A stretch of 50,892 nt of DNA from an uncultured Erysipelotrichaceae bacterium (GTDB taxonomy: Bacteria > Bacillota_I > Bacilli_A > RFN20 > CAG-826). Shown piece by piece: positions 1-50,892 of this stretch. Made by a program: the position numbers and the translations under genes. Location of the stretch: the NCBI GenBank assembly GCA_902763555.1, contig CACWSI010000005.1, forward strand, positions 1-50,892. The letters are read 5' to 3'. The notes below the pieces were generated by a model. That model saw nothing but the letters and a program-made list of their open reading frames with translations. It did not search any database and was not told where the DNA came from. Numbering within the stretch: position 1 is the first letter of the stretch; every line of letters begins with the position of its first letter.

Positions 1-379
1 TGCGACACTCGGTAGCACTTCCTGGGAAGTCGCCACTGGCTTCAAGAGTGGTGGTTCTATGACCTACACAATTAATACCGCTTCTAATGGTAAGTCTGAC
101 GTTGACGTTTACTTAGCCTTAGGCGAAGTCAAAAACGTCCCAATCGATAACCTTATCGACTTCATCACTATCAAGATTAATGGCTTAGCTGTTAAGACCG
201 TTGACTTTGACCTTCCAACTAGTGGTGAATTGCAACAATTAGTGCTTAAAAATACCAACCTCATTAAAGGTGAAAACACATTAGAATTTGCCACTTCCGT
301 TAGTGATGGAAGTGATAACTTCATTATGCCAGCTATCGCCGCTGTCACATTCATTACTGACGTTGCTTTAGCACAATAA
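1..379 (+). CDS. C-terminal part of a protein ending in a CBM6/CBM35-like beta-sandwich (5'-truncated by window edge)
   Basis: Frame is open from base 2 (ATLGSTSWEVATGFKSGGSMTYTIN...) to TAA at 379. The TYTINT...LIKGENTLEF pattern resembles galactose-binding-like modules. A terminator follows. Confidence 0.6.
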   Translation, partial: ATLGSTSWEVATGFKSGGSMTYTINTASNGKSDVDVYLALGEVKNVPIDNLIDFITIKINGLAVKTVDFDLPTSGELQQLVLKNTNLIKGENTLEFATSVSDGSDNFIMPAIAAVTFITDVALAQ

Positions 380-390
380 CCCAATCATTA

Positions 391-424
391 AAAGAGGGCT
401 GCTTCTCGCGGCCCTCTTTCTTTT
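391..424. terminator. Bidirectional intrinsic terminator
   Basis: AAAGAGGGCTGC-TTCTC-GCGGCCCTCTTT hairpin between convergent genes, with A/T flanks. Confidence 0.8.
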
Positions 425-435
425 GCTCTTTTTTA

Positions 436-1079
436 CTACTTTTCCTTGTAGTGGAAGAAACCTATTTTATTTAATAAATAACAGCCCACTAATAAGGTGG
501 CTTGGGCAATGATATTAACTACTTCCTCAATCCAGTTAGCAGCGGTTACACTTAAGTTCATCTTTGTAGATAAAGGCTTCATTGCGCCCATGACCATTAG
601 GCCAATGAAAGAGATGATAAATAACACTAGGCAAAACCATTTCTTGTTCTTAACGGCTAAAAAGCACAAAGTCGTAGCGATCATAATTTCACCAATGACT
701 AGCATTGCGATAAAGGCTACGCTGCCATCAACTTGCTTCGCAGGTGTGGCTAAAACCACTAAAGATAATAATGGTAATGCGCTTACCGCTACTATAGCAT
801 CGTTTTCTTTCTTTTTATTAAATAATAAAGATATTAAACCAACACCAATTAAAACAAAACCAAGAGATTGGGTTGGCATAAACATCACATTGAATGGATA
901 AAAGTCACAGACATTTAATGATAATAATATCTTCCAAATAGCTTTAAATAATCCTGCGGTTAGACTAAGTGTCACACCAGAACAAAGCATTACTGCGAAT
1001 GGCTTTTTTAAAACATTAAACATATTAAGTCCACAATACCCATGATCAAAGAATAATCTTCAGCAAAATGTTCGCCCAT
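436..1079 (-). pseudogene. Multi-pass membrane protein with frameshift near the 5' end
   Basis: SD AGGTG plus ATG at 1079 gives MGEHFAEDYSLIMGIVDLI then a stop at 1010-1008. The hydrophobic body (MFNVLKKPFAV..., 1023-436) is in another frame and has no SD. Confidence 0.6.
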
Positions 1080-1188
1080 AATATCACCTACGTCAATCAC
1101 TATTATTATATTAAGAAATGAATTATCAAGTAAGTGAATAGAGTTTTATACAATAATTGAGATATAATAAAACCAATAAAGAATACAT

Positions 1189-1875
1189 ATGAATTTAGCT
1201 AAAAGTATCATCAAGATATTAATTAAAGTCGCTTTAGTAGTAATGGGTGTTTTAGGCATTGTTTTAACCGCTCAATCATCAGAGTTCATGGGTGGTGGAT
1301 CAGTGTTCTTCTTTTTCACTGTTCAATCAAACATCTTCATCATGTTGATGGCGCTTATCTTCCTAGTTAACGAAGTAGAAGTGCTTATTGCTAAAAAGAG
1401 TTTTATTAACCAAGTATTACTTCATATCAAATATGTCGCTACTATAGCGATTACAATTACATTCTTAGTGTTCTTTACAATGCTTGCACCAATAATGGGT
1501 GTGGATTATTTATTATCGTTTAAGAACTTCGCGTTACACGCGATTGTACCTATCTTAGCCATAGTGGATTTCTTCTTATTTGATAAAGACATTCAGCTCA
1601 CTTATAAAAGTTCTTTATTAGCCACTATAGCGCCTATTTGCTATGTTGCATTTGTTTATATCGGTTCAATATTTAAAATCCAATACACCAAGGATCTCTA
1701 TTATCCATATTTCTTCTTAAATGTGGACACTAATGGATTCTTCTTTGAAAAAGGCACAATGGGTATTATCCCTTGGATTATTATACTTTTAGGTTTCATA
1801 ATTGGACTAGGGTGCTTGTTCTGCCTATTTATGAAGCTAAGACAAAAAGCAGGTAATAAAAAGCCATCTAACTAA
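1189..1875 (+). CDS. Pr6Pr-family integral membrane protein
   Basis: About 6 TM segments with FFTVQSN, HAIVP and YPYFFLN motifs. Confidence 0.75.
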   Translation: MNLAKSIIKILIKVALVVMGVLGIVLTAQSSEFMGGGSVFFFFTVQSNIFIMLMALIFLVNEVEVLIAKKSFINQVLLHIKYVATIAITITFLVFFTMLAPIMGVDYLLSFKNFALHAIVPILAIVDFFLFDKDIQLTYKSSLLATIAPICYVAFVYIGSIFKIQYTKDLYYPYFFLNVDTNGFFFEKGTMGIIPWIIILLGFIIGLGCLFCLFMKLRQKAGNKKPSN

Positions 1876-1892
1876 TAGATGGCTATTTCTTT
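1862..1892. terminator. Bidirectional intrinsic terminator
   Basis: AGCCATCTA-ACTAA-TAGATGGCT hairpin between convergent genes. Confidence 0.75.
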
Positions 1893-1906
1893 ATTTATTT
1901 CAATAT

Positions 1907-2206
1907 TTATTGTTCGATTTTAAGAATGTTATCAAAACCAGACATCGTAAAGACATCCAAGACATTTTCATTTGGATGACGGATAATGACTTCACCTTTA
2001 TCCCCTATAGTTTTGCGTGCCGCTAATAAGACACGTAAACCAGCGGAAGAAATATAGTTAACTTTAGTGAAATCAAAAACTAAAGAATTGATATTGTTTA
2101 ATGAATCACATATTTGATCATTTAATTCAGGTGCAGATGTGCTATCGATACTTCCATCGACTGCAACGAAAAGTTCATTACCTGAAAGTTGCTTTGTCAC
2201 ATTCAT
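1907..2206 (-). CDS. STAS-domain anti-sigma factor antagonist
   Basis: G-x-ID...SAPEL, DFTKVNYISSAGLRVLL with phosphoacceptor Ser, and VFTMSGF. SD GAGGGG upstream. Confidence 0.88.
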   Translation of the reverse strand: MNVTKQLSGNELFVAVDGSIDSTSAPELNDQICDSLNNINSLVFDFTKVNYISSAGLRVLLAARKTIGDKGEVIIRHPNENVLDVFTMSGFDNILKIEQ

Positions 2207-2383
2207 AAAATCTATCCCCCTCTTAATGAAAGAAACTTTATATTTTTATTAAACACGCGCATACACAAAAAGTCAAAAAGTAATTTGAATCAAAATAAGA
2301 ATAAAGATTATCTATAAAGTCACCCTAATCCGGATGGCTTTTTATTTATTTCTAATAAAAAGTTTTCTATAATGAAATCAAAG

Positions 2384-2800
2384 ATGGAAAACTTCAATTT
2401 ACTTCAGATTACCACGCTTAAAGGTGCAACTTTTTACTTAGACAATACAATGACTGTGAGACAAGCTTTTGAAAAGTTTGCATATCACAAATTTACTGTT
2501 GTTCCTGTCCTAGATGGGAACGGTCATTATGTTACTTCCTTATCAGAAGGTGACATCTTAAGATTCATCCACGCTAGTGGTGGCTTTAATCTCGCTTTAG
2601 CGGAACAAACAAACATCTTAGAAATTGAAAGATATCGTCCATATAATGCTGTCTCAGTAGACGCTACTTTAGATGAACTCTATGCTCTTGCGTTATCACA
2701 AAACTTCATCCCAGTCGTGGATGATAGAGAAGTCTTTATTGGTATCGTTAAAAGAAGAGATGTCTTCATCTATTTAAAGAAACAAATTGATAATAAATAA
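2384..2800 (+). CDS. Tandem CBS-domain protein (YkuL/DarB/CbpB-like)
   Basis: TVRQAFEK...VPVLD...SEGDILR and NFIPVVDDREVFIGIVKRRD. Start is 2384 or 2372. Confidence 0.8.
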   Translation: MENFNLLQITTLKGATFYLDNTMTVRQAFEKFAYHKFTVVPVLDGNGHYVTSLSEGDILRFIHASGGFNLALAEQTNILEIERYRPYNAVSVDATLDELYALALSQNFIPVVDDREVFIGIVKRRDVFIYLKKQIDNK

Positions 2801-2816
2801 CTAAGAGGAAATAAAT

Positions 2817-3990
2817 ATGCTCTTCATTAAGAAATGGTATTATCGCATTTACCAAAAAGTTTTAAAAATTGCGATGTGTTTTATGGACTGGAAAGAGCCT
2901 CAACTTTTAGAAGGTGAAGGCGCTGATAAATAGAGTTTTAGTGGTTACTGATAAAGGCTTAATGAGCATTCACTTATTAGATCCATTATTTGAGCAACTT
3001 AAGGCACACGGTATTGAATATTTTGTCTATGATGGCGTTCAACCAAACCCCACAATTCCTAATATAGAGCATTGTCGAGATATGTATTTAGATAATAACT
3101 GTGAAGGTATTATTGCCTTTGGTGGTGGTTCTCCAATGGATTGCGCTAAAGCTGCAGCCGCAAGAGTGGCTAAACCAAAGAAATCAGTAAGAAAAATGAG
3201 AGGGTATTTAAAGGTTGGTAAAAAGCTTCCTCCGTTCTTTGCGGTGCCAACAACCGCCGGTACAGGTTCTGAAACAACGGTGGCAGCAGTTGTAACTGAT
3301 CCAGAAACTCATGAAAAGAATGCTATTTCTGATCCATGCTTAAGACCTAAATATGCAGTTTTAGATCCCGCTTTAACAATAGGCTTACCTCCACATATCA
3401 CATCCACAACAGGCATGGATGCGATGACTCATGCTGTAGAAGCCTATATTGGTAAAAGCAATGTGAAGTCCACAATTAGATATGCAGAAGATGCTACAAA
3501 ACTAATTCACGATAATTTAGAAAAAGCTTATAACAACGGTAAAGATATGGAAGCTAGAGAAAATATGCTAAAAGCATCTTTCTATGCTGGTAGTGCTTTT
3601 ACAAGAGCGTTCGTCGGCTATGTACACGCTATCGCACATAACCTAGGTGGTTTATATAACACTCCTCATGGTCTAGCTAATGCTGTTATTCTTCCATATG
3701 TTTTAGATTGGTATGGTTCCTCAGTTTATAAGAAGTTAGCGAAACTCGCTGATATCATTGGTATCACTAAAGAAAACATGAGCAATGAAGAAAAGGCTAA
3801 GGCCTTTATTGCTGAACTTAGAAGAATGAACAAGGCAATGAATATTCCAGATAAATTCGACTTCATTAAAGAAGAGGATTTACCAACACTCATAAAGCGT
3901 GCACTTAAAGAAGGCAATCCAGGTTATCCAGTTCCAAAAATCATGGATGAAAAAGAATGTGAAAAAGTCATTCGTTCATTCATGAAATGA
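2817..3990 (+). pseudogene. Iron-containing alcohol dehydrogenase, frameshifted near codon 37
   Basis: SD GAGGA plus ATG 2817 gives MLFIKKWYYRIYQKV...EPQLLEGEGA then TAG 2931-2933. The catalytic body (INRVLVVTDKG, GGGSPMD, PTTAGTGSE, DAMTHAVE, HAIAH, HG) is in the +1 frame. Confidence 0.75.
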
Positions 3991-4008
3991 TGTTATAGTA
4001 TTTCAGTT

Positions 4009-4677
4009 ATGAAAAAGAAAGCCAAAGTCACAATAATTGTTGTGTCCGCTTTAGTGGGCTCATTAGTGGTCACCGCTAGTGTTCCTTTGATGGTTGATGC
4101 AGTTAAAACAAATAGCCTAAACGCAGATTATTCCTATTTAAGAAATGATGCTAATTATAAAGATAAAGTAGAAGTCACAGGATTAGAGTTAGTTACTCAA
4201 CACGTTTCATGTGGCTACGCTACGATCGAAATGATTTCTGGTTTCTATGGTAACAAGGTTACTGAAGATGATTTAGATTCTCGCAATAGTGCGGTTTCCA
4301 CTCAAACATCTAAAGGTTTCTTAGATGAAATAAATAAATCTATTCCATCACATAACTTTATTAAACGTTCTTATTTAAAACATGACGCTTTATTAAAAGA
4401 AGTTCATGACGCGATTAAAGATAATAAGCCAGTAGCCCTCGAATGGGCGGCTAAATATGAAAACGAATGGACTCTTCATTTCTCAGTAGTAAGCGCTATT
4501 GATTTAGCTAATGACAAAGTCACCATCTATAATCCATATGGCTATATTGAAAATATTGAAGTAAAAGAGTTTGTTGATCGTACATCTTTTAAGGACTATA
4601 AAGGTATGCCATTATTCTATAATTACGCATTCGCTTTTGGCATGTTTGATAAGAACACAATTTTCTACGCAAAGTAA
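4009..4677 (+). CDS. Membrane-anchored papain-like (C39-like) cysteine peptidase
   Basis: N-terminal basic plus hydrophobic anchor; Q-HVS-C-G, LHFSVV and VTIYNPY (Cys/His/Asn). Confidence 0.7.
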   Translation: MKKKAKVTIIVVSALVGSLVVTASVPLMVDAVKTNSLNADYSYLRNDANYKDKVEVTGLELVTQHVSCGYATIEMISGFYGNKVTEDDLDSRNSAVSTQTSKGFLDEINKSIPSHNFIKRSYLKHDALLKEVHDAIKDNKPVALEWAAKYENEWTLHFSVVSAIDLANDKVTIYNPYGYIENIEVKEFVDRTSFKDYKGMPLFYNYAFAFGMFDKNTIFYAK

Positions 4678-4702
4678 CTTGTTTTGTTAAGAATCTTAAA
4701 AT

Positions 4703-4727
4703 AATCACTCTATTGGGTGATTTTTTC
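4703..4727 (+). terminator. Intrinsic terminator
   Basis: AATCACTC-TATT-GGGTGATT followed by a T run. Confidence 0.7.
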
Positions 4728-4795
4728 ATTTACTTATATATTTGATACCTTATAATAAATAGGCATAAAGAATATACCGAAAGGAAGTAAAAGGT

Positions 4796-6217
4796 ATGAA
4801 ATATATTACCGTATTAGAAGCTAGTGAAAAATGGGGAATTAATGAAAGAAGAGTTCGTGCTCTTTTAAAAGAGCAGAGGATTGAAGGCGCAATTCTTAAA
4901 GGCCATAAGTACTTTATACCGGAAAATGCACCAAAACCATTAGATCGCAGAATCAAGGGACAAAGGCTCTTTGAAGATTCTCCTTTAAAAGATATAAATT
5001 TTGACTTCAAGAATTACCGTAAACAATTTCCAACAGATGATGGATACTTTGGTCGTTACGGGGGTAGCTTTGTCCCTCTTAAATTACAAAAGGCCATGGA
5101 CGAGATTTACTATGGCTATCAAACAATTGCTAAATCATCTAAATTCATCGCTGAACTTAGAGAGATTAGAAAGAATTATCAAGGTCGTCCTACACCTGTG
5201 TATCACTGCCAAAACTTATCAAATTACTTAGGACGTGTACAGATTTACCTCAAAAGAGAAGACCTTAATCATGGTGGTGCACATAAGTTAAATAATGCGA
5301 TGGGCCAAGCCTTATTAGCTAAGTATTTAGGCAAGAAAAAACTCATTGCCGAAACAGGCGCTGGTAGTCATGGTTCTGCAGTCGCTATGGCGGCAGCATA
5401 CTTTGGTTTAAAGTGTGATATTTATATGGGCGAAGTTGATATGGAAAAACAAGCGCCTAACGTTAAACGTATCGAAGTATTAGGCGCTAGAGTGGTACCA
5501 GTTAAGTTTGGTACAAGAACATTAAAAGAAGCAGTGGATGCCGCTTTTGAAGCATATATGAAAGAATATAAAGACGCATTCTATGTCATCGGTAGTGCCG
5601 TTGGTCCTCATCCATATCCATTAATGGTCAGAGACTTCCAAGAAGTCATCGGTAGAGAAGCCAAAGAACAATTCTTAGAAATGACAGGTGAATTACCAGA
5701 TATTGTTACCGCTTGTGTTGGTGGTGGAAGTAACGCTATTGGTATGTTTGAAGCTTTCTTAGACGAACCAGTTAATATCGTTGGTGTTGAAGCCATGGGT
5801 ACTGGTAAAGAAATTGGTAAAAATAGTGCCACTATGACATTAGGCAAAGAAATGGTCTTACATGGCTTTAATTCATATGTTCTTCAAAATGAAGATGGTA
5901 CAGCGGGTGATGCTTATTCCATCGCTAGTGGATTAGACTATCCAGGTGTTGGTCCAGAACATGCTTTCTTAAAAGATATCGGTCGTGTTAAATACGAATC
6001 AATCACTGATGATGAAGCCGCAGAAGCCTTCTTCTTATTATCAAGATTAGAAGGTATTATCCCTGCCATCGAATCAAGTCATGCTTTGGCATATGCGATC
6101 AAATGCGCTAGAAATATGAAGAGTGGTTCCATTCTTGTTAATTTAAGTGGCCGTGGTGATAAGGATATGGATTTCATGTTAGAGAAATATCCTCACATGT
6201 TCTTGGACGCAAAATAG
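4796..6217 (+). CDS. trpB: Tryptophan synthase beta subunit with N-terminal HTH DNA-binding domain
   Basis: [19 protein letters not shown] (PLP Lys), [39 protein letters not shown]. The first ~55 aa are an excisionase/HTH_17-like domain. Confidence 0.92.
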
Positions 6218-6240
6218 CTTTTATATAATAAAATCCTTTC

Positions 6241-6268
6241 AAAGAGGGCTACTTCGGTAGTCCTTTTT
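6241..6268 (+). terminator. Intrinsic terminator after trpB
   Basis: AAAGAGGGCTAC-TTCG-GTAGTCCTTTTT. Confidence 0.85.
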
Positions 6269-6317
6269 GTTGCATACGCGCTTACAAAGTGGGAAACTAA
6301 TAACGAGGATTTAATCT

Positions 6318-7367
6318 ATGAAAAAAATATTAGCTCGTTTAGCGCTTATTTCTTTTGCGCTCATTACTGCAGCTTGTGGTAATAAAGGCTCATCATCTGA
6401 GACTTCTTCTTCAGTGGAACCATCTATTTCTTCTGACACGTCTATGCCAAGCTCAAATAGCTTAGCCCCTTCTAGTTCTGATCCTAAGATTGTTGATAAT
6501 CAATTATCCGCGTCAAACGGACTTAAAGTTTACTTTAAAGAACAAGGTGCTAGAATCGATAAAATCGAATTTGATGGAAAACAAATCGCTAAAGATGGTT
6601 TTACCGTTGGTAGAGTCGCTAATCGTATCGCAGGTGGTAAATTCACTTTAAATGGTACTCAATATAGTGTTACCAAAAACGATGGTAATAACTCTCTTCA
6701 TGGCGGTGGTAGATCATGGCAAGGACCATTTGCCATAACAAACTGGAAGAAAGAAGAACAAACAATTAATTCAATTAAGTATTCTATCGTTTCGCAAGAT
6801 AAAGATAATGGTTATCCAGGTGAAATGAAGATGTTTGTGACATATACACTTTCTGAGACTGGTGAATTGTCAATTGAATATAGTGCGACAACTACACAAG
6901 ATACACTTTGTAATCCAACCAACCACCTATTCATTGATATCAATGGTAGTCGTAGTTATTCCAATGTTAAATTACAAATTGCGGGTAGTAATTACACACC
7001 ATTAGACAACAATAAAATTCCAACAGGTGAAGTTAAATCAGCTGCTGGCACAAAGTTTGATTATATTGATGAAAAAGCTTTCAAGAGTAGTGAGAGCTAT
7101 GATGATAACTATGTTCTAGATAAAGAAAAAGGTGCATTTGGCAAGGCCGCAACATTAACTGGAACACAATATAAAGTCGATGTCTATACCGATAGGCCAG
7201 GCTTACAGCTTTATAAAGATGGTAGTGGCAATATCTGTTTAGAAACACAGATGATGCCTGACGCTATCAATCATCCAGAATTTGATAAATATGGTACAAC
7301 CGTCTTAAAAGCAGGTGAAACATTCACCTCTAAAACTACATATCACTTCAGTAAATTAGGAGCGTAA
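6318..7367 (+). CDS. galM: Lipoprotein aldose 1-epimerase (mutarotase)
   Basis: Lipobox ITAAC and Ser-rich linker; GRVANRI, SLHGG, GYPG, NPTNH, YDDNY, CLETQ motifs. Confidence 0.85.
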   Translation: MKKILARLALISFALITAACGNKGSSSETSSSVEPSISSDTSMPSSNSLAPSSSDPKIVDNQLSASNGLKVYFKEQGARIDKIEFDGKQIAKDGFTVGRVANRIAGGKFTLNGTQYSVTKNDGNNSLHGGGRSWQGPFAITNWKKEEQTINSIKYSIVSQDKDNGYPGEMKMFVTYTLSETGELSIEYSATTTQDTLCNPTNHLFIDINGSRSYSNVKLQIAGSNYTPLDNNKIPTGEVKSAAGTKFDYIDEKAFKSSESYDDNYVLDKEKGAFGKAATLTGTQYKVDVYTDRPGLQLYKDGSGNICLETQMMPDAINHPEFDKYGTTVLKAGETFTSKTTYHFSKLGA

Positions 7368-7369
7368 TT

Positions 7370-8284
7370 ATGAAAAAATTAACTCTGTTAAGTGTCGCAC
7401 TTTTTGCGGTTTTATCAACCGGCTGTAATCAAGCTGAAGAATATGATTTTTATATCGATGATTCTGATGCTTGGCACACATTCATCGAAGGCGAAAATTT
7501 CAACTCTGATGGTTTAGGGGTCTATTTAAGAGGCGCCAAATCCGGAAAGTTAAAACCCGTTGAGTTTGAAGTAGAAAATGGTGAAAACCTAACTGCTGGT
7601 CAAGCCAGTGTCACTATTAAATATGGAGAGTATTCCGCTGAATATCCAATCACAGTGAAGAAAGAATATCACATTGCTTGTGTTGGTGATTCACTTACTG
7701 CCGGCCATTATTGGGCTAATGAATCATACCCAACATTCTTAGGCCAAACAGTGGATGCTAAATACAAAGTTGGTAACTTCGGTGTCAACGGAATTAGTAT
7801 CACTGGTTATGGTGGCTCATTTAGTTCTACAGCCCCAAATCAACGCTATATTAAGCAAGACGTGTATACAAATTGCGTCAATTATGAACCTGATGTCTTT
7901 GCTATTATGTTAGGCACAAACGATGCTACTGAATGGTCAAAAGCGGAACCAACATTTACTAGTGAATATAAGATTCTTCTTGATTCATTTATTGAACAAT
8001 TCCCAAGAGCGAAATTCATCATCATGGTTTCTCCACCAGTCGTGACTCCAAACCAATTCGGCATCCCAAATGATGAGATTAGAGATTATGTTAATCCTAT
8101 TCAAAGAGAACTTGCAGAAGAGTACGGTTTTGAAAAACTCGACTTAAGAGAAGAATTTGAAGCAAATCCTAATTTTGCCACTGAATACTTAAGACCAAAT
8201 AACGATAACGTTCACTTCACTAAAGCGGGTGCTCAATTTGTCGCTGGTAGAGTCTGGGATATCGCTAAAGAGTTCAAGTTATAA
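7370..8284 (+). CDS. Lipoprotein SGNH/GDSL esterase with Ig-like domain
   Basis: Lipobox LSTGC; IACVGDSLT, NFGVNG, MLGTND and DNVHF blocks. Confidence 0.85.
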   Translation: MKKLTLLSVALFAVLSTGCNQAEEYDFYIDDSDAWHTFIEGENFNSDGLGVYLRGAKSGKLKPVEFEVENGENLTAGQASVTIKYGEYSAEYPITVKKEYHIACVGDSLTAGHYWANESYPTFLGQTVDAKYKVGNFGVNGISITGYGGSFSSTAPNQRYIKQDVYTNCVNYEPDVFAIMLGTNDATEWSKAEPTFTSEYKILLDSFIEQFPRAKFIIMVSPPVVTPNQFGIPNDEIRDYVNPIQRELAEEYGFEKLDLREEFEANPNFATEYLRPNNDNVHFTKAGAQFVAGRVWDIAKEFKL

Positions 8285-8447
8285 AAAATTTTAATAAAAA
8301 TATTTTTTTGCCACGAAATAGGTTTATAATACAAGCACTAGCCTCTTAATTTAAGAGAAATGGCATAAATAATAGGTTAATAAATACGTGAAGAATTAAA
8401 ACTTCCGTATTTATTATTTTACGCACATTATATATAATGATTGCACT

Positions 8448-10484
8448 ATGGGAAAAACGATTAGAATTATCAAGCTTATCTCTTTTATCATCATCGCCAT
8501 CGAAGTTCTCCTTGGTGGTGTCTTTTCCATTATCTATTTCAATAACTTCTTTAACTTCTACGATAAGGTAAAACCAGAATATATTGCCATTACAATGGCC
8601 ATCATTATTGCGGTTGACTGTTTATTTGTCTGGATCATTATTTTAGTGCTCTCCTCATTAAGACAAAAAACTGACTTAAAAGCGGCCACAATTATTGGCA
8701 GTGACGTTCAAGAAGCTTATAACTTTGCGATGATTGGTCTTGCTATTACTGATGATCAAAACGTTGTCTTATGGACCAATGACTTATTCAAATCTAGACA
8801 TATTGAAATCATGGATATGGATATCATTGAATGGCAACCAGAACTAGCGACATTAAGAGATATCGCTAATGGTGATCAAGTCGCTAAAATCGTTGTTAAC
8901 TCAAGAACATATCAAGTTAAGCTCCTTCAAGAAGCGGGCTTATGGATTTTTAAAGATATCACTGATTATGAATCTATTTATAACTATTCCAAAGACCAAG
9001 CACCTGTCGTTGGTATTTTAACTATTGATAACTATGATGACGTTGTCCGTGGTGATGATGACTTCAATGACGTTGTCACTAAAGTTAAAAACGACATCTT
9101 TGCCTGGGCAAAAGAATACGGTATTCTTCTAAGAAGAATTAAAGATGATAGTTATTCCATGTTATGTAACTATGAAGCATTCACTAAGATGCTTGAAGAT
9201 AAATTCTCTATTATTGATAAGGTACGTGGTGAATCTATCCGTGGTGAAATCCCATTAACTCTTTCTATGGGCTTTGCGCATGACTTCCCAGATGTTATTA
9301 AATTAAATGACCTCGCTAATGATGCTTTAGATATTGCTATGTCTCGTGGCGGTGACCAAGTCGTTGTTTCTGCTTATGGTCAAGAAATGAAATTCTATGG
9401 TGGTAAATCTGAAGCCCAAGAAAAACGTAATAGAGTTAAGACTCGTGTTTTAGCCGACTCTCTTATCTCTTTAATCAATGCTTCTGACCGTGTCCTTATC
9501 ATGGGCCATGCGATGATGGACATGGACGCTTTCGGTGCCTGTTTAGGTATGAAAGCCATCTGTAATCGTTTAAAGAAGAATTCCCGTATCGTTGTCGACT
9601 TAAAGAACACTGAATTCAAAACTAGATCAGCGATGACATCCTCATTTGGTAAAGATGAATTAGATAAATTAGTGGTCACTTCTAAAGAAGCTGAAGACTT
9701 AATCAATGGTAATACATTATTAATCGTCGTGGACGTCCACACTCCAAACATGGTTATGGCGCCTAAACTCATTGATAAAGCCGCGAAGATTGTCGTTATC
9801 GACCACCATAGACGTGCGGAAGAATATATTGATTCCCCAGTCTTTAACCATATCGACCCAGCGGCATCTTCCACTTGTGAATTAATCTCTGAATTCATTA
9901 GATTCTCATCTATCAACCCAAGAATTGAACTTCCAAGTACATATGCCACAATTATGCTCTCTGGTATCTTCTTAGATTCCTCATATTTCAAATCTAGAAA
10001 TACTGGTATTAGAACATTTGAAGCGGCGACTATTCTTAAAGAATATGGCGCTGATAACTCCTTAGCGGATGACTTCTTAAAAGATGACTATGAAGAGCAT
10101 AAGGAAGTTACAGATATTACCACTAACTTAGATACCCCATATTATGGTGTGGTTATCGCTACCGCTAATCCAGATCGTTTATACGACCATGCGACAATTG
10201 CGAAAGCGGCTAACCTCTGCTTAACATTTAAAGGCGTACACGCTGCCTTCGTTATGGGTAAAGTTAGCAACCGTGAAATGCGTGTCTCAGCGCGTAGTGA
10301 TGGCACAATCAATGTCTCATTACTTGCCGAACGACTCGGAGGTGGTGGTCACTTCACTTCCGCAGCCGTCACCTTTAACACAAGCGACCCAAGAGAAGTT
10401 AAGAACGCCATCTTAGCGGTCTTAGAATCATCATTAACCGAAGCCACAAACAAGGGCTTACCAAAGAACAGTGAGGAGGATTAA
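8448..10484 (+). CDS. gdpP: c-di-AMP phosphodiesterase GdpP
   Basis: 2 TM, degenerate GGDEF (SRGGDQ), MGH..MDMD, IDHHR and GGGGH motifs; directly precedes rplI-dnaB. Confidence 0.93.
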   Translation: MGKTIRIIKLISFIIIAIEVLLGGVFSIIYFNNFFNFYDKVKPEYIAITMAIIIAVDCLFVWIIILVLSSLRQKTDLKAATIIGSDVQEAYNFAMIGLAITDDQNVVLWTNDLFKSRHIEIMDMDIIEWQPELATLRDIANGDQVAKIVVNSRTYQVKLLQEAGLWIFKDITDYESIYNYSKDQAPVVGILTIDNYDDVVRGDDDFNDVVTKVKNDIFAWAKEYGILLRRIKDDSYSMLCNYEAFTKMLEDKFSIIDKVRGESIRGEIPLTLSMGFAHDFPDVIKLNDLANDALDIAMSRGGDQVVVSAYGQEMKFYGGKSEAQEKRNRVKTRVLADSLISLINASDRVLIMGHAMMDMDAFGACLGMKAICNRLKKNSRIVVDLKNTEFKTRSAMTSSFGKDELDKLVVTSKEAEDLINGNTLLIVVDVHTPNMVMAPKLIDKAAKIVVIDHHRRAEEYIDSPVFNHIDPAASSTCELISEFIRFSSINPRIELPSTYATIMLSGIFLDSSYFKSRNTGIRTFEAATILKEYGADNSLADDFLKDDYEEHKEVTDITTNLDTPYYGVVIATANPDRLYDHATIAKAANLCLTFKGVHAAFVMGKVSNREMRVSARSDGTINVSLLAERLGGGGHFTSAAVTFNTSDPREVKNAILAVLESSLTEATNKGLPKNSEED

Positions 10485-10488
10485 CGAT

Positions 10489-10941
10489 ATGAAAGTCATT
10501 TTATTAGCAGATGTCAAAAAACTCGGTAAAAAAGATCAAACAATCGAAGTCAGTGATGGCTATGCCGTCAATTTCCTCTTCCCTCGTAAACTTGCTGTCC
10601 AAGTCACTAAGAAAAGTGTCGAAGTTTTAGAAAATCAACAAGAAGAACGTAAAGAGAATGAAGCTAAAGCCAAAGCGGAAGCACAAGAACTCGCTAAACG
10701 TTTAGATGAAATCACCTTACCTTTCAAAGTCAAAACAGGTAGAGAAGGTAAACTCTTCGGTGCGATTTCTTTAAAACAAGTGACTGACGAACTTGAAAAA
10801 CAATACAAAATTACTATCGATAAAAGAAAATTCATTGATAAAGGACCACTTGATGTCCTTGGTTATTGGGACCTCAACGTGGAATTACATAAAGGCGTTA
10901 TCGCCAAAGTTCATGTGCATATAGAAGGGGAGGAAAAATGA
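10489..10941 (+). CDS. rplI: 50S ribosomal protein L9
   Basis: MKVILLADVKKLGKK...VSDGYAVNFLFP, GKLFGAI; SD GAGGAGG. Confidence 0.97.
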   Translation: MKVILLADVKKLGKKDQTIEVSDGYAVNFLFPRKLAVQVTKKSVEVLENQQEERKENEAKAKAEAQELAKRLDEITLPFKVKTGREGKLFGAISLKQVTDELEKQYKITIDKRKFIDKGPLDVLGYWDLNVELHKGVIAKVHVHIEGEEK

Positions 10942-10942
10942 T

Positions 10943-12445
10943 ATGGCCGTTAGTAAAAATAGTCGCGAACTCCCTTATAATGCGCAAGCGGAGCAAGCGG
11001 TCCTAGGTTCAGCCTTGTTGTCTAGAGAATGCCTATATACTGTCTTCAGCAGATTAAATGAAGAAGATTTCTTCGTAGGCAAACATCAACTCATCTACCG
11101 CGCAATTAAGAATTTATTTGATAAACAAACTCCAGTGGATGTTTTAACTGCCACTGAAGAGTTAATGAATATGAAAGAACTTGAAACCATCGGTGGTGTT
11201 GAATATCTTCAACAATGCGCTGATGCGATGGTCGCTCTTTCTAGTATTGATTACTATATCAATATCGTTAATGACCAAGCTGTCTTAAGAAGACTTATTC
11301 AAACATGTCGTGATATCGATGCTGCTTATTTAAGTGAAGAAATCACTGATGTTAACGAATTCATCGCTAATAGTGAAACAACATTAAAAGATGCTGTCGA
11401 AAAGAGAAGAGTCGCAGAATTCAAGAAAGCCAAAGATGTTGCTGAAGAAGTTAAGTTAAATATCGAAACACCACAAGAAGTGAAAACCGATGGTGTTAGT
11501 GGTCTTACCACTGGTTTTGATAGATTAAATAAAATCACTCAAGGTTTCCATCCAGGTGACATGATCATTGTTGCCGCTCGTCCTTCTGTTGGTAAAACCG
11601 CTTTAGCGCTTAATTTCGCCTATAGAGCGGCGAAACGTACAAATAAGCCTATTGCTATCTTCTCTTTGGAAATGCCTGCGGAAGCGCTTATTAAACGTCT
11701 TATCGGTGTGGAATCCGCTGTGTCATTAACCAAAATTACCACGGGTAACCTTGTGGGTGTTGATAGAGCAAAAGTGGCTAACGCCATTTATAAAATTGGT
11801 AGCTTACCAATCTATATTGATGATTCCCCAAACGGCAAATTAATGGATATCATCGCCAAGAGTAGAAAACTCCAAGCCAATGAACCTGAATTAGGTATGA
11901 TTATTGTTGACTATTTAGGTTTAGTGACTACTGGTAGTACCGCTAAAGGATCAGACTCCCGTCAAGAAGAAGTCCGTAAAACATCCTTAGCGCTCAAAGC
12001 TTTAGCGAGAGAACTTCAAGTCCCAATTATTGTCGTTTCACAGTTATCCCGTGACGTTGAAAAACGTGGTGAAAATAAACGTCCTATCCTTTCTGACTTA
12101 CGTGACTCTGGTTCTATTGAACAAGACGCTGACGTTGTCATGCTCCTTTACCGTGAAGACTACTATAAAAATAGCAAAGCGCCTAATAATAACGCCGGTA
12201 ATAAGAAGATGAGCAACTTAAGTGGTAGTGAACGTTTTGAAATGGTGAAAGAACAAAAAGAAAAGATTACTGGTGAACCAATGGGTGGTGACGTTTCTTA
12301 TGTTGAAGTTAACGTCGCTAAAAACAGAAACGGTCAAACTGGTAATGCCTATCTCTTCTTCTATAAGAGCTTCGGTAGCTTTGATGAACCAACCGAAGAA
12401 TGGCTCAAGCAAATGCGAGAGATAGCCGAAAACGCAGCGAACTAA
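10943..12445 (+). CDS. dnaB: Replicative DNA helicase
   Basis: AEQAVLG, AARPSVGKT, FSLEM, IVDYL, SQLSR, DLRDSGSIEQDAD, AKNRNG. Confidence 0.97.
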   Translation: MAVSKNSRELPYNAQAEQAVLGSALLSRECLYTVFSRLNEEDFFVGKHQLIYRAIKNLFDKQTPVDVLTATEELMNMKELETIGGVEYLQQCADAMVALSSIDYYINIVNDQAVLRRLIQTCRDIDAAYLSEEITDVNEFIANSETTLKDAVEKRRVAEFKKAKDVAEEVKLNIETPQEVKTDGVSGLTTGFDRLNKITQGFHPGDMIIVAARPSVGKTALALNFAYRAAKRTNKPIAIFSLEMPAEALIKRLIGVESAVSLTKITTGNLVGVDRAKVANAIYKIGSLPIYIDDSPNGKLMDIIAKSRKLQANEPELGMIIVDYLGLVTTGSTAKGSDSRQEEVRKTSLALKALARELQVPIIVVSQLSRDVEKRGENKRPILSDLRDSGSIEQDADVVMLLYREDYYKNSKAPNNNAGNKKMSNLSGSERFEMVKEQKEKITGEPMGGDVSYVEVNVAKNRNGQTGNAYLFFYKSFGSFDEPTEEWLKQMREIAENAAN

Positions 12446-13203
12446 TGTACTACCATATTATTGCTTCTGGTTCGAAAGGTAATGCGACCATTATTGTCTC
12501 TAATAAGACCGTATTATTAATTGATATGGGTATTTCTTTAACCCGTTTAACCGAAGGACTAGAAGAAATAAATTTAAGCGTAAAAGACATCACAGGTGCC
12601 TTATTTACTCATAATCACACTGATCATATCTCTGGCTTAAAATTCATTTCTCCAAAGATTATGTATGCATTAGAGGGAACACTTCCAACTTCTCTTTCTA
12701 ATGTCGTGGAATTAAATAAGCCATTTACAATCGGGGACTTTATTATTACCCCAATTAAGACTAGCCATGATGCGATTAATCCATGTGGCTTTTTCATTAA
12801 GGATAAAGAACAGTCTTTATTCTATATGACTGATACAGGAGTCTTTTTAGAAGATAACTTACCATTAGTGAAAAACCCAACATATCTCATCATTGAATCC
12901 AACCATGATATTAAGATGCTTTTGCACACTAATAGACCATTTGAATTAAAGAATAGAATTCTTTCAGAATATGGCCATCTATGTAACGAAGATAGTGCGA
13001 TCGCAGCGATATCCATTATCGGAGACAACACGAAAGAGATTACCTTAGCCCACTTATCAGAAGAGGCTAATACTCCAGAAACCGCCTTAGAGGCTTACGA
13101 TAAAATCTTTAATCACTTCCATATTAATAAGGATAAATATATTATCAGGTGCGCGAACCAGTGGACATCACTTTCGGGAGGAGACTTGCCTCATGAAGAT
13201 TAA
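12445..13203 (+). CDS. yycJ: MBL-fold metallo-hydrolase, YycJ/WalJ-like
   Basis: ASGSKGN, THNHTDH, SHDA, TDTG, ESNHD, GHL, AHLSEEAN. The start overlaps the dnaB stop (TAATG). Confidence 0.85.
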   Translation: MYYHIIASGSKGNATIIVSNKTVLLIDMGISLTRLTEGLEEINLSVKDITGALFTHNHTDHISGLKFISPKIMYALEGTLPTSLSNVVELNKPFTIGDFIITPIKTSHDAINPCGFFIKDKEQSLFYMTDTGVFLEDNLPLVKNPTYLIIESNHDIKMLLHTNRPFELKNRILSEYGHLCNEDSAIAAISIIGDNTKEITLAHLSEEANTPETALEAYDKIFNHFHINKDKYIIRCANQWTSLSGGDLPHED

Positions 13204-13672
13204 GATTTACGCGATTGGGCACTTAAAAGAAGCCTATTTAAAACAAGGCATTAATGAATATCTCAAAAGACTTGAACCATATACCCAAGTGGAAGTTATT
13301 GAAGTGGATGATGAACCCGTTAATAACAATCCAAGTCAAAAAGATATTGAAAATGTTAAAAATAAAGAAGGACAAAAGATTATTAAATTATTAAAAAATA
13401 ATGAATATCTTATAGGCCTAGATTTAGTAAAGAAACAATTAACAAGCGAAGAGTTCGCTAAATATATCGAAGATAAATTTGTTTTAGGAGGTTCTAATAT
13501 CTCCTTTGTCATCGGTGGCTCTTATGGCCTTAGTGAAGAATTAAAAAACCGCTGCAACGATCGATTATCATTATCAAATATGACATTCCTTCATCAGATG
13601 ACTAGATTAATTCTATTAGAACAAATCTATCGCGCATTTAAAATTAATAGAAATGAGGTATACCACAAATGA
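13193..13672 (+). CDS. rlmH: 23S rRNA pseudouridine-1915 N3-methyltransferase
   Basis: FVIGGSYG, LSLSNMTFLHQMTRLILLEQIYRAFKI...YHK. Confidence 0.96.
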   Translation: MKIKIYAIGHLKEAYLKQGINEYLKRLEPYTQVEVIEVDDEPVNNNPSQKDIENVKNKEGQKIIKLLKNNEYLIGLDLVKKQLTSEEFAKYIEDKFVLGGSNISFVIGGSYGLSEELKNRCNDRLSLSNMTFLHQMTRLILLEQIYRAFKINRNEVYHK

Positions 13673-14010
13673 AAGAGTATGAAGAATTTAAAAATCTAAG
13701 AAAAGAAAAGGATGAGAACAATCCATTCTGTGCTTTATACTTCCTTGAAAGTGGTGAATCCTTTTATTTAGAACCAGTATTCTATACCCAATTAATGGGC
13801 TTTAAAGATCACTATGCTGATAAATATCCACTCATTATCGATAAGATGCTTGAACTCGTTAAGAGAAATAAAAAAGTTGTCTTTACCGGTAACTTTGAGA
13901 ACCCATTAACTGAAGTCGACAACTATATTTATTTAGAAGTTACTGACGTGACAGATGCCTTACAGATTTACGCTGAAGATAAGTCACGCGGTAGCGACTA
14001 CGGGGATTAA
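13669..14010 (+). CDS. Hypothetical cytoplasmic protein coupled to rlmH
   Basis: ATGA overlap with rlmH and host-like codon usage; no family recognised. Confidence 0.7.
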   Translation: MKEYEEFKNLRKEKDENNPFCALYFLESGESFYLEPVFYTQLMGFKDHYADKYPLIIDKMLELVKRNKKVVFTGNFENPLTEVDNYIYLEVTDVTDALQIYAEDKSRGSDYGD

Positions 14011-15059
14011 GCTTGAGGTCTTAATTCCTTCATAGAGATCCACATCACTCTTAAACCTAAAGTTAAGATGAAGATAAGTGGAGCTTGGTTAGTTAAGAAG
14101 AAGCCTGCGATTAAGGTAATAATAGCAGGAGATAAGGCTAATCTAGCTTCAATCTTTTGTGTTAACCATGGTGTGAAGTAATTGTTTGGATTATTCTTAC
14201 CACGAGTTAAGATCCACATTAAGAAGCCCATCACGACACTTAAACCAAAGAAGATTGCTAAATAGATACCACTTGTACCCCAAACATTAACAACCTTACT
14301 TGATTCATAAGATTTATCTAAGACTTTCTTAAAGTTCTTTAAAACACCATTGGTGTAGTTATCATCCAAGATGTTTTGCGTAACAGCGTTACCATCTTTA
14401 TCGGTGACTGTTAATAATTCTTTTAAACCAGTAGTAGTGGCTTTCATGGTTTTGAAATCACCAGTGTAGGATGAAGTTAAAATCTTTGCGGTTTTATTAC
14501 CATAAAGCACCATATAGAAAGAATCTGGGAAGACGACCATGTAGCTAGGTGTATAGATACCTTCTTTTTCAGTGGAAGCTTCTTTTGTTTCAAGTTTATA
14601 TGTTTTAGCCGCGATAGCGGTGTTAACGATTTTCTTTTCCGCAGCAGTCATGACGTCACTGACATAAAGCATGAAGTCATATTGTTTTGTTGCAGTATTT
14701 TCATATGTAGCGAATGGTTGTGTTTGACCATAGGCTTTGTAATCGATAGTGGCGTTATTCTCTTTGATACTTAAGATGTGATCAACGCCTAAATCAAATT
14801 CCACATTGCGATTGTCTTTTAAATCAATGGCCATCGCCGTGATGGTTCTTTCTAAACCATAAGTGTATCTATTTAAAAAAGTGGAACCATTGACGTTAAT
14901 TTGAGCAATAAAAATAGGAAGGACAGGCAAGAATAAAGATAAGACAAAGAAAATAATTGTTAACCATAATGGTCCATTCTTTGCCCCTCTAATTGCCGCG
15001 GCGTTATTCACTAATACGCCGAACCCATCTCTTAATACTTCTTTAGTTCTTTCTTTCAT
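14007..15059 (-). CDS. Hypothetical membrane protein (1 N-terminal TM, large loop, 3 C-terminal TM)
   Basis: 350-aa ORF with SD GAGG; hydrophobicity pattern. Confidence 0.75.
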   Translation of the reverse strand: MKERTKEVLRDGFGVLVNNAAAIRGAKNGPLWLTIIFFVLSLFLPVLPIFIAQINVNGSTFLNRYTYGLERTITAMAIDLKDNRNVEFDLGVDHILSIKENNATIDYKAYGQTQPFATYENTATKQYDFMLYVSDVMTAAEKKIVNTAIAAKTYKLETKEASTEKEGIYTPSYMVVFPDSFYMVLYGNKTAKILTSSYTGDFKTMKATTTGLKELLTVTDKDGNAVTQNILDDNYTNGVLKNFKKVLDKSYESSKVVNVWGTSGIYLAIFFGLSVVMGFLMWILTRGKNNPNNYFTPWLTQKIEARLALSPAIITLIAGFFLTNQAPLIFILTLGLRVMWISMKELRPQA

Positions 15060-15263
15060 TTTGCTAACCTCGCAATTAATTTTTACCGATAAATATTATT
15101 ATTTATTTTTGGTCTACAATTAATCACATAATTAATTATACCTAAATAATATATAATATTATTTGACTATTTCCGCCACATAACAATATAACCATAGTCA
15201 GCGCAAGAAAGTCAATTTATTTATACTGTGTATATGTCAATATCATAACGTAGAGGTATACAT

Positions 15264-16586
15264 ATGAAAGAAATTTTCCCAAATATTCCTGAGATTAAGT
15301 TCGAAGGAAAAGACAGCAAAAATCCTTTTGCTTTCCATTACTACAACCCAGACCAAATCATCTTAGGTAAACCAATGAAAGAACACCTCCCATTCGCTAT
15401 GGCTTGGTGGCACAATCTTGGTGCAACAGGTGTTGATATGTTTGGCGCTGGCCCAGCTGATAAGAGTTTCGGTGCTAAAGTTGGCACAATGGAACACGCT
15501 AAGGCCAAAGTCGATGCCGGTTTCGAATTCATGAAGAAACTTGGTATCAGATATTTCTGCTTCCATGATGTTGACTTAGTTCCAGAATGCGCAGATATCA
15601 AAGATACAAACAAAGAATTAGATGAAATCAGTGACTACATCTTAGAAAAGATGAAAGGCACAGATATCAAGTGTTTATGGGGCACCGCCAATATGTTCAG
15701 TAATCCACGTTTCTGCAATGGTGCGGGTTCCACAAACAGTGCGGATGTCTTCGCTTTCGCCGCTGCTCAAGTTAAGAAAGCCTTAGATATCACCGTTAAA
15801 TTAGGTGGTAGAGGTTACGTCTTCTGGGGTGGTCGTGAAGGTTACGAAACATTACTCAATACAGATGTTAAATTCGAACAAGAAAACATTGCTCGTTTAA
15901 TGAAGATGGCTGTTGAATATGGCCGTTCCATCGGTTTCAAAGGCGATTTCTATATCGAACCAAAACCAAAAGAACCAATGAAACACCAATATGACTTCGA
16001 CGCCGCGACAGCTATTGGCTTCTTAAGAGCCCACGGCTTAGACAAAGACTTCAAGATGAACATTGAAGCTAACCACGCCACATTAGCTGGTCATACATTC
16101 CAACACGATTTAAGAATCTCCGCCATCAATGGTATGTTAGGTAGTATCGATGCTAACCAAGGCGATATGCTCTTAGGTTGGGATACAGACGAATTCCCAT
16201 TCGATGTCTACAGTGCCACACAATGTATGTACGAAGTCTTAAAGAATGGTGGTCTTACAGGTGGTTTCAACTTTGACTCCAAAACACGTCGTCCATCCTA
16301 CACAATGGAAGATATGTTCTTAGCCTATATCTTAGGTATGGATACATTCGCTTTAGGTTTAATCAAAGCTGCTCAAATCATCGAAGATGGCCGTATTGAT
16401 CAATTCATTGAAAAGAAATATTCTTCCTTCCGTGAAACAGAAATCGGTCAAAAGATCTTAAACAACAAGACAAGCTTAAAAGAATTATCCGATTACGCTT
16501 GCAAGATGGGTGCTCCAGAACTTCCTGGCAGTGGTCGTCAAGAAATGCTCGAAGCCATCGTTAACGATGTCTTATTCGGCAAGTAA
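15264..16586 (+). CDS. xylA: Class II xylose isomerase
   Basis: [48 protein letters not shown]; 440 aa with strongly biased codon usage. Confidence 0.97.
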
Positions 16587-16607
16587 TTCTTAACAAAACT
16601 TAACAAC

Positions 16608-16637
16608 AAACCATCGGTGAAAATCGGTGGTTTTTTC
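16608..16637 (+). terminator. Intrinsic terminator after xylA
   Basis: AAACCATCGGT-GAAA-ATCGGTGGTTT followed by a T run. Confidence 0.8.
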
Positions 16638-16933
16638 TTGCCAAAACTTAAATAAAACTTGAAAAAATCAAGACTTTTAAAATCAATTGCCTATTTCTTA
16701 TTTATATAAATAAAGTTTTAGTCGCCTTAAAGTTAGTAGTTATGAAATAGCAAGATTGTCATACAGGTATGCACTCGTATCACTTACGATAAGATGTAAA
16801 GAAAGAACAATTTAGACCTATAGTTTGTTTTTAATTTCTTTGACGTTATATGGTTTTAAGGGCCCCTTTAGCGTTCATAATGAAAAACCCTTAAAGAAAG
16901 GAAACGCAACGAATCCGTTGCGAGAAAGATTTT

Positions 16934-18838
16934 ATGAAAAAATCAAAACTCTTAACATTATTTGGTGTTATGCTTGCGATGGGCATTACTGCTTGTGGTG
17001 GTACAACTAATCCTTCAGATAGTAAACAACCAAGCGCTAATCCATCATCACAACCACAACCATCACAATCATCCAGTGGTGATAAAACATCATCCACTCC
17101 ATCATCAACATCCAGCACACCAGCTCCACAAGTTCATATCCATGAATTAGATGGTGCTGAAAAGGTTGACATTTTAGAAGAAGAAGGCGCTGTCGCTGAA
17201 GACATGTACAAATGTAAAGATTGTGACAAATACGCAGTCGCTTGGAGTTCTTTAGATTACGATGTCACAAAGACAACCGAAAGATCTACAAAGAAACCAG
17301 AAAGTAGAGCAAGTGGTAAAGCTATTAGATTCGATTCTACAGCCAACTATCAAGACGGCGACACAACTAAGAAAGGCTGCCATATCGTCTATAACGTCTA
17401 TCTTCCAGAAGCAGTTGAAAACGCTAATCTCATGGTTAGAATGGCATCCAGAAATGACACAAACGACATCTTCGCTAGATATGAAGATGACCAAGCCAAA
17501 GGCTATGAATATGTTCCACAAGCCTCTGGTGATCCAAAATTAGAAAGACCAGCCACACGTTATGGTCTTAAACTTGATGGTAATGTTTATGTCTTCCCAG
17601 AAGACAATACAAATCAATCTTGGAAGAGTGATATCGGTTGGTATCAATTCCCAGGTACTCTTCCAGCATTAACCGCTGGTCTCCACGAAGTTGAACTTTA
17701 CAACTTAGGTGGTTTCAGAACTGATATGTACAACCTCGCTATCGTTGGTTTTGGTCCACACGAACACGTTGAAAACTTCAAACGAGTCGCTGCTAAAACA
17801 AACGATGACGGCAAAGGCGTTTACCTCGGTGAAGATAAATTCACTGGTAACAAAGCTATTGAAATCGCATTCAAAGACTTCCATGAAGCTCCAGTTTCTC
17901 CAGATGGTGAAAACCCATGGTATATGAAGAAAAACAGTTTCGCTACATGGACAATCAATGTTGATAAGGCTATTGAAGGTGCTAAATTGTATTTCTCCTT
18001 ACAATGTGCTTCTGATACACACATTGCAAGACACTTATTCAACGAAGCTAAATACAACGCTGCACATCCAGATGCTCCAGTTGATCTTCCAAGCCAAAGC
18101 CCAGACACAGTTGAAGAAGATGATTGGAGATATGCTGTCGCCGTCGGTGAAACAAATTATCCAATTTTAAACGACAAAACATTTGGTGAAAGTGGTGTTA
18201 AAGAAGCTAACAAACAATACTATGTTTACTTCGCAGACATCAACTTAGCCGCTGGTGCTAACATCCTCAAACTCACACAATGCAACATGGGTTACCGTAT
18301 GAGATTCAACCAAAACATCAGAATCGTCTACAAGGGTGATGCAGTCATTACTGGTGAAGATTATGTCCCACCACATGAACACTCTTGGACAGTCGGTGAT
18401 GCAGATGCTAATGGTGTCTCCCCACTTACATGTGCTGGTTGTGACAAAACAGGTATCCAATTCGATGGTTTCACAGGTGATAATGCTACTGCTATCGATG
18501 GTGATAATAAAGTCACAAAGAAATTCGAATTCAAATGGAGCCTCAATATGCCAAAAGCCGGCAAAGTCGCATTATATATGAGCTTTGCTTATAGCGCATA
18601 CAATGGCGGTCAAAAATTTGGTACAGGTTATGCCCTCAAAGTTGGTGAAACAGAAGGTACAGTCACTCTCGGTGACGTTGCATTCAACACACTTCTCCAA
18701 CAAGCTCCAACTTGCACATTTATTGAAATCGGTACCATTGATGTCCCAGCGGGCGCAATCGAATTCGATTATACCCATGGTAATCAAGGCACAAGATTAA
18801 TCTCTGACAAACTCGTTAGATTAATCTACGTTGACTAA
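16934..18838 (+). CDS. Lipoprotein with Ser/Pro/Gln linker and three CBM6/35-like beta-sandwich modules
   Basis: Lipobox GITAC; three self-similar modules, each preceded by an HxH motif, two with a following CxxC. Confidence 0.7.
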   Translation: MKKSKLLTLFGVMLAMGITACGGTTNPSDSKQPSANPSSQPQPSQSSSGDKTSSTPSSTSSTPAPQVHIHELDGAEKVDILEEEGAVAEDMYKCKDCDKYAVAWSSLDYDVTKTTERSTKKPESRASGKAIRFDSTANYQDGDTTKKGCHIVYNVYLPEAVENANLMVRMASRNDTNDIFARYEDDQAKGYEYVPQASGDPKLERPATRYGLKLDGNVYVFPEDNTNQSWKSDIGWYQFPGTLPALTAGLHEVELYNLGGFRTDMYNLAIVGFGPHEHVENFKRVAAKTNDDGKGVYLGEDKFTGNKAIEIAFKDFHEAPVSPDGENPWYMKKNSFATWTINVDKAIEGAKLYFSLQCASDTHIARHLFNEAKYNAAHPDAPVDLPSQSPDTVEEDDWRYAVAVGETNYPILNDKTFGESGVKEANKQYYVYFADINLAAGANILKLTQCNMGYRMRFNQNIRIVYKGDAVITGEDYVPPHEHSWTVGDADANGVSPLTCAGCDKTGIQFDGFTGDNATAIDGDNKVTKKFEFKWSLNMPKAGKVALYMSFAYSAYNGGQKFGTGYALKVGETEGTVTLGDVAFNTLLQQAPTCTFIEIGTIDVPAGAIEFDYTHGNQGTRLISDKLVRLIYVD

Positions 18839-18860
18839 TTCAATAAGAAAATATAACAAC

Positions 18861-18891
18861 AACCAGGCATTTCGGTGCCTGGTTTTGTTTT
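18861..18891 (+). terminator. Intrinsic terminator
   Basis: AACCAGGCA-TTTCGG-TGCCTGGTT with a T-rich tail. Confidence 0.82.
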
Positions 18892-18984
18892 ATCTAACAC
18901 ATAATAAACAACTACAAAAAATAGAATAGTCATATTTATAAATAGGAAATAATGAAAAAATGTTTCCATATAGAGGTGCATAAC

Positions 18985-20226
18985 ATGAAAAAACAAGCAT
19001 TGTTCGTTTTGTTGCTTAGTTCGTTGATTTTGTCTGCCTGTAATAATTCTGTTACTCCATCTGAATCAAATAGATCAGAACCAAGTAGTGGTGAACAACA
19101 ACCAAGCAGCCAAAGCTCTGAACCATCAAGCCAATCTTCTTCACAGAGCAGTTCTTCATCCTATAGTGGTGAACCAAGTGGCGTTGCATTAGAGCTTACC
19201 GCTCCTGAAAATGATATCCATATTGATTTGCAGTATTCTTATCTAAAAGATCCAGATTGGAGAAATATTAAAGCATACATTCCAACCACAGGCGCTGATG
19301 GTGGTAATAAAGGTGATAAATCCGCTCCTAAAGCCTTATCATTTAAGTTTGAAGATGTTGCTGATGCTCAAACATATTACGTTCAAATTTCTAAAGACAA
19401 TACATTCGCTAACGCTGAAGTCCGCACAAGCACAAAGAAATCATACGATTTCATTAATGCTGAAGTTGGTACAAAATACTACTATAGAGCAGCCATTAGC
19501 CAAGATGCCTTAGCGACCGCAACAGTCAAAGAATATCAAGTCGCTGATACTGCTCCACGTAACTTAAAAGTTGGTGGCATGATTAACTTCCGTGACCAAG
19601 GTGGTTGGAAATCATCCCTTGTCCCAAATGGCGTTATCAAACAAGGCTTATATTATAGATGTGCTCAGTTCAACAGTATTACTTCTGAAGGCAAGAAAGT
19701 TATTAAAGAATTAGGCATCAAAGTGGATATCGATATGAGAGATAGACCTCCATCATCATCTCCAGCCTCTTCAACTGACTGGCCAGTCGAAATCATCGAC
19801 GCTCACGTTGCTTCTGGTACAGAAAATGTTCGTTGGGAAGGTTCTAATGGCATTGCCGCGACATATAAGAAAATCTTTGAAGCTATCGCCAAAGCCGATG
19901 AAAAACCAATTGCCTTACACTGCACACATGGTGCGGATAGAACTGGTATCACATCATTCTTCTTAATGGGTTTATTAGGCGCTAGCGAAGATGATATTGG
20001 TAGAGACTATGTCTTAACCAGATTCGCAGGTGAAAGAGCAGTTCCTCCTACTGGAAGTAGTAGTGAAATCGCTAAATGGTTTACAAAAACTAATGCCTTA
20101 GCCGGCGCTACATTTGCGGATAAGACCTATAAACACCTCAAAGATGACTTTGGTATTAGTGCGGATACTCTTGAAACAATTAGAGAAAAATTCGTTCCAG
20201 GTTATACAAGACCAGCGGGTAATTAA
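18985..20226 (+). CDS. Lipoprotein protein-tyrosine-phosphatase-like enzyme (PtpB/LipA family), paralog 1
   Basis: SD GAGGTG; lipobox ILSAC; INFRD, DIDMR and P-loop HCTHGADRTG. Confidence 0.85.
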   Translation: MKKQALFVLLLSSLILSACNNSVTPSESNRSEPSSGEQQPSSQSSEPSSQSSSQSSSSSYSGEPSGVALELTAPENDIHIDLQYSYLKDPDWRNIKAYIPTTGADGGNKGDKSAPKALSFKFEDVADAQTYYVQISKDNTFANAEVRTSTKKSYDFINAEVGTKYYYRAAISQDALATATVKEYQVADTAPRNLKVGGMINFRDQGGWKSSLVPNGVIKQGLYYRCAQFNSITSEGKKVIKELGIKVDIDMRDRPPSSSPASSTDWPVEIIDAHVASGTENVRWEGSNGIAATYKKIFEAIAKADEKPIALHCTHGADRTGITSFFLMGLLGASEDDIGRDYVLTRFAGERAVPPTGSSSEIAKWFTKTNALAGATFADKTYKHLKDDFGISADTLETIREKFVPGYTRPAGN

Positions 20227-20250
20227 TTCACTCGCAAGTAAGTCATATAA

Positions 20251-20272
20251 GACCAGGCTTAGCCTGGTTTTT
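20251..20272 (+). terminator. Intrinsic terminator
   Basis: ACCAGGC-TTA-GCCTGGT followed by a T run. Confidence 0.7.
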
Positions 20273-20373
20273 AATTACGTATCACACGATTACCACGCGC
20301 AAAAAATATAATAATCCTATTTTAATATTTGCTAGAATGTGAGAATATTAGAGCAAAGAGAGGATTTTTATAC

Positions 20374-21525
20374 ATGAAAAAACAAGCATTATTATTTTTA
20401 TTGCTCGGTTCTTTAGTGGCTACCGGATGTAATAATGGCAACAACAATCCATCAACATCCAAAGGTCCAGATGTTGAAGATCTTGGTGTCAAAGAAATTC
20501 ACACTGATTTAATGAAACAATACTTAGAAGACCCAGATTGGAAATCCATCAAGACATATGTGCCAAAGGTCAATGCTGAAGATAGTTCTTATCACAACGA
20601 TCAATCTCAACCAAATCCAATCGAATTAAAGTTTGACGAAGTTGAAGAAGCAGAAAAGTACGTTGTTCAAATCGCTAAGAACGTTGAATTCACTGACGCT
20701 AAATTAGTGGAAGCTGATACAAAAGCTTACAACTTCTACAATTCCGAAATTGGCCAAGAATACTATTACAGAGCCGCAGTTAGTGAAGAAGCCTTAGCCG
20801 CTGCTAAGATTTACAAATTCAAAGTCAACGATGTTGCTCCACGTTATTTACACATTGATGGTGTGATTAACTTCCGTGATAGTGGTGGTTGGAAGTCATC
20901 CTTAGTAGAAAATGGTGTCACCAAACAAGGTATGTATTACCGTTGCGCTCAATTCAACAGTATCACCGCTGAAGGTAAAGCCGCTATGAAGGAATTAGGT
21001 ATCAAATTAGATATCGATATGAGAGATAGACCTCCAGCAGCTTCCCCAGCCTCTTCTGAAGATTGGCAAATCGAAATCATGGACGCTCACGTTGCTTCCG
21101 GTACAGAAAACTATCGTTGGGAAGGTAAACAAGGTTCCAATACAGGTATTGCTCAAACATATAAGAAGATTTTCGAAGCTATCGCTGAAGCTGATGAAAA
21201 ACCAATCGCCTTACACTGCACACATGGTGCTGACCGTACAGGTATTGTTTCTTGGTTCTTATTAGGCTTATTAGGCGTTAGTAAAGAAGATTGCGCTAGA
21301 GACTATGTTATGACAAGATTCGCTGGTGAAAGAGCGGTCTTACCACAAGATGATTCTTCAGGTTCCAGTGAAATTGCTAAATGGAATCAAAAGACTGAAG
21401 CTTTAGAAGGCGATACATGGGCTGAAAAGACATATAAGCACTTGAACGAAGACTTCGGTATCGAAACCGACACACTCGAAACAATCAGAGAAAAATTCGT
21501 TGAAGGCTATCATAGAGCTGCCTAA
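20374..21525 (+). CDS. Lipoprotein protein-tyrosine-phosphatase-like enzyme, paralog 2
   Basis: SD GAGGA; lipobox VATGC; INFRD and HCTHGADRTG; colinear with paralog 1. Confidence 0.85.
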   Translation: MKKQALLFLLLGSLVATGCNNGNNNPSTSKGPDVEDLGVKEIHTDLMKQYLEDPDWKSIKTYVPKVNAEDSSYHNDQSQPNPIELKFDEVEEAEKYVVQIAKNVEFTDAKLVEADTKAYNFYNSEIGQEYYYRAAVSEEALAAAKIYKFKVNDVAPRYLHIDGVINFRDSGGWKSSLVENGVTKQGMYYRCAQFNSITAEGKAAMKELGIKLDIDMRDRPPAASPASSEDWQIEIMDAHVASGTENYRWEGKQGSNTGIAQTYKKIFEAIAEADEKPIALHCTHGADRTGIVSWFLLGLLGVSKEDCARDYVMTRFAGERAVLPQDDSSGSSEIAKWNQKTEALEGDTWAEKTYKHLNEDFGIETDTLETIREKFVEGYHRAA

Positions 21526-21543
21526 TTAAAAACAACTCAAAAT

Positions 21544-21575
21544 AAGCGGTGTTTCTTAGTAAACATCGCTTTTTC
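21544..21575 (+). terminator. Intrinsic terminator
   Basis: AAGCGGTGTTT-CTTAGT-AAACATCGCTT followed by a T run. Confidence 0.75.
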
Positions 21576-21803
21576 TTTGCTCTAAACAGGAGAAAATTGC
21601 GATTAGAAAATTTACTCTCACTTTGATAGTGATAATGTAAAAATGAAAGCGCAAAAAAGACTATTTTTTATACACTATGTGTATTTTTAAAAGTGCGCAA
21701 GTTAATGGCTAATAAATAGCATAATAGTATTGTAGTCAAAGTTGCTAAATGATAAGATAATGGCGGTTTAGAAAACAGCTTAGATAGGAGATCGCAATTG
21801 ACC

Positions 21804-22772
21804 ATGAAACAATTAGATGTCGAACTCATTCGCTACGAAAAACTTAAGCATGTTAAATTTTTAGTTAACCGCATTCAATTTAGAAAAGAACATATCCATA
21901 ACGAATTTGAGATTTTCATCGTTCTCAAAGGTAGTGGTATCGCTAAGATTAAGAATAAATCTTATTCCTTAAAAGAAGGCGATATCTTCTTAATCAACTC
22001 AGGCGAAGTGCACTCTTATATGAGAGATCCTTTATACACCCTTGATGTTGAAGATACAGATGATGTCCCATTGTTCTTATTCGTCCAAATCTCTAATCAC
22101 TGTTTGAGAGAATATTTCCCACAGATTAGAACAACAATTTTTAATTCTTGTAATCTAAGAGATTATTTAAGTGATGAAGAAGCTAATTCCATGATTAACT
22201 TACTCGTTCAATCCGCAAAGATTTACTTCATGGAAGAACCTTTATATCAATTAAATGTTCTTTCTAACATCGCTAAAGTCTTAGTGTCTTGCTATAAAGA
22301 AGTGCCACATGAAATCATTTCTGAAGCTCAAAAGACAAACTTAAAACAAAAGAATTTACGCGTTGAACGTATTATCTCTTATATCGACGCTAATTTTGAA
22401 ACACAAATCCGTTTACAAGATCTCGCAGAACAAGAAAATCTATCTCCAACTCACTTCTCTCATTTATTCACATCCCTATTTGGTGTTACTTTCCAAAACT
22501 ATGTGAACATTAAGAGAATGGAACAATGCATTCGTTTAATGCCTAATAAAGAAAAGACATTATTAGAAATCTCTTATGAATCAGGCTTCTCTGATCCTAA
22601 ATATATGAATAGAATGTTTATAAAACATTTCGGTTATACTCCTAAGGAATACCGTAAGAGACTCGGTATGGAGCAAAAAGAGATTAGCCAAATCACTAGA
22701 GAGTTTGAAACAATCTACTCCTTAAGTGAATCCATTGGAGCCTTAGAAGAATATCAAAAAAGTCATTCCTAG
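21804..22772 (+). CDS. AraC-family transcriptional regulator
   Basis: Cupin HIHNEFE...EVHS; C-terminal LQDLAE...SPTHFSHLF and ISYESGFSDPKY...FGYTPKEYR. Start is TTG 21798 or ATG 21804. Confidence 0.93.
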   Translation: MKQLDVELIRYEKLKHVKFLVNRIQFRKEHIHNEFEIFIVLKGSGIAKIKNKSYSLKEGDIFLINSGEVHSYMRDPLYTLDVEDTDDVPLFLFVQISNHCLREYFPQIRTTIFNSCNLRDYLSDEEANSMINLLVQSAKIYFMEEPLYQLNVLSNIAKVLVSCYKEVPHEIISEAQKTNLKQKNLRVERIISYIDANFETQIRLQDLAEQENLSPTHFSHLFTSLFGVTFQNYVNIKRMEQCIRLMPNKEKTLLEISYESGFSDPKYMNRMFIKHFGYTPKEYRKRLGMEQKEISQITREFETIYSLSESIGALEEYQKSHS

Positions 22773-22795
22773 CAGTAACAAGAAAATATCAAGAT

Positions 22796-22823
22796 AACAT
22801 CGATTTATAAATCGATGTTTTTC
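22796..22823 (+). terminator. Perfect 24-bp palindrome, probable terminator after araC
   Basis: AACATCGATTTATAAATCGATGTT followed by TTT. Confidence 0.6.
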
Positions 22824-22995
22824 ATTATTTTTAAAAGGTAATCACATATCTGTATACCACGCTACCGCACGATAGTCATACGCGCATACGTGTATAGTAG
22901 AGTTAAATATAAGAGGAAAAACAGCACAAATAATTCAATTCGAATATTTTTGCTCTTTTTATACGCGTTATAATGCGCAAGAAAGGAAAACATTT

Positions 22996-25989
22996 ATGGC
23001 AAAACCAAAATTATGGTTAGGTTTATCCACAATCGGTGTTGTCTTGACTGGTGTTTTACTTGCTGGAAGCGGCCTCGTTAATACTTATGAAGGCTTAGTT
23101 GTCCAAGCTCTTGGTTTAAACACCACTAAAGTTAGCAAAATCGATAGTGATGAAGTCCAAGGTTCTGCATATGCCGATAACAACGGCAACTTAACAGAAG
23201 AAGGCTTCTACAAGATGATCTCTGACTCTTATCAGTTTTGTGAACAATTGGTAGAACAAGGTTCCGTTTTACTTAAAAACAAAGTTAAAGACGGCAAACC
23301 AACTTTACCTTTAGCGAAAGAAGAAAGAAACATTTCTTTACTTGGCCAAGGCAGTAAAAACTTGTTTATGCGTTCTGGTGCAGGTGGCGCTGAACCTAAT
23401 GACGCTCTTGGTATAGTTGTTACTCTTGACAAGGCTTTCGAAAATGCTGGATTCGATATCAACAGAACAGTTTTTGACAAATACTCATCTCTTGATAAGA
23501 AACAAATGACCACCCCATCTCAAAAAGTTGAACACACATTCTCAGGTTTCTACACTGATGAAATGAAAGCATCCTTTGCTGAACACAATGATGCGGCTGT
23601 CATTACATTCGTTCGTATCGGTACAGAAAACACCGACCCACCAAAGGGCCAACTCGATTTAAACAACGACGAAAAAGAACTCTTGAAGATGGTTAAGAAT
23701 TCTGGAGTTTTCAAAAAAATCATTGTTTTAATTAACTCTCCAATGCCAATGTCTACTGATTGGGTTGACAATGAAGAATATGGTATTGACGCTTGTGTCT
23801 TCATCGGTTCACCTGGTTATTATGGCGCTGGTGGTGCAGTCCACGTTCTTACTGGTGAAGATGCTGATGGCAATCCTGTTAATCCTTCAGGCCACTGCCC
23901 AGATACATTTGCTGCTAGTGCCAGCTCATCACCTGCATATGTTAACTTCGGTGAAAGTGCTATGGCAGTCTATTGTGAAAACGTCTATGTCGGTTACAAG
24001 TATTATGAAAGCAGATACTATGACGCTGTTTTAGGACAAGGAAACGCTAATGGCGCTGCCGGCACATTTATTTCAAGCGGATCATGGGATTATGCAGAAG
24101 AAATGGGCTATCCATTCGGTTATGGCTTAAGCTATACAACATTTGAACAAAAAATTAAGGACGTTAAATACAATGCAACTACAGACACTTACGATGTCAA
24201 AGTTGAAGTGAAAAACACTGGTGCGTTAGATGGTAAATCCTCAGTGCAAGTGTATGTTAGTGCTCCTTATACCGATTTTGATAAAGAAAAAGGTTTAGAA
24301 AAATCAGCTATTGCTTTAATGGCTTATGAAAAAGTTGATGTTGAAGCAGGTAAAACTGTTGAAGTCACAATCCCTGTCGAAAAATATTTCCTTTGTACAT
24401 ATGACTACATTGAAAATAGATCATATATCTTAGAAGGTGGAGATTATTATTTCGCAATTGGTAACGGCGCACATGAGGCTGTTAACAATGTTTTAGGAGC
24501 TGTTGATCCAACAGTACAATTAGTCGACCATAATGGCGAAGCTTACAGTGCCAACGCAGATGCCGTTAAGAAAGTAACTATTAGTGAAGACTATGTCACT
24601 TACAAAAAATCTCACTATTCCGATGAAGTCGTTGAAAATCAATTCGACGATGCTGATTACAACTATATGGTTAATAAAAATGGTGGTACAAAAATCACTT
24701 ATTTAAGTAGACAAGATTGGGAAAGCACATGGCCAAAGAAAATCACATCAAATCCTGCAAAGAATGATGATAGCAACATGTCTCAATATTATAAAAAGAC
24801 AAGCGAAACACCTTCTTACAAGGATGGCGATGGCGTTGAATACAATGTCCCATATATGGAAAACGATGAAAAATCTACCATTGAATTTACTGAAATGCGT
24901 AATGTTCCATTAGAAGGCATTGTTGAAAAAGGTAGATTTGCAGGCCAAGAAGGTGCTGAAGTTTGGGATAAATTCATTAAGCAAATGAATCTTAATGATT
25001 TAGTTATCTCAGTTACTGATAACAGAGGTATCCTTGATGTTAGCAAAGTTAACAAGATGGGTAACTACGTTGCCGAAGGTCCTGAAGGCCTTTTAGCCAA
25101 ATTTAAATATGGTAAAGAAGTTAGAGCTGCTACTGGTTTCCCAACCGGCCCAGTTTACACAGGTACTTTTGACCACAAAATGCAAGAAAAATACGGTGGA
25201 TTCTTCGGAGAAGAAGCGTTATATTGCGGTGTTGCTTCTGTTAACGCACCAGGCGCGAATATTAATAGAACACCTTATGGTTCACGTGCTTCTGAATATA
25301 TGTCCGAAGATGGAATCTTGAATTACTACACAGCCAGTAACGTTGTTGGTGCTGCTAGAAAGAAAGGCTTAATCATGAATATTAAGCACTGTTTCTTAAA
25401 CAACCAAGAAACTGGTAGACAAAGAATTCATACATATTGTAACGAACAAGCAATTAGAGAAATCTACTTAAGACCATTTGAAGGTGCTCTTACAAGAGGC
25501 CATGGCTTAGGCATTATGACTTCCTATAATAGAATTGGTGCTAGATATGCTGCTTGTCATGAACCTTTAATGAAAAACGTTATGAGAGGCGAATGGGCAT
25601 ACAAAGGCTTAATTATCGATGACGCATTACCTGGTTCAAATAACGACAGCTATTCTAATGGTCCAGCAATGCTCCACTGCGGAACAGACTTGTTCTGCTT
25701 GGATGGCAATCGTGGCAGAGATTTAAAACAATGGGTCATAGATAACGACGATGGCACAATTTTAGCGGATTTACAAAGAGCAAATAAATACGTAATGTAT
25801 GCTTTGTCTAGATCTTGGATGGGTGGCGTCGATCAAGGCAATATGGGTGCTGCTGCTTGGCTTAATCCAACAATAAACGGCATCACTATTGGCGCTGGTG
25901 TTTTAACTCTTGCTGCATTTGGTATGTATGTGTTTGGTGAAATAACCACAAAATTCTTACCAAAGAAAAAGGAAGAAAAGGCAGAATAA
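22996..25989 (+). CDS. Membrane-anchored GH3 beta-glucosidase/xylosidase, inverted domain order
   Basis: VLLKN, NPSGH.PDT, YVGYKYYE, YPFGYGLSYTTF and Fn3-like region precede the barrel motifs (RTPYGSR..EYMSED, KH..LNNQE, REIYLRPFE, MTSYNR). Hydrophobic helices at both termini. Confidence 0.93.
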   Translation: MAKPKLWLGLSTIGVVLTGVLLAGSGLVNTYEGLVVQALGLNTTKVSKIDSDEVQGSAYADNNGNLTEEGFYKMISDSYQFCEQLVEQGSVLLKNKVKDGKPTLPLAKEERNISLLGQGSKNLFMRSGAGGAEPNDALGIVVTLDKAFENAGFDINRTVFDKYSSLDKKQMTTPSQKVEHTFSGFYTDEMKASFAEHNDAAVITFVRIGTENTDPPKGQLDLNNDEKELLKMVKNSGVFKKIIVLINSPMPMSTDWVDNEEYGIDACVFIGSPGYYGAGGAVHVLTGEDADGNPVNPSGHCPDTFAASASSSPAYVNFGESAMAVYCENVYVGYKYYESRYYDAVLGQGNANGAAGTFISSGSWDYAEEMGYPFGYGLSYTTFEQKIKDVKYNATTDTYDVKVEVKNTGALDGKSSVQVYVSAPYTDFDKEKGLEKSAIALMAYEKVDVEAGKTVEVTIPVEKYFLCTYDYIENRSYILEGGDYYFAIGNGAHEAVNNVLGAVDPTVQLVDHNGEAYSANADAVKKVTISEDYVTYKKSHYSDEVVENQFDDADYNYMVNKNGGTKITYLSRQDWESTWPKKITSNPAKNDDSNMSQYYKKTSETPSYKDGDGVEYNVPYMENDEKSTIEFTEMRNVPLEGIVEKGRFAGQEGAEVWDKFIKQMNLNDLVISVTDNRGILDVSKVNKMGNYVAEGPEGLLAKFKYGKEVRAATGFPTGPVYTGTFDHKMQEKYGGFFGEEALYCGVASVNAPGANINRTPYGSRASEYMSEDGILNYYTASNVVGAARKKGLIMNIKHCFLNNQETGRQRIHTYCNEQAIREIYLRPFEGALTRGHGLGIMTSYNRIGARYAACHEPLMKNVMRGEWAYKGLIIDDALPGSNNDSYSNGPAMLHCGTDLFCLDGNRGRDLKQWVIDNDDGTILADLQRANKYVMYALSRSWMGGVDQGNMGAAAWLNPTINGITIGAGVLTLAAFGMYVFGEITTKFLPKKKEEKAE

Positions 25990-26003
25990 GGAGGAATAAT
26001 ATA

Positions 26004-27374
26004 ATGGAAAGCATTAAAAAATTCTTAGCCAATAAATCAATTGGATATTACATTTCTGTCGGCATTGCTCTAATCAGCCTTGTCTTAGGTATTGTTTTCT
26101 TCGCCACAAGTAAAGGCACAGTGCCTAATAGTGCAGCGTCATATGTTACTCAATCAGTGGGTATCTTCTTGCTAGTGGGTGGCATTATTGAAGTCACATT
26201 CTTAGTTTTACCACAATACCGTTTCATCCATTTAATTACTACTTTTATGTATTGCTTATCTCTTGCAACAGAGCTATTGATTTTTGCTCCACTCGTTGCT
26301 GGTAAAGCAAACAACGTTGAATACGAAGGCGGAAATTTCAATTATCACTTATTCTATACAATTGCAATTGTTCTACTTCTTGCTATTTGTATCGCAGCTT
26401 CATTCGTAGGATTTTTCAAATCCGAAGATGGATTAGGTGAAGAGATGAAAATCTCTCCAAAAAATCCTTTAAAAATTGGTGTTGTTGCAGCATGTACTGT
26501 TATAATCATTGGCTCCATCGTTGGAGGTAAGATTATTGAAAACAATATTAGAAAGAGTCTCAATACAGCGGAAGTTGATAATGGAGAAACAGAGATTGAT
26601 TACTCCAAAGATCCACATATTACTGACGAAATGAAGGCAAAAGCAGCAGAATTAAATTATGAATTTAATCCTAAAGAAGTCATCATTAAAGAACAAGAAG
26701 AATATGATTATGATGATGCTGAATTAAAAGGTTTGAACACTAATGGTAAAAGAGATGGTGATCATCATTTAGTCTACTATTTCGAAGGTTCATACATCGA
26801 AGGTTATCAAGGCGACTACTCTCCTTCTTTCGCTAATATCTATCTTTGGGAAGATGGAATGTATGTTGGAAAAATTAAAGACACAACCATTAGAGGATAT
26901 TGGTACAACTCATCACTATTGAACACCGGTAAAGATGCTGAAGGCAAAGACATCAAAGATAAAGTTGTGTTAGTGTCAAACATTAGCAAATATGAATCCA
27001 TGATTTGCCGCGAATCTTCTGGCTTCTATGATTTATCATTATATGCGTTTATTGATATGGGCTGGGGCCAACGTTCAATGTCTCTTTATGGATATTATTA
27101 CTATCCAGATATCGCTACTTTCATCAAATATTCTGATGATGTAGAAGATTTCAAAGTTGGTGATACCCTAGATAAAGGTAAATTCTCAACTCAACACGTT
27201 TTAAGCAATTTCAAATATGGTGGTGTTTTCAAAGCATCAGAAGTTACTTGGACTTGGCCATCAGGCATGCTTGATAGCAATAACAAGTTTGTTGCTGCTG
27301 GCGAATTCGAACTTAAATCAAAATGGGGCGAATTCGAAGCGACCAAAACGATCGTTGTGAAAGACGCTCAATAA
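26004..27374 (+). CDS. Membrane protein (~5 TM) with aromatic-rich soluble C-terminal domain
   Basis: SD AGGAGG, 14 nt after the GH3 stop; hydrophobic N-terminal ~180 aa. Confidence 0.75.
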   Translation: MESIKKFLANKSIGYYISVGIALISLVLGIVFFATSKGTVPNSAASYVTQSVGIFLLVGGIIEVTFLVLPQYRFIHLITTFMYCLSLATELLIFAPLVAGKANNVEYEGGNFNYHLFYTIAIVLLLAICIAASFVGFFKSEDGLGEEMKISPKNPLKIGVVAACTVIIIGSIVGGKIIENNIRKSLNTAEVDNGETEIDYSKDPHITDEMKAKAAELNYEFNPKEVIIKEQEEYDYDDAELKGLNTNGKRDGDHHLVYYFEGSYIEGYQGDYSPSFANIYLWEDGMYVGKIKDTTIRGYWYNSSLLNTGKDAEGKDIKDKVVLVSNISKYESMICRESSGFYDLSLYAFIDMGWGQRSMSLYGYYYYPDIATFIKYSDDVEDFKVGDTLDKGKFSTQHVLSNFKYGGVFKASEVTWTWPSGMLDSNNKFVAAGEFELKSKWGEFEATKTIVVKDAQ

Positions 27375-27396
27375 AAATAACAAGATTATCAAACTG

Positions 27397-27431
27397 AAGG
27401 TGGCGAGTCCTTGTGGTACGCCACCTTTTTT
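27397..27431 (+). terminator. Intrinsic terminator
   Basis: AAGGTGGCG...CGCCACCTT followed by a T run. Confidence 0.8.
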
Positions 27432-27571
27432 AAAAGTCATTTACTTAAAAACTCTTAGATAATTGCAAAAACATTGAAATGTAACAACTGTATTATAGTA
27501 AGAGCTAAAAAATATTGTTGCAATCAATAAAAAATGATATTATATGATTGCTTGAAATAGGAGGAATAATA

Positions 27572-29650
27572 ATGAAATTCAAGTGCTTAGCAGGTGTTTT
27601 AATTATGCTTTTCACCGCATCCTTATCACAGGGTAAGTCAGTAGACTATCTGAAAAAAAGCAACAATCTCAATCAGCATTTAGAAGATTTCGAAGAGATT
27701 AATCTTCAGGACAAAGTGTTTAGACACTATTATGGAGAACTAGATGACGAAATTAAGAACGAGTTATCGTTAGAAGATTTCGAAAATGCTTATCAAAATA
27801 GTGAATATCAAATCACTGAGTTTGTAGAAAAACTTAACAAAAAAGATCTGCACATTTCTGGTCCAAGTATTCGTAAAGCGGCAACTTTAAGTCAATATTG
27901 GTATCAGGAATATGAAGATCTGGACTTTATTATCTCAGATAATCATAACGGACACAACAATAATCCGAATTATACTCCGCTTCCAGTCTATGCTTCTTAT
28001 GAAAAAAATAGGTCTTTTGACTTAAGCAGTTCAAGAGATTTTACCTTTGATAGGGTACATAATCCAGAATTACCAGAATATGATGCTGGAATATCAGCAT
28101 ATTATAGCTATTTCCTTAGAGAAGGTGATATCGTTTGGGATTGCGCTTCATTTATTAGCCAAGACCCCACTAACCTAATTACTCATGCGGGTCTTATCGT
28201 TAATATGAATAAAGATGGTGTATATTGGGATGCGTCTAACAATCCAACTTATTTCCAATTTATTGAAACCATAGAGTCTGTCGCAAGTGGCGTAAGGTTT
28301 GGATATCTTGACGATAATAGAATATTGAGAAATGGAACCCGAGTCCTTCGCTCTACAGTTGCCACACCTGAACAGGTCGATACAGCTATTGACTTTATGT
28401 TCAGCCAACTGGGAAAAGATTACAATCTCGATATTTCCTATAGTGGTCCTGTTCCTGGTAGCACTAGAAATTCTTGGTATTGCACGCAATTAGTATTTTC
28501 TGCTTTCTATAGCGCTGGTGTGAACTTGTGTGAAAATTGGTATCATAATAACTATTACGGATATGGCGGAACTGTTTCTGGACCAGTTACAGGTAGTATG
28601 TTTTATCATTCTATGACTGTTGAAGAAATTGGATTCTACACAATGAATAAACCATTCCCAACATTAAGCGTTTCAAATAAGAGTGGATCGACATGGAAAA
28701 TTGATATCACCAATACCTTTGGCTATCCGATTTGTGTTAGCTATACACCATCAATGTATTTTTGGGGTGATATTATCAACGATTTCACAAATAAGACCTT
28801 AGCGGATATTTATTTAGCTTCATATGAAACAAGAACAGTTGATGTCACAGAAAATGGGCTTGCAACCTCAATTCTTGCATATGTTATTGTAGATGGTGAA
28901 GCATGTGTAACTATTGCAAACGAACTATCTAATAGTCCAAAAAGCTTGTTTGAAGTTAACTACGTTAAATCATTTTCAGGCGTTCATTACCAATTTGGCA
29001 GGGATAGTGAGAGCAATTATCAATTACAAATTAGTAATAGTTCAGGCTCTAGTATTTCATATAGAACATCCGGCAATATTCTAAGGAGCAACGGCGAAGT
29101 AGATAAATTCTGCTTTAAAGAAGATTTTACAAATTATTCTTTCACCGTCTATAATGGCGACACATATTTCCAAAAGGTGAATGCTAATTCTGAAAAATAT
29201 TTTGCAATAAGAAAAGCGAATACTGGTAGTGGACAAAATCAAGTAATCAATATGATTAAATTTGAAGTCAACAAAACCACAAACAAAGTCACAGTTACAG
29301 AGAAAACTAGTGATGTAAAAGCGATTTTCTTGAGATTAAGCATAATCAAAAAAAGTGGCACAAAGTGGACTATTCGAGTAAGAAATCTATATAACTCAGG
29401 ACAGTATTTTTATTACAACACGAAAATGTGCAATTATAATGATGCCAAGAATTGGACAGGATTATCAAATGTACCTAGCAATCCTATTTATATTTCTTCA
29501 AACGGATATAAAGACGTCGAAATAAGCGAAAACTGGTTTGCGACCTCAATCACGTTTAGAGTTGACTTAAATGGTAAAAAGTATATCAGTTATGCTGATG
29601 GCTTAAACGCAAGTACCAAGTCACTAAATTTTTATACAAACATTAAATAA
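27572..29650 (+). CDS. Secreted permuted papain-like NlpC/P60 (YiiX/YaeF/YycO-like) enzyme with C-terminal repeats
   Basis: SD AGGAGG and signal peptide; EGDIV, THAGL (His), QLGKDY and WYCTQLV (Cys) in permuted order. Confidence 0.78.
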   Translation: MKFKCLAGVLIMLFTASLSQGKSVDYLKKSNNLNQHLEDFEEINLQDKVFRHYYGELDDEIKNELSLEDFENAYQNSEYQITEFVEKLNKKDLHISGPSIRKAATLSQYWYQEYEDLDFIISDNHNGHNNNPNYTPLPVYASYEKNRSFDLSSSRDFTFDRVHNPELPEYDAGISAYYSYFLREGDIVWDCASFISQDPTNLITHAGLIVNMNKDGVYWDASNNPTYFQFIETIESVASGVRFGYLDDNRILRNGTRVLRSTVATPEQVDTAIDFMFSQLGKDYNLDISYSGPVPGSTRNSWYCTQLVFSAFYSAGVNLCENWYHNNYYGYGGTVSGPVTGSMFYHSMTVEEIGFYTMNKPFPTLSVSNKSGSTWKIDITNTFGYPICVSYTPSMYFWGDIINDFTNKTLADIYLASYETRTVDVTENGLATSILAYVIVDGEACVTIANELSNSPKSLFEVNYVKSFSGVHYQFGRDSESNYQLQISNSSGSSISYRTSGNILRSNGEVDKFCFKEDFTNYSFTVYNGDTYFQKVNANSEKYFAIRKANTGSGQNQVINMIKFEVNKTTNKVTVTEKTSDVKAIFLRLSIIKKSGTKWTIRVRNLYNSGQYFYYNTKMCNYNDAKNWTGLSNVPSNPIYISSNGYKDVEISENWFATSITFRVDLNGKKYISYADGLNASTKSLNFYTNIK

Positions 29651-29676
29651 TCAGTCAATAGACGTTTAAGATTCTG

Positions 29677-29710
29677 GTGGCATATTGGAAACGATATGCC
29701 ACTTTTATTT
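29677..29710 (+). terminator. Intrinsic terminator
   Basis: GTGGCATAT-TGGAAACG-ATATGCCAC followed by TTTTATTT. Confidence 0.8.
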
Positions 29711-29737
29711 GCAAACGAAAAAAAGTTTATATATCAT
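29709..29737 (+). promoter_or_regulatory. Sigma-A promoter of ssrA
   Basis: TTGCAA-17 nt-TATCAT, 10 nt upstream of the mature 5' end. Confidence 0.6.
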
Positions 29738-29747
29738 ATACGCACAT

Positions 29748-30141
29748 GGGGTCGTATTGGTTTCGACCAGGAATGGTTAGGCTCTAACTGCAGTCGAGTG
29801 ATGACGTTATCATCAAAACAAAAATAACTGACAACAGTTATATGAGAGCTCCAAGAGCTCAACAACTCTGCTTAGCTTAATTTAGCTCCCGACATAGGGT
29901 CCGACGCATGGCGCCGGGCAGAGCATCCCCCAAGGTTTTATCCTTTCACGCTTGGGTAGGATGTCATACCAAAAGGATAGGTGTCTAGAGTCGATAAGTT
30001 ACTAGCGCCGAAATTCCGTTTATCTCGCACGTCCTAGTGAGTCGATATACGAAAGCGTGTTAAATCTTAATATCGTCTAAACTGTAGACGTTATTGAAGA
30101 GCCTTCTTGGGACAGGAGTTCAATTCTCCTCGGCTCCACCA
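29748..30141 (+). ncRNA. ssrA: tmRNA; tag reading frame 29830-29880 encodes (A)DNSYMRAPRAQQLCLA
   Basis: 5' GGGGTCGTATTGGTTTCGAC; 3' T-arm AGGAGTTCAATTCTCCT plus CGGCTCCACCA. The acceptor stem has the G3.U wobble. ATAACT precedes the resume codon GAC. Confidence 0.96.
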
Positions 30142-30153
30142 AAATGAACAAAT

Positions 30154-30180
30154 AGTCATCGAAAGATGGCTTTTTATTTT
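30154..30180 (+). terminator. Terminator of ssrA
   Basis: AGTCATC-GAAA-GATGGCT followed by a T run. Confidence 0.8.
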
Positions 30181-30189
30181 TCAAATATG

Positions 30190-30233
30190 TGTAATGCAAA
30201 ATGCTTTACAATGTGTGTATAAGAATTTATAAT
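30190..30233 (+). promoter_or_regulatory. Antitoxin promoter with overlapping palindromic operator
   Basis: TTTACA(30205)-17-TATAAT(30228). TGTAATGCA-AAA-TGCTTTACA inverted repeat (30190-30210) covers the -35 box. Confidence 0.65.
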
Positions 30234-30252
30234 ATTACTGAGGAAAATATAA

Positions 30253-30516
30253 ATGGCTACGATAAACATTAGGGTAGATGATGGATTAAAGAAACAATCA
30301 GAAATGATCTTCGATGCGTTAGGGGTAAGCATGACGGCTGCCATGACTATATTTTTAAAAGCGGTTGTTAGAACCAAAAGCATACCTTTTTCCTTAGAAA
30401 TACCCAATGATGAAACACTTAAAGCATTTAAAGAAGTTGATGATATTTCTTCTGGGAAGGCAAAGGCTAAGAAGTATTCTAGCGCTGCTGAGCTCAAGAA
30501 AGATTTAAAGAAGTAA
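30253..30516 (+). CDS. RelB/DinJ-family antitoxin, no adjacent toxin
   Basis: INIRVD..LK......FDALG.SMTAA..IFLK..V....IPF.L..PN.ET...; a terminator follows immediately. Confidence 0.9.
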   Translation: MATINIRVDDGLKKQSEMIFDALGVSMTAAMTIFLKAVVRTKSIPFSLEIPNDETLKAFKEVDDISSGKAKAKKYSSAAELKKDLKK

Positions 30517-30521
30517 AACAA

Positions 30522-30556
30522 AACCAGGCATCACATCAGCCTGGCTTTGCTTTTTT
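30522..30556. terminator. Terminator between antitoxin and convergent small gene
   Basis: CCAGGC-ATCACATCA-GCCTGG with a T-rich tail. Confidence 0.65.
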
Positions 30557-30568
30557 ATGACTTAATAA

Positions 30569-30737
30569 TTACTTTGCAGCGACCTTCGCGCTTGTGAAGA
30601 CATTGATTTGATTGACCTCAACATTTTTAAGCTTGCTGATCTCAATTTTGAAATCGCCTTCAGGAAGAGCAAAATTACTAAGCACCTGCGATACTCAGCT
30701 TACGAATAAGGTGTGCCTTAAAAACAGACTTTTCCAT
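30569..30737 (-). pseudogene. Small (~55 aa) frameshifted ORF
   Basis: SD AAGGAG plus ATG 30737 gives MEKSVFKAHLIRK... with a stop after 19 codons. The +1 frame continues VSQVLSNFALPEGDFKIEISKLKNVEVNQINVFTSAKVAAK*. Confidence 0.45.
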
Positions 30738-30891
30738 ATAAGGACTCCTTTATGTTATTTTAAGCACTTATAATTCTACCACTCACGAGCGCGTATGTGC
30801 ATTCAAAAGTCTATTTACATTCGCACGTGTTTACATATTTTTGAAAATGGCACATGTATGTAGTTTTGATAATAAGAATATAAATTTTTTG

Positions 30892-30919
30892 TTGCGCATT
30901 TCTTTGATAGTGCTAAACT
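30892..30919 (+). promoter_or_regulatory. Promoter of leader/ABC operon
   Basis: TTGCGC-16 nt-TAAACT with extended -10 TG. Confidence 0.55.
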
Positions 30920-30936
30920 TATAGCCAAGTAAAATT

Positions 30937-30993
30937 ATGAAAAGAGCATTTTATTACTTTTATAGCTACTATTATCCAAGAGGTAATCAATAA
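30937..30993 (+). CDS. Tyr/Phe-rich attenuator leader peptide MKRAFYYFYSYYYPRGNQ
   Basis: 6 Tyr and 2 Phe in nine consecutive codons, upstream of alternative hairpins and an aromatic amino acid ABC transporter. Confidence 0.85.
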   Translation: MKRAFYYFYSYYYPRGNQ

Positions 30994-31104
30994 TCTTGGC
31001 CTTTTAGCTATTAAGGTGTTATTGATTACAAGGACTTAATCAATGGCACTGGTAATAAAGAAAATGAATTATTAATTGGTGCCAAACAGGACACCAATTT
31101 TTTA
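30983..31104 (+). promoter_or_regulatory. Transcription attenuator (alternative pairings 1:2, 2:3, 3:4 and 4:5 terminator)
   Basis: 30983-30994 pairs with 31018-31029; 31016-31028 with 31037-31049; 31044-31053 with 31075-31084. Terminator AATTGGTGCC-AAACA-GGACACCAATT plus TTTT at 31074-31103. Confidence 0.85.
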
Positions 31105-31127
31105 TTTCATTAAGGAGGACAAATAAA

Positions 31128-32108
31128 ATGAAAAAAGAAAAACTATTAACGCTCTTACCACTTATGCTTACACCATTTATGATGACAGGTTGTAACAATG
31201 ACAGCACTGATATTGGTATTCTCCAATTCGGTGAATTCGCAGCCTTAGACGATGCTAGAGAAGGCTTTATTCAAGGCCTTAAAGATGCAGGCTTCGGCGA
31301 TTTAAAATTTGATATTCAAAACGCTAAAGCAACTGCTGCCACAAACTCTACATTAGCCAAAGGTATGGCAAGTAAAAAGCACAAACTCAATTTAGCAATT
31401 GCTACTCCATGTGCGACAGCCTTAAAAGCCGCTCAAGAAAATATCGGTTCTACAACTCCATTATTATTCACTGCTGTGACAGATCCAGTTGGTGCTGGCT
31501 TATTAAAAGACAATAATGCTCCAGAAGGTTTCGTTACTGGTACAAGTGACCTTCAACCAGAAGAAGCATTAGGCAATCAAATTAAATTAACAAAGAAAAT
31601 GATTCCAGATGCCAAAAAGTTAGGTATCTTCTACTGCGCTAATGAACAAAATTCACGTGTGCAAGCTCAAATGGCTTCAGAAGTTGCTAAAGCTGAAGGC
31701 TTAGAAGTTGTTGAAAAGACATGTGTTGATCAATTCACCATCAAAACAAACATCGCTGAATTAGCCGCGGATGTGGATGCGATTTGGATTCCAACTGATA
31801 ACACAGTCGCTAGTAATATGGCAAAAGTCAAAGACGGCTTAGGACAAAATAAAACATTAGTCATCGTTGGTGAAGAAGGTATGCTTGATGGTGGTCAAGT
31901 GACTGTTTCTATCTCCTACTATGATTTAGGTGTTAAGACCGCTGAATTAGCAGCAAAGATCTTAAAAGGTACCGCTGTTAAAGATATCCCAGTCTTCTTC
32001 AACACTGCAGATACATGTTCTTACACATTCAGTAAAAAGAATTTAGAAGATGCTGGTTTCAAAACTGAAGACTTACCATCAGAATTCCCTTGGAAAGAAG
32101 CTAAATAA
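31128..32108 (+). CDS. ABC transporter substrate-binding lipoprotein (TrpX/ABC_sub_bind family, aromatic amino acid)
   Basis: Lipobox MMTGC; IGILQ...ALDDAREGF, AIATP, FTAVTDP, VTGTSD, EQNS, IPTDN, SYYDLG. Confidence 0.88.
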   Translation: MKKEKLLTLLPLMLTPFMMTGCNNDSTDIGILQFGEFAALDDAREGFIQGLKDAGFGDLKFDIQNAKATAATNSTLAKGMASKKHKLNLAIATPCATALKAAQENIGSTTPLLFTAVTDPVGAGLLKDNNAPEGFVTGTSDLQPEEALGNQIKLTKKMIPDAKKLGIFYCANEQNSRVQAQMASEVAKAEGLEVVEKTCVDQFTIKTNIAELAADVDAIWIPTDNTVASNMAKVKDGLGQNKTLVIVGEEGMLDGGQVTVSISYYDLGVKTAELAAKILKGTAVKDIPVFFNTADTCSYTFSKKNLEDAGFKTEDLPSEFPWKEAK

Positions 32109-32110
32109 AC

Positions 32111-33085
32111 ATGGATATTACTGAGCTAATACGTTTGACATTAAGCATGGGTCTTCCATGCTGTCTATTGGCCCTAGGTGTATTCTTAACATTCAGGATA
32201 CTCGATTTCGCTGATATGACCGCTGAAGGAAGTTTGTTAATCGGTGGGGCAGCTTGTGCCTTAATGATTACTAAAAACGTTCCTCCTCTTATTGCGACAT
32301 TTGTCGGTATGCTTGCCGGTGGTGTGTGCGGTTTTATCACTGGATTTCTAAATCGAGTGCTTAAAATACCTAAGCTATTAAGTGGTATTATCACCATGAC
32401 CGCTTCTGGTTCTATTGCCTTATTATTATTTGGCCTAGCCAATGGTAGAATCTTTGCTTCAGAGATTAACGGCATTGATAACTCTAAAACAATCTTTGGC
32501 TTCTTAAATCCAAAGATATTCCATGGTTGGCAACAAGTAATGGTAGTCGCGGTTATCGTCGCCATAGTCTTAGCGGTTGCCTATTTCTTCTTTGGTACTG
32601 AATATGGTATGGCCATACGTGCCACTGGTATCAATGAGAAAATGGCCAAATCACAAGGCATTAATACTACAGTTACCACAATTATATGTGTTTCCATTAG
32701 TAACGCTTTAATCGGCTTAGCAGGCGCTCTTATTGCCCAAATCGATAGTGGCATGAACGCACAAGGTGCGACTGGTTATCTTGTTGTCGGCTTAGCAAGT
32801 ATTCTTATCGGTGAAACATTATTTGGTAAAAGATCGTTTAAAAACGCTCTTATATCCATTAGTTTAGGTTCAATACTATACTTCGCTATCATCATGCTTG
32901 CTACCCAAGTATTCAAGATGCCAACAGACTTAACTAAATTACTATATGCTTTCTTAATCGCTTTAGCGCTTTGCCTTCCAATGATTAAGCAAGCAATCTT
33001 AAAACTTTGGGCACGAATTTCACCGCCTATAAAGAGATTCTTTAAAAAGTTATTTGTTAGAAAGAAAAAGAAGGAGGCTGAATAA
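32111..33085 (+). CDS. ABC transporter permease (TrpY-like)
   Basis: LGVFLTFRILDFADMTAEGS, LLSGI, TEYGMAIRATG, GLASILIGE. Confidence 0.9.
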   Translation: MDITELIRLTLSMGLPCCLLALGVFLTFRILDFADMTAEGSLLIGGAACALMITKNVPPLIATFVGMLAGGVCGFITGFLNRVLKIPKLLSGIITMTASGSIALLLFGLANGRIFASEINGIDNSKTIFGFLNPKIFHGWQQVMVVAVIVAIVLAVAYFFFGTEYGMAIRATGINEKMAKSQGINTTVTTIICVSISNALIGLAGALIAQIDSGMNAQGATGYLVVGLASILIGETLFGKRSFKNALISISLGSILYFAIIMLATQVFKMPTDLTKLLYAFLIALALCLPMIKQAILKLWARISPPIKRFFKKLFVRKKKKEAE

Positions 33086-33087
33086 CT

Positions 33088-34101
33088 ATGTTAGAACTAA
33101 AAAACGTCACTAAAACATTCAACCTCACTGGTAACAAAGAAGACTTAAGAGTGGCCTTGGACCACGTTAATTTACAAATCGAAAGTGGTGAATTTGTCAC
33201 CATTATCGGTAGCAATGGTTCTGGTAAAAGTACCACGATGAATATCCTCACCGGTGTTCTTAAACCAGATTTAGGGCAAGTCTTATTAAATAATGTTGAT
33301 ATCACTAAGATGGATGAACATGAACGTGCAGCCTATTTCGGTCACGTTTTCCAAGATCCAATGATGGGCACATGCGGCGAAATGTCCGTCATTGAAAACT
33401 TAGAAATCGCCTATCGTCGTGGTAGAAAGCATTCTCCATTCCTATGGGGCTTTAGAAAATCTCATAAAAAAGAATTCATTCGTGAATTAAAAAGATTTGA
33501 TTTAGGTTTAGAAGATAGACTTAATCAAAAAGTTGGTGTTATGAGTGGTGGTCAAAGACAAGCTTTAACTTTGTTAATGGCCACAATGCGTAATAAACCA
33601 ACACATAAGACAGTTAAGAAAGACTACATCACATTCTGTGAAAAAGACCATGAAGTCGCTAGAAAAGAATTTGAAAGTGTCTATAAACCAGCGCTCGCGG
33701 AATATAAAACTAATAAGTCCTCTATTAGAAAAGATAAATCCTTATCCTTTAAAGAAAAACGTGAAGCACTAGCAAAAGCCTATGATGAATTTGATAAAAA
33801 GATTCGTCAATTTGACTTAACAAAACAAATTCTTTTATTAGATGAACATACCGCTGCCCTTGATCCAAAGACAGCGAAAAAGGTTTTGGAATTAACAGAT
33901 AAAATCGTTAAAGAAAACCAAATGACAACATTAATGATTACCCACAACATGAAAGATGCTCTGACATATGGTAATAGATTAATTATGTTCCACACTGGTC
34001 ATATTATTTTTGACGTCAGAGGCGAAGAAAAAGCAAAACTCACCGTTGAAGATTTATTAAAAAAATTCGATGAAGCGGATCAAAAAGCGATAGAAATGTA
34101 A
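33088..34101 (+). CDS. ABC transporter ATPase (TrpZ-like) with internal insertion
   Basis: GSNGSGKST, FQDP, MSGGQRQ, LLLDEHTAALDP, ITH. Confidence 0.92.
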   Translation: MLELKNVTKTFNLTGNKEDLRVALDHVNLQIESGEFVTIIGSNGSGKSTTMNILTGVLKPDLGQVLLNNVDITKMDEHERAAYFGHVFQDPMMGTCGEMSVIENLEIAYRRGRKHSPFLWGFRKSHKKEFIRELKRFDLGLEDRLNQKVGVMSGGQRQALTLLMATMRNKPTHKTVKKDYITFCEKDHEVARKEFESVYKPALAEYKTNKSSIRKDKSLSFKEKREALAKAYDEFDKKIRQFDLTKQILLLDEHTAALDPKTAKKVLELTDKIVKENQMTTLMITHNMKDALTYGNRLIMFHTGHIIFDVRGEEKAKLTVEDLLKKFDEADQKAIEM

Positions 34102-34177
34102 TATAAACCACGTTACACGTGTATCATTTTTCTCGTAATGTAGACATTAAGAATTTTTTTGATACAATATAGGCGTT

Positions 34178-35032
34178 ATGAAAATTGCTATATCTGTCGA
34201 ATCTACTGTCGACCTCTCTAAAGAATTAATTAAACAATACAATCTTGAAATGATTCCATTCACTGTCTTATTAGGCGAAACAGCCTATAAAGATGGAGAT
34301 ATCACATCTCAAGACATCTTTGACTTCGTGGCCAAAGAAAAGATCTTACCAAGGACAAGCGCTATTAATGATTTCCAATATCGTGAACACTTCGATAATT
34401 TAAAGGCTAAAGGATATGACGCTATTATCCATATCTCATTAAGTTCTGAAATCTCATCATCATTCTCACATGGGGAATTAGTCGCTACTAAATACGATAA
34501 CGTTTACGTCATTGACTCAAGAAGCTTATCTACTGGTATTGCCTTACTTGCCATCTATGCTTGCAAGTTAAGAGATAAAGGCTATAAACCACAAGAAATT
34601 GTGGAGAAAGTTAAGGCCCGTATCCCTTATGTTCAAGCAAGTTTCGTTATTCAAACTCTTGAATACTTACATAAAGGTGGTAGATGCTCTGGCTTATTAC
34701 GCTTTGGCGCAACTATCTTAAGAATCAAACCACAAATCATTGTTAGTGATGGTAAAATGGCACCTGCTAAAAAGTACATTGGCCGTAAAACTCAAGTTAT
34801 CAATGGCTATTGTAAAGACACCTTAGAACAATTCGCTAATCCTGACTTATCAGTGGCGTTTGTGACTCATACACAAGCCACACCTGAAATGGTCGCTGTA
34901 GCGATTGACGCTCTTAAGGAACGTGGATTCAAAACAATCTATGAAACAACTGCTGGTGCAACAATCACTAGCCACTGTGGTCCACAAACACTAGGTATCC
35001 TCTTCATTAATGATGGAGGAACCGAAGACTAA
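34178..35032 (+). CDS. DegV/FakB family fatty-acid-binding protein
   Basis: ESTVDL, PRTSA, SLSSEISSS, IDSRSLSTG, LEYLHKGGR, SHCGP. Confidence 0.93.
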   Translation: MKIAISVESTVDLSKELIKQYNLEMIPFTVLLGETAYKDGDITSQDIFDFVAKEKILPRTSAINDFQYREHFDNLKAKGYDAIIHISLSSEISSSFSHGELVATKYDNVYVIDSRSLSTGIALLAIYACKLRDKGYKPQEIVEKVKARIPYVQASFVIQTLEYLHKGGRCSGLLRFGATILRIKPQIIVSDGKMAPAKKYIGRKTQVINGYCKDTLEQFANPDLSVAFVTHTQATPEMVAVAIDALKERGFKTIYETTAGATITSHCGPQTLGILFINDGGTED

Positions 35033-35063
35033 GAAAAAACTGGTTCAAACCAGTTTTTCTTTT
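35032..35063. terminator. Bidirectional terminator
   Basis: AAAAACTGGTT-CA-AACCAGTTTTT inverted repeat between convergent genes. Confidence 0.75.
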
Positions 35064-35683
35064 TACCTTTTTCTGTTTCTTCTAAATAGATACCAAATAA
35101 TTTCTAATACTTCTAATGGGATAGCGACTACGAACAATAATGGAAGTGGCAAGTTCATGACCACGAAGAATGTTAAGAAGAGAGATAACGCAGCAGTCCA
35201 GATAATAATGGAAGTAGCGATCATTCTTAAGAATCTATTGTGATAGATGAATTCCCAAACGAGAAGAATAATACCAGTTGTTAATGTGCCGTATATAAAT
35301 GTTAACCAAGGTTCAAATGGTGCATTTGGAGCAAATCTACTTAACAAAGTATTTAATAAGAAGAATGTAAGAACAGTCACTAACCAGTTAATACCAATTG
35401 ATAATAACTTTAAGTATGTTTGTTTTCTTTTCTTATTTTGACTAACCTTAACGGCTTTATGTTCACTTTGATAGAAGTCATCAACAGTGATGCCATAGAA
35501 ATCCGCGAGTGATTTCAAAACAAAAATATCAGGGAAGCCTTCACCTCTTTCCCATTTGGAGACAGACTTATCGGAATAATTAAATTTATCCGCGAGCTCT
35601 AATTGGGTGAGACCGCTAGCCTTACGATAGTAAGCGAGGTTTTTCGCTAATAGTTCTTGTTGGTTAGTAATGTCGTTTTCCAT
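35063..35683 (-). CDS. XRE-family HTH regulator with C-terminal membrane domain
   Basis: LTQLELADKFNYSDKSVSKWERGEGFPD followed by 4 TM helices. Confidence 0.88.
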   Translation of the reverse strand: MENDITNQQELLAKNLAYYRKASGLTQLELADKFNYSDKSVSKWERGEGFPDIFVLKSLADFYGITVDDFYQSEHKAVKVSQNKKRKQTYLKLLSIGINWLVTVLTFFLLNTLLSRFAPNAPFEPWLTFIYGTLTTGIILLVWEFIYHNRFLRMIATSIIIWTAALSLFLTFFVVMNLPLPLLFVVAIPLEVLEIIWYLFRRNRKR

Positions 35684-35750
35684 AAACCGTTAATGATTTT
35701 ATTAAATATTTGTCTAAAAGGCAAATAATAGGGGCAAAAGTCTTTTCAAA

Positions 35751-36914
35751 TTACTCTTTTTGTTTCAAGAATTGCTTGAGGAAAAGAATAGTTCTGCGGT
35801 TAATAACTGACATTGAATAAAGTTTATTAACATCAGCGTTAGCTTTCTTGATCATATCCGCTCTATTTTCTTTATTCAAAGAAAGACCGGCTTTAAGACC
35901 TTTTAATAAGTCATAGATTTCACAATCCTCAACCCATATAGCATCATCTTTAAATGACTTCATAAATTGACGATTTCTAACAGAAACCACAATAGAATTG
36001 CTATTGAAGTAATCCACTAAGTTAGCGGGAACATAATATCTATCAAAGTCTTCAGTAAATGGTAGTGGATTAACATTTAATAAAGAGTGGCTCGCTAAAG
36101 AGATAACTTCATCACTTGGAATATTTCCAAGATTGATAACATTTTGATTGTTGTGAATGACTTTAATAAGTGTTTCGTTATCTGGATAATAGCCAGAAAT
36201 AATTAATTTAAGTTTTGGATTATCTAATTCTCTAAAAGCAAGAATGAGTTGGACAATACCATGGTTTGGTTCTAACGAACCATTAAAGAATATATAATCA
36301 CCATATTCGTTTTCTTTATTTATAACGACGTTATCGTCTAAGACACCTTCAAATGATAAATTAGCTCTGTTATAGGTGTTATATAGAGTATTTAAACCTT
36401 GAGTTAAGGTAATATAGCCAGATAAGTTTTCCGCAAGACTTAGTATCGAAGTAGCGTAGCTCTTACCAGTATTGTGAATACTACTTGGAGTATTATTACA
36501 AACACCAATAATTGGAAGATTATACTTTTTAGCGAACTTCGTAGAATTTCTTAAGACGTTTGGATTAAGTGTATCAGTAATGATAATGCAGTCCTTAAGA
36601 TTCATCTTACTTAAGATTTTATTGCACTGTTTCGTGACTGTTGAATAACGTAAAAGTTTATTTCTTTTTATTTCCAAATAGTGCCAAGTAATTTTGCCTT
36701 CTTGTTTTGTTTCGGCATCTAGTTTCTTAAGCTTGCAATATCTTCTAGAAAAAGGACGCATTGAGAAGACTTCCACTTCGTGGGTCAACGCTAAGGAACG
36801 GATAAAACGATTATGAAGATTTTGAATGGACGCATTTAAAGAAGAGTCCCACATCTTAGAGAAGGATACATAGTCTTCTTTTTTACATGCTGTTGTGAAA
36901 TAGATAATTCTCAT
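35751..36914 (-). CDS. GT-B fold (GT4-like) glycosyltransferase, divergent
   Basis: IFFNGSL...G...LI.AF, KLIISG, NLGNIP, VNP, P.NLVDYF; 387 aa. Confidence 0.7.
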   Translation of the reverse strand: MRIIYFTTACKKEDYVSFSKMWDSSLNASIQNLHNRFIRSLALTHEVEVFSMRPFSRRYCKLKKLDAETKQEGKITWHYLEIKRNKLLRYSTVTKQCNKILSKMNLKDCIIITDTLNPNVLRNSTKFAKKYNLPIIGVCNNTPSSIHNTGKSYATSILSLAENLSGYITLTQGLNTLYNTYNRANLSFEGVLDDNVVINKENEYGDYIFFNGSLEPNHGIVQLILAFRELDNPKLKLIISGYYPDNETLIKVIHNNQNVINLGNIPSDEVISLASHSLLNVNPLPFTEDFDRYYVPANLVDYFNSNSIVVSVRNRQFMKSFKDDAIWVEDCEIYDLLKGLKAGLSLNKENRADMIKKANADVNKLYSMSVINRRTILFLKQFLKQKE

Positions 36915-37001
36915 ATATCGTTATCTGTTTGGCACCGCCAAACACGCCTACATTATAGTGTTTTATCTTCCAAAAAGATATAGGAATGATAAAATTGAAG
37001 C

Positions 37002-37676
37002 ATGGAAAAAGCACCTAAAACATGGAATGAGTTTTTTAAAAAACTCCAAAACGAAGAATTCTGTTTAAAGCTCAATGACTTTCTTAATAAAGAATATCGT
37101 GATTATACTTGCTACCCTCCAAGGGAGTTATTATTTAATGCTTTTAGATTAACTCCATTAGATAAAGTCAAAGTCGTAATAGTGGGTCAAGATCCATATC
37201 ATGAACCAGGTCAAGCGATGGGTTTATCCTTTTCTGTGCCTAAAGGAATTAAGGTTCCTCCATCATTAGTGAACATCTATAAAGAGATTGCTCAAGAGTA
37301 TAACGCTAAGATGGATTTCTCATCTGGTGACTTAACCTATTTAGCAAAGCAAGGCGTACTTCTTTTAAACTCTATTCTATCCGTTAGAGCGCATCAAGCG
37401 ATGAGCCATAATACGGAAGAATATAAGATGTTTTTAGCCAGAGTTTTAGAAGTCCTAGATAAACAAACCACCCCAATAGTTTTCTTATTATGGGGTGGTC
37501 CTGCGAGAAAATTAAAGGGCTATTTGCATAACCCTTCACACTTGATATTAGAATGCATCCATCCATCGCCTCTTGCGGCAAATCATGGGGGATGGTTCGG
37601 AAATAATCACTTCACCGAGGCAAATAGGTATCTTAGGGAGCACGGCCTCAGCGAAATAAATTGGTTAAATAATTGA
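37002..37676 (+). CDS. ung: Uracil-DNA glycosylase
   Basis: GQDPYH, GLSFSV, PPSL.NI, GVLLLN, HPSPL. Confidence 0.97.
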   Translation: MEKAPKTWNEFFKKLQNEEFCLKLNDFLNKEYRDYTCYPPRELLFNAFRLTPLDKVKVVIVGQDPYHEPGQAMGLSFSVPKGIKVPPSLVNIYKEIAQEYNAKMDFSSGDLTYLAKQGVLLLNSILSVRAHQAMSHNTEEYKMFLARVLEVLDKQTTPIVFLLWGGPARKLKGYLHNPSHLILECIHPSPLAANHGGWFGNNHFTEANRYLREHGLSEINWLNN

Positions 37677-38711
37677 TTCGTTATTTTTCTTTCTTTTAAT
37701 AATAGCAAGAATTAATAACACAATTGATGTAAGCATTACTACTCCACCAATAGCAAACCAGATCCAATAAAGAGTTGGATCTTTTCCTTTTCTAATAACT
37801 TTCATTAACCTATAAAGGCCAAAGACAAATGTAGATGTTGTAATCGCGCTTAAAGCCCCAGTATAAGTGACAAAAGAGAAATCATTTTTGAAAGTTTTGA
37901 TCAATGAAATAACACCTAAGACAACTAAGAATGCACCCATGACAAAGAGAATCATACTGTCTGGGTCAAAGTCATATTCAAAGCTGCCACCATAGTCTTC
38001 CAAGTAGAAACTCTTAATGTATCTAACAAGGAAAAAGATAAAGAAGAATAAACCAGTGGACACTGTTAAGAATGAAACAATCATTGGACCAGTGGTGTTG
38101 GTTTCTTTTTCAGAATCAATAAATGTACTTCTAGTAGCAAGAATCTTAGGGGCAAATAATTGAATAATGATTAATAAAGCCGCAGTTAAGATGATGGATG
38201 GACCAATAAATGCAATGTTATAAACAAATGAATATAACCAAGGTTGCATTTCATTTAATCCCCAGGCAAAGTCTGCTTGGTTAGCCCAGAAGAAGATGCC
38301 TGCTAAATAGTGAGATAAGAATTTCATTAAACCGCCAATTACTGTGCCAAGTATAAGCACGGCTATTTTCTTATCTATACTTTTGGCTCTATCGTAAAGT
38401 GGCTTTGTTAAAGCCGCAAGTGCTACAAAAGCGTAAGGAAAGATGTAGTCCAAGAATAATTGGAATACGTTAACAATGTAGGCGTTTGATGCAATATCAA
38501 GTAAGCCCATGATTAAGCCGGTGACTAAGGCTGGAATTAAACCACGACGATAAGCAATAATTAAAACCGCAATCATCGCAAAGCCAATGGAGCCACCGTT
38601 TGGAAAGACACCTTTAAAGATGATGCCTTGTAATTCGTCAAAGACGAATCCTAACGCGGCAAAAATACCAACTTCAGAAATGGTACGTACCGCAGTTGTG
38701 GTGTTTTTCAT
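37665..38711 (-). CDS. thiT: ECF thiamine S-component ThiT with C-terminal membrane extension
   Basis: FPNGGSI, YRRG, QLFLDY..P, SHYLAG..FW, YSFVYN; TPP riboswitch upstream. Confidence 0.88.
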   Translation of the reverse strand: MKNTTTAVRTISEVGIFAALGFVFDELQGIIFKGVFPNGGSIGFAMIAVLIIAYRRGLIPALVTGLIMGLLDIASNAYIVNVFQLFLDYIFPYAFVALAALTKPLYDRAKSIDKKIAVLILGTVIGGLMKFLSHYLAGIFFWANQADFAWGLNEMQPWLYSFVYNIAFIGPSIILTAALLIIIQLFAPKILATRSTFIDSEKETNTTGPMIVSFLTVSTGLFFFIFFLVRYIKSFYLEDYGGSFEYDFDPDSMILFVMGAFLVVLGVISLIKTFKNDFSFVTYTGALSAITTSTFVFGLYRLMKVIRKGKDPTLYWIWFAIGGVVMLTSIVLLILAIIKRKKNNESII

Positions 38712-38728
38712 AAACACACTCCTCCTAA

Positions 38729-38755
38729 ATAAAAACCCTCAAACTAGTCGAGGGG
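38729..38755 (-). terminator. Riboswitch expression-platform terminator
   Basis: Minus strand CCCTCGA-CTAGT-TTGAGGG-TTTTT before SD AGGAGG. Confidence 0.75.
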
Positions 38756-38771
38756 GAAACGTTTCAAATAA

Positions 38772-38863
38772 AAAAGTTCCCTCCGCTAGAATTACCTAGA
38801 TCAGGTACGGTCGATCCCAAGAAGGATCCTCTCAGCCGAATTTCGTTCAGCTCCCACCAAAAA
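38772..38863 (-). ncRNA. TPP riboswitch
   Basis: Minus strand GGGAGC...GGCTGAGAGG...GACCGTACCTGATCTAGGTAATTCTAGCGGAGGGAA matches the THI-box consensus and lies upstream of thiT. Confidence 0.93.
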
Positions 38864-38974
38864 TAATAAACTTTTGTTTAACTATTGCAAATGATTTTTC
38901 TATTCTTCCATATATAAAGCAGTAACAATTTTATTGTTGTTATGTTATAGTTATATCAGTTTTGGAGGTACACC

Positions 38975-39955
38975 ATGGAAAACGAAGATATCAAGACTAT
39001 TGATGAACAACAAGAAGAGCCAAAAATCGAAGAACCAAAACTCGATGAAGAAGCTCAAAAAGAAGATAAGCCATACAATGTGGCGATTGAAGAAGTTAGA
39101 AAAGAACTCTTCACATCTTATTCAAGAACAAGAAAAATTAGTAACATCATCATGTTCGTTGTTTTAGCGGCGATCGTGGGCATTATGTTCTTAATCATGA
39201 ATAACAACCCAGTCCTTAAATATATTGGCTTTGGTTGTGGTGGCGCTTTAATCGTCGGCATGATTGTTTATTATCTTTTAACAAGAAAGAAATTCCCAAA
39301 CAAAACAAAAGATTATATCTCTTTCTTCGCTAATAAAATAAGAGAAAGAATGTTTGGCGCTAAACCATATGAAAATGTTACTTTTGATGAATCCGAAAAA
39401 TTCGCTTTAGCGGATTTCGTCGGTGATGGTGTTTATAAAGAAGCCTCAGGCATCAATTCAAGAAACATCATCAGAGGCGAATATAAAGGCCATCACTTCA
39501 CCTACGGTGAATTGGCTTTATTAAGACCATCTACAAGAAAGCAACAAGTTCCACCTTTATTCGTTGGTAAATACGTTACCCTTCCAAATGACTTAGAATT
39601 TGAAGGTCGTTTTGTCATCGTCATGCAAAATGAAAAACAACCATATGACTTACCAAACGATATCGATGACTTAAAAGTCTTAGAAGAAAAAGATGGCATC
39701 ATTGTTTATGGTCCAGAAGGTGCGGATATTCGCAAAGTCCTGAAGGGCACATTCTTAAGTGATCTTCGTAAGATTAAAATCGAAGGTCGCTTGTTCAACG
39801 TTAACGTTGTTGTTTGGGGCGGTCATTCCGCAGCTTACTTAAGTTATGATGACGCCATTATGGCGGTTCCATTCGATAAACCATTTGATACTGCTGGTTT
39901 TGAACAATCCTTTAAGGATGTTGACGCCATCATTAAATTATTAGCAGGAGAATAA
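38975..39955 (+). CDS. Hypothetical membrane protein (2 TM plus soluble domain)
   Basis: SD GGAGG; acidic N-terminus; first gene of the tsa operon. Confidence 0.75.
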   Translation: MENEDIKTIDEQQEEPKIEEPKLDEEAQKEDKPYNVAIEEVRKELFTSYSRTRKISNIIMFVVLAAIVGIMFLIMNNNPVLKYIGFGCGGALIVGMIVYYLLTRKKFPNKTKDYISFFANKIRERMFGAKPYENVTFDESEKFALADFVGDGVYKEASGINSRNIIRGEYKGHHFTYGELALLRPSTRKQQVPPLFVGKYVTLPNDLEFEGRFVIVMQNEKQPYDLPNDIDDLKVLEEKDGIIVYGPEGADIRKVLKGTFLSDLRKIKIEGRLFNVNVVVWGGHSAAYLSYDDAIMAVPFDKPFDTAGFEQSFKDVDAIIKLLAGE

Positions 39956-39956
39956 A

Positions 39957-40487
39957 ATGTCTTCCGTCGGACGTTGGTATAGTATCCGTTGCTATAAACA
40001 TAACGGTGCCTTACATCGCGTTTGGGATCGTGGTTTAGTCTTGGAAAATACCGAAGACTATTTAGTTATTGCCACGAAGAAAGCTAAAGTTATCGAGGCT
40101 AATGGCCGTTGCTGGTTTACTAAAGAACCAGCGGTTACCATTTTTTCGAAGAAAGAATGGTGGAATGTCATTTGTATGCTTAAAAAAGATGGTGTTTGCT
40201 ATTACTGTAACATCGCTTCTCCAAGCATCATAGATAAAGACGCAATCAAATACATTGATTACGACTTAGACGCTAAGTTATTCCACGACAATGAAATAAG
40301 AGTTTTAGATGAAAAAGAATATCTCCATCATAAAAACACTTATCAATATAGCGATGAACTCGATGCAGTTCTAAAGAACCAAACAAAAATTATCGTTGAA
40401 AGAATGAGAAATCGTGAATTCCCATTTGATGACGATTTAATTAACCGTTACTTCAATCAGTATCTAGAAAGTACGAAGAAGGAATAA
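39957..40487 (+). CDS. DUF402 (YgaC/Ntdp-like) nucleoside phosphatase
   Basis: CYKHNG.LHR.W, W.TKEPA, YYCNIASP, YIDYDLD, LDEKEY. Confidence 0.9.
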   Translation: MSSVGRWYSIRCYKHNGALHRVWDRGLVLENTEDYLVIATKKAKVIEANGRCWFTKEPAVTIFSKKEWWNVICMLKKDGVCYYCNIASPSIIDKDAIKYIDYDLDAKLFHDNEIRVLDEKEYLHHKNTYQYSDELDAVLKNQTKIIVERMRNREFPFDDDLINRYFNQYLESTKKE

Positions 40488-40488
40488 A

Positions 40489-40935
40489 ATGGAACATCAA
40501 TTAATCACTTATAGTGCCGAAGAGACAATGAATCTTGGGCAGAAATTTGTTGCCCTTGCAAAACCTGGTTCAACATTCTGTTTAACCGGTGATTTAGGCG
40601 CGGGTAAAACAACCTTAGTGAGAGGTATTGCGAGAGCCTTAAATATTAAAAATGTTGTTCAGTCTCCAACATTTAATATTATGAAAGTCTACTTTGATGG
40701 AGATCGTCCTTTAATCCATATCGATGCCTATCGCCTCGCGGATGTTAACACTGATATCGGCTTAGATGAATACATTGGTTATGAAACAGGTATCACCGTC
40801 ATTGAGTGGCCTGAATTCATTAAGGATTTGATTCCAGAAAATGCCATCGAAGTAAACATTAGACACGCTGAAGGCGATACAAGAAACATCACCATTAAGA
40901 GTGATGATAAAGACTTTATGGAGGGACTTAAATAA
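40489..40935 (+). CDS. tsaE: t6A biosynthesis ATPase TsaE
   Basis: GDLGAGKTT, VQSPTF, HIDAYRL, IEWP. Confidence 0.96.
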   Translation: MEHQLITYSAEETMNLGQKFVALAKPGSTFCLTGDLGAGKTTLVRGIARALNIKNVVQSPTFNIMKVYFDGDRPLIHIDAYRLADVNTDIGLDEYIGYETGITVIEWPEFIKDLIPENAIEVNIRHAEGDTRNITIKSDDKDFMEGLK

Positions 40936-41516
40936 TGGTTACAATTCTTTTAGATTCCTCAAATACAAACCTTTCAGTTGGTATTGCTAAAGACAATATT
41001 CTTTTAGACTACATTTCTTACGAAGCTTGGCAAAGACAATCAGAATATATGATTGTGGAACTTAATAAGCTTTTAGAGAAACACAATATCAAAAAAGAAG
41101 ACATTACTGATGTCATGGTCGCTAAAGGACCAGGCTCATATACAGGCGTAAGAATTGCCATCACAATCGCTAAAACAATTGCCGTGGCATTAAACGCTAA
41201 GTTATATGCTGTGAGTTCCCTAAGAGTGGAGAAAAACGGTGACGTTCCTTCTATTTGCCTTATTAACGCTAGAAGTAATCGTTCTTACGTTGGTGTTTAT
41301 CAAGGCCAAGAAATCTTATTGAATGACTGCATTATGAAAAACGATGAAGTCATGAAATATATAGCAGATCATCCAGACTACAGTGTCTGTGGTGACACTA
41401 AATACCTTAACATTGAAGGTATAGAGTCTAACACCATGAAAGAGATGTTAGATTTAAAAGATTCATTAGAATCTATTAACCCACTTTCATTAAAACCAGT
41501 GTACATGAAGGACTAA
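40935..41516 (+). CDS. tsaB: t6A biosynthesis protein TsaB
   Basis: LDSS, GPGSYTGVRI, INAR, PVY. Confidence 0.93.
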   Translation: MVTILLDSSNTNLSVGIAKDNILLDYISYEAWQRQSEYMIVELNKLLEKHNIKKEDITDVMVAKGPGSYTGVRIAITIAKTIAVALNAKLYAVSSLRVEKNGDVPSICLINARSNRSYVGVYQGQEILLNDCIMKNDEVMKYIADHPDYSVCGDTKYLNIEGIESNTMKEMLDLKDSLESINPLSLKPVYMKD

Positions 41517-41517
41517 G

Positions 41518-41991
41518 ATGCAAAACTTATTTGTGAACATTAGAGAAGCTAAATTAGACGATTTAAAAGTAATCATGCAAATCGAGCAATTATGCTTTCC
41601 TCATGGCGCTTGGAAAGAGGAAAATATCCTCTATGAATTAAAAGAAAATCCAGTAGCCCATTTCTGGGTTATTGAACTCTCAATTAATAACGAAGATGGT
41701 TATCAAGTAGTCGGGTTCTGTGACTATTGGGAAACCTTCGACAGTGCGACGATCTGCCAAATCGCTGTTCACCCATATTTACAAAGAAAACAATTGGGCT
41801 CAGCGATGATGGATGAAATCTATAACGATTGTTACGCGAAAAAGATTAGAACTCTCACCTTAGAAGTGAGAACCACTAACGAAAAAGCTATTAACTTCTA
41901 TAAGAAGCATGGCTTTAAAACAGAAACAACAAAACCGCATTATTACGATAACGGTGATGATGCGTATTACATGATTTTGGAAGTGAAATAA
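41518..41991 (+). CDS. rimI: Ribosomal-protein-alanine N-acetyltransferase
   Basis: IAVHP...., TLEVR..N..AI.FY.K.GF, YY.NGDDA; lies between tsaB and tsaD. Confidence 0.92.
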   Translation: MQNLFVNIREAKLDDLKVIMQIEQLCFPHGAWKEENILYELKENPVAHFWVIELSINNEDGYQVVGFCDYWETFDSATICQIAVHPYLQRKQLGSAMMDEIYNDCYAKKIRTLTLEVRTTNEKAINFYKKHGFKTETTKPHYYDNGDDAYYMILEVK

Positions 41992-41992
41992 C

Positions 41993-43012
41993 ATGGCATT
42001 AATATTAGCAATTGAATCAAGTTGTGATGAAACAAGTGTAGCGATTACTAGAGATGGTAAACTCCTTTCTAATGTCATCAATACACAAATTGAAGTCCAT
42101 CAAAAATATGGTGGTGTGATGCCTGAAATAGCATCTAGACTTCACTGCGAAAATATTTCTTTAGTGCTTAAAGAAGCTTTAGAAAAAGCTGATGTTAAAT
42201 TAGAAGACATTGATGCTTTTGCTGTGACTAGAGGCCCAGGCTTAATTGGCGCTCTCCACGTAGGTATGCAATGCGCTAAAACATTAGCGATGCTTTATAA
42301 GAAGCCATTAATCCCAGTCCATCACTTAGCAGGACATATCTACGCTAATGAATTTAATGAAGAACTTAAGTTCCCATTATTAGCGGTAGTTGTCAGTGGT
42401 GGTAACTCTGAACTCGTCATTATGAAAGACCATATGAATTTTGAAATCATTGGTGAAACAAGAGATGACGCCATTGGTGAATGCTACGATAAAGTGGCTA
42501 GAGTCTTAGGCTTACCTTATCCAGGTGGCATTCCAATTGATAAATTGGCTAAAGAAGGCGAGCACACATATCATTTACCAACACCACTTAGTGGTGAACA
42601 TACTTACGATATGTCTTTCTCTGGTCTTAAGACCAATGTTATTAATTTAGTTCATAATCTAGAACAAAAAGGCGAAAAAATCAGAGTCGCGGATATGTGC
42701 CGTAGCTTCCAAGATGTCGCTGTTGGTATGGTTATTAATAGAGCTGTTAAAGCTATTCAAGAATATAACGTTAAACAAGTCGTTTTAGCGGGAGGTGTTT
42801 CCGCTAACTCATATTTAAGAAGTGAAATGGTGAAAGAGTGTGAAAAGCTTAATGCACATATCATTATTCCACCAATGTGGTGCTGCACTGATAATGCCGC
42901 GATGATCGCAAAAGTCGCTGAGCATTTATACGATATGAAAGTCTTCGCGGGACTAGATTTAGGGGTCGATCCTAACTGGTCTATCGAAAAATGGGCAGAA
43001 TTCCAAAATTAA
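41993..43012 (+). CDS. tsaD: t6A threonylcarbamoyltransferase TsaD
   Basis: AIESSCDET, GGVMPEIASR.H, HHLAGH, DDAIGE, FSGLKT, TDNAAMIA. Confidence 0.97.
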   Translation: MALILAIESSCDETSVAITRDGKLLSNVINTQIEVHQKYGGVMPEIASRLHCENISLVLKEALEKADVKLEDIDAFAVTRGPGLIGALHVGMQCAKTLAMLYKKPLIPVHHLAGHIYANEFNEELKFPLLAVVVSGGNSELVIMKDHMNFEIIGETRDDAIGECYDKVARVLGLPYPGGIPIDKLAKEGEHTYHLPTPLSGEHTYDMSFSGLKTNVINLVHNLEQKGEKIRVADMCRSFQDVAVGMVINRAVKAIQEYNVKQVVLAGGVSANSYLRSEMVKECEKLNAHIIIPPMWCCTDNAAMIAKVAEHLYDMKVFAGLDLGVDPNWSIEKWAEFQN

Positions 43013-43060
43013 AGTGACATTGTTACTTTAAGTAACTATGATATTGATAAGGAGCATTTT

Positions 43061-44452
43061 ATGGAACCTATGAAAATTACTAATTTTGAACTCTATGACA
43101 TCGTCACAAACGGTGACCAAGAAGAGATTAATTCCCTTGAAACATTAGAACTCCAAGGTTGGGTTAAAACTAACCGTGATAATGGTTCAATTGGTTTCGT
43201 TGAATTTAACGATGGTACATATTTCAAAAGCGTCCAACTTGTTTATACAGATAAATGTCAAAACCATGATGTCTTATCTTCTTTAAAAACAGGTGCCGCG
43301 ATTACAGTTACTGGTAAGTTAGTTTTAACTCCAGAAAACAAACAACCATTTGAAATCGCTGTTGAATCATGCGTTTTAGAAGGTGATGTTGCTGATGATT
43401 ATCCTCTTCAAAAGAAGAGACACAGCTTTGAATTCTTAAGAGAAATCGCTCACATTAGACCACGCGCTAATACATTCCAAGCGGTCTATCGTGTGAGAAG
43501 TGTTCTTTCCTTTGCGATTCATGAATTTTTCCAAAACAATGGCTTTATTTATGTGCATACACCATTAATTACCACAAACGATGGTGAAGGCGCAGGCAAC
43601 GTCTTTGACGTTGTCACACACGATACAAAAGATCCAAACAGTTTCTATGGTCGTAAAGTTAACTTAACTGTTACTGGTCAATTACACGTTGAACCATTTG
43701 CTTTAGCCTTTAGAGATGTTTATACATTTGGTCCTGCCTTTAGAGCGGAACACTCTAACACCGTTAGACATGCTTCTGAATTCTGGATGGTGGAACCAGA
43801 AATGGCCTTCACTGATTTAGAAGGTAATATGGATGTCATTGAAGACTGCGTTAAGTTCTGCATTAACTACATCATGTCCGTTTGCCCACAAGAAATGGAA
43901 TTCTTCAACAACATGATTGATAAGACTTTATTAGAAAGACTCAATCACGTCGCTAATAGTGACTTCAAGAGAATGACATACACTGAAGGTGTTGAACTCT
44001 TAAAGAAAGCTGTTAAAGAAGGTCATAAGTTCGAAAATAACAATATCGAATGGGGTATGGACTTACAAAGTGAACACGAAAGATATCTCACTGAAGAAAT
44101 CGTTAAAGGTCCATTATTCTTAACCGATTATCCAAAAGAAATTAAAGCTTTCTATATGAGAGAAAACGATGATGGTAAGACCGTTGCCGCTTGTGACTTA
44201 TTAGTCCCAGCAGTTGGTGAACTCGTCGGTGGTTCTCAAAGAGAAGAAAGATATGATGTCTTACTTAAGAAGATGCAAAAACTCGGTAACGATAAGGAAT
44301 TAGATTGGTACTTAGATACCCGTAGATACGGTGGTTGCAAACACTCTGGTTTCGGTATCGGCTTTGACCGTTTACTCATGTACATCACTGGTATGCAAAA
44401 CATCCGTGATGTCCAACCATATCCAAGAACAAGCAATAGCATTAAATACTAG
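43061..44452 (+). CDS. asnS: Asparagine--tRNA ligase
   Basis: YPLQKK, LTVTGQL, FRAEHSNT.RH.SEFWM.EPE, LQSEHER, GGSQREER, GIGFDR. Confidence 0.97.
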   Translation: MEPMKITNFELYDIVTNGDQEEINSLETLELQGWVKTNRDNGSIGFVEFNDGTYFKSVQLVYTDKCQNHDVLSSLKTGAAITVTGKLVLTPENKQPFEIAVESCVLEGDVADDYPLQKKRHSFEFLREIAHIRPRANTFQAVYRVRSVLSFAIHEFFQNNGFIYVHTPLITTNDGEGAGNVFDVVTHDTKDPNSFYGRKVNLTVTGQLHVEPFALAFRDVYTFGPAFRAEHSNTVRHASEFWMVEPEMAFTDLEGNMDVIEDCVKFCINYIMSVCPQEMEFFNNMIDKTLLERLNHVANSDFKRMTYTEGVELLKKAVKEGHKFENNNIEWGMDLQSEHERYLTEEIVKGPLFLTDYPKEIKAFYMRENDDGKTVAACDLLVPAVGELVGGSQREERYDVLLKKMQKLGNDKELDWYLDTRRYGGCKHSGFGIGFDRLLMYITGMQNIRDVQPYPRTSNSIKY

Positions 44453-44461
44453 GAGGTTATT

Positions 44462-44611
44462 ATGATTGAAGAAGTTGTCGATAGCGAAAAAGAGGCCCGT
44501 AAGGCTAGAATAAAAACAAGATTCCTCTGGGTTATCATTATCCTAGACTTACTTTTGTTTGGCTACGCAGCTTATGAAATCGTAATGATTATCATTAACC
44601 TAGTTAAGTAA
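44462..44611 (+). CDS. 49-aa single-pass membrane microprotein (missing from ORF track)
   Basis: SD AGGAGG overlaps the asnS stop; MIEEVVDSEKEARKARIKTRFLWVIIILDLLLFGYAAYEIVMIIINLVK*; lies before the terminator. Confidence 0.75.
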   Translation: MIEEVVDSEKEARKARIKTRFLWVIIILDLLLFGYAAYEIVMIIINLVK

Positions 44612-44621
44612 AAAATAAACA

Positions 44622-44656
44622 AAAAAGAAATCCCGTTAATTCGGGATTTTTCTTTT
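44622..44656. terminator. Bidirectional terminator
   Basis: AAATCCCG-TTAATT-CGGGATTT with A-rich and T-rich flanks. Confidence 0.8.
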
Positions 44657-45353
44657 ACATTGGTTGAACAGGATTGTTTGGTTGTTGAGGTTGTTGTGGT
44701 GGAGTGTTTTGATCAAAGTTATCTAAGCTCTTTTCAAACACTTTCTTAGAAAGCTTAATCGCTCTGATGGTTCTCGCTAAATAGGCTTGAGCAGCGATGA
44801 AATACCATGTGCCACCGACGACCATACAAACGATATAGACATAACACCAAATAGCATCAACTGAGAAGTGTGGTTCATTAACAAGTGGTGGCCACTTCGC
44901 TAATAAAGTTAAGCCCCAAATCTTTGTGTATGAATCTGGATCTTTAAAGTCCCAAACCCAAAGTAGTGTACCAAAGCCTGTACCACCTTCATTTTTAGTG
45001 CCGTTATTGTAGTTAAGCAAGTCATAAGACCAATCTTTAGTAATAGCGTTTCTAATAAGAAGAGTACCAACACCCACAAGGATGATAATAATTGGTATCC
45101 AAGCTTGTTTTAAGAAGTGACGAATATTCTTTTTCGCAGCATATTTTCTTAATTGGTGAGGTGTTTTAACAATGTGATTAGTGACAACATCACTCACTAA
45201 AGTATCACATTTCTTACCTTGCCATCTCATTGTTCTAACAATTAATGAACCGAGCAAACCGATGATAACGAAAAGAAGAATAATCGCAAAGAGAAGAGCG
45301 ATAATTACTCTTTTGTCATTTTCCGTTAACTTAATTAATAAATTAAAATTCAT
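44655..45353 (-). CDS. Hypothetical membrane protein (3 TM)
   Basis: 232-aa ORF with ATGA overlap with the upstream gene; Gln/Pro tail. Confidence 0.75.
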   Translation of the reverse strand: MNFNLLIKLTENDKRVIIALLFAIILLFVIIGLLGSLIVRTMRWQGKKCDTLVSDVVTNHIVKTPHQLRKYAAKKNIRHFLKQAWIPIIIILVGVGTLLIRNAITKDWSYDLLNYNNGTKNEGGTGFGTLLWVWDFKDPDSYTKIWGLTLLAKWPPLVNEPHFSVDAIWCYVYIVCMVVGGTWYFIAAQAYLARTIRAIKLSKKVFEKSLDNFDQNTPPQQPQQPNNPVQPM

Positions 45354-46033
45354 CGTTTACCCCAATCATCAAAATTTATATTCACACCAGAATCGGTGTC
45401 ATCATCTTCATCAATTGAATATGTATCATCAGTGGTGCCTTTTGGTCTATAGACTTCAAGTTCTTCCTCTTCTTCCACTGGTTTATTATCTTCTCCAAAA
45501 GGATCTAAGAAATCATCTAATGGATCTTCATGGTCATCAGGAATTAATTCCTTAACAGGTTCAGGTTTGACCTCTTCTTCCACTGTTGGTTGTGGCGCAG
45601 GTGTTTCTTCTACTGACGCTGCTTGTATGGGAGCAACCTCTGGAGCGGGTTCTTCTTCAAAGACAACTTCTTCAATAGTGGTTTGTTGTCTAGGAAGTGG
45701 TGTTTCAGGAGTTGGTTCTTCTAAGAAATCATCTTCATCATATGTTTCTTCGTAGAGAAGTCCACCTTGACCTTGGTTATTAACTTGAGGTTGTGGTTGA
45801 GGTTGAGGATTATTTTTCGCTTCTTCCGCTTCCTTCATAAGTCTTAATTCTTTATCTTCAGGTAGTTCTGGGAAGAACTTTTGACCAGTGAAGAAATAGA
45901 AAATAGATTTAATGAGTTGGAAGATAAACGCTAATAAGCCAATCACAGCAAAAATCGCCAATGCCACCAAGAAGAATGGGAAGCAAAGGATGTAAAGAAT
46001 TCCGCGACCGAATGCCTTAAGTAAATCTACCAT
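45350..46033 (-). CDS. Membrane-anchored protein with acidic Pro-rich disordered tail
   Basis: N-terminal hydrophobic segment followed by Glu/Asp/Pro-rich low-complexity sequence. Confidence 0.75.
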   Translation of the reverse strand: MVDLLKAFGRGILYILCFPFFLVALAIFAVIGLLAFIFQLIKSIFYFFTGQKFFPELPEDKELRLMKEAEEAKNNPQPQPQPQVNNQGQGGLLYEETYDEDDFLEEPTPETPLPRQQTTIEEVVFEEEPAPEVAPIQAASVEETPAPQPTVEEEVKPEPVKELIPDDHEDPLDDFLDPFGEDNKPVEEEEELEVYRPKGTTDDTYSIDEDDDTDSGVNINFDDWGKR

Positions 46034-46045
46034 GGTAATAATATT

Positions 46046-46939
46046 TTAATTATTAATTTGCTTAGATAACAAGATATTTTTAATAAAACTTGTCAGTCCA
46101 GTTGCAAGTGGAAATAAACCAAATAACATGAAGCCCACTGGTTTATCAATTTTAGTGAAAAAGATCACAAAAACGATAAAAGAACTAACCATCGTAATGC
46201 CTAATAAAACATAAGCAAAAGTTCGTTTGGCGAGAATGATATCTATTAATAGGAAAATAGCGAAATAGAACGATAGCGCCACAAAGGATAATGACATAGG
46301 TCTATAAGTAAAAGCTAAGATAGTGGCGACCACTAAACAAGCGAATAAACCAATGACATATGGAGTAAAAGAATTGACACGGGTATCAGTTTCTACACCA
46401 AGTTTCTTAATCTCGGTTAATAAAACAAAGTGAGTAATAGAACACTGTGTTAAAGCGATAAAGAGAATAAATAGATGCATCAATTCTTCTTTAAAGGCAA
46501 ATTCGTTTAAATGGAAAATGGTTAAGAATGTCTCAACCATATCGGTATTTGTCATTAAGTTGATTAATGGAATAAAAGCATATGTTAAAGCCACTTCAAT
46601 TAAAGTAGAACTTAATATCATCCAGAAGGGGTGAATCTTTTTATCTAAAAGTAGGCCAATCACAAAGCCAGAACATAATGCTGGGACAATATAGAAAATT
46701 GTATCAGCGATGTTAAAGATCATACATAATCCAATACTCGCTACAGCGTAGATGATGTAATATCTTTTCTGACAGAAATAAGAAACAACTCCACTAACAA
46801 ATGGCAATAATAAGATAAGTAAAACCATTAAAAATGGCACATAAGTATCAAGGACGATAAAAATGAGATTTATCGCAGTCATGATGGCCATATATGTAAT
46901 GTTATGAACTAACGTTGTCTTTTTAGAAAAAAGCGCCAT
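46046..46939 (-). CDS. Polytopic membrane protein (DUF2232/YybS-like)
   Basis: About 9 TM; N-terminal ITYMAIMTAI...P..L.LP pattern. Confidence 0.6.
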   Translation of the reverse strand: MALFSKKTTLVHNITYMAIMTAINLIFIVLDTYVPFLMVLLILLLPFVSGVVSYFCQKRYYIIYAVASIGLCMIFNIADTIFYIVPALCSGFVIGLLLDKKIHPFWMILSSTLIEVALTYAFIPLINLMTNTDMVETFLTIFHLNEFAFKEELMHLFILFIALTQCSITHFVLLTEIKKLGVETDTRVNSFTPYVIGLFACLVVATILAFTYRPMSLSFVALSFYFAIFLLIDIILAKRTFAYVLLGITMVSSFIVFVIFFTKIDKPVGFMLFGLFPLATGLTSFIKNILLSKQINN

Positions 46940-46995
46940 ATAGTTATTTTACTATTTTTTGTGTAAGAAAGCACAAAAACCCGTATACTAATGCT

Positions 46996-47448
46996 ATGAA
47001 ATTATCAAGATTCATTGTTCCTATCTTAAGTTTTAGTTTATTAACTGCTTGTTCACAAAGTGAAAATTCTAGTGAATCTTTTAAAGCATATAAAGATTTT
47101 GAAGTAGTGGCTAATAACTCAATTACCTGGCCAGAAATCTTAAATCAAGAAGAGAAAAGCTACATTATATTCTTTTATTCTGAGACCTGTGCTTATTGTC
47201 ACGAAATGCAACAAGAAGTCATAGATTTTGCTATCACGTGTCCACTAAAAACCTATTTTTTGAATACTAGTGAAAACACTGTTCCTATTAAAGAAGATAA
47301 GGTAATTAACGTTAAAAACTATGAAGAAGCCTCAATTACTGGTGCACCCACAATTTTAGAAGTGAATGATGCCGTAGTTACTGATAATATCGCAGGTATA
47401 GATGACTGTCTAACATACTTAAATGTCCAAAGAGTGAAACAAAATTAA
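46996..47448 (+). CDS. Thioredoxin-fold lipoprotein
   Basis: Lipobox LLTAC; FFYSETCAYC and cis-Pro loop GAPT. Confidence 0.8.
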   Translation: MKLSRFIVPILSFSLLTACSQSENSSESFKAYKDFEVVANNSITWPEILNQEEKSYIIFFYSETCAYCHEMQQEVIDFAITCPLKTYFLNTSENTVPIKEDKVINVKNYEEASITGAPTILEVNDAVVTDNIAGIDDCLTYLNVQRVKQN

Positions 47449-47498
47449 CTCTTTATTGCATGTAGGCACTTTTCTTTGTAATATATTGTTAACAATAT

Positions 47499-50892
<3,394 letters not shown>

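What the first reader, a model, noticed from the sequence alone, without database searches (positions are those of the whole stretch)
30892..31127. Ribosome-dependent Tyr/Phe attenuator with an unannotated leader peptide controlling an aromatic amino acid ABC transporter
Seen: an 18-codon ORF MKRAFYYFYSYYYPRGNQ (8 of 9 consecutive codons Tyr/Phe) followed by five mutually exclusive pairing segments. Segment 1 (30983-30994, spanning the stop codon) pairs with 2 (12 bp). Segment 2 pairs with 3 (GTGTTATTGATTA/TAATCAATGGCAC, 13 bp). Segment 3 (TGGCACTGGT) pairs with 4 (ATTGGTGCCA). Segments 4:5 form a U-tailed terminator. The logic is correct: a ribosome at the stop masks 1, giving 2:3 and 4:5 (terminate), while stalling on Tyr/Phe codons frees 1, giving 1:2 and 3:4 (read-through). 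An extra ATAGCTA/TAGCTAT plus CCAAGA/TCTTGG stem could give super-attenuation when untranslated. Known: Firmicutes usually regulate TrpXYZ-type transporters with T-boxes, and leader-peptide attenuators are typical of Proteobacteria/Actinobacteria biosynthetic operons. No T-box motif is visible here. Inference: a lineage-specific replacement of T-box control, which also assigns Tyr/Phe as the transporter substrate.
Basis: partly seen in the sequence, partly recalled or inferred. Interest (0 to 1): 0.9.

Follow-up and report, generated by a model that had tools for sequence, protein, structure and literature searches.

The report
Tyrosine-sensing leader peptide attenuator
A tiny tyrosine-rich reading frame followed by competing RNA hairpins and a terminator sits in front of a tyrosine-type uptake system, and probably lets the cell switch the importer on when tyrosine (and phenylalanine) run short.

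Summary
An 18-codon ORF (30937-30993, 8 of 9 consecutive codons Tyr/Phe) is followed by four mutually exclusive helices and a U-tailed terminator. These lie ahead of an SBP-permease-ATPase operon of the TrpX/CD0873 family.

Comparison supports a ribosome-dependent attenuator:
- Of 107 upstream regions of homologous SBP genes, 30 carry a sORF with at least 7 of 9 Tyr/Phe. The reverse strand of the same regions gives 0.
- Carriers outside the genus have unalignable nucleotide sequences, and 12 of 13 have Shine-Dalgarno-like purine runs.
- Within the genus the ORF is intact in 18 of 18 distinct leaders. Its only indel is 6 nt.
- All four helices stay 92-99.6% paired, and the antiterminator shows compensatory changes.
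- No T-box is present.

The closest solved structure to the SBP is the tyrosine-binding CD0873 of C. difficile. No chorismate synthase, prephenate dehydrogenase or prephenate dehydratase was found in this 85%-complete genome.

The "lineage-specific" claim fails. The element occurs in several Bacillota lineages, and Rfam's Enterococcus "sRNA_2410" appears to be a relative.

Weak points: this genus has no Shine-Dalgarno sequence, equilibrium folding gives only a narrow switching window, and there are no experiments. I rate it a new variant of a known mechanism.

The parts
30892..30919 (+). Probable sigma-A promoter: -35 TTGCGC (30892-97), 16-nt spacer including an extended -10 TG (30911-12), and -10 TAAACT (30914-19). 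It ends 17 nt before the sORF ATG.
   Evidence: Read from the sequence. The promoter scan did not list it. The -35/TGn/-10 layout is kept at a fixed distance from the ATG in genus relatives, while sequence further upstream is unrelated. RNA-library contigs from 3 studies start at 30946-30983 and none covers 30764-30939; this is only a weak hint.
30937..30993 (+). Leader peptide ORF of 18 codons plus TAA (MKRAFYYFYSYYYPRGNQ). It has no Shine-Dalgarno sequence.
   Evidence: The ORF is intact in 18 of 18 distinct genus leaders, and the only indel inside it is 6 nt. Tyr/Phe-rich sORFs occur in 30 of 107 homologous upstream regions against 0 of 107 on the reverse strand.
30949..30975 (+). Regulatory codon run TTT TAT TAC TTT TAT AGC TAC TAT TAT (6 Tyr, 2 Phe, 1 Ser).
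   Evidence: In the equilibrium model only stalls at the last Tyr codons (30967-30975) free segment 1 while masking CCAAGA.
30962..31011 (+). Lock or pause hairpin. Outer arms are ATAGCTA 30962-68 and TAGCTAT 31005-11. Inner arms are CCAAGA 30976-81 and TCTTGG 30994-99, and their loop holds segment 1 and the stop codon. It is followed by CC+TTTT (31000-31005).
   Evidence: MFE; -11.5 kcal/mol. The inner helix is 100% paired and the outer 84.9% in 18 genus leaders. CCAAG ... CTTGG plus a U-run straddles the stop codon in 18 of 28 distinct leaders, including 3 outside the genus. The pause function is an inference.
30983..30994 (+). Segment 1 (GTAATCAATAAT). It contains the stop codon and pairs with segment 2.
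   Evidence: 12 bp. 99.5% of cells are paired, and 6 of 12 pairs vary on one side only while all but one cell keep a standard pair.
31015..31029 (+). Segment 2. It pairs either with segment 1 or with segment 3.
31037..31053 (+). Segment 3. It pairs either with segment 2 (anti-antiterminator) or with segment 4 (antiterminator).
   Evidence: Helix 2:3 is 99.6% paired. Helix 3:4 is 94.4% paired, with 2 pairs changed on both sides in 8 cells, a value reached by 0 of 500 shuffles.
31075..31103 (+). Intrinsic terminator: segment 4 (31075-84), loop, segment 5 (31089-98), then the T-run 31098-31103.
   Evidence: -9.9 kcal/mol. 91.9% paired in the genus. A terminator was found in 32 of 33 Tyr/Phe leaders. 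The simple scan did not list it.
31112..31118 (+). Shine-Dalgarno AAGGAGG of the SBP gene.
31128..32108 (+). Lipoprotein substrate-binding protein, PF04392 (TrpX/CD0873 family). It is probably tyrosine-binding.
   Evidence: Pfam 1.4e-57. NCBIfam TrpX scores 221.9 bits, below its cut-off of 390. The best PDB hit is 6HNI (CD0873) at 8.1e-44. CD0873 binds tyrosine (PMC6816091, passages read).
32111..33085 (+). ABC permease (PF02653).
33088..34101 (+). ABC ATPase (PF00005).

Best explanation
This is a ribosome-mediated (leader-peptide) transcription attenuator. It senses the supply of charged tRNA-Tyr, and secondarily tRNA-Phe, and it gates a tyrosine-type ABC importer operon (SBP 31128-32108, permease, ATPase).

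Proposed steps:
1. Transcription starts about 10 nt before the sORF.
2. Without a ribosome, or with the ribosome at or near the stop codon (which lies inside segment 1), segment 2 pairs with segment 3. Segments 4:5 then form the terminator and transcription ends at about 31103.
3. If the ribosome stalls at the last Tyr codons (30967-30975), it melts the CCAAGA arm of the lock hairpin but leaves segment 1 free. Segment 1 captures segment 2 as it emerges, segment 3 is left for segment 4 (the antiterminator), and RNA polymerase reads into the operon.
4. The hairpin plus U-tract that straddles the stop codon probably also pauses RNA polymerase, so that the ribosome can catch up.

Shown: the sequence elements, their conservation, and the covariation. 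Inferred: translation of the sORF, stalling, the pause, and the ligand.
For: (1) Anatomy. The sORF, four mutually exclusive helices and a U-tailed terminator are present. Helices 1:2 and 2:3 are isoenergetic (-14.3 and -14.4 kcal/mol). Helix 3:4 (-11.8) is slightly stronger than 4:5 (-9.9). The lock hairpin (-11.5) tips the untranslated RNA to termination: P(2:3)=0.98 and P(4:5)=0.94.

(2) The sORF is a conserved coding feature.
- 30 of 107 upstream regions of homologous SBP genes have a sORF with at least 7 of 9 Tyr/Phe, against 0 of 107 on the reverse complement. At a threshold of 6 the counts are 33 against 3. Many of these are kin; there are 28 distinct leaders.
- It is present in all 21 genomes of the genus that have the SBP (20 relatives plus this one; in one relative the leader is cut by a contig end). 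It is also present in 4 of 4 other-family genomes of the order that have upstream sequence.
- Of the 13 carriers outside the genus, 12 have a Shine-Dalgarno-like purine run (such as GGAAGGAG, AAGGAGG, AAAGGAG) 5-10 nt before the ATG. L046 has none.
- The ORF is intact in 18 of 18 distinct genus leaders. Its only indel is 6 nt, while downstream indels are 1, 2, 3, 4, 5... nt.
- Substitutions in the run are Tyr<->Phe or TAT<->TAC.

(3) Structure in 18 genus leaders: 1:2 is 99.5% paired, 2:3 99.6%, 3:4 94.4% and 4:5 91.9%. Slid controls give 16-69%. Helix 3:4 has G-C<->A-U in 7 sequences and U-A->C-G in 1.

(4) In silico ribosome masking. The terminator probability falls at Tyr/Phe codons and is high at the stop in 11 of 32 leaders. 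L013 and L033, whose sequences are unrelated, show the full 1:2+3:4 versus 2:3+4:5 switch.

(5) No T-box or other Rfam family matches at E<=10.

(6) Physiology.
- The best solved homologue, CD0873, binds tyrosine.
- PF01264, PF02153 and PF00800 were not found in this genome, which is 84.9% complete. The controls matched in 14 of 14 genomes.
- A paralogous SBP in the genus carries a T-box that I read as having a UGG (Trp) specifier. Aromatic uptake therefore looks split by substrate.

(7) A probable Lactobacillales relative of the leader is expressed as a roughly 195-nt Northern-validated short RNA in E. faecium (RF02863; PMC5593968, passages read).

(8) In four RNA-library runs, one contig per run bridges the terminator into the SBP gene. 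The leader shows 1 variant position, against 35 listed between 31190 and 31769.
Against: - This genus has no Shine-Dalgarno sequence before the sORF. The 5' UTR would be only about 10 nt, although a crude count finds SD-like 4-mers before 54% of long ORFs in this genome. Translation of the sORF is therefore not shown.
- Equilibrium folding gives a narrow window. Only one ribosome position (A site at codon 12 with a 12-nt mask) lowers the terminator probability, to 0.2-0.5 depending on one closing pair. The earlier Tyr/Phe codons leave termination intact in the model.
- 21 of 32 leaders show no clean switch at equilibrium.
- Among close relatives the ORF nucleotides are almost invariant, so coding and RNA constraints cannot be separated there.
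- Locus L009 lacks segment 3 altogether.
- The Glu/Tyr pocket residues that explain Tyr binding in CD0873 are present here (E249, Y264). They are also present in 99 of 108 aligned SBPs, including the three with a Trp-type T-box, so they do not discriminate.
- RNA contigs cannot show ends, strand or termination.
- Recalled, not checked here: transcription and translation are reported to be uncoupled in Bacillus subtilis. That would disfavour this mechanism unless a pause restores coupling.
Confidence: 0.82

Rival explanations
1. A ligand- or protein-binding RNA switch (riboswitch-like multi-stem aptamer with an OFF expression platform), in which the small ORF is incidental.
For: The untranslated RNA folds into a compact multi-stem structure closed by a long-range helix, followed by a terminator. 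Nucleotide conservation of the leader among relatives exceeds that of the coding gene. There is no Shine-Dalgarno sequence in this genus.
Against: The reading frame, its Tyr/Phe run and Shine-Dalgarno-like purine runs are kept in lineages whose leader sequences cannot be aligned. Indels in the ORF are in frame only. The reverse-strand control gives 0 of 107. No conserved unpaired 'pocket' sequence was seen across lineages apart from the helix arms and a U-tract. No Rfam family matches.
Confidence: 0.07
2. A nascent-peptide arrest sensor (TnaC-like). The aromatic peptide together with free tyrosine would stall the ribosome near the Pro-Arg/stop region, so that high tyrosine induces the operon rather than repressing it.
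For: A Pro-Arg pair directly after the Tyr run recurs in many leaders, including distant ones (L021, L032, L048, L069, L091). The stop codon sits inside a regulatory segment.
Against: In all of these except L091 (CCC AGG) the Pro-Arg codons are CCAAG, which is the arm of a conserved hairpin in most of them (CCAAG...CTTGG found in L021, L032, L048 and the genus, but not in L069). The RNA explains them at least as well. A ribosome held at the stop masks segment 1 and gives termination in the model, which is the opposite of induction. Long runs of one codon type are the hallmark of starvation sensing. An importer in an organism without the biosynthetic genes should be induced by lack, not excess.
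Confidence: 0.05
3. A degenerate or novel T-box-like tRNA-binding leader.
For: Homologous TrpXYZ transporters are T-box controlled (PMC9382623, passages read). This genome uses T-boxes before tyrS and valS. A paralogous SBP in the genus has one.
Against: RF00230 gives no match in 30700-31200 at E<=10, nor in L011-L027 at the gathering score. The same model does find diverged T-boxes at 41-88 bits in L028-L030. I saw no specifier loop and no T-box bulge motif in the sequence.
Confidence: 0.02
4. Chance: an AT-rich spacer that happens to contain an ORF and hairpins, with a constitutive weak terminator.
For: The genome is 36% G+C, so TAT and TTT codons are common.
Against: Only 2 such sORFs exist in 1.15 Mb, six frames. 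The sORF is conserved across families, with a 0 of 107 reverse-strand control. Covariation is present. The folding z-score is -3.8 to -4.4.
Confidence: 0.01

Closest known systems
Classical leader-peptide attenuators of Proteobacteria (pheA/pheL and pheST Phe leaders; the multi-segment his attenuator)
   Same: A short ORF with a run of codons for the sensed amino acid, overlapping alternative helices, an intrinsic terminator, and termination as the default when untranslated. The use of more than four segments resembles the his leader; that comparison is recalled.
   Different: This one is Tyr-dominated (6 Tyr + 2 Phe). I found no Tyr-codon leader in four literature searches. It controls an importer rather than a biosynthetic or tRNA-ligase gene, and it is in Bacillota. 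There is no sequence or Rfam match: Phe_leader and all other families are absent at E<=10. The stop codon lies inside the first regulatory segment.
Leader-peptide attenuators already reported in Firmicutes (His leaders of the B. cereus group, Peptostreptococcaceae and Erysipelotrichales; Leu/phe leader RF01743 of Lactococcus lactis)
   Same: They show that ribosome-dependent attenuation exists in Firmicutes where T-box or repressor control is missing. Sources: PMC9413887 and PMC2965389 (passages read) and PMC2864571 (table row only).
   Different: The amino acid differs (His, Leu, Phe), and those leaders control biosynthetic operons or hisS paralogues. RF01743 does not match here. The details of RF01743's gene associations are recalled, not read.
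T-box control of TrpXYZ (Streptococcus suis and others)
   Same: The transporter family is the same (PF04392 SBP, PF02653 permease, ABC ATPase). The physiological logic is the same: induce uptake when the charged tRNA falls. The output is the same: terminator versus antiterminator.
   Different: The sensor here is a translating ribosome on Tyr/Phe codons, not tRNA binding to a specifier. No T-box model match. A Trp-type T-box sits on a paralogous SBP in the same genus.
Rfam RF02863, Enterococcus 'sRNA_2410'
   Same: It lies immediately upstream of a homologous SBP gene in E. plantarum, Alkalibacterium and Carnobacterium. Its 5' end overlaps a small SD-preceded ORF ending ...AYFSYFR, and it ends in a terminator. 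It is seen as a roughly 195-nt RNA with two transcript forms in E. faecium (PMC5593968). The AGCUAC (Ser-Tyr) 5' arm pairs with a downstream GCUA, as in the outer lock helix here.
   Different: It is catalogued as an sRNA gene with no stated function. Its leader has only 4 Tyr/Phe codons. The window's leader does not match the RF02863 model at E<=10, so homology is suggested by position and architecture and is not demonstrated.
C. difficile CD0873 tyrosine-binding lipoprotein (PDB 6HNI)
   Same: It is the best solved homologue of the SBP (8.1e-44). The Glu and Tyr at the two specificity positions are conserved here as E249 and Y264. It is also a lipoprotein SBP of an ABC importer.
   Different: Identity is moderate, and these residues are not discriminating in my set (99 of 108). 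Nothing about its regulation was found in the passages read: 'riboswitch' and 'T-box' each occur 0 times. The two C. difficile loci scanned (L071, L093) showed no T-box and no Tyr/Phe sORF with at least 6 of 9.

Membership tests
Leader-peptide (ribosome-mediated) transcription attenuator | Short ORF with clustered codons for the sensed amino acid | tested here: met
   8 of 9 codons are Tyr/Phe. The sORF is genome-wide unique as a Tyr-rich one. It is conserved in 30 of 107 homologous leaders against 0 of 107 on the reverse strand.
Leader-peptide (ribosome-mediated) transcription attenuator | Intrinsic terminator between the ORF and the structural gene | tested here: met
   Hairpin of -9.9 kcal/mol plus T6 at 31075-31103. 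Found in 32 of 33 Tyr/Phe leaders. Not listed by the simple scan.
Leader-peptide (ribosome-mediated) transcription attenuator | Mutually exclusive antiterminator and upstream helices supported by comparison | tested here: met
   Helices are 92-99.6% paired, against 16-69% when slid. Helix 3:4 has compensatory changes that 0 of 500 shuffles reach.
Leader-peptide (ribosome-mediated) transcription attenuator | Ribosome position on the ORF selects the fold (stall gives read-through; stop gives termination) | tested here: inconclusive
   The equilibrium masking model shows the switch in 11 of 32 leaders. In this window it shows the switch at only one codon position. Kinetics were not modelled.
Leader-peptide (ribosome-mediated) transcription attenuator | The ORF is translated | not testable with these tools
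   No SD in this genus, but 12 of 13 carriers outside the genus have an SD-like purine run. In-frame-only indels argue for translation.
Leader-peptide (ribosome-mediated) transcription attenuator | Expression responds to starvation for the cognate amino acid | not testable with these tools
   There are no experimental data for this organism. RNA contigs show only that leader and gene can lie on one contig.
T-box leader (RF00230) | Match to the covariance model (Stem I with specifier, T-box bulge) | tested here: not met
   No hit at E<=10. The model does find T-boxes at 41-117 bits elsewhere.
Rfam RF02863 (Enterococcus sRNA_2410) | Match to the covariance model | tested here: not met
   The window gives no hit at E<=10. 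Homologous Lactobacillales loci match at 135.8, 61.7 and 47.5 bits.
NCBIfam NF041285 TrpX (tryptophan SBP equivalog) | Score over the curated cut-off (390 bits) | tested here: not met
   221.9 bits. It is a relative, not an equivalog.
CD0873-type tyrosine-binding SBP | Glu at the position of Glu-263 and Tyr at the position of Tyr-279 | tested here: met
   E249 and Y264 align to them. However, 99 of 108 SBPs share them, including the three with a Trp-type T-box, so the feature is weak evidence of specificity.
CD0873-type tyrosine-binding SBP | Binds L-tyrosine | not testable with these tools
   This needs DSF or ITC with purified protein.

The most novel reading that the evidence does not exclude
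This may be one member of a widespread, so far unrecognised class of tyrosine-sensing leader-peptide attenuators. The class would gate CD0873-type tyrosine importers across Bacillota: small-genome gut Bacilli, Clostridia, Halanaerobiales and, as 'sRNA_2410', Enterococcus and other Lactobacillales. Its conserved hairpin plus U-tract straddling the stop codon would be a programmed RNA-polymerase pause. That pause would restore transcription-translation coupling in a phylum where the two are thought to be largely uncoupled.
Probability: 0.45. Interest if true: 0.72.

Novelty: new variant of a known kind. Interest (0 to 1): 0.6.

Why it matters
- It would add tyrosine to the short list of amino acids known to be sensed by leader-peptide attenuation, with an uptake system as the target.
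- It gives a regulatory argument for annotating a large, poorly named family of 'TrpX-like' ABC importers as tyrosine (and perhaps phenylalanine) transporters.
- It offers a function for an orphan, Northern-validated Enterococcus 'sRNA'.
- It provides a natural test case for how ribosome-dependent attenuation can work in Bacillota, where T-boxes, riboswitches and RNA-binding proteins usually do this job.
- For this small-genome rumen organism, in which no chorismate synthase, prephenate dehydrogenase or prephenate dehydratase was found, the operon is likely to be the main route to tyrosine.

Tried and rejected
- T-box: no match. Rejected.
- Other Rfam families in the leader: only chance-level miRNA/sRNA hits at E>0.3.
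- Specificity residues of the SBP as a test of the Tyr assignment: they are present but not discriminating. I do not use them as strong evidence.
- Search for further leader-peptide attenuators in this genome: none was convincing. A Thr/Ile/Met-rich sORF on contig C64 turned out to be an off-frame reading of a His/Asp-rich stretch, which I read by eye as part of a protein-coding gene. Rejected.
- Equilibrium 'ribosome mask' model: it supports the switch in 11 of 32 leaders and is flat in 21 of 32. I treat it as partial support only.
- RNA-library contigs: they cannot show starts, ends or termination. The lack of cover at 30764-30939 and the contig starts at 30946-30983 are only a weak hint of a nearby transcription start, and no DNA run was laid for comparison.
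- Promoter scan: it did not list the promoter I propose. It listed a weaker TTTACA-16-TATTTT site at 30814-41, which no RNA contig covers.
- Literature: searches found no description of a Tyr-codon leader peptide or of regulation of CD0873-type transporters by one. The library lacks most subscription journals, and supplements were closed. Additional files of PMC9413887 and PMC2965389 could list such leaders, and I could not see them.
- Structure prediction, complex prediction, the protein-database searches and build_rna_model were not needed and were not used.
Full report
**What is there.** The window is contig C5 of a 1.15-Mb, 36% G+C, 85%-complete genome. Public runs that hold this stretch are mostly recorded as sheep or bovine gut metagenomes. 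Downstream of a tmRNA gene (29748-30141) and a RelB-like ORF lies the region of the finding.

One search confirms an ATG at 30937 and a TAA at 30991. The 18-codon frame reads MKRAFYYFYSYYYPRGNQ, and codons 5-13 are 8 of 9 Tyr/Phe. Ahead of it lies TTGCGC-16 nt-TAAACT with an extended -10 TG (30892-30919), ending 17 nt before the ATG.

- Segment 1: 30983-94 (contains the stop codon)
- Segment 2: 31015-29
- Segment 3: 31037-53
- Segment 4: 31075-84
- Segment 5: 31089-98, followed by six T

An additional hairpin has outer arms 30962-68/31005-11 and inner arms CCAAGA 30976-81/TCTTGG 30994-99. Its loop contains segment 1.

The operon behind the terminator encodes a lipoprotein SBP (PF04392), a permease (PF02653) and an ABC ATPase.

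**Is it more than chance?**
- The 236-nt stretch folds 3.8 sd better than shuffles.
- In the whole genome, six frames, only 2 sORFs of 10-60 codons have at least 8 of 9 Tyr/Phe and 9 have at least 7 of 9. This is the only Tyr-rich one.

**Comparative evidence for a translated leader.** I located SBP homologues in 26 of 40 related genomes and fetched 80 further loci from named genomes. That gave 107 upstream regions of at least 150 nt; 3 loci were dropped for lack of upstream sequence.
- On the coding strand, 30 regions hold a sORF with at least 7 of 9 Tyr/Phe. On the reverse complement of the same regions, none does. At a threshold of 6 the counts are 33 against 3.
- These are not independent: 24 of the 30 come from the window's order, and there are 28 distinct leaders.
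- Carriers outside the genus have leaders that cannot be aligned at the nucleotide level. These are L013, L014, L015 and L021 from three other families of the order, and L032, L033, L036, L038, L046, L048, L051, L069 and L091 from named Bacillota. The named group includes Clostridium aminobutyricum, Ruminococcus sp. CAG:382 and a Halobacteroidaceae MAG.
- Each still has a 17-36-codon ORF with a Tyr/Phe run. Of these 13, 12 are preceded by a Shine-Dalgarno-like purine run. Of the 33 leaders with at least 6 of 9 Tyr/Phe, 32 are followed by a terminator; L046 has neither feature.
- Tyr codons outnumber Phe codons 139 to 64 in 25 distinct ORFs.
- Within the genus the ORF is intact in 18 of 18 distinct leaders. 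The only indel inside it is 6 nt, while the non-coding part behind it has indels of 1-10 nt.

**Comparative evidence for the alternative helices.** I counted pairs on the 18-sequence genus alignment.

| Helix | Cells paired | Note |
|---|---|---|
| 1:2 | 99.5% | 6 of 12 pairs vary on one side only; one cell loses pairing |
| 2:3 | 99.6% | |
| 3:4 | 94.4% | G-C<->A-U in 7 sequences, U-A->C-G in 1; 0 of 500 shuffles reach this |
| 4:5 | 91.9% | |
| Inner lock helix | 100% | |
| Outer lock helix | 84.9% | |

Slid controls give 16-69%. Many changes are to G.U wobbles that keep both partners of a shared segment. That is what a multi-state RNA should show. The caveat is that the sequences are related, and several helices have few two-sided changes.

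**Mechanism.** The energies fit a switch: 1:2 -14.3, 2:3 -14.4, 3:4 -11.8, 4:5 -9.9 and the lock hairpin -11.5 kcal/mol.
- With no ribosome, the ensemble is lock + 2:3 + 4:5, with P(terminator) 0.94.
- With the ribosome front anywhere from codon 13 to the stop, segment 1 is covered and P(terminator) stays at about 0.95.
- The read-through fold competes only when the front lies between the CCAAGA arm and segment 1 (A site at about codon 12 with a 12-nt mask). Then P(1:2) is 0.46 and P(terminator) is 0.53, or 0.21 when one closing pair is left out.
- Because segments 1 and 2 are made before segment 3, kinetics should favour 1:2 further. I did not model that.
- Across leaders, the model gives a clean switch (at most 0.25 at some Tyr/Phe codon and at least 0.5 at the stop) in 11 of 32. 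The other 21 are flat.
- L013 and L033, whose sequences are unrelated, show the complete 1:2+3:4 versus 2:3+4:5 alternation.
- The CCAAG...CTTGG hairpin followed by C/T and a run of 4-6 U straddles the stop codon in 18 of 28 distinct leaders, three of them outside the genus. I read it as a lock for untranslated RNA and, by analogy with the trp 1:2 pause hairpin, as a pause site that lets the ribosome catch up. The pause is an inference.

**What is sensed and transported.**
- The SBP's best solved relative is C. difficile CD0873 (6HNI, 8.1e-44), ahead of the Trp-binding 3LFT and the Phe-binding 3LKV.
- According to the passages I read of PMC6816091, CD0873 binds tyrosine. Glu-263 and Tyr-279 explain the preference. 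The window's SBP has Glu and Tyr there (E249, Y264).
- So do 99 of 108 aligned homologues, including three whose leaders are T-boxes in which I read a UGG specifier. The residues are therefore consistent with Tyr binding but do not decide it.
- The SBP scores below the TrpX equivalog cut-off (221.9 against 390 bits).
- Chorismate synthase, prephenate dehydrogenase and prephenate dehydratase families were not found in this 85%-complete genome, while all 14 control genomes matched.
- The genome has T-boxes before tyrS and valS. It therefore uses a T-box for the Tyr ligase and, on my reading, a leader peptide for the Tyr importer.

**Expression data.**
- Contigs from four RNA-library runs of three studies begin at 30946, 30946, 30958 and 30983. 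In each run one contig runs through the terminator into the SBP gene; none covers 30764-30939.
- Contigs cannot show ends or strand, DNA may be present in such libraries, and the upstream spacer differs between strains. This is only a weak hint of a start near the proposed promoter.
- The same table lists 1 variant position in the leader, against 35 listed between 31190 and 31769.

**Link to a known RNA.** Scanning 17 of the 80 broad loci at E<=1e-3 found no T-box. It did find Rfam RF02863 ('Enterococcus sRNA 2410') directly upstream of the SBP gene in E. plantarum (135.8 bits), Alkalibacterium (61.7) and Carnobacterium (47.5, below the gathering score of 61).
- Its first bases overlap an SD-preceded sORF, MTHSINPQLNKAYFSYFR in E. 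plantarum, and it ends in a terminator.
- Sinel et al. (PMC5593968, passages read) report it as a 195-nt RNA seen on Northern blots as two transcripts, with no function stated in the passages I read.
- This fits a terminated attenuator transcript. The window itself does not match RF02863, so I call it a probable relative and not a member.

**Comparison and novelty.** The mechanism is the classical one. Leader-peptide attenuators are already reported in Firmicutes for histidine (PMC9413887, PMC2965389; passages read), and a Leu/phe leader of Lactococcus is in Rfam (PMC2864571, table row only). The following are new, as far as my searches reach (searches found nothing; supplements were closed; subscription journals are mostly absent):
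- the Tyr-dominated codon run;
- an importer as the target;
- the layout with the stop codon inside segment 1 within a lock/pause hairpin;
- the breadth across Bacillota.

**Weak points.**
- There is no Shine-Dalgarno sequence and only about 10 nt of 5' UTR in this genus. SD-like cores precede 54% of crudely called long ORFs.
- The equilibrium switching window is narrow.
- Locus L009 lacks segment 3.
- There is no experiment for this organism.

**Verdict.** This is a real and probably functional Tyr(/Phe) leader-peptide attenuator of a tyrosine-type ABC importer. It is a new variant of a known kind. My confidence is about 0.8 in the class of mechanism and lower in the detailed steps.

Noticed in passing
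L028 2568-2776 (-), L029 2508-2674 (-), L030 2513-2722 (-), and the ~100-150 nt between each and the SBP start: A paralogous SBP (about 34% identical) in genus relatives is preceded by a diverged T-box (77, 41 and 88 bits, all below the gathering score of 93). In L028 and L030 I read its specifier as UGG (Trp). Between the T-box terminator and the SBP gene lies a second small SD-preceded ORF that ends ...Arg-Trp-stop in L029 and L030. In L028 it reads through. This may be a second, Trp-codon checkpoint in tandem with the T-box.
   Followed up: partly
L027, L018, L011, L012, L023, L025, L026 versus window 30937-32108: The leader is far better conserved than the gene it controls. For L027, the leader is 99% nt identical and the first 60 nt of the CDS 92%, but the SBP is only 46% aa / 66% nt identical. 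Other genus loci show leader 75-90% against SBP nt 61-70%. This suggests recombination or cassette exchange, or diversifying selection on the surface lipoprotein behind a fixed regulatory module.
   Followed up: partly
L108 1148-1390; L104 1051-1287; L084 1235-1407: Rfam RF02863 'Enterococcus sRNA_2410' overlaps a small Tyr/Phe-containing ORF and a terminator directly upstream of a homologous SBP gene. It is probably a cis-acting attenuator and not a free-standing sRNA gene.
   Followed up: partly
L009 1343-1478: One genus relative has a deletion that removes segment 3 and the spacer. The sORF, segment 2 and the terminator remain, with no antiterminator partner. This is either an assembly artefact or a locus locked OFF.
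   Followed up: no
window 30253-30516 (+): An 87-aa ORF next to the tmRNA gene matches the RelB antitoxin family (PF04221, 2e-15). The one downstream frame I scanned (30569-30709, +) matched no Pfam family, and the 30517-30760 stretch holds only short frames on both strands. It may be a remnant of a mobile element at the tmRNA site.
   Followed up: partly
window 30681-30737 (-): A strong Shine-Dalgarno sequence plus ATG on the minus strand opens a frame that stops after 19 codons. RNA contigs of relatives diverge from the window at 30680/30686 (loose ends). This is possibly a truncated or rearranged divergent gene.
   Followed up: no
G000:C1:21573-21800 (-) with tyrS at L111 1317-2528 (-): The same genome controls its tyrosine-tRNA ligase with a T-box (117 bits), while the putative tyrosine importer uses the leader peptide. 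On this reading, two different RNA mechanisms sense Tyr-tRNA status in one small genome. I did not read the specifier of this T-box.
   Followed up: partly
terminators and segments of L013, L014, L021, L048, L069 versus window 31016-31029: A GTGTTATTAC-like word recurs in otherwise unalignable leaders, as the terminator arm in distant lineages and as segment 2 in this genus. This hints at common descent of the whole leader class with reshuffled roles of the segments.
   Followed up: no
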